DNA of 64,000 nt from Parasitella parasitica NRRL 2501 (Eukaryota; Fungi; Mucoromycota): contig MU619241.1 in the NCBI GenBank assembly GCA_025201805.1, positions 357,600 to 421,599 on the forward strand, read 5' to 3'. The translations under genes were made by a program, and so were the position numbers. The notes beneath the pieces are model-generated. The model was given only the letters and a program-made list of their open reading frames with translations, searched no databases and was not told the DNA's origin. Positions 1 through 64,000 of this stretch are shown here, piece by piece. Each line of letters opens with the position of its first letter. Within the stretch, counting starts at the first letter, position 1.

Positions 1-831
1 AATATTGGGAACCTTGAATTTCAAGGAATGGAGTTTGACAGCTACACGGTCGCCCAGAGTGTTAATTCACATGTCGGGAATAAAGCAAATACCACATCTC
101 TCGTCTTACGTTGATTGAAGGGAACACTGATGATCAATTGCTCACCCTCGCCACTTTGCAAGAAGCTATCGTTGTCCTTGAAGATGTTCTTGACGTTATG
201 TGCTTCTTGTTGGTTCAATGCGTCCATTTGATTAGGCGTAATGAATTCAGTCAAGTCAACCTAACAAAGCACAGACATCAGCAAGTGAAAATGGCACGGA
301 AATCAGATGCCAGATCTTACATAACCAGGAACACCCACGCTTTTTTTAACAGAGCCTGAGCCTGAGCCTGTTGCGCCTTCAGAATGCTTTTTGATAAGAG
401 CTTCAAGTGCTTTATGATCAGCACCTTTCATCTCTTCTACTTTGCTGCCGCCCTTATAGAATTGGAAAGTAGGCCTGCGCAATGTATACAAAATGGCATG
501 AATCACTAGCTAGCATTTTGGAGAATGACTGGGAGACAACTTACATGGAAGTAATATTACACGCTGCAGCGACATCTTTGGCCTGATCCACATCAACCTT
601 TGCAAACACGACTTGACGATATTTGTTAGACAGTTGAACATAAGCGGGAGAAATCAACTTGCAAGGCCCACTGTTGTATAAAAGCAGATTAATAACCATG
701 CTACGCGTTGCATATCCCATGTCCATCGTTTACCACCAAGTCGCAAAGAAATCCACAACAACCAGCTTGTCTTTTGTTGCCAGGAGGTTTTTGAACTCTA
801 GGCCATTTGAAATGTTTTGTATAGCAGCCAT
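1..831 (-). CDS. TXNL1: Thioredoxin-like protein with C-terminal PITH domain (Txl1/TXNL1 family); runs off the window start
   Basis: Spliced reading MAAIQNIS...LVVVDFFATW/CGPCK (WCGPC active site split by a GT-AG intron), then AKVDVDQ...MPTFQFYK, then PITH-like LNQQEAHNVKNIF...EQLIISVPFNQ/VKLHSLKF. Confidence 0.9.
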
Positions 832-1015
832 GTTGTGTGTTTCGAAATAAAGGGCAAAGATTACGTCTTACGTGTACCACTCACTTGTAACATTTTGGAA
901 GCTTCAAATGAAATTCATGTCCCATCTGCTTTATTAAAGTCACATTATAATCCACCCCCCTTCGAGTTCATTCACACTATGGGTGCCTTTTACCTTTATT
1001 CAAACCAGTCAAACC

Positions 1016-1733
1016 ATGGCCAAGTATGCAGTTATTTGTGCGAGCAATCAAAATAGATCCATGGAAGCGCATCATGTGCTAAAGTAAGTTTTTGGCAGGG
1101 TGAGGATGAGGCGGGACGCAATGCCAACGACCTCTTTTTTTTTTTTTTTTTGTAACTAGCAAGAAGGGCTTCAATGTCAAGTCATACGGCACAGGCACTA
1201 TGGTTCGCTTGCCAGGCCCAGCTATCGACAAACCCAACATCTACCCCTTTGGAACGCCGTATGAGAAAGTTTACCAAGAGCTGAAGCAACAAGATCAAGC
1301 ACTCTACACACAGAATGGCTTGCTAAGCATGCTTGACCGTAATCGTAAAACAAAGGAGGCTCCGCAAAGATGGCATGAGTCGCGAGAGTTGTTTGATGTG
1401 ATTATCACCTGCGAAGAGCGTTGTTTTGACTCGGTTATTGAAGATCTGTGTAATCGTGGACAGAATCTGAATCAAAGTACGCATGTTATCAATGTCGAGA
1501 TCAAGGATAACCATGAGGATGCGTTATTAGGCGGAAGAGCAATACTACAATTGGCTCAGATGGTAAAATACTACAATCTGCATTGTGTTGTGTATTAATC
1601 AATCCTTTTTTTTTTCCCGAAAATATAGATTGAAGCTTCAAACGACATTGATGCAGATATGGATGGTATCATTGAAGAATTCACACTTAGAAACTCAGGA
1701 TTTCCTATTTTGCACACGATTGCCTATTTTTAA
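1016..1733 (+). CDS. SSU72: RNA polymerase II CTD phosphatase Ssu72 (2 introns)
   Basis: Exon 1 MAKYAVICASNQNRSMEAH (CX5R motif), then SYGTGTMVRLPGP...FDVIITCEERCFD...IKDNHEDALLGG; stop TAA at 1731-1733. Confidence 0.96.
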
Positions 1734-2216
1734 GATTGCTATTAAACTCACTGTACATATGAAATGTTTTGATTCTTTAAATTCTTTGTTCCGCTGTCAG
1801 AGTTTTTGCTGCAACACCTGCAAATCCTGCCAACTTGGTAATCGGCTTCTCTTAGATACGGTTGTACGCATTCTTAAGGGATGCTATCTTGCCTGAGATA
1901 CTAGATGAATAGAGTTTTTCAGTGGTGGCTAGCATACTGGTCACAGCCATCTACTGTGAAGGCCACATAAAAATAACGAGCCGTCTTCAATATGAAATCA
2001 GAATAGTTGAATCTTATGTGGCAGGGATCATTCAAACTTGGCTTTTAAATAGTGTTTTGTCAAGTGCGTGATGTGGTATCATATTTGGAGTAAAGTATTC
2101 CCCCCTCCCCACATTGAAAATGGCAGCCAAAATTTTTCTACAAGGTTTATATACAATGATTCCACAGAAACATGCGTAATTAACTAGTTGCAAGGTTTTT
2201 TTTATATTTTTTTTAT

Positions 2217-3414
2217 TTAAAGCTTTGCAGACTTCAAATTGATCCGAGCAGCTTTCTCCAATTCTTGTCTTCTATTACGGGCAGTGATTAAGGCAGCAGC
2301 AGCTCTTGAATTGGTGGGTCTACCCAGCTTTTCAGAGATCCAATCACCAGTATCGATAAGAGCATCCAGATCAACACCAGTCTTGAGCCCCAAGCCATTC
2401 AGCATGTAAACCACGTCTTCAGTAGCCACATTTCCCTTTGCCCCGGGAGCATATGGACAGCCACCAAGACCAGCAACGGAGCTATCAACGACTCGGACGC
2501 CATACTCTAATGCCTTTAAAATGTTGGCTAATGCTTGGCCGTAGGTGTCGTGGCAATGGACAGCCACCGCCTCGATAGGAACCACCTTCAGGACATGCTC
2601 CAACAGAGTGCCCATAGATCCAGCAGTGCCAACCCCAATAGTATCACCCAAACTGATCTCATAACACCCAGCATCGTACAGTTCTTTAGCCAATTCTGCC
2701 ACCTTTGCGGGATCGACTTTGCCCTCATAGGGACAGCCGAGAACGCAAGAAAGATAGCCTCTTACTCGCAAGTTTTGATCCAGCGCCTTTTTCAAAATGT
2801 CTTTGGCTCGAACAAGAGACTCTTCAGTGGAGCAGTTTGTATTTTTGCGATTGAACGAATCTGTCACAGCCGTAAATAACGCAACCTCCTCGGCTCCGGC
2901 GGCAACGGCGCCTTCTAAACCTTTGAGATTGGGGGTCAAGACAGGATAAAATACGCCAGGCTTCTTTCTGACGGAAGTCAGCACCTGCTTGTTATCGCCC
3001 ATCTAGTTTTTTTTCACAAGCCAATTGGCCTTGATTACTAACGAGCGCTTTCAATGCTTCTCTTCTTTTTTTATTACCTGAGGCACCCATTTAGGACTAA
3101 CAAAGCTCGTGGCTTCAACCACGGACAAACCATTGCTTGCGAGTCTTTCAATCAGTTCGATCTTTACTTGCGCAGGCACGAGAGTCTTTTCATTCTGCAA
3201 ACCATCTCTAGGCCCTACTTCGACTATCTTTACAAAATCAGACGAGTAAGGCGAGATGGCAGGCCTTGCATAGCTTCTTTTCAAAATCTACAATGATGTT
3301 AGCTTTTTGTTGTCGTCGCAGCCATGTCTCCAGCCAAAAAAAAAAAAAAAGCACCTGATTTTTTAGCGATGCTCTTGCTGCGATTTTCGACACAGACGAG
3401 GTATAAAAACGCAT
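2217..3414 (-). CDS. HMGCL: Mitochondrial hydroxymethylglutaryl-CoA lyase (2 introns)
   Basis: [40 protein letters not shown] and [19 protein letters not shown] motifs; Arg/Ser-rich presequence [14 protein letters not shown]. Confidence 0.96.
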
Positions 3415-3571
3415 CTTGACACTGATATTAAGAAGAATAGACAAGAAAAAGAGAATTACATTTATTAGGATGGGGTAAAAAAAAAAAAAAAAATATTTAT
3501 ATAATGTTATGAGAAATTTGTCTCACGGTCATGTGTAAAAGAGGCCGCCCCCCCCCCCTCCTCTCCTCCTC

Positions 3572-4510
3572 CTATGCCCAAGTGATTGTCAGACCTATAA
3601 TCAATCCTAGCAGTAATATGCTAACCAGCGTCATGCAGCAATTCACTATCTGGAAGGCTCTTTGTTGGTTATGCAGAGAGCCTTTATCTGATCGCATAAA
3701 GAACCGCCATGTCCCGGCCCACCAAAGAGGGAAAAAGAGGAATCCGAACAAGAACAAAAACATGTCTGTCCGATTTACATGGCTTGACATTGGAATTACG
3801 CTTGTTTCCAATGCTGCAGGAGGTATCGCTGTGGTTACGATTTCATCATTGCTCAAAACGTCATTGGAGGTTGCCACATTATCCTGGCCAGCAGGAAGGC
3901 TGTTGTTGCGGCTGCTTTCATTCATGTCTACCACAACGGTATCTGCTCTTTGTTCCTGATACGCTGATCCTGACGAGCCGCTGTCTTGCTCCAAAATCCT
4001 TTGATTATCCAAATGTGGGTCATACTGACGGATAGCGTCCCATTTTGTTTGCAGCTCAGAGTCTGTATCAGCTTTGCTAGTAGTAGTAGTAGTAGTAGTA
4101 GTAGAAGAGGAGCCAATGTTGCCATTAGCCACTGCGCTGCTGTTGCTTCTCGAGAGATTCAATATGAGGTTTGCCAGTGTTTCTCTTTTCTTCCGGTTCT
4201 TTTGCTGCCTTATTGTAGTAGTGGTAGTTGGAAATCTTTTCAGGATGGGGGGCTCAGCTAGTCGATTTCTGGTGCTATTTCGATGGTTTTGGTGCTGCTG
4301 CCGATATTGTCGTGCGTCGAGCGGGAATGATTTGCGTCTGGTTTCGTAATCCGGCTGGTATTCGCTGATCTGCCCTGATATGGAGCTGTTTTTGTATGCT
4401 TTTTTATGGTGGATCAGAATATCGTCGCAGCTGCCGTTATTATGGGTATAGTAATATCGAAAAAGTGGCCAATTCCCATGTAGATTATCAATTGTATTCC
4501 TACGACCCAT
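3572..4510 (-). CDS. Hypothetical protein, low-complexity N-terminus with two C-terminal transmembrane helices
   Basis: 312-aa ATG ORF; FLFLFGFLFFPLWWAG and MTLVSILLLGLIIGLTITWA hydrophobic segments; TATAAATAA about 50 nt upstream on the minus strand. Confidence 0.75.
   Translation of the reverse strand: MGRRNTIDNLHGNWPLFRYYYTHNNGSCDDILIHHKKAYKNSSISGQISEYQPDYETRRKSFPLDARQYRQQHQNHRNSTRNRLAEPPILKRFPTTTTTIRQQKNRKKRETLANLILNLSRSNSSAVANGNIGSSSTTTTTTTTSKADTDSELQTKWDAIRQYDPHLDNQRILEQDSGSSGSAYQEQRADTVVVDMNESSRNNSLPAGQDNVATSNDVLSNDEIVTTAIPPAALETSVIPMSSHVNRTDMFLFLFGFLFFPLWWAGTWRFFMRSDKGSLHNQQRAFQIVNCCMTLVSILLLGLIIGLTITWA
4076..4104. repeat. (TAG)n trinucleotide microsatellite encoding a poly-Thr run on the minus strand
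   Basis: tagtagtagtag... run seen directly. Confidence 0.9.
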
Positions 4511-4666
4511 TTTTGTGCAATGAAAAGAAAGAGAGGCTGTTTATTGTTTGTACATTACTTTATTTATACAGGGAAATGAAGCCCCCCCCCCCTCCCTCTC
4601 CTCTCCTTCCCCTTAATCAATGAACGTAATCTGATCACGTCTTTCTTTGGCAACATTTCATGAATT

Positions 4667-5570
4667 TCATGTCAGCAAGTCTTCGTCTATAGGCGTTCTA
4701 AGGCGGATTTCTTTCTCCATCAACAACCTAATCAGCTCATTCGCCTCCTTTTCATCCATGTTCGTGCCGAACGACTTGATCCCGAGCATGTATAGTTCTG
4801 TAAATCGCTGGTTAGACATGCTGCTGGTCGATAACCACACACTAAAAATAAAGCTAACCTTTCGACCATGGGCATTCCCGAATTGATCTATAAAACAAAC
4901 TACGAGCCCTTTGGGTGTTATTCTGCAGCAGCTCGAATTGAATGTAACACTTCCACAGCAAGATGGATGCCTTTGTCCGGCTATCCTGCGTTGACCTCTC
5001 GAGATAGTCTCTAACAGAGTTTACATGGTACGGTGTATACTTGTGTAATTCGCTATAAATAGCAGACAGCCATAAAATGACATTCGAGTCCCTACAAATG
5101 CTATATCAGTATTCCGTATGCAGATGCACCTGCTCCTTACTTTTTAACTGCATCATTTAATAAATGTTGGACCCTATTGTAGATCTTTGTTTTGGACTCA
5201 TTCCATATATAAAACGCAAGGAATATGGTGTTGTTAGGAAACAGTGCAAGTGCGTGTTCCATCGCCTGTCTCAACAATCCCGGTTTGTAGCTTGTATTGG
5301 TGGTAGCGTGCCTATAAAGGAGTGTCGCGTAATCGATCCACACTACTTCCGCCTCGTATCCTCTTTCTGCTTGACGGTCTTTGATGTAATCCAGCGCATG
5401 CTGATAAACAAGACAAGCACTGTCCAACCCACTTGACAGGTACTCGAATAGAGCGCTGCATCCAACCATGTTGATGGCAATGTGTCTTTCTGATTGTGAT
5501 TGAGACAGTGTCGATAACTGGGCCAACTTTTGAGTGAAATACTATTACAGGCTTTGTGAGCTTGGCCTGC

Positions 5571-5601
<31 letters not shown>

Positions 5602-8600
5602 CCTCTCTCTTTGCTCCCCCGCCTCCATACCTCTCTTGTTTTTAGTATCGAAGTTGACGTTGGGGGTGGCGTTTGATCGCCTACGGAAGGCTAATTAGAG
5701 CACTCTCTCCTCCTTATTTGTTGTAAAACTTACTGTAAGGCTGATTACTCGACATGGACACTAAAATCTTTAGCGCTTCATGAGGCCTACTGTTCTCCAT
5801 TTCCAGCTTGGCAAACATGTTGTACAGTACAGGGGCGTTTCTCTGCTCATTTTCAGGGAATGTACGATACATGGACAATGCAGTCAGATATACTTTGCGT
5901 GCCTACAATTTTCGGATGCAATGGACTTTGTTAGGAGACATCTCCTGACGACGATACAAAGACGACAAACCTCGTCAAGCCGACTGTGGCTTTTTTCCAT
6001 TTGTGCATACGCATTCCATAGTGTCAGGCTATTCCTCTGATCTTTCAACAACGATTTTGCCAACTGACGACCCCTATTCAATTCAAGCGCTATTAGGCAT
6101 TGCAGAATGGACATCTTGCATGTAGCTTACGATTTCTGACCACAGCTAGACTCGAAAGCGAGATAGCAGATGGTTAGATGCTCTGATTTCTCTCTAGTCA
6201 GTAACTGCTGAAACACAGTTCTACTCAAGCGTTAACAACAGCGCACTTTATCAGCGTTTACAGACTTGCCTCGTAAACTTTTCATCAATGTCGCACCGGA
6301 TATACTCTTTCCCCGCACATTTGAACCAATCTCCTGATTTAGCGAAAAGTTCATTTAATCCTACGGGAAACGAGCCTGGTATATAGTATGGATTCATCTC
6401 GGACGTTGTTTGCTCGGGATTCATAGGGACGCCGGATACGTACCACACCAAATGCTTTGTTCCGTTCTGATCAGCAGGCCAGAAATTGTTCAATGGCATT
6501 TCGTTGTGCGTGAATGCATCTGTAAAGAAGTGAGTATTGGTGCCCACTTGAGGCGGTGTGTAGGGCAGCCCAATAAAGACAAATATAGAGTATATCAAGC
6601 TCTGACGAGCATCGTTTGTTGTTGTGTTGAACAGAAACGGCTTGATGTCATCCGATAGAACGATGCGATATGGATCATCGTCTACGCTGTCATCCTCGGC
6701 CTGGCTCATACGCAAGGGCATGCGATTCTTTCGTTCGCTTTCCACTTCAGACGCAAGCCAATCCTTCAACGAAAAAACTTCATTTTCGTCATCGTCATTC
6801 ACAGCAGACGGCTTGTCAAACACTGCATCGGGTACCTCTTCTCCGTTATCTGTGGCCCTGAAATACTCGTGCCAGCCAAGAGCGCCCTCCTCGCCAAACC
6901 GCAACACTTCACTGTCCCAGAATTCGACAAATGCTTTAGATTTTTCTTCGAGCTGCTGCTGCACACGCCCCGTATTAAAGTTGACAGGCTGATACAGGTT
7001 GAACTCCACCGCAGCTTGGATAATGGCAAATGCCTTTTCCTGGTATCCAGACTGCTTGATAAATAAGCATGCTCTCAGTAGAATGTAAACCATCAGCGAC
7101 TCGATATCCTCGAGCTGCTCGTAATTACCCTCTTGGCTGCAGCTCTTGACTTGTCTTTTCAAAATCGACAAGGCATCCTCAAACACCTGCACACACTGCG
7201 TGTATGAGAAACTGGCAAAATTTGTTTGGCGAAGGTTGATGTATTCAGCCCACAGACGGATAGAATCAGGATGCTGTTTGAGCATAGTGTCCCATTCTCT
7301 CAACAACTTTAGCGTCTCCCAAGTCTCTGCTCCACAGCGCAGATATTCATAGATCAGCTCTTCGTCAGTAGGGTTATGATCCAGCGCCTTTTCAAAAATG
7401 CTTAGTTTAACCTCGTTCAAGCTAGACTTATTGGTTTTGTTGGTTGCAGCAGACGGGTCTAGTCCTGCTGCCGCTTCATCTTGAAAGCGGATAAAATCCA
7501 ACCACAGCTGTACATTTTCAGGGGTTTGGTCCAATTTTCGGTTGAAATCAATAGTTCGTTGACGAATTTGATCGTTGAAACTCTCGCCCTGCTCGTTCTC
7601 GTTCTCGTCGTCTTCGTCTTCTTCTCTGTCTTGGTCCGTTTTGCTGCGCTTCACTTTGTTTCCTTCCAGCGATCTATAATCGACTCCGCTGGCTGCATAC
7701 GTTTCGCTGTCCATTGCGCTTTTACCGAGATTGTCGTCAAATGTGATTATGTTTGAATGCGATGCAAACGGATCTGTGATGTTCCTTTTGGGTTTGATGC
7801 GAGTTCTACCAAAGAAGAATGAGACCCTGCTCGTGTGAAAAAGGGCGTCAATAAAAAGCCTACCTTTTCAAGTTTTTGTCCAATTCCTTCCAAGCATAAT
7901 TTGAATCGGTGTATCTCGAGGGCTTCTTTTCGGATTTATCGATAATAGTTACTTGGCCTGTTTTGATGACAGAGCTATCAATGCGCTTATTGAATGGCAG
8001 TCCAATTATCCTGCCTCCTCCTCGTCGCTTATACTCTGGTATTGTGTATACATGGCTTCCTCCGTATGTTAAATTATCGGCATCGCCTCTTTTGTCCATG
8101 ACAAACGAAATGCCAGTGTTCAATGTGCCTGTGTGTGTGATTTCGGGCGATCGTTGTCGATGACGAGACGACTTCTGGACACGCAGTGTGAACAAAAAAT
8201 GAGAACCCACATCTAACCCTGGTGATTTACAACATTTACCTCATGACGGCGTGAATGTCTGCTACTGCGATGTGAAGGTGATCGAGATCTGTGTCTTTGG
8301 CTGCTACGGTGTGACGAAGGTGAGCGAGATCCATGGCGATGAGTGCCACTACTGCGGTGTGCTCGATGCTTGTCAGATGGTGGTGATCGATCATGTCGAG
8401 ATTTCTTTTTGTCTGCGGTTACCAGGCTTTAATTGAGATTCCTAGTATTGATATTGAGTCTAGTTTTACCTTGAGTGTTGAGTGCTAAAAAATCAGGAGC
8501 GCTTGAAAAGGAAGGAATAGGTATACCGGCATGGATGTTGGGAGCAGAATCAAACACTGGTGGTGCAAGGATACCTCGTGTCAATGCCTTGCGTAAACAT

Positions 8601-8677
8601 TTGTAAGAGTCTATCTTTTTCTTTTGTTTTTTCAAAACATGATTCTGTTAATTTACCTTGCTTTTGTCCGAATTCAT
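4667..8677 (-). CDS. NRDE2: NRDE2 homologue (nuclear exosome regulator / nuclear RNAi factor, HAT-repeat-like), multi-exon
   Basis: DKRGDADNLTYG...IPEYKRRG, PENVQLWLDFIRFQD, KLSIFEKAL, QSGYQEKAFAIIQAAVEFN, FWDSEVLRFGEEGALGW, DDPYRIVLSDDI, and C-terminal LLMEKEIRLRTP; first exon MNSDKSK inferred from splice signals. Confidence 0.9.
5572..5610. repeat. (CT)n/(GA)n microsatellite within an NRDE2 intron
   Basis: ctctctctct run seen directly. Confidence 0.9.
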
Positions 8678-9143
8678 CTTTTAAAAAATCCAAAAATCCA
8701 AAAATCCAATACTCCAAAAAGAGAAAGAAGTATCAACAACAAGGCAGACTTTTAAATACTCAAGGCTTTGGTGACTCGCTAATGGTTCCATCCACCAGTG
8801 CTCTCACTCGCATGAATCCGATGTATCGCTCTAAAATCAGTGCTGAAATTCCCTTCTTTTGATATTTAGCCATCTGGAGAGAGTAGTGAATGTGTAGGAT
8901 TGAAGATTTCATTACTTTTTTCTCTTTTATTATCGAGTAGCAACGTTTCCGATGCTTTTAATTTGAGCCCACTTTTCTTTATTGAAAAAGATGCTCCTCA
9001 TATGACAAAAGTTAAAGAAGAAGAAAAAAAAAAAGAGCAATCCAGTGAACGGTTGTTTTTGACTTGAATCAACTGCCACTGTGTTCTCATGCCAAGGAAT
9101 TCAGCGCATAACAATAGCGACGTCGCTGAAAATCATAACCGAT

Positions 9144-9266
9144 CGGTATATTGAGACCGACAGATATACTGAGTCGGAGGAAAATGATAAGCGGCCGGTG
9201 TATTTAGGCTGGCAGATGTACTGAGTCGGCGAAAAATGATAGGCAACGGGTATATTTAGACTGACA
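9144..9266. repeat. Imperfect 52-bp tandem repeat, about 2.4 copies
   Basis: Units start at 9144, 9196 and 9248 and share cggtatatt-ag-c-g-caga--tactgagtcgg--aaaatgata. Confidence 0.85.
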
Positions 9267-9889
9267 TTTACACCGATATGCTTCGATCTTCAGACACCAG
9301 TCATAGTAGTCGAGGCCTTTTGCGGGAACGCATGTCTCAATAAAGAACAAGGTTGGGTTTGAGGACATGTTTTTTTGTCAGTATATAGCGGTGCTAGGAT
9401 GGTGTTGCGCCTGAGATCCAGCTTCTCGGGCATGCCTCAACTCTGCACGCACCAAGGCCATACTCTCTACTCAAGACTCTTCTCTCCTTCTCTGTCGGTT
9501 CATGATTATTCATCTTGCTGGCATTACATTTTGTTTCTGTGTGGTGCAAGCTTATTAATCCATTCCATAGTCTTGTACCTAGGCAAATGTTGTGTATAGT
9601 TTAGATATTCCAGTTTTGTTTTCGGAAAAAAGTAGCCAGCAATATTGATCATATCGGCAATAGCGGCAACCCCCCCCCCCTGGATCATTTCGCAAAACGA
9701 TAGGAGAATGAGTGATTTGAAATGGCATGTAAATTATATTAATTTCACATTTATTCTTTTGAATTTATCCTTCTTACCACGTTTGACTAGGAAAGATTTA
9801 TCTTTCTCTGTCAAAATCTATACATATATATATACTTTTTTTTCTACAATTTATCACTGCTTTTTGGGAAGTGTTTGCTAATGCTACTC

Positions 9890-11494
9890 CATCTTCAGCT
9901 AAGAGCTTGAATACATTGTTTTTCCCTGATTCTTTAAAGGTTTTGATTTGAAACCCTTGAATAATGTCCTCGATGTTGCGCCTGGTACTGGTGTCAAATT
10001 TCCTGAAGGGAAAGGGGGGGGGGGCAAAGTGCTACTAAATGGCCTTGGCCTTGATACTGTTCCTAACGCTGGTCCTTTGAATGCTGGTCTTAATACTGAA
10101 GAGAATTTGATTAGAGAAACTATGGCTAATATCAAGGTGAGAAGGAGGGTGTGCTGGCGTTACTCGCCTAACACGGTTCTCGTCTTCACTATGGCGATAA
10201 AGGCCACCTAGCCCATTGTGGACTATTCATGTTGTTTCCAGCAAGCTGTGTATAACGCTGGTTTACGGGTGGGCAATCCTCATGGCTGGTCGGCTCGTGG
10301 CTTCGTTGATCCTACCTGAGCAAACAGCGGTGCGTATTACTCTGGTTTGCGAGCAGGGCATTGAGTCCTGGACTGTGGATCGTATTACACAAGTTTCTAG
10401 GAATGTGTTGGGTGATGATAACACCTTTTATGCTCATGTTACGACATTGTTGCCTGGAGTGGTTGTCTCGGGCATGGAGGTAAATGATGCAGATGGTGGG
10501 TCTCGCCGTGGCAAATCTTCTCCTGGCTAGTGGAAAAGGCCGGAAAAGAGAGGTGGACAGAAGAGATTCCATTGTGAGCAACATGGTCCGAATGAGTCGC
10601 ATGCTACCAAGAATTGTCAACTTCTCAAGTTTCAGAGAGCTAGGGCTGCGGGCAAATGCGTAAGATATTGGCAACATGTTGAGAAAGGCTATTTGTGTTA
10701 TGGTGACAGACCTCCTGAAGTTGGTCCGTCTGCTACTGGGTTGAGTAATCGTGAGGTTTTTGCGACTAGTGTGGTACCAGTTCCTAAGGCTCAGGCACCA
10801 ACTAAGGACCTGGTGGAGATTCACGCTGAGGGCGAGGATTTTCTCATGGGAGAATTAAACTTCGATTATAAGTTACAAAGTGTTGTGGAGAAAATGGTGC
10901 TGAGACTAATTTCTTTGCGTTGTTGACAACATTGTCGATTTGTGTGAGGCTTGGTCGAGATGTGAAAGCTGCTAGGAAAGTGGACACTGGCTCACAAGTT
11001 GGTTGCATCAGTGTTGATTTTTTGATGAATAAATTGAGTATTACCCGAGTGCAAAGAGTTGAGGGCCATTTAAATTTCTTGCCAAGGTCTGTCAGAAAGA
11101 GTTGCGATGACACTTCCTTTAAAATTTAGATATGCCAACGGCATCGTATTTGTACATGCATCTGAGGTAGTTAATTTCGAAAATTATCTGGATTTTGATC
11201 TGTTGGTAGGACTGGATGTGTTACCAAAGACGGATTTTGGGTTAACGAGTCTGGGCGTTTCGCATTGATAGTGAACATATCCATTTGGATGCAGCAATTA
11301 ACGACCAGGACATGTTTAACACCATCAATTTAAACTTTGGCGACAATGATTTGGAGGCGGACAGTGCTCCGGCAGGAAGAGCCGAGGAATGCAGTGAGTT
11401 TGTGAGTTATTTTAAAGACTCTGTAAAAAAAAATGAGTTGGTACTTGTAGCGCCACATTGTCTATTGTGGAAAAGCAGACAATGGAGTGGTTGA
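9890..11494 (+). mobile_element. Degenerate Ty3/Gypsy-type LTR retrotransposon fragment (gag + aspartic protease; RT/integrase absent)
   Basis: Frameshifted gag-like segment (FQQAVYNAGL...RLVASL), zinc knuckle CEQHGPNESHATKNC at 10573-10617, protease VDTGS at ~10980-10994, DLLVGLDVLPK at ~11195-11230; many stops and frameshifts. Confidence 0.8.
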
Positions 11495-12697
11495 GTACTG
11501 AGTCAACCTTATATTGTGTCAAAAAGTAATGAAGCAGTATAATACATTACATTAATGTGTTTCTTACGATTATCCTACTCAATTGTTAATAATTCCTCTG
11601 TCAAATTCTTCGATCATATCATAATCGTCTTTATGGTAACTAGGTTTTTTTTTTCACTTTTCTCAGGAATGGGACACCATTCATTTTTGAAGTCTGATGA
11701 AAACTGAAGAGGACAGTAGACATTAACGCTAGATATATGATTCTGCCTGGAGTCTCCTTCTATTTGTATAGAATATAAGCGAGCCCGCAAATGCAGGTTG
11801 ATGTCTCGTTAAATGGCATCATTACGAAATAGCCTCCATATTAGCGAAGATACTTATGAGTCATTATAAGTCTAGGATGCATAGCATAATGGATGTAGTT
11901 TTAGATAATAAAAGATCGATACCACATTACTGTGTAACTTTAATATGACAGTAACTTCAACTTTATCAAGTTCCCTGTCTTTATTTTCTTGAATTATCTC
12001 ATTCTCAAGTACATGAAGGATTTTATCCAATATTTAAGTAATTCCAATATACTGGGTAACTTGACCTCACACAAACGTCCAAAAAATTCTAGGAAGCACT
12101 AAAAGGAGATCTGGTTAAAAATGAGTTACTTCCACCATAGGAGATACGCCATCTCCGATGTCGTATCAAGGTACACTGACTTCTAACTATAGCACATTTT
12201 GATTCCAATGAGTCATGTGAATGTTTGAAAAATACTAATAATTATCATTTGAAAATTTCAAAAATCAAAATTATAAACTGCTATAAACGAATAATTATAC
12301 CAATTTTGAAAACAGAGATAACAGGACAGAAAAGAGAAGGATAAGATTCCGAGAGTGAAATGGGATAATTTGTACATTTATTATTGTGATTTATAACCAT
12401 ATGATAGATAGACCAAAATTGGATTGAATTGCCTAATGTAGCATTTTTGTTTGAAGGAAGGACATTTCGATAATCGTGCGAAAACGAGTAAACTACTGTG
12501 CGAAATGACATTTATTTGCATTGATTGGCTACCGCCGCCATCTTTGTATTTCCATTGGTGCTATACAATGCCTCTTGCCCTGTTACATTTGATAGCTCGC
12601 TTATTGAAATCCATGTACATTATAAATAAACCTCGTTGATTTATGGCCTTCCTAGTTTTTCTCTAATTTTTCTTTGTTAATAAACAACAAATTGACT

Positions 12698-14922
12698 ATG
12701 CAGGACGTAACAATTCCTCCTCCTTCTCCTCCTCCTCCTCCCTCAGACTACAAAGATGAAAAATTTGAATATGACATCAACTCTATCCATGATCAAGTCA
12801 TTGTAGAAGATGCCCATCATCTTCCTATCGAAGAATATCAGTTCACATGGCGTGCAACTATTGTAGGGTCTCTCTTGGGCTGTTTAGTTGGTAAAAATTG
12901 ACATAATGGATGTCATTGTGCTTTCAATACTAATGCCTTGCATAGCCGCATCAAATACTTATCTTGGTTTAAAAATTGGTTGGACCTTTGGTGCATCTCT
13001 TTTTGGTGCTATTTTCTCGTTTGCCATCATTAAGCCCATCTCCAGGATTCTGCCTCCCAAGTGGGGTGGTGGTTATTTTGGCCCCAAAGAGAACTGCACT
13101 GCTCAATCTGCCGCAACTACCGCAGGTGGCCTTTCCGCCGGTTTCGTATCTGGTATTCCTGCAATGTATAAATTAGGCTTGATGACTACACCCAAAGAGG
13201 ATGCTGCCGCCCTAGTTCGTAAGTTGAAATTTTTCACTGGATTTGATCCATACCATTAAATATTATATACGTCGGTGATACATAGTCTTCACAATTGCCT
13301 CCGCCTTCTACGGCCTCTTCTTTGCAGTTCCTCTTCGTAATCATTTCGTTGTCAAGCAGGACTTGACTTTTCCTACTCCTCGTGCTGCTGCTGTCACCAT
13401 TATCTCTCTTCATGATTCAGTCGAAGGCGAAAAAGAAGCAATGAAGAAGGCCATGTGGATGGGTATCTGGTTTTTCATCTCCTTCATTTGGAGTCTGATC
13501 TCTTACTGGGTTCCTTTCTTCGACACTATTCACATTCTTTGGTGGATTGGCCACGATGCCGGTTACATTCCTTTGCAAAGCGCTGATGCTACTTGGGGCT
13601 GGAATTTCAAGTGGGATTTCCCTTTCTTTGGCGCTGGTTTGATGACTCCCGGCGCTACTGTCAATACCTTCTTCTTCTCCACCTTGTTGGTCTACGGCAT
13701 CATTGGCCCTTGTCTGGTTCACACTGGTTACTTTGTTCAAGCTATGGGTATCACCTCCAAGGGCGCTACTACGCAGTCCTTCTTCTTGTGGCCTGGCATT
13801 GCCCTCATGGTCCTGACTTCATTTGCTGAGCTTTTCGTACGTTACGACACTCTTTGGCGCGGCATCAAGGGCGGCGTAGTTGGTCTTTATAATGGCTGCA
13901 TTAATGCTTTTCTCTTGTTCAAAACGCACATCTTGAAAAGGGATTTGGACGAAAGAGAGTTGAATAAACTGAACCCTAAGCTGGATGATGAGGAAATCTT
14001 TAGTCAAAAGGAATTAGTCCCCGCCTGGTGGTGGATTCTCGGTGTCTTTGTCTCAATCATCTTCACCTGTGCCATTATGGGCGAATACTTTGGTATGCCC
14101 GTATATCAGTCTATCGTGGCCGTCATCCTCGGGTTCATCCTCTCGTTTGTGGGTGTCCAAGCTGCTGGTGAAACTGACATCAATCCCACTGGCTCCATCG
14201 GTAAAATGTCTCAATTAATTTTTGCCGGCATGCCCGGTGATAACATCAACCAAGTTCGCAAGAACAACCTGATGGCCGGTAACATTTCTGCTTCTGCTGC
14301 TGCCCAAGCCGTTGACATGGTGGGCGATCTCAAGACAGGTCAGCTGGTGGGCGCTTCTCCCAGATCTCAATTCTGGGCTCAGTTTGTCGCCTCCTTCTTT
14401 GCTGTTGGTATTGCTGTTGGCCTCTTCATTCTGTTTGCTGAAGCCTATCCATGCGTCACAAGCACTGATCTTGATATCGATTGTGAATTTGGCTTGGTTG
14501 CTGTTACTGCTTGGTATAACGTTACATTGTTGTTGACTGGTGGCGGTGAAAAGCTCACCAGAGAATCAATCATTTTGACTGGTGTTGCTGCCGGTGTTGG
14601 CCTGGCTGCTCCTTTTGTGCGCGAGTTCTTGGTTCCCAAAAAGTACCACCGTTACTTCCCCTCTGTTTCCGCTATTGGTATTGCCATGATCAACACTAGC
14701 CCAGAAGTGCCTTTATCCATGTTTATTGGCTGGGTTGCTGGCAAGATTTGGAAGCGCGTTGATGCTGTAGCATATGACAAATACATGTACAGTACTGCAG
14801 GTGGCATGATTGCTGGTCAAGGTATTTCTGCTCTTCTTCAAGCTGTATTTAAATTGAGTAATGTTGCTCCCTACCCATACACTGGCTCTTGTATTGAAGG
14901 TCTCCTTGAAAACTGCCCTTAA
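12698..14922 (+). CDS. Oligopeptide transporter (OPT superfamily, YSL-like clade), 2 introns
   Basis: QFTWRATIVGSLLG, ASNTYLGLKIGW, FGPKENCTAQSAAT, LTFPTPRAAA, AAGETDINP, MVGDLKTGQLVGASPRSQF, AGGMIAGQG; many TM helices. Confidence 0.93.
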
Positions 14923-16340
14923 TATCAATTGTACGCGCCGTGTATAACATTTAATCGCATCAAAAGCCTCCACGAATTACTGTAACTCTAAAATAATATA
15001 AATACCATTAATATAAACATCTCTTATATATGCACCTGCAATAAATAAAATAAAAAAATACTGCATTTATCTCAAAATACCATCTGGTTATGTTGGACTA
15101 TGTCGTGCATGGCCGAGAATACCATTTTTATCTCATATTTTTAATTCAACTTTCCCAACCCTGTGGCGTAAACCAATCGTTATCAGTGGTAAGCAGATTG
15201 ATTACTTAATATCCTTGACTAAACCAGAGATAATACTATTATAGTCAACAATGTACGCACGCTTGCTCTGGTTGCCGCTGCTGTTTGATTTATAAAGATT
15301 TGAGCTTTGACCCAACCGTATAATATATGGGGGGGGGTTTTCTTTGGAAATTGTTTTATCATTATAGAAATTTATTCACCATGCCCATAGCTAGCGTCCT
15401 AACTGTCTATCAGGATTAATAAGAATGATGGTACAGCTTACATGATCTCACACGGTATTCCTTTTGGAACCAATCGAGTTTATGGTAGCAGTATGAGTCT
15501 TTGGGTTAGTAACAATTAAGACTCCTGGTCAATGATTACGTATATGCAGAGTTCTTTTAAATGTAAAATAGAGTCTTGAGCTGGTAAAAGGTGATTTGGA
15601 AAACAATATGATAAAATCTTTCTATCCGATCTTGTGCATTCGAACGCAAAAATGAATTTTTTATTGCAAACGCCATGGCTATCTGTGAGATACTACAAGT
15701 CTTGTTTATATTCAAACTTATTTGCTGCTCCATGCATCTTTAGAGATAATAGAACTATCAATTTCTTTTCTTCATGCACGCTTCAAAGATTGTATTCTTC
15801 GAAAGCATAGTTCAACATCTGAAGAGCTTTAAGAAAGATAGAGTATTGCTACGGAGAGTCTTCAAACAGGAACTATCTCAAACCTTATTCTTTGGATTCA
15901 TTTAGGCATATGATATACCGTGTAAAGCTGATTCTTGCATAAACGGCTGGTTATAAAAAGTAAGAAAAAGCTCGGCTCAAGCGGGGGAAATATCTGAGGA
16001 AGCTGTGTGTTCATGCCATTATGCAATGTTTAATGAATATGCAGTATATCTGATGTGTGCCAAAACATGTGTATATGATTTTACGTTACATGTGTACCTC
16101 ATATTCAACTGTTCCATATAACATATGCGATATAAAAAGAGTGGACGATTTAGACTTGCAATTGATATGTGAAGTTATAAAATTTGCTTTGGCAGACATG
16201 AAAAAAAACAAAAAAAACATCAAATTTTATGTTATAATGGTTTAATAAAAAATCACGAGAAAGGGTCTCGATCATGGCTGTATGCATACTATGTTACAAA
16301 AAGATAGATGCTGTACATTGCACAGCATACATTGAGCTGG

Positions 16341-16547
16341 CTACTTTGATGATCTTTCGCTTAGTCTTCTAACTAAACCACGTTCTTCTTTTACCAGGAT
16401 AAATGTTTTTGGGTCGTTGAGTATCACTACACGAGAGAATGTGACACGGCGCTTCAATTCATGCCTGTCTTTGTTGATCAAAATACCACCAGGAACTAAA
16501 GAATCAGAGTTTGAACGATATAAATGAGGCAAAATTTTTACTGTCAT
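16341..16547 (-). CDS. Putative 68-aa small protein with PP1-docking-like motifs
   Basis: ATG in AAAATG context; TATAAAAAG about 45 nt upstream followed by a CT-rich leader; GILINK and KRRVTF motifs. Confidence 0.55.
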   Translation of the reverse strand: MTVKILPHLYRSNSDSLVPGGILINKDRHELKRRVTFSRVVILNDPKTFILVKEERGLVRRLSERSSK

Positions 16548-16781
16548 TTTAAAGAATGATAGGATATAAACAAGAGAAAAAGGGTCCCCTTTTTATAGTC
16601 GATTGATGGTTAAGATCATAATACTTAATTGACCCAAGTGACATGAGGATAAAGAGCCTGGGCCTGGGCTTTCAGATTATATTCAGGAACACAACTTGGT
16701 CATGTCTATCTTGTCGAATTAAGTTTATACCGGGCATGTTCCAATTTCAATACACATGATTACTCCTTGCAAAAAAATCAG

Positions 16782-16821
<40 letters not shown>

Positions 16822-17089
16822 TTTGTTTTTTTTTTTTTTTTTTTTTTACTTGTGATGAATGATTACTACACATGTGTATTCATGATCTTTTATAGATCAA
16901 AGAGCCCGTCTTAGCTACAAACATATACTTGATAAACTTCTGGTTGAGCACCTGAAATTCCTTATCCTCATTGTGTATCATTTTTCAACGAATTCCAAGA
17001 CTTCCTTGGAAAAGAAAAGCAGCAGGTAAACTTGATTAGACATCATTATCTCGTTGCAATATTTTAGTGTTTTATACAGGGTCTAGTTT

Positions 17090-18582
17090 TTATTTGGAAA
17101 TATCATACGTGATCCCGACATGACGAAGGCGATCAATCAAATCAGTTTCCCAGAACGCAGCTGCCGGTGTCAATACACCGCTAGGAACATAGCCTTGGCT
17201 CTTGTTGTTCAAAATAGCCATAGCGCACTGCAGCACAATACGAGGAGTGGCAATATAGCCAGATTCAGGTCCACGCACAACCACCTTGATTTTTCTGTTG
17301 GGAGGTACGTTATAATGAGGGTTCAATGCATGATCATAACCCTTGGATCGAAGAATGATTTCGAATGAACACTGTTCAAGCTGTGTTTCGGTAGGATGCT
17401 GTTTGGAGAACAAACCAGCAGAGAACAATTCCGGGAATCTCAGTAAAAGATTTCGGCCCCAAGGAGAACCAGCCAAGAAACCAAAGATATAGCCGTAAAT
17501 AGTATAAAGAATGACAGCCCAAAGAGACGGCAATAGCAAATAAGCAGCAAATTGGATGGGTGGAGGGAGCACAACGTCTGGCTTTTGCTTTTCAGGTTGA
17601 GCTAGTCCAGTAAGGAAAATTTGCTGAGAGAGACGTACGATGGAAGGATCAGCAAATACAAAGGGTACATGATAACCAAATTCTTCGTCTTTGTGAACAC
17701 CCTTGTGAAACTGGAGTTTTTCACCTTGAGGGTAAGGAAGCTTTTTCAACGTAGAAGCCTTACGGATCTCTCTTAACAATTCAGCAGAGCCAAATCCATG
17801 GACTAGATGGTATGCATTTTAGCATCATATTATATGTGAAGGTTTTCTATCAAATGTTACCTGCAGATTCAAAAGTCGCATATCCACCACGCATGCCAGC
17901 AGGACCAACGTGTAATTTCAAAAACATTTCAATGGATTCGGGGACCCATCCATGCTGAGTATACAGGTTTTTGGTGAATACAACGCCCATATCGGTAGGT
18001 ACCTACACAAATGTTTTAGTCAATGCAACCTCGCTTCAGCTAGTAGACAAAAGCTTACGCTATCAAAACCGCAGGAATGCACAACGGTGACATGGTTAGC
18101 AGCCGCTTTATCCTGGTAAGTTCGCTGCATTCGCTCCACAAATTCAGGCTCGCCTATATATTATAGTTGTCAATTTCTATAGAAACAAATGAGACAAATG
18201 CTTGCAATTTACCTGTTACATCAACATAATCACAGGAGTTTTCAACACACGAACGTACAACGTATTCGCCCATGAAACGGAATGGGCCGACGGCGTTGAT
18301 GACAACTTTGGTCTGGCTTGTCATCTCGTCTACCTGTTCTCTTTGGGCCACATTAGCAACTAGAATAGTAGGGTTGTCAATAGTTGCATTAGGATATCTA
18401 TTCGCCATTTCGTTTATAATTTGCTGGAGTTTCTCGGCACTTCTGCCAGCGATAGCCCACCGAAAATTTGGGGAATAAAAGTCTGGTTTGTCAACAGATA
18501 GCTCGAATACATGTCTAACAATTTGTTTCCCGGTCAAACCAGTGGCTCCGAAGATTGTGATATCAAATTGCTTGTTTGTCAT
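17090..18582 (-). CDS. Saccharopine dehydrogenase-like oxidoreductase (SCCPDH family), multi-exon
   Basis: IFGATGLTG Rossmann motif, WAIAGRS, INAVGPFRFMGE, YVDVTG/EPEF, VHSCGFDS/VPTDMG, GPESGYIAT, GVLTPAAAF. Confidence 0.92.
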
Positions 18583-18987
18583 GTTTATCTAAAGAAAAGT
18601 ATCGAACAGCAAAGAAAAGAAAGCGCTTTATAAGAGCTTCAAACAGGAGAAAAAAAAAAGATTGTATTTGTAAACAACTAAACCCCGAGACAGTAAAGGA
18701 TTAAGCCGCATATGATGAACATAAAAGGTAAATGTCGCGAACTGACTGACCTAGTTATACCATAGAGGGCCTGTCTTGAGGTTCCCCCACACCAAACATC
18801 TCTTCAGGCTGTCTGTTCAGTATGTTTGAGCCTACGAGCATAATAATAAAGCAACTTTATCATGGGATATATTTTAATTGCAAATGGTTTATTAAAACAA
18901 AAAAAAAGAGAGAGGCAATGTGTTGAATAATTGTATTGTTAATCTGTGTATACATGTTTGAACTTTTTTCTTTTCTTGGATGTTTAT

Positions 18988-20981
18988 TTACTGTTGCTCC
19001 ATCATCTAATGTACAAAATATCAGTGCTTTGCACAGTTGCCTCAAAGCTATTAATAAATTACCTCAGGGTCACCACCTTGTTGAGGAGCGGGTCCTCTGT
19101 TCTTTGAAAGGCCAGATACAATATCATCAACACGCAATAACAAGCATGCGGACTAAATAAATCACATCAGTAATAAGATCATCTCTCGCCCATGCTAACT
19201 CACTTCAATTGCTGTCTTGATGGTTTGCACTTTAACAGCAGTAGGTTCCCAAATGCCATAGTCCTTCATATCAACAACTTTGCCAGCTTCGCCGTCAATA
19301 CCAAATGAGTGCTCACCGGCAGCATGCTTGGCTCTTAATTGTGTCAAGGTCTTGATGGCATTGCCACCACAATTTTGAACAAGAGTGCGAGGAATAACTT
19401 CCATGGCTTCAGCAACAGCTCTGTAGGGCCATTGCTCAACACCATCAACTAACTTGGCCTTTTCTTCAAGCTTGACAGAGACTGCCATCTCAGTGGCACC
19501 TCCACCAGGTGCCAATTTAGCGCTGAAAAATACATTACGAGCAACACACATGGCATCTTGAAGGTTGCGTTCGACTTCATTGATAATATCTCTACTGGGA
19601 CCACGCAAAATAACCGAACAAGCCTTGGGATCCTCACATTTAGTCAAGAAAGTGAAATATTCGTCACCAATCTTATCAATGTTGAAAAGACCACACTTTG
19701 TGCCAACGTCGGTTTCACGAAGATCATCAACACGATTAACAATGGTGGCTCCAACGGCACGAGCGATACGGTTATTATCAGTCTTACGAACACGACGGAT
19801 AGCTGTGATGTTTGCCTTGACAAAGTAATGTTGCGCGAGATCTGTTGATCAAAGTTAACACAGCGTCATTTCAAACGGTGCATAACACATACCAGAAACA
19901 CCCTTTTCGGTGAAGACTAAATCAGGCTTCAAAGAAATGATCTTATCACACATGGCTTTTACTTGTTCTTCTTCGATCTGGAGAATACGGTTCCAATCGG
20001 CTTCCTTAGAGATTTCAATGTTGGTTTGCGACTCACCCTTCTTGTACTCAAGAGGACAATCTAATAAAATAACACGAGGGTTCTCGATACGGCGGCGCAT
20101 CTTGGGGTGAGTAACATCCTTGTTCAAGATGATACCATCCAATACTTGGGATTGTTCAATTTCGCCACCAGGGATCTTCTCAACACGAGCATAGCGTTTG
20201 ATATCAACTTCAGTTTTGCCAGTCCCCTCTTCTTCAATAGCAACGCAACGAACAGCATCTAAAGCAAGCTTGCACATTAAATCACTCCAGGTGCTCACGA
20301 ATTTTGTACCGATGGAAGATTTAATAAGTGCCATCATTTCATCTGTATTGTTCACATCAACGGGGTTGGAGATATCTTCGACAATTTGTAAAGCATCCTC
20401 GAGAGCCTTTTTGAAAGCACTGATAATAACAATAGGATGGATGTTGTTTTGAATATGAGGCAATGCACCAGCGAGCACTTCACCAGCTACCGTAAAGCTG
20501 TATTAGTTATAAAGTAATAGGGTGCCCCCCTGAATTTGATTATGCTTTTCTTTTTTTTTTTACCGAGAATAATGACACTAGTAGTACCATCGCCAACTTC
20601 CTCATCTTGTGTTCTGGAAAGTTCAATCATACTTTTGGCAGCAGGATGATCGACTTCAATTTCGCGAAGAATGGCGTTGCCATCGTTTGTCAATAAAATG
20701 CCACCCATTGGATCAAGCAACATTTTTAGCATGGATCTGGGGCCAAGACAAGTGCGAATAACATCAGCTACTGTCTACATGGACACCGTTTACAGTAAGC
20801 ATGCATTGCAAATCTAGTCGCAGTCTATAGCTTACCTTGGCAGCAGTAATATTAGAGAGCTGAGCTTTACGCCCTGACTCACGTTCCATATTGGTATCTA
20901 AAATCATCCTACAATTAATACTCTTTTCTATTGCAAGGTCTAGGCCAAATCCATACTCATGACAAGAACTGGTGCCTGCAT
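18988..20981 (-). CDS. CCT3: T-complex protein 1 subunit gamma (chaperonin CCT3), multi-exon
   Basis: MQAPVLVM start; TNDGNAILREI, QDEEVGDGTTSV, YARVEKIPGG, LEYKKGESQTNIEI, PGGGATEMA, LLLRVDDIVSG; tiny last exon MMEQQ*. Confidence 0.97.
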
Positions 20982-21239
20982 TTTGACTCGGTAATCTATA
21001 CTTTTTTCTTTGAAAAAGGGGAAAGAAAGAGAGGGAGAGAAAACAAAGGATATTGAAAAAATTTTATTTGAAGCGCGTGTTCTTTCGCTCTGTCATTATA
21101 AACTTTCTCTGATGTTCTAAAAGGGGTTGATGGAAGTATTGGTTGCAATTCGAAATCGGTTATTTAAAAAAAATCTCTTCGTTGAATGGCACTGACAAAG
21201 ATGCAGGCTTTTTTCTCTTAAGATAGAATACAGTTTATT

Positions 21240-22131
21240 ATGAATACTCGAATCTTGGTAATGAATTTGCATTGATACAACTTATCAAAGGTGATAAAAT
21301 GTACCTAACACCTGTCAAAGTTTGTTGGTTTAGGAAACAAGACATTGCCAAACACTAGACACAATGTTGGTATGATGGTTCTTGATTCCATTGCCAACAC
21401 ATTAAACCTCACTTGGTCTCAGAATAAGAGCTGGAAATCCGACGTTACCGAGACAACTATCAGAGCTGAAGCAAAAGAGTACCAAGTGACATTGCTAAAG
21501 CCAAGGAAACTGATGAATGTCAGTGGTTCCTGTGTGGCACAAGCAGGTTTGTGAACATATCAGTTTAAAGCCTTTTTTTTTTTTCTTCCTTTAATGCCTA
21601 CGTTTTTTTCTTTTTTTTTCTTGCCTCTCTCTAGTCAAGGACCTTCGAATACCACTACAAAATCTATACGTTTTTCACGACGATATGCAAAGAGATTTGG
21701 GAAAAATCAACTTGAAAGGAAGTGGATCTGCAAACGGACACAATGGCATTAAATCAGTGATTGAAAATCTCAAAACAAACGAATTTAAGCGAATCCGTAT
21801 AGGCATTGGTCGTCCGCCTGCTAACATTGATGATCGCTCGTATGATGTTGTAGCTGGATATGTATTAAGCAAGTTTACCCAAAGCGAAATTACAAAATTA
21901 GAGGATTTGGTGTATCCAATGTGGACAAAAAATCAAGGGCTGGAGTTGCTATGTGATAAAGGCCAATTGTTTACAGCGCCCAAAGTGAAAAACAAAAAGA
22001 AAATCGTAGATCCCAGTAAATGGGAGGAAAAGCAACAGAAAAAACAAAACTTGGACAACGGGCAAACATTGAAAACAATTTTGGAAAATGCTGCAACTGT
22101 ATCTAACAATGAAATCAAGCAGAAATCATAA
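21240..22131 (+). CDS. PTH1: Peptidyl-tRNA hydrolase (Pth1 family), 2 introns
   Basis: FVGLGN, TRHNVG, LLKPRKLMNVSG, HDDM, GSANGHNGIKS, RIRIGIGRP, YVLSKF. Confidence 0.94.
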
Positions 22132-23079
22132 ATTTTACAACTTTAGTAGTAGACAGTTGGCTTTACATGTTATCATCCTGAAACATTTAATTATAGACGA
22201 TCCCCACATTTGTGTTCGTTAGATTAAAGAAAGCAAAATGGGATAAATACACATGTTAAATGTTGGTCGACTCAGGCTCGAATTTTTTGGTAAATTGTAA
22301 TTGGAAGCAATGATCTACTACAAATGCAACAATGATTATAGAGAAAGAAAAATAAAAATATGTAAGACTACACATAACATATGTCAGTTATACTTTTGAG
22401 CAAGGACATCATTAAGTACATGGCTATGGAATGAATTATTAAACTTAAACCAGACAGAACCAAATACTAGTAATACATTGCCAAATTAAGTGATAAATAA
22501 CCAGTTATTAACAAAGGGAGAGGAAGAGAGAATAACCAGAATCAAGAGCATAGACTTGGTAGAGGGAATACCCATACCCTCTCAATAGGATCATTTGCAT
22601 AAATGAGAGAAAGCCTACTAAGGGAAGTTGGACCCCAGGAACAACGTTTTGAAATACATTCACAATAATAACGATCTGCATCTCACTTCTAGATTCATCC
22701 AGTTACCTTAAATTATTGTAGACTACATAAGTGCACAGTTAATAAGATATACAATACAGATTTATACTATATAAGATATAGGCTAGAGATGACACCAGGA
22801 GGATGGATGACGCTATAGAATCAAATTTATATTTCGACACGAGCCTTAGACATTTACTAGATTTTTAGTATATGCTGCGAGCTTATGCCATAGAAGATCT
22901 ATGCTTCATATGCGTATTTTCAGTTTCCACATATGCACCTCAATATATCCATCATACCTAGCTACAGATACATTATGTACAACAGACTTGTACAATGTGT
23001 GCAATGCTATAGATATGCTCATAACATGCTATAGATATGCTACATATACGAATATACGCAAAGATGAATACCAAGTGAT

Positions 23080-24220
23080 ATTTTGCTATGTTTGGACCCC
23101 AAACTCAGATTCGATTTTCAGTTTTCAACTTTGGGTCGATCTTCAGGGTCATTTTTAGGTACGGATTTGAGGTCCAAGCCAGGTATATCCTAATAATAGC
23201 ACACTGAATGTTTCTCATCACGTTTTTCGAATTCAAATATCTATCTTTGTTGTCAAGATAGTGCCAAACAACCAGATTTTGCAAATTTTGCAGATTATAC
23301 AGCATATGGGCCTATAGTAAGTACTTAATTTTGAAAGTAAATCATGTTCAAGTTTTTAAGTAAACTAGTAGAGAACGTTTTGATATACCTGCTGGTACCA
23401 ACCATGTCTTTCTGATACTCGAATACAACAATTTTGAGCTAACTTTGTCTTTGTACACAGAGTTTTGCGTGCCAATTTCTCAACAAAACATTAAAATAAT
23501 TTGACTTGAGTAATTATTAAAATATTTTTGTAGCATAATTTTCTGCTAGATGTGTAAGTTTCAAAAGGATATAGAGAAAAAAACATATTTTCCATCTGTT
23601 TTCGGCAGAGGCTTGATTTATTTTCATAACTTTCAGAGCAACAAAGGATATACAAAATATATATTTTTTGCAACAAAATCATAGAGCTACTAAATAGCTT
23701 CATGATGGCTTTGGTTTAGTCAAAAAATGCCGATTTTTGAGCGAGATAATGGCGAAAAACACTATGGTTTTTTACCCTTTTGAATGGCTCCATTTTGGCC
23801 CTATAAGTCTAGGGACGGGAAAATGTTGATTGGTTTTGGTCGAGATAAGAATTTGATTATTGGCAGAAATAATAAAGCTATAGTTGTGAACAAGATATTA
23901 ATGTGTAGGTATTGACATTATGGTTTGTTTGGTCAAGTTTATAAAGGTGAAAGTGCTCAAAATATGTTTGCTTTTACTCAAAAACTATCAAAAAGTGCGT
24001 TTTTCGGATATTTGAAAATCGGTAATAAGAAAAAGTGTTTATATAGCCCTGTCATCTATATGTTTAGATGCAGAATTCATTTTTTATTATAAACACTTAG
24101 TACACATATTCGGTATACCTATTACGTTTTTGAGCTATCCAGCAATGAACTAATGCAAAAATTCTTCAATTCTGGTTTGGGTCAAATGGAAACACACAGC
24201 TGGGATTGAATTTACAGTCT
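23080..24220. repeat. Non-coding ~1.14-kb direct repeat, copy A
   Basis: Collinear with 24569-25700 at an offset of about 1490, from ttttgctatgtttggaccccaaa to aatggaaacaca..gctg.gattgaat.tacag. Confidence 0.9.
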
Positions 24221-24568
24221 CTTTTCTCACTGCAAATTTCTCACTGCAAATGAGAACACCGCCTATTTTCAATTGAGGAGCAAAGGCTGATTCTATTAAG
24301 TAACTTTGGTATGTCTCAATATAAATCGATAGCTAAGATATTGTATGATACGGGTTCAAAAATCATTTTTATATACCTTCATTTTTGAATGAAATAAATA
24401 CCACTAAATTTAAAGCATTACCTTTTTCTCCGCTAAAAGGCCCAGGTTGAAATCTTTGATATCTTTACAAACTATTAAGCGATAGAGACATAACCTTCAG
24501 CCAAAATCTTGTTTTTTGCACCTTTCTTTGTTATATCCGAGTTTTATGCACCTCTGACCATTTTTCAG

Positions 24569-25700
24569 ATTTTGCTATGTTTGGACCCCAAACCTCATAT
24601 TCGATTTTCAATTTTCAACTTTGGGTCAACCTTCAGGGTCATTTTTAGGTACGAATTTGGGGTCCAAACCTGGTATACATCCTAGTACTAGTACAATAAC
24701 TGTATCTCACTACGTCTTTGGATTATCGATATCTATCTTTGCTGTCGAGATATTGCCAAAACCAGATTTTGCAGATTTTGCAGATTTTACAGCATTTGTT
24801 CTTATAACAAGTATAAGATTTTGCAATTAAATCATGTTCAAGTTTCTAAGTAAAGTAATAAAGCACGGTTTGGCACACCTACTGGTATTAAACATGTCGT
24901 ATTCAAGCTCGAATTCGACAAGCTTGAGTCAATTTTGTCTTTTGACGTAATACTTTGTCCGGTTTTTACTCAACAAACTACTAAGACACTTGGGCTTGAG
25001 TGATAATTCAAATCTTTTTGAAACTTGATTTACTACTTGATGTATTAGTTTTTAGATAGATATGTACAAAAAAAATTTTTTTCATATATTTTTAGCAGTA
25101 GCTTGATTTATTTTCATAATTTTCAAAGCAATAAATAATATTTAAAGCTATATTATATATCAATAAAAACATAGAGCTACAAAATAGCTACGGAATGGTT
25201 TTTGTTTTGTTAAAAAATTTCAATTATTGAGCGAGATAATGGCGAAAAACACTATGGTTTTCTACCCTTTTGAATGGCTTCATTTTGGCCCTCTAAGTAT
25301 AGGACCGGAAAATTGTAGATTCATTTTGGTCGAGACAAAATTTTAATTTTTGGCAGAAATAATAAAGCTACAGTCATAAACAAGGTATTGATGTGTAAGT
25401 ATTGACATGATGGTGTGTTTGGTCAAGTTTATAGAGCTGCAAGTGCTCCAAATTGTCTTGAATTTACTCAAAAACTATCAAAAAGGGCGTTTTTTGGATA
25501 TTTGAAAATTGGTGATAAGAAAATATGTTGATATAGCCTTGTAATTTATATGGTTGGATGCCGAATTTATTTATTGCTATAAAACATTTAGAACGCATAT
25601 CCGATATACCTATTACTTTCTTGAGATATCTAGCAATGAAAAAGTTCTGAACCTGTTTTGGTTCCAATGGAAACACATTGCTGAGATTGAATCTACAGCC
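24569..25700. repeat. Non-coding ~1.13-kb direct repeat, copy B
   Basis: Diverged copy of 23080-24220, roughly 75-85% identical by eye; no shared ORF. Confidence 0.9.
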
Positions 25701-27035
25701 TAATACACAGTTCCGAAGCGACAGGTGTTTACCAGTGACCCACTGTTTTGAATTCAGAAGGAAGGACTACTGTGAATATCTTGGATATAAGTTCAAATTG
25801 AAATCCAACATCTTTTCATATTGTGGCCTATTTCTATTGTTAAAAATAAGTTCGATTACAATATTAACTATTCTAGGCGATCAATTTGTTGAAAATTTGG
25901 TAATTCAAACGAATCCGAGCGGTCGCTTATGTGCCGTCTCTGTGTTCGATTGCGAACCATGGATAGCTTTTCTGTGTCAAAAAACGCTTAATACAAGTTA
26001 CAAATATATTCAGATACTATTATGTTAGAGACATGTTTGATATGTAGCTCCCATTTACAAAATATGTAACCAAGAAAACGATATTTCGCCAATCAGTTTT
26101 CAACTGGGATGAACTTTTAAAGCACTTGACAAATTGATTTTTCAAGCAAAAGGTCAAATCCCAAATAGAGACGAAGCATGCTTTGTGAACCAATATTTAA
26201 CGTAATAACCGACCATTCTACTATTTAAAAAAACCATTAACAGTATTGTGAATTCCTTGTAAGTATAGCCTTGCTATGTCTTTGCTTCTTTTAATACACA
26301 TATTACTTGGCTCTGTAGTAGTATAGAATCAAAAGGTCGGAAAAGGTACAACTTGAGAACCCAGATTCTATATTGAGTTCAGAGATCGTAGGCGGAAGCT
26401 ATACTATTTCTACGTTGAGCTAAAACGACTAGAATGTGAAGCATTTACCAAGAAGAAGTAATATTTAAGTCAATTATCATGGTCAAATGTACCCAAAGTG
26501 GTTGGAGATGCTGTTTATAACTCAAGTGCCATTTTGTGGTCTGGCTCTGTAGCACAATTTTTTTTTATATGAAATTTTATTTGCCCATCTGTGCAGTGAA
26601 AATGACAACAATGTCTGTTTCAATGAAATTGCGGATGGCAGGGATTTATTAATGCATTTCTCTGGTTGATGAAAAAATCTTAAACGACTATATGATTCGT
26701 ATCTCCTTGTCTCAATTACTATACTTCCAGTAAAGATGAACGGTTTTCTTGTTTCATTGCTCGTATTAACCACTCCAATTTGTGTTTTCCTAGTATTAAA
26801 ACAGGCATTATTAAACAGTGAAAAGAGGGAGAAAGAAACTAGATCATTTGATCAGAGAGGATAAAGTACCTTCGGATAATCTAGTACTTCCGGCATCTTT
26901 TTTTACGGAACAGATGCGCTTCATTGTCTGACAAAATTGAGATGACGATCGTCACAATGGTTAAACGTATAAAAAGCCCAAGCTTCTTCCTACAGCCCCT
27001 CTTTTTCTCTCTTACTATCTCTACTCAATTACCGA

Positions 27036-28256
27036 ATGAACGTATTCAACAGACTCAAATCCAATTCCGCTGCCAGTCTGAAGCCTCCATCAGCTTCTCC
27101 TAGCGAGGAATTTGGTCCTGTCTCACATGAACCCAAATTGACACCTCCTGCTAACTTCAGTCCTGCAACACATCCCGCTCTAGACGAAGAACAAAAGGCC
27201 AACGTTGCCAAACTTTTAGAATACATCGAGTCGATTATGCTACCAAAAACCGATGCTTATTATACAAGTGAGAGGGGCTTTGTTACAGAAAATACAGTAA
27301 AGAGATATATGCGTGCTAGGAAATGGAACTATGAGGTAGTTTTGATTATAGCATAATTTTAAACACCAGCAGCCATGTAAACCTTAAACTTTAATAGCAA
27401 GCAAAGACCATGTTAGAGAATTCCGTCTTATGGAGACGTGATTACCGTCCTGATGAACTCGATCCAGAGTACATTAAGCCAGAGGTAAGTCTTCGTAGGC
27501 GACTGAAGAAAAGTGAATAGGTTCCTCTGGTGCAATTGTGTGTCATATGGTTTCCATGGGCTTTTTCTCGCTTTTTTTTATCCGGAAAAAGTTTTTTCTA
27601 AAACACCTTGTATTGTTTAGGCCGAAACAGGTAAAATGTACTTTAATGGATTCGATAAATGCGGCCGTCCAGTTTGGATAATGAGACCCAGACTACAAAA
27701 CTCCAAAGATGGTGAACGTCAGATCAAGCACATTGTATATAGTTTAGAACGTGGTATTCGCTTGATGCCCAAATTGGTCGAAAATCTGGCCATCATCGTC
27801 GATTTCAAGGATTCCTCTGCGTCTCACAATCCCAGTGTTTCAACATGTAAAAAGTTTTTGGACATTTTAGGAAACCATTATCCTGAAAGATTGGGTATTG
27901 CTTTTGTTGTCAAATGTAAGTTGTATAACGCTGTTGCTATGGTGAGGTGATGCTGATACTTTTTTTATTTTTATTTTTATTTAGCACCCTGGTTCTTCTT
28001 TGCCACTTTTAAAATTATTTCCCCATTCATGGATCCTGTAACCAAGAACAAAATCAAATTTGTGTATGACGGAAAAGATGAAAAGGAAAACAAGAGCACA
28101 AGTAACGAGTGGGTGCACATGGAGGATTACATTGATCTTGATCAACTAGAATGCGATTTCGGTGGTCGATTCAATTTCATCTACGAGCTTGAGCCTTACT
28201 GGTCTGCACTTTTGGAAAAGACTGGAAACCCATACAAAATCATCGAGTACAACTAA
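27036..28256 (+). CDS. CRAL-TRIO / Sec14-like phosphatidylinositol transfer protein (Pdr16/Sfh3-like), 3 introns
   Basis: RYMRARKW, WRRDYRP, EAETGKMYFNGFDKCGRPV, ILGNHYPERLG, PWFF...ISPFMDPVTKNKI, QLECDFGG. Confidence 0.93.
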
Positions 28257-28816
28257 AAAAAGACCATGCCACAAACACGCAAACCCACAAACTTATACGC
28301 AGGAAACGCATGTAAACACTCTGTACATCTGACAAACCCTTATTATATATCAATATAAAATAAATATACGCCTCATGTTTATTTCTCCTTTTTCGCGTAA
28401 ATACTACCATAGTTGGTCAATTTCTGATATCACATAGACATGCAATTATTTGCTACTGAACTCATAAAAATACAGAAAACTCTGTAGAGGAGCTGTTGTG
28501 CCCACTGTGATATAATTTCTAGGCTCGATTTCTTCATTTTCAACTCTGCAACAGCAATGACAAATATAGCACTATGTACACTGATCGCCATAGGCTGTTT
28601 GTTGCATCAACACCTTGTATACAAACAATTGTTTCGAATAGCAAACACCGGCATTCTGTGTGTTTAGGATGATAAGCATCCTATTGTTTCACACTAATTT
28701 ATCTTAATCCTCCCCCAAGACGGCCCGGTTTTCCCTTTTTAAAATGGACAATCATTGTTCCAGATACAGTACTCAAGTTTTTCAAAGGTTTATTAACATG
28801 AAACGAATTCCTGAAA

Positions 28817-29951
28817 TCAATTCACCAAGCAATTATTGTTGTTTAAGCATGATTCGAATGATAAAACATCGATAGCACTGTCTATTTCGTCAGCAATACT
28901 TGAATTGCACGAATTACTGCTGCTCGTTATCTCCAGCATGTTGATTTGTTCAAAATGACGGTATATCATGGCAGATGTATATCCGACCATCGTAATCGGA
29001 AACTCCAAGTTTACAACTTGCTTGTTTTGCAGATCACAAAAGGCGAATGTAAACTTGATGTAATGCTCTACCGCAACTCTTTGACTCTCTATTATTGAAG
29101 GTAAAATTGAGACGACGTCCATTGCTAGTGTCATTTGGCATGGTTGAGACCAGGATTTATTGGGCGAAGTTAATAATTGTGTTCCAGTTGCTAAAACCTG
29201 GTTTTGGCTTTTTCTATTAAATTAGGTAAGCACGCTTAGAAATAAGAGTTTCAAAGAAATAAGCCTACATTTTTTCGCCTTTTCCATCTTCTTGCTCGTC
29301 AACCAGGTGCAGCAATTGGACAACCTGATAGCCTACAAGGCAACACTCGTCTTTCTTCAGCGGAAACATGGCCTTTAGTCTCACAGATATGCTTTCACAT
29401 GTGCTGTCCAGATTGACAGTGTTTGGAAACTCTAGTTCGTATTGCCATCTTTGCTGTCTGGACTGATTCGTAATTCCCCAAAAGGTTCTTTTCGGTATGA
29501 TGGTCGTCATTGGAGCAATTGGATAGCAAGGTCGATGTAGATGTATTGGCTGCAGTAACTTTTGATCTGTAGAGGATGATGTAGTGACGCTAAGAGTATA
29601 GTAAATCAGAGTTGTGTTTGCGTTGGGTAGGTCAATATGAAACGAACTGGGTATATTGTTTGGAATAGACGATAAATTGAATGGCAAGCTATATTCATTG
29701 CTTGACACATACATCCAGTCAGTTGGTCGGCTTGAGAGATGATATGTGTCGTCAAGGAAAGTTCTCGTTGAATTTCTAACCCTTTCCTTGCCTACTAGCC
29801 GTAAGTGTGTCCAGGATGGAGCTTTGAAACATGATGACTCGGAAGTAAGATGTATTGCACCGAATACTTTTGTGGTTGGATTTCGTGTACTCAATGGAAA
29901 CGAGTCTTGACCCAATTTCATAGACAATTTATAGCATTGATCTGTGGGCAT
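28817..29951 (-). CDS. Divergent alpha-arrestin-like protein (1 intron, ~29214-29269)
   Basis: N-domain pattern VFGAIHL...LRLVGKE...YSLPFNL..IPNNIPSSF...IYYTLSV; C-domain pattern ILPS...VEHYIKFTF...LEFPITMV; the intron joins the two ORFs in frame. Confidence 0.6.
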
Positions 29952-30330
29952 TCTGAGTGAGTTGGGCGAAATATAATGCGTGCTTTAAGAGACAATAAAT
30001 ATAGCTGAATGCAAGTAGATATTTATGAGGGAGTCGAGAAAGAGGGAAAAAAGACGATTGAAACGGTAATTTTAACGATTGTTTCTCTATCATATATATA
30101 CCATTTTTTTCATGCGCTATTTATTTTGTATATATGCACCTCAGTCAAACAGAAAAACTTGCACACAAATACATCAACATGTTTATCAGTTGTATTATTA
30201 AAATTCATTATTTTGTTGTACATATGATGCATGTGAGACATCCTAAAACATAACATATTGCATTTAATAGGAAAAAGAGGGGTATATATGTCCTATATAT
30301 TATGTAGCCTTTTAATGCTTTTTTGGATCT

Positions 30331-32142
30331 TTACAGCTCATTCGGTGCATCTTCTTCTTTTGGTATATCAATCGAAGTTAACAATAGTTGTTGCCTTTGT
30401 TCTTGTTGCACACGCTCTAGTGCATCTTCCTCCGACATGTCCAGCAGCCGTGCAAGCTTGTTACTACTGTTACGAACTTTAGGCTTGACAAAGTTTTCAT
30501 CATCCTCCAAAATCGTCAAATCAAGGCCCATTTCATCATTGTAATCCAGCTCATCTTCGTTTTCACTCGATGCGATAGTTGGCCTTATAGTCCTCGTGGC
30601 AAAGAAATCGTCCATATTCACATCGTCATGAGCTTTTGTTATAGATCTTGATTGATTTTCCAGTAGCGCATGACCAGTCATTGTAGGTAGCAAATGAGGC
30701 TTTTTGTTGAGCGAAGAAGCGACCGAACAGCAGTTGAAACCGCTGCAAGTACGACGCTTGGTGTTTTTTAGCCGACGGTAGTAGTAATTAGGAATGATTG
30801 CCCTTAGTGCCACAATCCAGGCACGCCGTAACTTGTGCGCAATCATGCGATAAAGACGATAAATTGCCCATTTATGATAAAGCTTAGGTGAAGACTCCTT
30901 CCAGACACGAGCCTCTGAATAGTAATAATCTGAGTCATAATCGTCGTATTCATCATCATCGTCCATATAGTCAGAGTCTGAGTCACTCTTGTAGGTGGGC
31001 AAATTAAGGTATTCAATCGTTGTGATATTCATTTTTGCTACACAATGGAGGGATAAATATGAGTCTTTTTTTTTCTGTTTTTTTGGGCAAGGTGTTGCAA
31101 AATGAGTGATATTTACCGAGTTTAATGTGGAATAGTAGTAATCTTGTGATGGACACAAGTGATATCAGAGCCGTCAAAGTGATGAGCACTGTCACCACCG
31201 CGCTTATGTGGTAAATCCGGTTAATGCTGCTAAGATCAGCATTCTGTAAATCAACATGAAAAATTCGTAAACCTTTGTTTATCAAGATTAGCAATCAAAA
31301 TTGCTTATCAAGTCAATAATCTGATCACATATGACATACCGTTCATAATAAATGACTTTTTGTCGCAAAAACATGACCATACAACAAAACATGCGATATA
31401 TGAATACCATAGCAACGCTGTAAATGCAGACACCACCAATGTTATAAACAATCTACATGAGTGATCGGTTTAATTTTACTCACTAACATCCCCTCCCCCT
31501 CTTTGACAAAGTTACCTGTAATTGCTCTCCCCAACGCAGCAATTCAACCATTTACAATGATGATCCATTCGACCTACACACTTGTTGCATAGCTTGCAGT
31601 GGCGAGTTTGTTTTGATCTGCTCTTCCCATGTTTAAAATCAAGCATTTAATGGACTGTAAATCAAAAGAAAAACTCACACTTTGATCCGACAAATGTTGC
31701 AAATGCCCGTAAAGCTATCTATAACTGGAATTCCATAACGCCTCGTATAAGTTTGGCTTCGGTTAATCTGATGACGCTGTTTTGATACCGCCGGATCTTC
31801 TGTTTCCACCATGGACGTTGATAAGCTAAGAAGTTTAACTAATGTGGTAAGGCCTATCATGATTTTACTATTCCACGAGCTTAATGGATCGTTAACTGTT
31901 GTTTGCGGCAATTCTTTTAATAGTACTTCGAGCGGTAATTCTGCCTCGGCAGATGATGTTCTCGTGGTAAAGTAGATGAGAAAACAAAAGAATCCTGAAT
32001 CAAGTAAAAGCAAGCAGATCCATTGCAGTATTAAATACATGTCTATCGGCATTTGGTAGCCATGTCTTCTTGACCAATCGTTCTTTTCCCATGTATAAAC
32101 GACGCCTGGGGCTCTTTTCATGAGGGAAAATGGGAAGCCCAT
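30331..32142 (-). CDS. DHHC palmitoyltransferase, multi-exon
   Basis: CNICRIKV / [30 protein letters not shown] read on the minus strand at ~31520-31618; RRHGYQMP N-terminal motif; NITTIEYL (TTxE motif). Confidence 0.92.
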
Positions 32143-33654
32143 ATCTGAAAAGAAAGATATACAACAAGGTAAAAAGGGGCACAAAAGGAACAGAGAAAGG
32201 AGGAAGAATAAACAAAAATCCAAAATTGCTGTCACTCTTTTTTCAGGAGTAACAATGATTTCGATACTCAAAGACATTACTAAGTTTATATCAAACAACG
32301 ATGCTATGCACATCTTATTCTGCTGTATAATTTTTTTTAACAGAGAGCATTTGAGAGTGGTTAACAGTAAAGTTTATACACGGAACATGGTTATAAGAAA
32401 AGAAAGAGCTTTTACACACATTTGATTTCTCACGGACCATTTTTTGCATATAAAAACGAGATGTGTGCACTAAAATGGGGATTTACTGCCTTTGCTTGAA
32501 AACAGATAAGGTCTTAATGCGTAACAAACAGGAGAGACTCAGCAATGCATGCAATTTTCATAGGTGTTGCGCGCACTACTTGAACTGTGTGTGACAGTTG
32601 AGAAGAAGCCATTTCATGAGTCGGCTAAAAAACATCATTAATGACAGGTGTAGACGTTGATATCGAGGCAATCATATTCTGTATCCATCCAAGTATATCA
32701 TTACGTTCAAAATCACTGTTGTCGTTGCATATTTTGCGTATAAGCCATGTCTACATGTCTCTGGTAATAATCCTTTAAATAGAGTCTGGCAGTCTTGAGA
32801 GACCCTCAGGACTCAAAACTTTCGACTAAAGAAGTGTACATTCACGCTGCACTTAGATGTATAAAAGGAAGATCTCGCTGTGCCCGTTGGCAGAATGCCG
32901 ACTTTCACTCTTTTCTTGCTTTGCGTTCTGGTCTCTCATAGTACTGTGAGATACTGCAAAAGCAGATGGTCAAAAGTACCTTGGTAGATCTTTCGGTTGT
33001 TGGTTCAATGTTGATACCAAATTCAAATTGACCTCGTCTCACTTGTTCATGAAAAAATTCATCTGAGATCGTCAAAAAGCCTAGATTGCTGTCAAAACGG
33101 CATTTATCACTGAAGGCACTACATTTCATTATCGTTTCTTTCTCAACGGAGCTGATTTTCCACTAAAAAACATCACTTCTCTACATGGTAACAATCGTTC
33201 TTGGTACAAGTTTTAAAAGCATCAGCCCCCTTGATGATGTTCTAGAGGACATAGGAATCAGGAGCATCACACGGCCCTTTTTTTTTTTTTTTTTTTTTAC
33301 AGATAAACACGACTGCAATGCCATGATTGCTGATCACAATAACCTAAAACTAGTTGCTAGCGTCACCAGAACTCACAATAACCTATTACTGTATACATCC
33401 TGCCTTGGTCAATTTTCATTCGTGCGTGGTGTATGGGGCAATTATCGATATAGTATTTATATAAAAGGCTTTTATTTGACAAGATGTGATATGTTTATAT
33501 ACAAAGAGATATAGAATTAATTAATAGAGTTTTGTGAGAGAATATTAAAAGAGATGGTTGATCTGTTGTATTCTTCATGATATTTTGTGAAGCTTGTTAG
33601 GGGCTCAGTATTATTTGTCTTGCACCAACAGATGAGGTTAAAATCTTTATACAT

Positions 33655-34506
33655 CTAAAGATCCTCCATAAATATGGAATCATCATCATCAATAATGATA
33701 GATTCATCATCATCATCATCGTCTTCCCCTGCTGACGATGCCACTGCTGCTTGATTTGATACTGGTGGCTGATGGTCTTCAACCTCACTGAGGTCTACGT
33801 CTACTTCTTCGTCTTCTTCAACAACGATAATCTCATCCTGCTCTTTTCCTTGCTCCTTCTTGACATCTGATCTGATGCGATCCATTCCAATCAAGATGGC
33901 AGCAGCCTCAAGCATTTGTACTTGCTGGTGCTTGGTCAAAGGCAGCTTTTTGGTCAGTTCCCATTCTTCCGAATGCTCCCAGCGATGCTTTTGCAAACAA
34001 TTGGGATGTTTGTAAGACTTTCCACAATCGTTGCATCTATACTGGCCGCTGAAAGACTCAGAAAGACCACGGGTGACACCGCTCTTTCTTCTGCCACCAC
34101 CACCAACGCTATTGCTAAGGTTCATCAAAATATCTGATGGTCTTCGGTTATTATTACGTATAGTGAGTCCACCTGTAGCAGCTGCAGTAGCAGTAGCAGT
34201 ACCAGCAATAGGTGCAGCATGCTTTTTCAAGATGCTACTGGAATGATCGATTGTATAGTTTTCTGGTAGTGATGATGAATAGTCCTTGATGTGCATGTCA
34301 TTGAATACTGTCTGGAGAGAGTCTCTACGGTTCTGTGCTAATGATGGAGGTTTCTCATTGATTGTAATATTAGGAGCTGAACTATTGCTGGATGTTTCCT
34401 CACCACAAAACGAATTTGGAGGAGAGGGAAGGCTGGTAGGATTGTTGGGCTTTTCTTGCTGTTTCTGTTGTTGCTGGCGGATTTGAAAAGAGAGTAACGA
34501 AGACAT
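33655..34506 (-). CDS. Single C2H2 zinc-finger protein with acidic tail (putative transcription regulator)
   Basis: YRCNDCGKSYKHPNCLQKHRWEH followed by KHQQVQMLEAAAIL; start taken at MSSLLSFQ, downstream of a TATATATA element. Confidence 0.8.
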   Translation of the reverse strand: MSSLLSFQIRQQQQKQQEKPNNPTSLPSPPNSFCGEETSSNSSAPNITINEKPPSLAQNRRDSLQTVFNDMHIKDYSSSLPENYTIDHSSSILKKHAAPIAGTATATAAATGGLTIRNNNRRPSDILMNLSNSVGGGGRRKSGVTRGLSESFSGQYRCNDCGKSYKHPNCLQKHRWEHSEEWELTKKLPLTKHQQVQMLEAAAILIGMDRIRSDVKKEQGKEQDEIIVVEEDEEVDVDLSEVEDHQPPVSNQAAVASSAGEDDDDDDESIIIDDDDSIFMEDL

Positions 34507-35884
34507 GATGTGGTATATATAAACGTCCCAGGGCACAAAATGGAAAGAAATAGAATATAATATGTTCTACCGTGTATACCATGGTCATGTTTATTTTTTT
34601 AACCCCAGTTTCTTTATCGTCATTTCAAGGTATTTCGTCTTTGTTAATCATGAAAACTTGTTCTCAAGTCTTCATCAAAGTTGGACATCTTGAAGTTCAA
34701 CATGTTAATTTTAAAAATATGTAACAATAATAAATATTACCTCAATCAGCGTTGACGAATGCCTTACAGCGGGAGTTCATGTGCTACTGAATTTTTTAAC
34801 AACGATGGTGGTATACCGTAATACTTCAAAATATTGGTAGCAAAAATTATTTATAACATTAATCCCAAGAACAAATAGATTTTAGATTAAGAACAGTAAT
34901 TTTAAATGTAGTTTTTAACAGATTACACTTTTAGCTTATTTACCAGGATAAAGCAATGTATTTTTGTAGGTTCTACTAATCCAAAATCACGAAACTAAAT
35001 TTATTAATGCTCAACTCAAGAATCTATAATAATTAGCTGCTTTAATAAATAAGTCTTGCTTTGACAACTTCTTGTTATCGTTTGTTTTTAGTATTTTCCT
35101 ACTGCTATCACATACAACTATCTGATGCACCCTTTTAAGACCTGGCACAACAGGCATTTATCAGAAGCATGTTGAAAATATTTACAGAGGTAAACTCGAC
35201 CACAACACATATTCCTTTGTTTTTGTGGGTAGTACATTAATGATTATCAGCGAAAAACTGCTAATCAAATTTTTGGTCGACTATTGTACCGTAAGCAACA
35301 AGTTTCCCGAACAAGAGTGAGAAGGATACAGTGACAATGGCGGGTCTGGTCCACCTTTTGTTTGTTTCAGGTGTTTTCTTAGCTTTTTTTAAAAAAATAT
35401 TCAAGACTACCCAAAGCATCTAAGACAGCATAGGAAATCGCTTCGTTAGATAAAAGAGCAGCAGCTCAATTACTACTCAAAGGTACATCGTCAGGTTTGG
35501 GAAGATACTTGCTTAGTACAAAACGGTCAAAGCATACAACAGAGAAAAGTCTCACCCAGATTTCAATAGCAATCTTTTGGAAAAACGAAACTTTTGGAGC
35601 TCGAGCTCTAAAGAATTAGTTAAATATTCGCTCAATCACGGTTTCTTACATCCGCATCAAATCTATTGACTCTATGCTTCTAACTAACTCGAAATTTCTT
35701 TCAAAGATAATCAAATGCTTGATTTTGAATGCGTAATATTTGCTTAGTTGAAGAATTATAAAAAAGATGCAGTTTTTCCCTACGCAACTTGACAAAAAAT
35801 AAGCACTTTTAATTTGCATAGATACGGTTACAGATACAGTGATTTGCGTTTGAAATTCAAGATTTTCAAAAATAGATTGCTGAT

Positions 35885-36570
35885 TTGGTCCAAAACAACA
35901 ATCGTGGAAGCGTAGAGTTCAAGAAAAATGTGCGCTCTCATAACAACGCACTATGCTTCATGTCAATGGGGGATAACTTGGATAGCAGTGTTCAAAATTC
36001 ACGTAGTGGTGCTTACGCATTCAGAATCCATGGAAGCATTTACCATAGAATTGGGTCCCTACTTCCAACTGAGAATAGTTCGCTTGCATTTGCTCAGATT
36101 TATGTTTATGATGCCAGCAATGATACCAGCAAAAGACATTTAGTAGCCAGCCATGTAGATGCTCAGACTTTAAAGGAGCTACAACGCTTAATGTATCGAA
36201 TCAATCCAATCGCGCGAGACTTCAAGACAATGGCCCAATTTATAAGAACAGTTTCGTTTAAACTTTACTCGTCACAATCAATCTAGCCTTCGCTCTGAGC
36301 TCTATTGTGGTTTATAACAAGACGCAATTGCACACGATGAAACGGACACCAACTCTCTTGGTCTTAAGGTAATACTTCCTAGCCCCTTCATTGGAAAACC
36401 AAGACATATGGCTTAATTTTATCAAGACTTAATGAATACTGTAAGACGGCTCGGCAAGGCTTAATACTTTATAGCATTCACCTACAACCCTAAATGGCCA
36501 GAAATACAAAATGAGCTTTTGTTTAGATAAACTGCTGCTGACCGACCAGATCTTTGCTCAAAAAGTATTT
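35885..36570 (+). mobile_element. Degenerate Helitron Rep/helicase fragment, internally deleted
   Basis: FKKNVRSHNNALCFMSMG...AFRIHGSIYHRIGSLLP...FAQIYVYD; then in another frame RLNFTRHNQSSLRSELY, VILPSPFIGKPRHM*, YFIAFTYNPKWPEI (Rep motif 1) and DRPDL, with several TAA stops. Confidence 0.9.
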
Positions 36571-37796
36571 CGGGGTGGTGTCAAATAGCTCGTTTTTTAT
36601 AAAAAAACACCATCGTAAAATGAAAACAAAAAGTTACTAGTTTTCTCCTTCATTCTATATTTACTATGAATCCCATCTTGAACACAACTGAAGCAAAGAC
36701 AAAATCAAGAGTATCATAAACAGCTATCTTTCACAGAACACTATCTTGGATTGGAAGTATGAGCTTGCTTTGAAGGAATTAATCGACAAAAACCTATTGA
36801 TGGAGCCTACTGAAGAAAATATGAAAGAACTTTGAGACATGTATTTGCAAGAGGTCTCTATCGTTTATGAATCTAGACGTGAAGGATGTACTACTGAAGA
36901 GAGTAGTAAGGTTGATATGCTCGATAATGATAGTTTTTTTAAGATAAGCACCTCCCCTCAAATTCAAAAGTTACTACGTCTTGCTGCTTATTCGGCACAG
37001 GCTTTGAACGATGCAATTGATAATCGCCTTTCGTCAGCTGAAAACTCTCAAGCCTCCAATGATCAGGAAGATAATGTTGAACTCAGACATTACCAGACTC
37101 TATCTATTGATGAACAAATGATATTTCTTTGCAACAAGTTTGGTAACCAGGGCCATCTCGATCTCACCATTACTACTATAGCTAAGAGATTTGGATAATC
37201 TATTAAAAATTTCGGTCTGAAGCTTCAACCAACTCTGATTCGTAAAGAAAGGGACATACTTCTTGAAATCGCCCGATGTACTGACATCACAAGTGTGAAC
37301 AAAGTTATACAGTGACATAGATATGAATCCAATGTGCCGTTACATCCGCTTGGCACTTTCCAACATGGTCGAACTCTGGTCTTCGACCGCATAATACTTT
37401 TTTATGTCTAAAATCACTCAAGAAATGTATAGATATGTGGTAAAGATTACTTTTGTAAATTAGTAAACTAAAAACGATTGTCAGGCGTTTGCATATCATT
37501 GTTTGATTCAATGTGTAGTATGAGATGTGAAATATAATAAAATAGTATGCAGGCTAGGCCTTATACTTTAGGTACTTTTTTTTATGTGCAATTCTATTTT
37601 TACTTGGAATTTTCTCAGTTAAAATGACACACAATATGGTTTGATTTAAATGCTTTGTTCTTGTAGCCTTGTAGATTCATGCAAACAGTTGTCTCTATAG
37701 TCACAATGCCATTTCATTAATAAGCCACTAAATCATAAACATCCTTGAAAAAAAAAAAAAAAAATTCGAGGCCTTTTTTGGTAGGATTCATTCGAT

Positions 37797-40700
37797 ATGA
37801 ATACTCAATTAGAAGACTATTACAAGACACCAAAAGAGGTTGCTGAGGCACTGAAAGTAAAGGATCTTCAAACACTCATTCGAGGTAATCATCAATCCTT
37901 TGAAGTAAAAAATCTTTGAAGCTAACCGAGAAATGTTGTAGGTTTATCGAAATTAAGAACACAACTTAACATTGCAGTAAAAAGTCGAGTCGATCCCACC
38001 GAAAAATACACTCGACCTCTTGTTGAATATTGCCAATCATGTACAGATAGCCAGGAATTGAGTAGCTTATGGGATTATCAAGCTTCCGTAAGTCCGAATA
38101 AACATTCTTGCCAGGAGTGAACTGACATTTTTCTAGACCAACATCCAGGATCTGGAGTGCATGCTTCCTGACATTGTTGGATTATTCATAAAATTATGCA
38201 CGACACCCATCGTTCGGTCATACGGCATCCAGCTCATTCAGACAGTATTACAAAGACAAATGAAATACATATATCGAGGCATCTCTTCCATGCGTATCCC
38301 GCACTGTCAATCAACCTATAGATTATTGACTTCAATTGTTGCATTTAATGAATCAACCGCTAGAGATTTATTCACAACATTCAACTTTCAAGCAGAAGTG
38401 AGTTTGATTTTCGTTTGATTCCATGATAAGCTTGATGCTGATTTCAATGTAGGGATTTTTGAGAGCTTCTAGATATAGACAAAACAAAAAGAATAAGAAA
38501 CCACAGAGCTACATATACGGTAAATTCGAATCATCTGGCACACGTATTATTTCACTCGACTTATAAAAACATACACGATGTTAGATCTTCGCACTAACTA
38601 TATACAATTTGTGCTCGCATTTTTCAAGCATGCTGATGCCGAGATAAAAAAGCAAGTGTTAGGAGTGAAAGGACTTGTCAGTGGTGTATTTGTTGGCATG
38701 GATGAGGATGCTTACCCCTTGATTGAGGAAACATTGTCAATCATCTACGATAATTTGATTCTGGATACGAATGTTCCAAGAAGTGTCAAGGCATTCTTTT
38801 TCTCATCCTATATCCTGGAAAAAATCGCCAAGATTTATACTCGTTTTGAAGAGGAGGAGACAGCGCCTGGAGAAACGGGCGTTCCAGCGGATTTGGTGCA
38901 CCACTTTTTAATTTCGATCTGTAGTGTGCCTGACGTGGGTGTCTGCTTTAGAGACACAACATGGTATCCTCCTAAACCCACTAACAACAGTGACGAAAGC
39001 ACCAAGAATTCGAAAATCACAAACAAGGCTTTGGCTAAATTCATTACAACATTGAAGCCTGCGGATGACATTCGACAGCAAGAACTTGCTTTGAAGATTT
39101 TAAGCGCTTGTCCTGAGCTGACACAAGAGTAAGTTTCAGGCCAATTTAATAGGATCTGTTTTTGAATCATATGAGTATAGATTCTGGAGAAATACAACCT
39201 TAATGTTTGAACCTCGTATTTCCAGTAAATGGCTTGCCAATGTCACAGTCTTACAAAAGGTAATTCAACTGCCTGTTCCATCATTATATTATGGCGAAAC
39301 TCGACTTTATCCTACTGAGCCTCCATCCGTTGACACTATCCTCGATAACGTTTTACCAAACGTATTTAATCGGTCTCCAGCTAGTAAAGGACTTCAACAT
39401 GCTAGCCCTCTTGTTAGATATACCACGATGCTTGTCCTATCAGCTGTATTTCAGAAGTATGATAAAGTGGCACAATCCATGAAGAAGGTTATTCTTGCTT
39501 TGGAAGCAACAGAACCCAACAGCAAGCCATCTGAGAATTGGAAAAGGCGTTTGGAGAGTGTGCGCGAGGGGTTACGTCGTAGGGTTCCCGAAATACAAAC
39601 TTTAATAGCTTTGCACAAGCAAACAGCCGTGAAAATGGCACAGCAAAATGAAGTGGATCAAGGCGAACTGAACTCCCAAAATCAAATGCTTCAAGACACT
39701 GCCTTCAGATTAATCCGCTACTATCAAGAATTCGTGCCTGAATCCTTGATGGAATCTAATATTGATCCTGGCAACTTTATTCCGTCGGATATCCTATCTG
39801 TCAAACCAGGTACCTTGATCCACTTGTTAAGGCTGTTTATCAGCATGCCCAACTTCAACTGGACTAGTAAATCATGTAAGTATCAAGGCATTATCTTGAG
39901 AATACGACATGTAGGGAATCAAAAACTAATACATCGAACACTTTAGCGGGATCATCTACATCTCATATCACTACATTACTGACTTTGTACCTTCAAACAC
40001 CTTACAAACATATTCGTAACCTCACAGGAAAGCTATTGAACCAAACTCTAAGTGAATCATTCATGTTTACGCACGATCCCGAAGAAGTGCAACTTTGGTT
40101 GAACGCCTTGCCTCAAAACTTTGCTTCATCTTCCAAAAATCTGGCCATGTCAGAAACACAGCAAGGAGTGCTGCAATTCTTGGACAACTGCATCGGTCGT
40201 TTCACTAAAGCACAATATAAATACACGGATCAATTAGTAGAGCTTGTCAATAGCGTCAATGCTGATCATGCTGAGAACGGGTTCACCAGGGACTTGATTT
40301 TGGCCGGTACTAGCGCAGGCATTGCATCAGAATATAAGCATCCTTTCAGCCCTTTACTACTAACATTGTGCGAAAACTTGAATTTTATCAAATCTGATCG
40401 ACGCCCTGCTGTGCTGTACCTTACTAGCTTGCTCACATTACTTGCGACAAAGCAACGCGTTCCGTTCTATATCCAAGTTGTATGCTCTAAGCTAGATGGC
40501 GAACTGACTGAATCTCAAGATGTAGATCCCCGCTTCGTAGAAACGTGGGGCAAAAATGAAATGATCCATCAAGCCAAATTGTGCCTGGGACAAACCGACG
40601 GCAACCTGTCCAAAAAGCAGCAGCAGCGTGCAAATGAAAAGATCGAGGATCGTTTGGTGCAGCTGATCAAGAGTAGGTTGCAAAATTTAATTTATGGTTC

Positions 40701-43700
40701 CCTTCTAATGCCATTGCTTTCTTTGCAGATGATGAAGTGGAAAGCCTTGTGGAATGCAGAAAGGAATTTTCTCTATTATTGCAACATTTACCTGTCAATG
40801 TCCTTGACCGCCATTTTGAAAGAACTGCTTCTTACTGTCACCAAAAATTGCACTGGGTATTTTATGAGCCTCTTGTGGACTATATCACATCTCGCCATCC
40901 ACTTGCAGGCGACATCTTTTCTTACAGTGAATTTAGACGCATGACAACACTGATTTCGATGGAACAGTAAGTATTCAAACTAGAACACATTATAATATAT
41001 GCTGAAACTTTTCTGTAGTGAGCATATTGCTTCATTGTTAAAAAATGTCCCCTTTGCCTTCTTGTTCTACAATACGGTCGTTGCCAAACTATACAGCCAC
41101 GAGTTCTCTATGAATGTACTAAAGCATGCTTTGGATGCTCTCAAATCCCGTGACATGATGAATGCGATATCCTGTATCTATCACCATTTGAATACGTTGT
41201 TGATGCAAAGTAAGCCTCAACTTCCAGCCTTACAATTTTGCTTTTCATTATTACGGCATGCCATTCACCTTGTGAATCAAATACAAGATAGTCAATGTAG
41301 AGCAGAATTGAAGAGCTTTACCTTTGCTCAGCCTGTACTGAAACACATTGAAAACGAACTGACAAGCCAAATCCTCTCTTACCAGGATTTAGCTAGTTTT
41401 CCATCAGTCGCCGATCTCTCATACATTGAGCTAGCAACCTCGTTTATGGACATCTTTGGTCAAGGGTCAAGCGCAAAGACATTGCTTGATTGCATTATTC
41501 GCGTGGATTTTCAAGGGCTTTATACATACAGCAAAAAAGTTGCCAAAAACATTCGTATCAACGATACAATGAAAAAGCTCTTGATTGTTCTTGTCGAGTA
41601 CATGTACAGCTCGTCCCAAGAGCTGACTATTCCTAGCAAAGCGTTTGAAATTATCACACAACTTTGGAAGCAGGGTACGACTGAAGAGTTCAATCTGGAG
41701 GTGTTGTCTTTGTTAGAGTTGAGTATAGCCAAGGAACAACGCAATAACAACGAAGCCGAAAGACATGCTGTGCATGTTCTCCTAGAAGCTTGCTGTGAGC
41801 CTATTATCAGGCACATCTTGGCAGGCAACACCTGTATTATTGATGTCGATGTATTGCGCTCTTCATGCATTGCTTCGTCTGTGGACGTGCCCAGCATAGT
41901 GGTGAATAGCTTGACTGACCGCCTTTCACTGACACCCAATTTGGTGGATGTTATTCATATCGGTTATGATTTACTAGCCAAAAGCGCTGAGGAGCAGAGC
42001 GAATTCGTTGAGCTTGTCATGGACTTTTTGCTGAAACAGCTAACGGCTGCTGCTGATGCAAACGTCATGTCTGACGAAACACCTGAAGATGCATTTTACG
42101 ATAAACTTGTTTCATTTGCGAGTCTTTTGAGCGGCAACTGGGCTGCGAATCTAAATACTGAAACTGTGCGCGACTACATCTTGACCTGCTTGATGGACAA
42201 CATTGAATATGCTGCCGCTATTCGCTTTGTGCGTGTGTTGGTTGAACATGTGTATGAAAACTATAGTAAACTGGAGCCTATCGAGACTTACCTTCGCCGC
42301 ATCCTCGACCATAAGGACTACCAGCGTTTGACAAACCCTGAAGTGGCTAAATTATTACTGAAACAAACACCAGCAAACCATTTTCAACGCTCTGCCATCA
42401 TCCATTTGATTTATACACTCAACAAGATTCAGCCTCTCATTTTAGCCAAACACCACGGTTTATTGGATCTTCTTTTGACAAGTTACAGTGCCACGACAAG
42501 TAGTACAGACAAACTCATTCTCGAAATCATGAGGTCTTGCGAAAGCCATGGACGTGAAACTATCCTCCCAAAGATGCTAATGTGGGGCCCTGGCTCTGAT
42601 CGTACGCGGCAGGCGCATGCGCAAGCTGGCACCTTGTTACAAACGAGTGCCATCTCAATCGAGACACTCAGTCTCATCGACCCTGCTTTAATGAAATATA
42701 CCTTTACGCATTTCCCTTCTGGATGCAGTCTCAAGCAAGGCAGCATCAATGACACCGAAAATAATGATGTATCGGCTCCAGTGTACGATCCTTCTTTCTT
42801 TATGCCTCTGTTTGCCAACTTGATTTCTTCTGGTGCTGTCGACTGTCGCAAGTTCATTGAATGTAATGGTCTTGGCTTGGTTATAATGGGCATGTCTTCT
42901 ACAGATGAATATATGCGCCATATCGCCTATCAAATGATGGACCAATTTTACGTTATGGTAGACCATGCCCGTTTCCGTGAACAGCCATCGATCATCTTTG
43001 TGCTTGAGCAGTTCAAGAACTCTATACAGGGGAGATCTGAAGCAGATGCCCCTCCTCGAGTCCCTGCTGCTATTTCTGTTTGTGTATCTCACGCATTGTC
43101 TATTTTACTGCATCCTGAGCACTTTATGCTGCCTCATATCACCACTTGGATACTACAAAACCCATCCTTTGATTTTAATGTAAGTTTCTGTGTGCAATGC
43201 GGCTACTCCGACTAACGCTTTTTTATACAGTATGTCCCAATGTTTACATTCTTATTTACATCCTCATCACCTAATCACAGAAAAGAGCGTCTCTGGTTAC
43301 TGTATGTGCTGTCATCTTCCCTGAGAACATTTGAAGATTACAAGATATTTGCTAGACAAAGTATTTTTGATATGGTTGCGACATTTTACAATTCTGCGTA
43401 TGCAGATCAGTCCAGCAAAAAGGCTGTATTAGAGGTAATAAGATCACGCCATTCGCTTTGTACGCAGTCCACTAAAATAAAATATAGATCATGGAACAAG
43501 CTGCTGCTATTCCTAGCGTTGCATCAAATCTGATTCAGTACAATGGTCTGCTTGCTTGGATTCACCAAGCAATGGCTCTTGCGTCGGATGAAGAGGAATT
43601 CCAGGCTTGGGAGAGTATTTTAAATGCGACAATGAAAAGTGCAAGCCAAGCAGAGAAAGTGCCAGAAAATATTAAATCTATGCTGAACGATGAAAAGACC

Positions 43701-43721
43701 ATCTTGTCGGAATTAAATTAG
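37797..43721 (+). CDS. URB1: Nucleolar pre-ribosomal-associated protein 1 (Urb1/Npa1), multi-exon
   Basis: Very long helical protein; [97 protein letters not shown] match Npa1/NopRA1 blocks. Confidence 0.9.
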
Positions 43722-44223
43722 GAACAAGTATATAAGAGACAAAAGCCAAAATCATGGCACGCTGCTTAAAGAAGGGATCACATATGCAAAATAAAACAGC
43801 CTTTTTCCAATTCAAAATGACAGTACTGATCTACACTTTAGTAAAGCCTTTCATTGTAGTTTACGTTATACTTATCTTGGCATAATGACATTGTATAAAC
43901 ACATCTAAAATAGAACGTACCTCTGACAAGAGCTACATATACTTTTTTGACATGACAGTTTGCTTGATTTTTCTATTTGTGCCGAGCGCACTTCTTGCTA
44001 GATTAATTTACTCAAGTTGTTGGCTTGAGCAGAATTTACCTATGATTATTGTCCTCATGATGAAAGAGATGTTAAATTACTTACAGGTTGTAGATGAAAA
44101 ACAGTTTTATCCATATTCGAATAGTTCTAGTCAAACAAAGTTTATTATTATGGGTCATTAGTATATAATTGATGTACAAGGGTGAAGTTATATTAGATGG
44201 AACATGTGTTTACGTAATTAATG

Positions 44224-45229
44224 CTACTTTTTAGACAAAGGAGGTGACGGAAGATTTGTACTATGTCGAGAAGAAGACACATTTCCATGAATGATAGGCT
44301 TTGAAGCAAATGGATCTTCTGACAGTGGCCTACCAAACATGGGAGGAGGTGGTGGTTTGTAAAAATTCGACGTAGCATGATGATGATGACGAGGAGTGGG
44401 TAGAGGCCTATTGTATTGAAGCTGTTGATGGCCGTCATTGATTGCAATAGATGGAGGAGGTAGTCGTTCTGACAATGATTTTCCAGTACGTCTACTTTGT
44501 TCCCTATAATCTGGGACATTTGAAACGGCTTCATAAATATCTTCAGGAGGATTTGGCTGATCATAATCCTTATAGAGATGTAAAGAAGACCGTCTGTGCA
44601 GCATTTCTTCTAGGGAAGAAGCAGATCCTACAGAGCTTGTGCTATTTATAGCAGCATCGTGAGGTGGCGAGGACGATGCAGCACTATTTGTCTGATGTCT
44701 GGGTACAGATGAAGAAGAACTCAACATCAAAATTGTTCTCGCCGCGGCTTCATCCTCAATAAGCTCATTTTTCTTTTGTTCTCGAATCCTCTTTTTCTTT
44801 CTCCATGAGTTATGTGTTGGTGTCATTGCTGATAATAGCAATCGCTTGACTCGGCGAGAATGGGGTGATGAAGATGCAGGTGTCGGCGGAAACTCTGAGG
44901 GCAAAGGTCGTCGGGGTTGACGAGGTGAGCTCAAAAAGGCACGCTCGATCTGTTGTAAATCTTCTGTTGACATGCCAGTTCGTAGTTTGATCTGCGCATA
45001 CTGCAATCTTGCTCTCATCAGCTTAGCTATCTGTAAATCTAGTTAAGGCAATGAAAATCTTAATGGTAACCATTATGGTACATACATCAGAAATATTGGT
45101 AGCATCATTTGTTGTGAGCGCTGCTGTAGATGTCGAAGGTTCAGATACACTATGTTTGGTGTCATTTGAATGGTGCTTGTCAAGATCTCTTGGTGGTGTT
45201 ATATTGTATATTGAGCGATCTGATGGCAT
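44224..45229 (-). CDS. Whi5/Nrm1-like G1/S transcriptional repressor (1 intron)
   Basis: LMRARLQYAQIKLRTGMSTEDLQQIE resembles the Whi5 GTB motif; many S/T-P sites; basic NLS-like RKKKR; EDEAAARTILML. Confidence 0.7.
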
Positions 45230-45381
45230 AGGTGGGTAATAATTAAGAAAAGAAAAGATCCTTTAGATGTAAAGGAATTTAGGCGCTTTTTTTTTTTTTT
45301 TTTTTTTCACTTGATAATGTCAGAGTTTCAGCCGACTAATTGGGCATGTTTCTTGAAAAATAGGCTCCTTTTTTATTATTA

Positions 45382-47085
<1,704 letters not shown>

Positions 47086-47314
47086 ACCGCCTGTATGTAA
47101 ATTAGAAAATTAGAAAGAATGGTCGAGATAGAATAAAGAATATGAGAAAATGATATTAGGAAATAACCCAAACTAGGCTATATGCCATATAGCATAAATC
47201 AATACACTAACGGTCAATTTCTTTGTTAGAGAAATCACCATGAATCGAAATTTTAGGAAATAAATTGATTTGAGACTAAACCAGCAAAACACACAAACAA
47301 AAATAATGAAACTT

Positions 47315-48000
47315 GCCACGTAAAAAAATCCTACAATTTCTCAATAACCACCATTACCGAGAAGCTTTGTAAATAAGAAGTATTTGGCATTGGGAGGTAC
47401 TTCATTAATCTCACTGAACTGATCGTCATACAAGATGATATGCGTTCTTTGGATGTTATCCATCCACAACAATTTTCCTGGCTCGTTTACAATAGCTTCA
47501 GTTATTTTTTCAAGTGTAAAACTAGAAGTTCTCAATATGGTATTCAGCAAAGTAACTTTGATAGAGTTTCTGATGTGTAGTTGATTGTATTTAACAAAAG
47601 AGCGCACATCAACACTCAGTGTATTCTGGGCATGGAGGAGTTCCTTTACTTGGTTGGCTGTAAAGGGGTTGATCTTTCAGCTGCTTTTAACGGTGTTGGG
47701 AGGCACCGATATGGCCACACAGTGCTGTACGTTGCTCTTTAGTGGTGGTAACTTTAAAATCTTTAAGTTTACTGCTGTTACCATCGCAGATACTGAAGAG
47801 TGTCTTGCCATACCTTGATCCTTCTGTTTCAGTTACGCTTTAACAAAGGGGGCCATTCAAATTAAAGCTATTTTCAATAGCATTGAAGAATTCTTGACTT
47901 TGTGAATGTGGAAATACAGCAGGAGTAAAATACGGCGTTGTTTCTGCAGTCGGATTTACTCGTGGATCTTCAGTATACGACGAAAAAATTGCCTCTGTTT
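47315..48000 (-). pseudogene. Decayed 5' (rhodanese-homology) exon of the tyrosine phosphatase
   Basis: VDVRSFVKYNQLHIRNSIKVTLLNTILR...HIILYD is a rhodanese signature, but it has in-frame TGA codons on both sides, an apparent frameshift in a T run and a GC at the expected donor. Confidence 0.65.
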
Positions 48001-49537
48001 TTTGGTTCAGAGAGTGATGGAGACGTTATCTTCAATATTTTGTAGATTCTTCTACCGTATCAAAACTCGGGTGTTAATTGTACAAATCTGCTATATTCTA
48101 CTTGAAGCTATCGAAGTGATCTACACGTGTAGCAGATAAAAAAAATTTGCTCATATTATTTTCTGGGCATTTTACCAATAAAGTTTAATGAAAATTAAGT
48201 TTTGTCATAATATAGTACTAAAAGTATTAAGAAAGCAAGATTAGACTATTCATCCTATCTTATTGACATTACCCGAGGTATCCTTACAAGATGAGCAGCT
48301 CGTATTTAACGTTTTATCAAAGCATGTCATGAGATTAGCTGCGACATTTATAAATCCTCAATCTTTGCAAATCCCATAGACAAGTTAGCAAGCCTAGATG
48401 AATTTGAAACTTTTAGTCTATATCAAGCAAGATACTTTGGTTAATATGTTGTAATTAGAGTTTGCAACAGATAACTGTTCCTGAATTAAGCAACAATTGT
48501 GCAAATATTGAGATCAGACAGTTTTTAAGCAGCCAGAAAGATGTGAATTAAGAGCCTACTACCACTGAAACTAGACCAGCATTCGTAATTACATATTACT
48601 AGTGTTGCAACTCACAAAGGGTATCTGATATGAGTACAGTTTGGTTAAAAATGTGAATGTTATAAGACATATTCACAACACTAGCCATTAGTAGGCCCTC
48701 ATGAATCAATTAATCAATTACGGAAAGACGATTCATATCATGCCGGCCCAAACTCAAGAACAACACTATTGATAAAGGCATCGACGAAAAGCAATCTCGT
48801 TGATTCCAATATACTACCACGCTGTCTCTTGTGCTAACAAAGTGCTTGATATCTGAAGGTCAGATATTTTCAGATATAGCAATCAGCCATCAGATTTCTC
48901 TGCTGTGTACTCATTTTACTTGAATGGTATCAAAATTTGCGAGTTGTTGCATGTAATAAAGAATTTTTACCAGTTGAAGTTCATAATTCAGATAAAATCA
49001 AATTGCCTCATGGTCCTATATACTGTACAATTACTCTGCCCCGAAGTACAATGTTGCTTTAAAAAACCGAGGAGTGATTCAGAAAGAGCCATAAATAAGT
49101 TACAAATCAAATATTATATTACCGTCGATATTTCCTGGAAGAGCCCGACATGAATAGATAAATATGCAGACAAGTTTACAGTCGATTACCAATACGTTTC
49201 CATGAATGATACAGCTAGTTCTGAAAATAATACTAGTAAATTAATATTTGCATCAGCCGCCGAAGAATCAACTTTAGTCATAATCTATGGAATATATCCT
49301 TATCCATCCAGTTGTACATTTGACTCACGCGGTTGCTGCCATATGACCTAACACACGTTTTCAAATGTGCTAGATTTCTCAATGTTTGTACTCGCATCAT
49401 TTTGCTGCAAATCTAAGTGGTTGTACTAAACTCTAAAAGTTAAAAATAATGCAGTTCAGTTAATCAGATGGTTTTTTTTTCTTTTTTTTTATGGATACAT
49501 GTGAATTATTGTACTGTGAAGCTGGGAAAATTGGTTG

Positions 49538-49557
49538 NNNNNNNNNNNNNNNNNNNN
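49538..49557. other. Assembly gap (20 N) next to a poly-A run
   Basis: Run of n. Confidence 1.
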
Positions 49558-51644
49558 AAAAAAAAAAAAAAAAAAAAAAAAAGTGTCGCATTTACAGCCA
49601 ATTGACGTTTTGTTACAAGTGTATATTGACGTTTAGTCATAGGCACGTCCTTCAACAAGCGTGGTTTCTTCCATTCATTCTACCCAATACCTATGGGTGA
49701 GTGAAAAAAGCACGAGGAAATACTTTTCTATTTACAAGTAAGCAAATTAGAGGCTCAAATACTCGGATCATACCAGTTCTTGCGCCCATGCTGTAGGGTT
49801 ACTAGCACTTTTTTTAATGTCAGTTTGGGCTTTACTGGGGGGTGTATTGCGAGGAGGGTTGATCCAGTACTGATCTTTTATGGGAGTCGAGTATTGGTAT
49901 TAATAATTCATATGTACTTTTGGAATCAAGCCCAGCTCACACTAGAAAATTTCGTCGTTATCATCACTGCTCTCATTTCCTTCATCGTCTCCTCCTTCTT
50001 CTTTTCTTATATCTATATATACGTCTTTAATTTTATGCTAAATTGTGAGTAGAGCATTGTTCAGAGAGCTTGTGCCACTTCGGAATCTGAAGCGAAGGCA
50101 ACAGGGATTGTGTTAGGCACAACAAACAATCACCATTTAGATTTCTGAATTAATCAAATATTTCCCAGCTCACTGTATTATGGGAAAAAAAAAAAAAAAA
50201 AAGACACATCTGTAGTGTAACCGACTAGCTGGAAAATGGCAAAATCTGTCAAGAAAACTAAGGAAACAAAAATCACACGATTGCAGTTCAAAACAGCCTA
50301 CATTTCAATCCAAGAAATTCACCGTGTCTTGAAGAATGAGCATGTCTGTTTCAAAAAGTTAATTTTATTTACTTTTTGCTGGTTTGCAGATGAAGCTCCA
50401 ATCGCCAAACTAACCAATTATGAACATATCATTCTGTAACACACTACAGCCCATATATGTAATCTAAAGCGATCAGATTGTGATAGCGACAAAAAAAAAT
50501 TAAAAATAAGAGGTATTAGTAATCCAGACTCACAGTTGCTAAATTGTAAATTGCAGAACAAAGTAAAAAAAATTGCGTAGCTGATGTCCCCATGGTTTTA
50601 AATCATCAAGGGGCGCAAGGGGAAGAGAGAAACAAGTTTCAATATCATTTGTTTAAGATAACTTTCTTGTATTGATCGCCTTACAATCCCTTACAACACA
50701 GACAAATATGGCCTAGTCTCATTTTGAGGAGCAAAAATTGTCATTTGCAGTGAGACCAGATGTCTTATCGAATACAGTAGGTTAAAATCAACACAATAGA
50801 TAAGCCGTTTGCTGGTGTCCATTGCTATCGATATAGAGCCAAAGCAAACAGACGAGGCGGTCTCCAGCAACAACCAATGTCATGATATGAAAAATCGTCA
50901 GGACATGACAAATGACCGGGTCCAATGTTAACTGCTAGTTAGCAGTTGAGCGGCATTTTAATCAGCATTCGTACAGCTTTTCCGAACCCGGCTAAAATTA
51001 AATGTAGATGGCATCATTCTACGCTTTTTCTTATTCGGCGATGCATGTCTAAATAATATAAATGAGGAAAAGAACAAGACTAAATACAAATATTAAAAGA
51101 AAAAAAAGAAAAAAGTGGGGCAAAGAGATATATAGAAAAAGAAAAAAAAAAGTGAAGTGATTTTGCAAGTGTAACAAAGGAGCCCAATGCTTGTAGAATC
51201 AAACAAAAATGTAAGTGGGTGGCCAGGAGATTTCCGGGATACTCTGTCTGTAAAGATGAGAGTGCCAAATGTATTGGATATTTTTCTGCGTTAGACGATT
51301 GTTGCATACTGCGTGGACAATGTATTGCGCACGGTGCGATTAATTAGTTTCATCCGTGTGCCCCAGATGTGTGTTGTTGGTCAAAACGCTGGTAAATGTG
51401 TTCGATTATTTTACTTGCGATAAAATTGCAATAGCCGATTTAATCAACCAGTCTGCTCAAAATCATGTGGCTAATAGGTGAAACTTGGGCAATGACATGC
51501 TAGGAAGCGGCATGAAGGCAAGAAAAAAAACTTTTCCTCGCAGTTGAGCTGATCCCGAACGAAAAAAAAATACTATATATAGCTTGTTGGAGACACTGCA
51601 TTTCTTTTCTTTTTTTCTCTCTCTCACTATACAATCATTTAGAC

Positions 51645-53778
51645 ATGGACTCTACCGCTCTCTCTGATAGTATGATCCAACTTTCATTTGACATGGCCAA
51701 TTACTAACATTGATTCATTAGTGCCGTCTGTTCGTCTTGCTTCTGGTGTTGAAATGCAGCAAAGATGGCATCATGACCAACTACAAACTCAACAGCAACA
51801 GCAACAAAAGCCAACAGCATCTGAAGCTCCTCATCTCATTGAATTAGCACCTACCAGAGGAAGTCAAGGCACTGTCATTACGGTTGTTGTGCAGTCGCTG
51901 CCTCGTCAAATCGTCCCTGTCAAACTGGCATTTAATAGTCTTGTCGTTGACACCAAACAAATGCAAGCGCAAGGTATCACTTCTCTTGTTGCCGCTGTGC
52001 CTCCTTTTCAACATACTCACGCTACGACCGCCAATGTACCAATCTCCATATGTATGCTGGACAAAGACTCTATAACCGAAACTTGGCCTGTAGCTGAATT
52101 CGTGTATGATTTCGACACAAAAGACAATAGCACCAGCACTACATCTACACCCACCACACCCTCTGCCACTCTAAACACCGTCACTGACTATAGCTTTAGT
52201 AAGATGACAGGTGGAGTCTCTTCCTATCAACAGCAGCAGCCTCAACAAAGACAAGTAAACTCCTTGGGCAGCTCTACTGGTAGTCCTTACAATAGTTTCT
52301 ACCAGCAGCCTGTCAGCAGCTACAACCAGTACAACAGTTATTTCAACAGCAGCACCAGAGATGTCCACAATGATAGTGAGTAATATTTACCTATCGTTTA
52401 TGTCATAATTTCCTAATTAGCCGTTTTTTTTCTAGAAAACAATCAGTATAGACTCTATGACCAACCCCGTCCCGAACAGCAATCTATGAATCCGTTGAAC
52501 TACAATAGTAATGCCAATTCTATGAACCTGTTTACACCCAACTCTGCTGGCTTCGCGAATATGTTGACTGGACTCGATCAAGGTGAATCTGTGCTCCCGG
52601 GCTCCTTACCCCAAACTCCTCTCGGATATTCTCATCCAGTACCTGCTGCTACTGCTGCTGCTGCTACTGTCGCTGCCGTAGCGCCTCACCACCAATCTGC
52701 ACCTACAACACCAGCTGCCTATGGCTATGGTAAATCTTCTATCCATGTGCCCTCTACCTCGGTTGCCAATTACCAGCCCTATCCCGGGCTTGTCAGCCGT
52801 GCCAATTTAAAGATCATGGGCGATCTCGACTCTATGGCCAAGAACTGGGCTGCTGATGAATGGGAGCATCGTCGTCGATTAGTTCAATTCTGGCGTGAAC
52901 AGAACGGCAATGAAATTCGGTGCACATTCGATCCCGTTGCTCAAGGCGAGCGCATCACCACCAATAGTGGCCATATCGTTGTCTCTTGTATCTATTGGGC
53001 TGAACGCAACGATTGCTTCATCACTTCTGTCGACTGCATCCATCTTTTGGAGTCTCTTATGGACATTAGGTTCAGTGTCGAAGAAAAAAATCGTGTGCGT
53101 CGTAATTTGGAAGGTTTCCGTCCTCTGACTGTCAGTAAATGCAAGGCTGAATCTGCCGATTTCTTCAAGCTGATCATGGGTTTCCCCAACCCGAAGCCAA
53201 GAAACATCGAAAAGGACGTAAAGGTGTTTCCCTGGAAGACCCTCCCTTATGCTCTCAAAAAGATTGTTACTAAATACACAGCATCATCTTACAACAGCAA
53301 AAATCAACAACGGCACGGTGCTCACCTCAAAGGAGCTAACGCTGCCCCCACGCCTCCTACAAATCAGGCACCTGTATCCTATGCCAACGTAAACCAGCAA
53401 GAAAATGGCGTAACTGGCTTTTATTCTTCGCATTCAAACCTTTACCAGCAGCCGCCATCACAGTTTGCATATCAATCTCAATCTCAATCTCAACAAGAAC
53501 CCCTTTCATCCATATATCAAAGCTCTCCGTCATCATCCGTACCTGCATTTTCATCATCATCTTATTCACAAGCTTCTTCTGTTATTGATTCCAAGAATAC
53601 TCCCTCTCCTCGTATGCAATATCCATATAGCGAAGTGTTGAACACCAACACCACTAATTCGACAGATGATTTCGTTGGCTCTGCTAAAGTTACTCCCTCT
53701 CTACCATCGTCACCTTCCATTAGACGCACAAGCATTGATGATCCGCAAGATTATCTTGTAAACTTCAAGGATGAATAG
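51645..53778 (+). CDS. Medusa (MedA/ACON-3/Ren1)-like developmental regulator, 2 introns
   Basis: RRRLVQFWR, VSCIYW, FITSVDCIHLLE, FSVEEKNRVRRNLEGFRPLTVSK, FFKLIMGFPNPKPRNIEKDVKVFPW match the MedA conserved domain; IPT/TIG-like N-terminal segment; TATATATA at ~51574. Confidence 0.88.
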
Positions 53779-55272
53779 TTTTTCTTTTTCTTAATCTTGA
53801 ATTCGCCAATCTTTTTTGTACATATCTAAAGTTCAATAAAAACAATCTATACAATTATAAAATCTGAAAAACCAAATTTGAAAGGAAAATTAAATCTCAT
53901 AAGTCTCATAATGCTCATAATGTTGTTGCTGATCATTGCTAGTATATTGATCTGCTAATTTGGGTTTATACTCTACATCTTCAAGATCTGAACCGGCCGA
54001 TGAACTCCAATGTATCTGACACTGTTTCATCTGTAACCGGCTTTCATTTGTATATTAAATTCATAAAAGGATTAAACAAAAATGTGTCAGTTTGTGATTT
54101 AATGACAGCAATAAATAGCCGTTCTCATTACAAAGCAAATCAAGATGACCTTATAATGCCAACATTATATTTTATCCAGCTTGAAACGGCCTTAACATGA
54201 CGAGGGTATGCCCGCAACAGTAGAAAAGATATTATAGAAAAAGGGGAGAAAAAGCAGAGGATAGTGGATCAGACACCATTTATGTCTTAATAGCAATATA
54301 TGCTATTGGAGTCACTTGCAAGTTTCAACAAAGTTGAGAAACACAATGTGTATAAATTATTGTATGTTGAGGAGACAAAGTACAGCTTAACATTGATAAA
54401 CAGTTGCGTTTGAGTCTACCGGATGCAGAAACATTCGTTTGGAACATAGACATTGTGCAAGGCCAATCTTGCAGCAAATACCTATAAAAGAGATGGACTA
54501 GAGTAATACTTTATGCCGCTATACAATTTCTACTCTGAAAATAAAAGGCAAATGGTGCAAGCGTAGTTGCCATGAAAATAGTACACAGAATGATGCAATG
54601 GCAAGTCTATTGGAACTGCTTTCTAAGCAGGCAGGCGGCGGCAAAGCACATTCAACTACCGACTCGTTATTTTCTCCAGATCGTTCGACATGCCATTTTT
54701 TTGATCTTCAAATCACATTTGGGTAGAGATCCCAACAAATTATTAATTTACTTTACAGAGCAATTAGTATATGTTTGTAGAATTTTTTATGCTGCATCTA
54801 ATGGTGCCATTTATTCGTAATTTTGTCACTAAAAATTCTCTGTAATTTTAATCTTTAGGAAATCTTGTTTTTCAGAGAAAACTCGCTCAGTTCATTAAGA
54901 AATCACAAACCAAGTTGCTTTGAGCAAATATTTGACAACTTTTGGCCATTTTGAGCTTAGAAACGCCTTATGAAAAAACTCGTTTTAAATGTCTCAAATT
55001 GGAAAAAGAGAAATTAGTCGATTTTTTATGAGTACTAGCAAGGGTGAAGAGGCCAATTTTTAATCGATTTTTTCATGGAAAAAAAAAACCAAGCTAAAAG
55101 TATAGCAAGATACTACATGGTGCCACAAATGTTTTAAGCCAACTTTGAGCTTCGTGAGAAGGCATCGAATGCATAAAATAATACTTTAAAAGTGGATGTT
55201 ATAGCTAAAATACAATATTTACACTTTGGCGAAGAAATTATTTAAATTTTTTAATTAACTGGGAAGATCAAG

Positions 55273-57617
55273 CTAATAATCATCCTTTAATCGCTTAGAT
55301 GCTTCGTGAATGGCCCGAGCAGCTCTTTCTTCAGCATAACGAGCTCGAGCATAATCTTTGGCATCAATCCCATCAGCAATTGCAGGGAAAACTTGAGAGG
55401 AGTAGCCGGTCCAAAGACCAGGCGCATAAACAACATGCTTGAACCAGCTACGGCCTTCGATGCCTTCAGAGTCAATAAAACCACGTTCAAAATAAATAAG
55501 GCGGTTGTTGGCTTTGTCTAAACGTTTTGATAACACGCTTGGGATATCATCGATAGATTTATATTCAGCAAGACGCTTTTCAAGACGCTGCCTCTTGCGT
55601 TCAAATCGACGGGTTGTCTTCTGTAGTTTATCAATTGCTCGTTCCAGCTCTGGAAACGTATGCGGTGCCGCCAAATCAGTCAATGTTTTAGCATATTTAC
55701 CAAGTTCAGAACTATAGTCAGATGGATAAAGAGGTATAATAGCGGAATCGGCAAGACGTAAAGTAAGCAAACCCCAAAGCTTGACGAGTGTTTGGTGATA
55801 CAAAAATTCAGGATCGCCAAATTTTTCCATCCAGTGGAAACTATCATAATTACTATGGTACACGCCATATTCACCGCCAAAACTCAACTCGATGCTAGCA
55901 ATGCCAACATGGTCTAGGAAACCAACAAAATCAGAACCAGACCCTAATTGTTCAATTTTAGGGCTTTCATTATTTGCAACTTTTTGATCTGCTCTCCATG
56001 CGTCGAAAACTGATTTGTCAGAGCGTGGATCATGGACATCCGAAGCTACATTGTAAAGAATTCGATTCAACGAAGGCGAGGCTTTAGCTGCAAAGTGAGG
56101 ACCAGAAACAGCAGTATCAACATTAATATAGACAGCTGCCTCCTTGTCAAGCCAATCCTTGTTATCCTCTACCCATTCCGTAGACCCAACAAGACCATAC
56201 TCCTCAGCATCCCAAGAAGCCAGCACAATAGTGCGCCTAGGACGCCATCCAGTCTTCAGTAGCTCNNNNNNNNNNNNNNNNNNNNNNNNNNNNNNNNNNN
56301 NNNNNNNNNNNNNNNNNNNNNNNNNNNNNNNNNNNNNNNNNNNNNNNNNNNNNNNNNNNNNNNNNNNNNNNNNNNNNNNNNNNNNNNNNNNNNNNNNNNN
56401 NNNNNNNNNNNNNNNNNNNNNNNNNNNNNNNNNNNNNNNNNNNNNNNNNNNNNNNNNNNNACCCAAACCTTGAGTGGCCTTGAGGATCGGCAATGCATCT
56501 TCCCAAGACAGAGGTAACGAGGGGATCTTGGCTAAAGCGGGGGAATCTTCGGGCTTGATACGGGTAGCGTTTTCTGTAGCAGCATATCCGGGAGTTAAAG
56601 GGTCCCCAGTAGCTAGAGATAGGTAGAGAACAGAGCCTCTTTGGGCCGAGCTTTTGGATCTCCAAGGTCCATTTGGATATGACTCGGCTGGATTTGTAGA
56701 GTTGTCCTTGTTTAATGGCCCATCATCGATGGGATCAGAGTAGATCAATGCACCGGCACAGCCAAAAATTTCTGCAACTCTAACCTTGAGGCCGCGGAAA
56801 TTGCCACCATAACGCATTAGAGCAATTGTACCATTTAAATCGATGCCCCGATCTTTCAAGAATTGAAAATCTTCCAGACGCCCGTAGTTTGCATAGACAA
56901 TACGCCCGTGCACAGTGCCGTTTTTGGAATAACCATGAAATGTGGGAACCACGTTAGGATCCTTACTAGTTTCATCTTCGTCTACAGGATCTTCAGTCAG
57001 TTTAGCTTCAAATCTCAGGTCCTCTGGTCCAGAAATAAGAGCCAAACGATGCGATATAGGATAGTTCAAGAGTGGCCAATAAGTGTCAATCTTTGCTTTC
57101 AGTCCAAAGCTTTCAAATTGATCACGAGTCCATTCGGCCTGCTTTTTGTCATTGGGAGTGCCTGCCAAGTGAGCTTCAGAGGTGTATGTTTTCAAATAAT
57201 CGCGAACGCTTTGATTGGAAGGCAGCTCGAGCATTATCTTTTCAGGATCTGTTAGTTTTGGAGGTGGGGCAGCTATGCAAACGTAAACAGCATGAATACA
57301 TCATGGAAGACTCATTAAAACAGCTTCGTTATATACTTGCCTGGTTTCTTCGTATGATGTTTATTCAGCCATAAACCAACAGTGACGCCAAGCAAAATCA
57401 GAGCTAACACGAGAGCTACGACAGTGGTGACAATGCGAAAAGTCGTCCTTCTTGCAGGCTCAACAGTGCCTCGCTCTCGATTTAGTAAAGGAGCGTTCTC
57501 GCTGTTGTCGCCATTCCACTTTTTATCAAACCATTTACGAGCTTGAGCCCAGCTTTGCTTGATGTCAACACCACTACTACCTTGGTCATTCGAGGGTAAT
57601 GAGATAGCCCTTGCCAT
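55273..57617 (-). CDS. M28 glutamate carboxypeptidase II / Vps70-like type II membrane protein, copy 1 (assembly gap inside)
   Basis: N-terminal TM helix; HLAGT, YANYGRLEDF, RYGGNFRGLKV, QRGSV, GDPLTPG, GWRPRRTIVLASWDAEEYGLVGSTEW, YINVD, GSGSDF, YHSNYDSFHWM, WFKHVVYAPG. Confidence 0.93.
56266..56460. other. Assembly gap (195 N) in M28 copy 1
   Basis: Run of n. Confidence 1.
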
Positions 57618-58037
57618 GACAATTTTGTTTTTGATAAGATAGATAGAAGAATTCAGATATTCATATGCAGCAAACAGAACCCACAGAAGGTATTCGGAGT
57701 TATCGTGCTTCAGAGATGTAAAAGACATTTGGATGACGAACATATTTGGCAATATGTGCCTAATATCAAATCGATTCTGCTAAAGAAAAGTAGCTATTTC
57801 TCCTTTTTGGTTTGTCCTCAAGTTCTGTAAACACTTTTTACAGAAGAAACCAAAATTACATCATATCAAAAATGCACAATACTGTATCCGTGTAATCTTT
57901 TTGATTTTGGTCTTTAAGTAACCCGGATTAATTGCTACTTGTCAAAAGGTCCGTGATTTTTCCGTTCTCAAGTGCTATATAAAAGCAATTGACAAATAAA
58001 ATACCGATTTTTTCAAACAGAACTAAAATAAATAGCA

Positions 58038-58757
58038 ATGTCCTTACCATCTGAATTATCCCTAGAGTACTCTTGGCCTACAGGTGAACGTGTTGAAAGC
58101 AACCAAGTTGATTCTTGGGAACTTAAAGCGTCTCGAAGAGCAATCCGAAACTTAAAGACTCTATTAGCTGGGCAGCCCATGTTAGACCTTATCCAAGACC
58201 AAATAGAAGAAGCCGATGCCTATTACAAGGATATCATTGAAAAGTCCAACGGTCAATATAAAGAATCCCGAATTGATCTTAAAGCAAAAGGAATCTCTTT
58301 GGCTCAATTTATGAAATGGTGGAAGGTTTGGATGATGGAAATGGTTAATCCGGAGATCAAGCAACAGGTCTTTCTCGATACGATGGTACCAGCACACCCC
58401 GAACATTATGCCCTTCCTCCAAATAAAGGTGGCATTGTTGAAACAATTGGAGAACATATTGCTCGTGTGCACATTCAGCCCTGTGCAAACCCTCCTGACT
58501 TTGTCAAAGCATATGGCGATCCTACGTACCAACATTTACCTGCCATTGGGACTCTTGAAGACGGGAGTATTTTGCTCTATATCTTGCAAGAAATTCGAGA
58601 CTCAAACGAAGGCTGTGATTTCCGCTTGCGACTCTTGTTTCCTGCTTCAGCCCCTCAAGTTTTCTTTGATGAACATGCTGAACATCTTGCTGTTGAATTC
58701 AGAAGCTTTATTAACACCGCATACAAATGGAATAAGAAGCAACCAGACACTAAATAA
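58038..58757 (+). CDS. Intronless 239-aa protein, putative PhlG/DAPG-hydrolase-like (Bet v1/START-fold) metalloenzyme
   Basis: Clean ATG ORF with TATATAAAA at 57976. Motif order GISLAQFMKWW...AHPEHY...IVETIG...IRDSNEGCDFRLRLLF...HLAVEF parallels the PhlG family as I recall it. Gene reality is high confidence; the family call is moderate. Confidence 0.6.
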   Translation: MSLPSELSLEYSWPTGERVESNQVDSWELKASRRAIRNLKTLLAGQPMLDLIQDQIEEADAYYKDIIEKSNGQYKESRIDLKAKGISLAQFMKWWKVWMMEMVNPEIKQQVFLDTMVPAHPEHYALPPNKGGIVETIGEHIARVHIQPCANPPDFVKAYGDPTYQHLPAIGTLEDGSILLYILQEIRDSNEGCDFRLRLLFPASAPQVFFDEHAEHLAVEFRSFINTAYKWNKKQPDTK

Positions 58758-59015
58758 TTAGTTTTTTTTTTTAAGATTATCAGTGTCAATCAAAGTATTT
58801 GTGGCAATTGAGTCAATTAAAGTAATGATTTACTTCGAAAAAGTTATAAAACCGTACAAAACATTAATGGAAGCTTCCTTGTTCCAAGTTGGTGAACGGA
58901 TCGGATAAAACGGATATATAGTATCCCGTTTCCGCCTTAAGTTTCATTTATACGAAAATGTATAAAAAAAGCATGGTTCACTTGAACTGCTCTTCATTTC
59001 ATTACAATTAAACAA

Positions 59016-60224
59016 ATGAATATCTTTAAATCATTTACAATAAATGGTGCTATCCGTCAAGCTTCCCGAAGCTCTGTTTTTCGAATATATCAGGTTTGAT
59101 TAAAATATAGAATAACAATCTAGTTTTATTTGCTCACATGCGCGACTTTGAAAAATGCAGGGAAAAGGATTGCGCACCGCACGTCAATATTCAACCCGAG
59201 ATGGAGTAAAGAAGAGCGGTTTAAGTAACGGTGTCTTATTAGGATTGCTAGGTACTGGGATTTTAGGTAGTATTGCTTATAACAGTCAAAGCGGCAAGAC
59301 CCACCCTTCTCAAGGACTAAATCCAGGGTCTGTCTTCAATTCGAAGGGCTTTGTGTCTCTTGAGGTAAGGATACATTAAAAGATATATACATATACTGTA
59401 TACATACTAATGCCATGCTATGATATGTACCCAGTTACGCGAAGTTCAACCTGTCAATCATAACACTAGTCTCTTCCGCTTTGCTCTCCCTGAAGGTCAC
59501 ATCTCTGGTCTCCCTACTGCATCCTGCGTTATTGCAAAGCACACATCAGGCAAGTTCTTCCCTATTATCCGTCCTTACACACCTGTTTCCAATGAAAAAG
59601 TAAGTTTGCATTTTCGGGGATCATCTCTACGCAACAGATTAACTTTATACAAAGGCTGTTGGTCATATTGACTTTATCATAAAAAAATACGAAGACGGAT
59701 CAATGACATCTATCATCCACAATATGAAGCCTGGTGATACTCTCGATTTTAAGGGTCCTATGCTCAAGTACGACTGGGAAAAGAATCAAAAGCAAAATGT
59801 GGGCATGATCGCTGGTGGTACTGGTATTACACCTATGCTGCAGTTAATTAGAAGAATATTCGATGAAGAATCCCCATATAAGAGTACCAAGGTGTCCTTG
59901 ATTTATGCAAATCAAACAGAACAAGACATTCTGTTGAAAAGTGAGCTAGATGAAATAGCCCAAAAGCATCCCGATCGCTTCAAAGTAGTGTATGCTTTAG
60001 ATAAAGCTCCGGAAAATTGGACAGGAATCACTGGATTTGTTGATAAGCAAGCACTCCAGGCACATTTGCCAGGCCCTCAAGATGAAGACTCCGTTATTTT
60101 TGTCTGCGGTCCCACTCCAATGGTCAAATCAATTGCAGGAGAAACTTTTCTAATGAGCCAAGGCAAATTTAGTGGCATCCTTAAAGAATTGGGATATTCT
60201 AACAAAAATGTATTTAAATTTTAA
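59016..60224 (+). CDS. NADH-cytochrome b5 reductase (Mcr1-like, probably mitochondrial), 3 introns
   Basis: NHNTSLFRFALP, IRPYTPVS, IKKYEDGSMT, KGP, MIAGGTGITPMLQ, LIYANQTEQDILL, VCGP, GILKELGY...VFKF; presequence plus TM helix. Confidence 0.94.
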
Positions 60225-60345
60225 AAGATAAATATAGTTAATGGTGTGTAATAATAATAATAACCAATGAAATAAAAAGCGTATATTGTAATATATGCAT
60301 CTGATTTATTCGTGAATTTTGCACAGTTTGAAAGCATGAAATGGT

Positions 60346-62748
60346 TTACCAATTCATTGTTTTTAGATTATTAGAGGTTTTTCCAATGGCCCAAATAGCT
60401 CTTTCCTCGGCATGATGAGCTTGTACATAATCCTTGGCTTCAATGCCATCAGCAATGGCAGGAAATACTTGAGATGCGTAGCCAGTCCAGAGTCCAGGAG
60501 CGAAAATGACATGCTTAAACCAGTCGCGACCTTTAATACCATCAGGATCGATGAAGCCACGTTCAAAGAAAGCGAGGCGATCGTTTACAGTAGCTAGTCG
60601 CTTAACCAAACCAGATGGTATGCTATCCAAAGACTTGTATTCAGCCAGACTATCTTCGAGATGCTGTCTTTGTCTTTCAAAATGACGTGTAATTTTTTGG
60701 AGTTTGCCAATAGCAATTTCCAGGTCAGGGAAAGTATGAGGAGCAGCCATGTCTGCAATTTCCGCAGCATATTTGACAATTTCAGCACTATAGTCAGTAA
60801 GGTAGATGGGCAAAACAGCAGAATCAGAAAGACGCAAAGTAAGTAAACCCCAAAGCTTCACAAGAGTTTGATGATAAAAGAAGCCTGGGTCACCAAACTT
60901 CTCCATCCAATGGAAACTATCATAATTGCTATGGTATACACCGTAATCGCCAACAAAAGCAAAGTTTATACTAGCAATACCAACATGATCCAAGAATGGA
61001 GCAAAGTCAGACCCTGATCCCAATCTTAAAACTTCCGGGCTTTCGTTATTTGTGAGCTTTTGGTCTAATTTCCATGCATCTAAAACTGATTTACCAGTGC
61101 GAGGATCGCTAATCTCTGATACAACGCTATAAAGAAGCCTATTCAAAGAAGGTGACGCTTGAGCTGCAAAGTGAGAACCAGAAACAGCAGTATCAACATT
61201 AATATAGACAGCTGCCTCCTTGTCAAGCCAATCCTTGTTATCCTCCACCCATTCCGTAGACCCAACAAGACCATACTCCTCAGCATCCCAAGAAGCCAGC
61301 ACAATAGTGCGCCTAGGACGCCATCCAGTCTTCAGTAGCTCNNNNNNNNNNNNNNNNNNNNNNNNNNNNNNNNNNNNNNNNNNNNNNNNNNNNNNNNNNN
61401 NNNNNNNNNNNNNNNNNNNNNNNNNNNNNNNNNNNNNNNNNNNNNNNNNNNNNNNNNNNNNNNNNNNNNNNNNNNNNNNNNNNNNNNNNNNNNNNNNNNN
61501 NNNNNNNNNNNNNNNNNNNNNNNNNNNNNNNNNNNNNNNNNNNNNNNNNNNNNNNNNNNNNNNNNNNNNNNCCGCCAGCCCAGTCTTTTTCGCCGCGAAC
61601 ACCCAAACCTTGAGTGGCCTTGAGGATCGGCAATGCATCTTCCCAAGACAGAGGTAACGAGGGGATTTTTGGAACACCGGGAGAATCTTCGTACTTGATG
61701 CGAGTAGCATTTTCTGTAGCAGGGTAACCAGGGGTCAAAGGATCACCAGCAATAATAGAGAAGAATTGGACAGATCCTCTTTGAGCAGAGCTTTTGGATC
61801 TCCAAGGTCCATCAGGGTAAGATTTAGAAGGATTCGAAGAATTATCCTTGTTCAATGGCCCATCGTCGATGGGATCAGAGTAAATCAATGCACCGGCACA
61901 GCCAAAAGTTTCAGCGGCTTTGACTTTAAGACCACGGAAATTGCCACCATAGCGCATTAGAGCAATTGTGCCATTTAAATCGATGCCTTGATCCTTCAAG
62001 AATTGAAAATCTTCCAGACGCCCGTAGTTTGCATAGACAATACGCCCGTGCACAGTGCCATTTTTGGAATAACCATGGAATAAAGGAACAACGTTAGGGT
62101 CTTTGCTAGTTTCATCTTCATCGACTGGATCTTCAGTCAGTTTGGCTTCAAATCTTAGATTTTTCGGTCCAGAAATAAGAGCCAAACGATGTGAAATGGG
62201 GTAGTTTAGCAAGGGCCAGTATGTATCTATCTTTGTTTCTAAGCCAAAGCTTTCAAATTGGTCTCGAGTCCATTCAGCTTGTTTTTTGTCAATGAGAGTG
62301 CCTGCTAAATGTGCCTTTGATGTGTATATCTTCAAATAATCACGGACGTTTTTGCTGGAAGGCATATCAAGCATAATCTTCTCGGCCTTTGTTAGTCCTG
62401 GAGGAGATTTGGGTGCTTGAATTGTAGAGAGAATGTAGCATGAATAATATGCACATTAGCATAAATAAGAGTCAACTTACTTGGCTCTTCTGCATGTTGC
62501 TTATTGTACCACAAACCAGCAGCAGCTCCCAATATAATGAAGGCAATGACAAGGGCTACAGCAGTACATGCTATCCGGAATGTTGTCTTTTTCGGTGGTT
62601 TGGCAGTGCGAAGGTCACGATTTATTAAGGGTGTATTCTCATCAGTCTCACCATTCAATCTTCTATCAAACCACAAACGGACTTGATTCAAATTTTGTTT
62701 TATTCTGCCGCTGCTTTCATCTGATGATAATGCAACAGACCCTACCAT
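60346..62748 (-). CDS. M28 glutamate carboxypeptidase II / Vps70-like protein, copy 2 (assembly gap inside)
   Basis: Same motifs and same single intron position after the TM exon as copy 1. Confidence 0.93.
61342..61571. other. Assembly gap (230 N) in M28 copy 2, at the homologous position
   Basis: Run of n. Confidence 1.
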
Positions 62749-64000
62749 TCCACAATGCGTATGTATAAGTAAAGAAAAAGAAGAGAATGAAGAGTAATGT
62801 AGATTCGAGTCGATTAGAGTCGATGAAGACTATTTATATGATGCTGTGGTACGGAGTTATGGTGTGTGAGACCATAGTAGTAATTGATCTACCATTCTCC
62901 CACCCACGGAGTATCTAAGTAGCATGTAGCCATTTATTATTTGGCTATGAAATATGAATATATGTACACAATAGGTAGCATAATATGTTGGTAGACACTA
63001 TAGTATTCATCCTTGGTAAATCCAAGATTAATGTATGCATTACAAACGTTGTGAAAATAGAGTTTAACATCGATATACGAAATGTTCAGCATCGGCGAAG
63101 TTTTTCCCCGAAATCTGTTATACTGATTAAGTTTCAAAGTAATCGCAGAAAGATTTTCAATATGAAGTCTATCTAAGCACTGCCAAAAAGCTTCGAACAA
63201 TCAACTTCTCAAACATCTATTCATGAAAGGCATGGTATCAATTTGTTGCGGATTTCAGGCATTAAGGAAATATGAGGTTATCTTGAATGATGTATGCTTT
63301 TGTTGTATTCAGCGAAGCATATTTATGCTGACAAACTGATATAATTGTATGGAAACATAGCTTTACTCTTGTTTTTTTGCTCACGTACTGTATATACTAT
63401 GGTACTTATTTTCACACGAATTAGTCATTTCTACTTTAAAGTTATTGATTTTATGCTATGTAGCACCCGCTTGTACCTCCTATTGCTGAACATTCAAGTT
63501 GAATACACAGATTATTGTAGTGAATTCAGTTTATTGATTTTGTTGCTACTTTGTGTAGCTAATAACTGCATGGAAAAATAAACTAGCTCATATTTCATAG
63601 CATTTTTATTTTTATTGTACTTGAACCAAATGCTGGTATCGCTCAACATTACTATAATGCCCTGATTAGTTGGCTTTTGTTTTATTAAGCAACTTTTTAG
63701 TTGACCTGTTATCAAGGGTCGCTTCAAAGAAATTTTTTTGTCTTTTCCTTTTGTATCATCATTAGATATCATTTGTTCTATACAGTTGACGAAACTAGGT
63801 TGGGCCAATGAAAATAAATTTTGGTCATTTCCAAATTGAGTTGGGACACGATTACAAAAATGGGTCACCAATACGAAAATGGGACAACAAGATGAAAATG
63901 GGACATGAGTACGAACATGGAGATAATGTTAGTATCTTTCAGAAGAGTCCGAATTGTTACAGCTTCTTACCTGCAATATCTTTAAGTTGCTGACTCACCG

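Follow-up and report, generated by a model that had tools for sequence, protein, structure and literature searches.

A putative metal-dependent hydrolase of Parasitella parasitica points to an unannotated protein family, probably sister to the PhlG/phloretin hydrolases

The mucoralean fungus Parasitella parasitica NRRL 2501 encodes a conserved, intronless gene whose 239-residue product is probably a member of an unannotated, previously unnamed protein family, sister to the PhlG/phloretin hydrolase family PF18089. Based on profile comparisons, a structural model and the conservation of four putative metal ligands, we assign a probability of about 0.6 to this placement and to the associated reading of the protein as a metal-dependent hydrolase built like PhlG and phloretin hydrolase (Phy). 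All coordinates given below refer to the analyzed window, a 64,000-nucleotide stretch of contig MU619241.1 (assembly GCA_025201805.1, positions 357,600 to 421,599, forward strand).

The coding sequence runs from an ATG to a TAA stop codon at 58038..58757 on the plus strand in the ORF listing of the window, exactly matching the clean 239-aa single-exon ORF of the original prediction, and is further supported by homologs, an AlphaFold2 model and a transcript contig. All five motifs quoted in that prediction occur in the translation in the order given: GISLAQFMKWW (residues 85-95), AHPEHY (119-124), IVETIG (133-138), QEIRDSNEGCDFRLRLLF (184-201) and HAEHLAVEF (213-221). The proposed TATA box is likewise present as TATATAAAAG at 57976-57985, with the ATG 62 nt downstream, and lies within an upstream region (promoter/5' leader, 57942..58037, plus strand) conserved with the Benjaminiella poitrasii ortholog. 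In blastn, positions 7908-8731 of the Benjaminiella locus match 57942-58768 of the window at 88% identity, and the flanks outside this block are unrelated. Transcription was assessed using a public run that behaves as RNA, whose contigs report on transcription and splicing, not on expression level or transcript ends. A 644-nt contig of this run is colinear with 58043-58686 with 0 differences, and depth drops to zero on either side of the gene, in bins (57722-57915 and 58692-58885) located inside the two spacers. In the same run, introns are skipped in both neighbors, namely 57273-57340 in the upstream M28-type peptidase gene (minus strand) and the GT..AG introns 59091-59157, 59363-59432 and 59600-59654 in the downstream flavoreductase-like gene. 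The gene is thus both transcribed and free of splicing, and its initial description as intronless among spliced neighbors holds. That it is real beyond chance follows from 142 homologs at E ≤ 1e-3 in a word-indexed protein database, 230 representatives of 50%-identity clusters in an exhaustive database and dN/dS ratios of 0.03-0.16. A genome search found the gene to be single-copy in the 32.8-Mb genome.

The neighboring genes could be partly redrawn based on the same type of contigs. RNA contigs join 57272 to 57341, showing that a 145-aa ORF at 57315-57752 (minus strand) is not a gene of its own: it forms the 5' exon of the M28-type peptidase gene, which has its main ORF at 55273-57234 (minus strand). 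The 68-nt intron between the two (57273-57340) reads GC..AG on the minus strand. Judged by its hydrophobic stretch, the 5' exon probably supplies a membrane anchor. The peptidase gene is broken by a run of N at about 56266-56460, seen as X in the peptidase ORF, and this gap is spanned by an RNA-like contig with a joint from 56265 to 56461. One RNA-like contig reaches 61000 and then jumps back (60299-61000 followed by about 56054), which is probably due to cross-assembly of two flanking M28 peptidase paralogs. The flavoreductase-like gene (59044-60268, plus strand) contains three short GT..AG introns according to RNA contigs, with a first exon that ends at 59090, upstream of the ATG at 59155 chosen by mechanical ORF calling. 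The adjacency of flavoreductase and M28 peptidase genes is absent from all other fungal loci examined, and fungal neighborhoods give no clue to function.

Annotation resources contain little on this protein. A Pfam search with the single sequence yielded only a sub-threshold DUF match, NCBIfam yielded nothing and PDB sequences nothing relevant; matches to DUF5638 (E 0.02) and to a Legionella protein (E 0.1) were taken as noise. The homologs are all termed hypothetical and are without a Pfam domain. In the public record, the Mucor velutinosus ortholog (P0003) carries the name [quoted passage not shown], a clear mis-annotation. Tandem two-domain fusions of 433-508 aa were also identified (P0121-P0125 and P0166, with P0122 originating from Streptomyces parvulus). 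In most of the bacterial fusions, the HPEH and HxxHxxxE motifs are kept in both halves, which suggests that the domain works as a pair. PhlG is a homodimer.

The relationship to PF18089, the family of PhlG and Phy, both zinc enzymes of bacteria, is remote. The curated threshold of the PF18089 (DAPG_hydrolase) HMM is 22.7 bits, and this model does not match the Parasitella protein at E ≤ 10, nor does it give a match in a six-frame genome search. In five actinobacterial genomes, it found 0 family members, yet did find a true PF18089 paralog in one of them (Nocardia). A single family member in 63 matches PF18089, at E 8.6e-4. Because the Pfam HMM misses both the protein and its bacterial relatives, and given the shorter length, the ligand spacings, the first motif and Gln184 discussed below, the protein is better placed in a distinct sister family than in Pfam DAPG_hydrolase as defined, the grouping implied by the original prediction. 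As a reference for profile comparisons, seven genuine PF18089 genes from actinobacterial genomes were used (alignment A4), confirmed by their matches to the crystallized Phy (E 5e-88) and PhlG (E 3e-63) proteins. The profile-profile comparison of a 63-sequence family alignment (A2) with A4 gave P 2.5e-5 and a probability of 75% over 127 columns, and hhalign runs of 86 family sequences with PF18089 sets of 7 and 124 sequences gave P 3.2e-5 and 7e-5, respectively. Overall, hhalign probabilities were 63-75% (P 2.5e-5 to 7e-5), compared with a usual acceptance level of >90%. Reversed and column-shuffled PF18089 profiles score ≤20 and the real profiles 38-40. The match is thus remote yet non-random and suggestive of common ancestry with PF18089.

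In the profile-profile alignment, E135-T-I-G falls on E-[YF]-[IL]-G and the [HQ]-x-x-R-D-x-x-x-G block on V-H-x-x-R-x-x-x-x-G-x-E, upholding the motif register proposed at the outset (ExxG on ExxG and R-D-x-x-x-G on RxTxxGxE). Permissive alignments (global, low-MAC hhalign) place H216-x-x-x-E220 on H-C-x-x-E of PF18089; hhalign -glob statistics are meaningless and these alignments were used solely for the register at HxxxE. When the family HMM was run against PDB sequences, E-values of 0.34-1.1 were obtained, which are not significant alone, and three of the seven sub-threshold matches were Phy (two sequences) and PhlG. An atlas feature search listed PF18089 clusters at 0.93. The fungal-only profile A1 returned only chance PUF-domain matches from the PDB, and a word-indexed search with profile A2 for a bridge to PF18089-labelled proteins returned close relatives only.

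Structural modeling points in the same direction. The AlphaFold2 model, based on 31 homologs, is confident, with a pLDDT of 85 and a pTM of 0.82, and consists of an N-terminal helical region at about residues 20-70 (58095..58247, plus strand; helices 21-39, 45-51 and 53-70), followed by a helix-grip domain and a long C-terminal helix (207-234). The antiparallel sheet is predicted to wrap around this long helix, as is characteristic of the Bet v1-like/SRPBCC helix-grip fold. PhlG and Phy occupy ranks 1 and 2 in Foldseek, in VIA re-ranking and in a Foldseek-independent search, with Foldseek TM-scores of 0.30-0.44 and rmsd values of 4-10 A. Their alignments span model residues 19-237, while most other top matches cover about 70-236. 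As in 3hwp and 5xe5, the Bet v1 domain of the model follows an N-terminal helical region, which can be superposed on the N-terminal part of PhlG and Phy and is missing from generic Bet v1 proteins. No solved protein other than PhlG and Phy aligns along the entire chain with this region included, and as the closest solved relatives in the fold searches these two bear out the Bet v1-like fold that had been predicted from sequence.

In an alignment of 86 family sequences with identities as low as about 22%, conservation is highest in four columns: H123 (100%), E135 (100%), H216 (99%) and E220 (99%). His123 (codon 58404..58406, plus strand), located in A-H-P-E-H-Y, is the predicted first metal ligand. 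Glu135 (58440..58442, plus strand), located in E-T-I-G, is a further predicted ligand and is aligned to the Glu of E-[YF]-[IL]-G of PF18089 in both hhalign and hmmsearch. The predicted third and fourth ligands are found in His216-Leu-Ala-Val-Glu220 (HxxxE; 58683..58697, plus strand), part of the C-terminal helix. Among the invariant polar positions of PF18089 are His of the LW[HY]PxxH motif (the second one), Glu of ExxG and the HxxxE pair near the C-terminus, which in one Phy-like gene are spaced 31, 110 and 4 residues apart. The ligands of PhlG, which we take to be His129, Glu160, His270 and Glu274, agree with these invariant columns and their spacing. H123, E135, H216 and E220 appear to provide counterparts of all four. 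For His123, the likely correspondence to the second His of LW[HY]PxxH is based on the motif, the hhalign register being off by a few residues. The His of V-H-x-x-R, invariant in all 7 aligned PF18089 genes, corresponds in the family alignment and in hhalign to position 184, where 65 of the 86 family members carry His and the Parasitella protein carries Gln (Gln184, 58587..58589, plus strand). The topology of the model is consistent with a common site, with H123 and E135 on neighboring strands and H216 separated from E220 by one turn of the C-terminal helix. The original prediction of a distant PhlG-like member keeping the H/E/HxxxE ligands is therefore strengthened with respect to the proposed ligands, which show near-absolute conservation, and falls short with respect to Pfam DAPG_hydrolase as defined, outside of which the protein lies.

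We hypothesize that the protein is a cytosolic metal-dependent enzyme with a Bet v1-like fold and an N-terminal helical extension, the metal most likely being Zn. By analogy, His123, Glu135, His216 and Glu220 would coordinate the metal where the hydrophobic Bet v1 pocket opens, and there it could polarize a substrate carbonyl and activate water, leading to cleavage of the adjacent C-C bond. An acyl-phenol or beta-dicarbonyl compound would thereby undergo hydrolysis of the retro-Friedel-Crafts or retro-Claisen type. We infer metal identity, chemistry and substrate class from the comparison with PhlG and Phy. Identity of about 80% between subphyla and dN/dS ≤ 0.16 point to a constant, possibly endogenous metabolite as substrate rather than an occasional bacterial antibiotic. 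This cross-subphylum conservation, together with Gln184, argues against a simple transfer of the substrate or mechanism of PhlG, and the earlier suggestion of 2,4-diacetylphloroglucinol (DAPG) or phloretin as substrate is not supported.

Bacterial genome neighborhoods fit a small-molecule catabolic enzyme. Of 24 actinobacterial loci, 16 encode a TetR-family regulator (TetR_N and TetR_C_11 domains) directly upstream of the family gene, mostly divergently and at a distance of about 100 bp, and 7 encode a short-chain dehydrogenase (SDR) downstream. Regulator-plus-enzyme layouts are typical of ligand-induced catabolic or detoxifying enzymes, and the ligand of the adjacent TetR regulator could reveal the substrate. 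A deep-branching, unnamed metagenomic member is part of a dense bacterial operon, where it is located between an ABC substrate-binding protein and a set of genes encoding Amidohydro_2, three CoA-transferases, a MaoC-type hydratase, an alpha/beta-hydrolase and an acyl-CoA ligase. Upstream, MarR and a CocE/NonD hydrolase are found. An Amidohydro_2 neighbor common to Umbelopsis and the bacterial operon was considered and judged not significant. In Recurvomyces mirabilis, an intronless CocE/NonD hydrolase gene (Peptidase_S15 and PepX_C; L047:5540-7270, minus strand) adjoins the family member divergently, and its product is 41% identical over 544 aa to the counterpart on the bacterial metagenome contig (L046:4343-6061, minus strand). 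The bacterial CocE/NonD gene is likewise close upstream and on the opposite strand, with the substrate-binding-protein gene located between it and the family member. Among the loci examined, this neighbor was seen only in Recurvomyces and the bacterial contig, and the two genes may represent a co-transferred or functionally linked pair.

Named matches in Mucorales include Benjaminiella (89% identity), several Mucor species, Backusella, Helicostylum and Lichtheimia. An Umbelopsis ortholog was also identified, and identity to Mortierellomycotina (Linnemannia, Dissophora) is about 81%. Distribution in Ascomycota is patchy (50-61%) and includes Exophiala, Fusarium, rock-inhabiting Dothideomycetes, Talaromyces and Eutypa. 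A scan of prokaryotes with one genome per species yielded 27 loci, all from Actinomycetota, with 34-45% identity. In a maximum likelihood tree (LG+C20+F+G4, 72 rows), the three Mucoromycota lineages form one clade (99/96) with very short internal branches. This clade is located inside a single fungal clade (100/99), apart from an actinobacterial sister clade (98/96) and two clades of unnamed metagenomic sequences. Mucoromycota nest among Ascomycota in this tree, and a position as sister to all other fungal members is not rejected (AU p = 0.21); a Dikarya donor based on this nesting is therefore not robust. Members of the Mucor circinelloides complex (P0023, P0024, P0035 and P0065) sit on a long branch (0.30) in the otherwise very slow Mucoromycota clade, and M. 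bainieri has two copies; constraint in this subgroup may be relaxed or shifted.

Third-position GC content (GC3) follows each host, with 37% in the Parasitella gene and 54-60% in Dissophora and Linnemannia, which rules out contamination or recent fungus-to-fungus transfer as a cause of the 81% identity to Mortierellomycotina/Umbelopsis. Against other Mucoromycota, dN/dS is 0.03-0.16, with dS saturated for deep pairs and dN low. All 11 fungal loci examined, including Parasitella, have a single exon. Comparison of Parasitella with 10 other fungal loci revealed no neighboring gene or flanking DNA shared between any two of them; a carrier or mobile element is ruled out, as cross-locus similarity stops at the gene. 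The neighbors of the Benjaminiella gene map to another Parasitella contig and are themselves rearranged there, so the missing synteny is uninformative and provides no evidence of mobility or relocation. Of these neighbors, an IPK-SET pair is kept between Parasitella (C160:58966-63167) and Benjaminiella poitrasii (L037:11674-15477), but Myb is found on the opposite flank, and both Tom7 and dCMP deaminase are located elsewhere. The Benjaminiella SET ortholog is 74% identical, compared with 89% for the hydrolase-like protein. Judged from these sequence data, the gene is old, vertically maintained and strongly constrained in Mucoromycota and not a recent bacterial import. The original prediction had named orthologs throughout Mucoromycota as evidence against horizontal acquisition by a mucoralean fungus; such orthologs exist across Mucorales, Umbelopsis and Mortierellomycotina, in one clade and with host-matched composition, leaving room for an ancient transfer alone. 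The fungal clade may stem from one ancient exchange with bacteria, which would fit the absence of introns from all fungal copies examined, the scattered occurrence in Ascomycota and the actinobacterial sister clade.

The idea that Parasitella recently acquired the gene from bacteria or Dikarya and uses it to detoxify DAPG or a plant acyl-phenolic draws on the intronless structure among spliced neighbors, on synteny shared with 0 of 10 other fungal loci and on the actinobacterial sister clade. However, the single Mucoromycota clade, the host-matched GC3 (up to 60% in Linnemannia), the saturated dS at low dN and the lack of a carrier element common to the flanks largely refute a recent transfer, and the scrambled Benjaminiella neighbors deprive the synteny argument of its weight. 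PhlG has been reported to be highly specific for DAPG (PMC8003664), and nothing ties the divergent family to this compound, making the scenario as a whole highly improbable. Nearly as implausible is a non-catalytic Bet v1/START-type binder of small molecules or lipids in which the His and Glu residues would be structural or ligand-contacting. His, Glu and HxxxE as the most conserved columns are typical of a metal center, not of a hydrophobic pocket, the closest structures are enzymes and bacterial members occur in regulator-plus-enzyme and operon contexts.

The main rival to a C-C hydrolase combines the same fold and a real metal site with chemistry unlike that of PhlG and Phy, for example that of a decarboxylase, isomerase/cyclase, hydratase or amide/ester hydrolase. 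Its substrate would be a conserved metabolite, either primary or lipid-related, and the family would have drifted away in function from C-C hydrolases. Failure of the Pfam PF18089 model, the much shorter inter-ligand loops, Gln184 in place of the PF18089-invariant His and a cross-subphylum conservation unusual for xenobiotic enzymes would all suit such an enzyme, as would the Bet v1/SRPBCC cyclases, norcoclaurine synthase and others that rank just below PhlG and Phy in the fold lists. On the other hand, the only whole-length solved matches are two C-C hydrolases, the His/Glu/HxxxE set is complete and bacterial contexts are of a catabolic type, so that we regard this alternative as rather unlikely while keeping it in view. 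Returning to the PhlG-like hydrolase, we tentatively propose that the Parasitella protein could be the founding eukaryotic example of a distinct family of PhlG-like metallo-hydrolases that entered once, anciently, from bacteria, stayed intronless and was recruited to an indispensable endogenous pathway of Mucoromycota, cleaving, for example, a beta-dicarbonyl or acyl-aromatic intermediate. Ancient entry followed by such recruitment would explain the about 80% identity across subphyla. The Mucoromycota subphyla diverged hundreds of millions of years ago.

Bet v1-fold retro-Friedel-Crafts C-C hydrolases constitute a very small class, known from PhlG and phloretin hydrolases, and to our knowledge PhlG-like enzymes have not been described in early-diverging fungi. 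A separate family with the same metal-ligand set that is missed by current models would widen this class. The family comprises at least 230 clusters at 50% identity and ranges over Actinomycetota, Ascomycota and all three major Mucoromycota lineages sampled. Its recognition would name hundreds of hypothetical proteins and supply a testable hypothesis for them. Strong conservation in early-diverging fungi, opportunistic Mucorales included, suggests a constant physiological role; the finding offers neither a clean story of recent horizontal transfer nor a demonstrated antibiotic-resistance function.

Compared with PhlG, the DAPG hydrolase of Pseudomonas fluorescens (3hwp, PF18089), the Parasitella protein is about 13% identical and about 50 residues shorter (239 versus about 294 aa). 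The His-to-Glu spacing is 12 instead of 31 and the Glu-to-HxxxE spacing 81 instead of 110 (105-110 for PF18089), and the first-His motif reads H-P-E-H as opposed to [HY]-P-x-x-H in PF18089. The Parasitella gene is eukaryotic and monocistronic, without phl-type neighbors. The actinobacterial layout of TetR and family gene resembles the phlH (TetR)-phlG arrangement described previously (PMC8003664). Phloretin hydrolase of Mycobacterium abscessus (5xe5/5xey, PF18089) differs in architecture in the same way as PhlG, and the sequence match to it is not significant alone (E 0.34). Rv1775 of M. tuberculosis is a predicted PhlG-like C-C hydrolase with about 28% identity to PhlG/Phy, whose link to these enzymes was likewise inferred mainly from a structural model and conserved Zn-coordinating residues (PMC8562490). 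Judged from this reported identity, Rv1775 lies inside or close to PF18089, whereas the Parasitella family is much more distant. Generic Bet v1/SRPBCC proteins (PR-10 allergens, norcoclaurine synthase, polyketide aromatase/cyclases, PYR/PYL receptors and START domains) have neither the N-terminal helical region nor the His/Glu/HxxxE set; their scores fall 1-3 Z units below those of PhlG and Phy, with about 45 fewer aligned residues. The fold class and the ligand set are thus known already; new is the family itself, which carries no annotation, escapes the Pfam model, has a trimmed architecture and spans a broad phylogenetic range.
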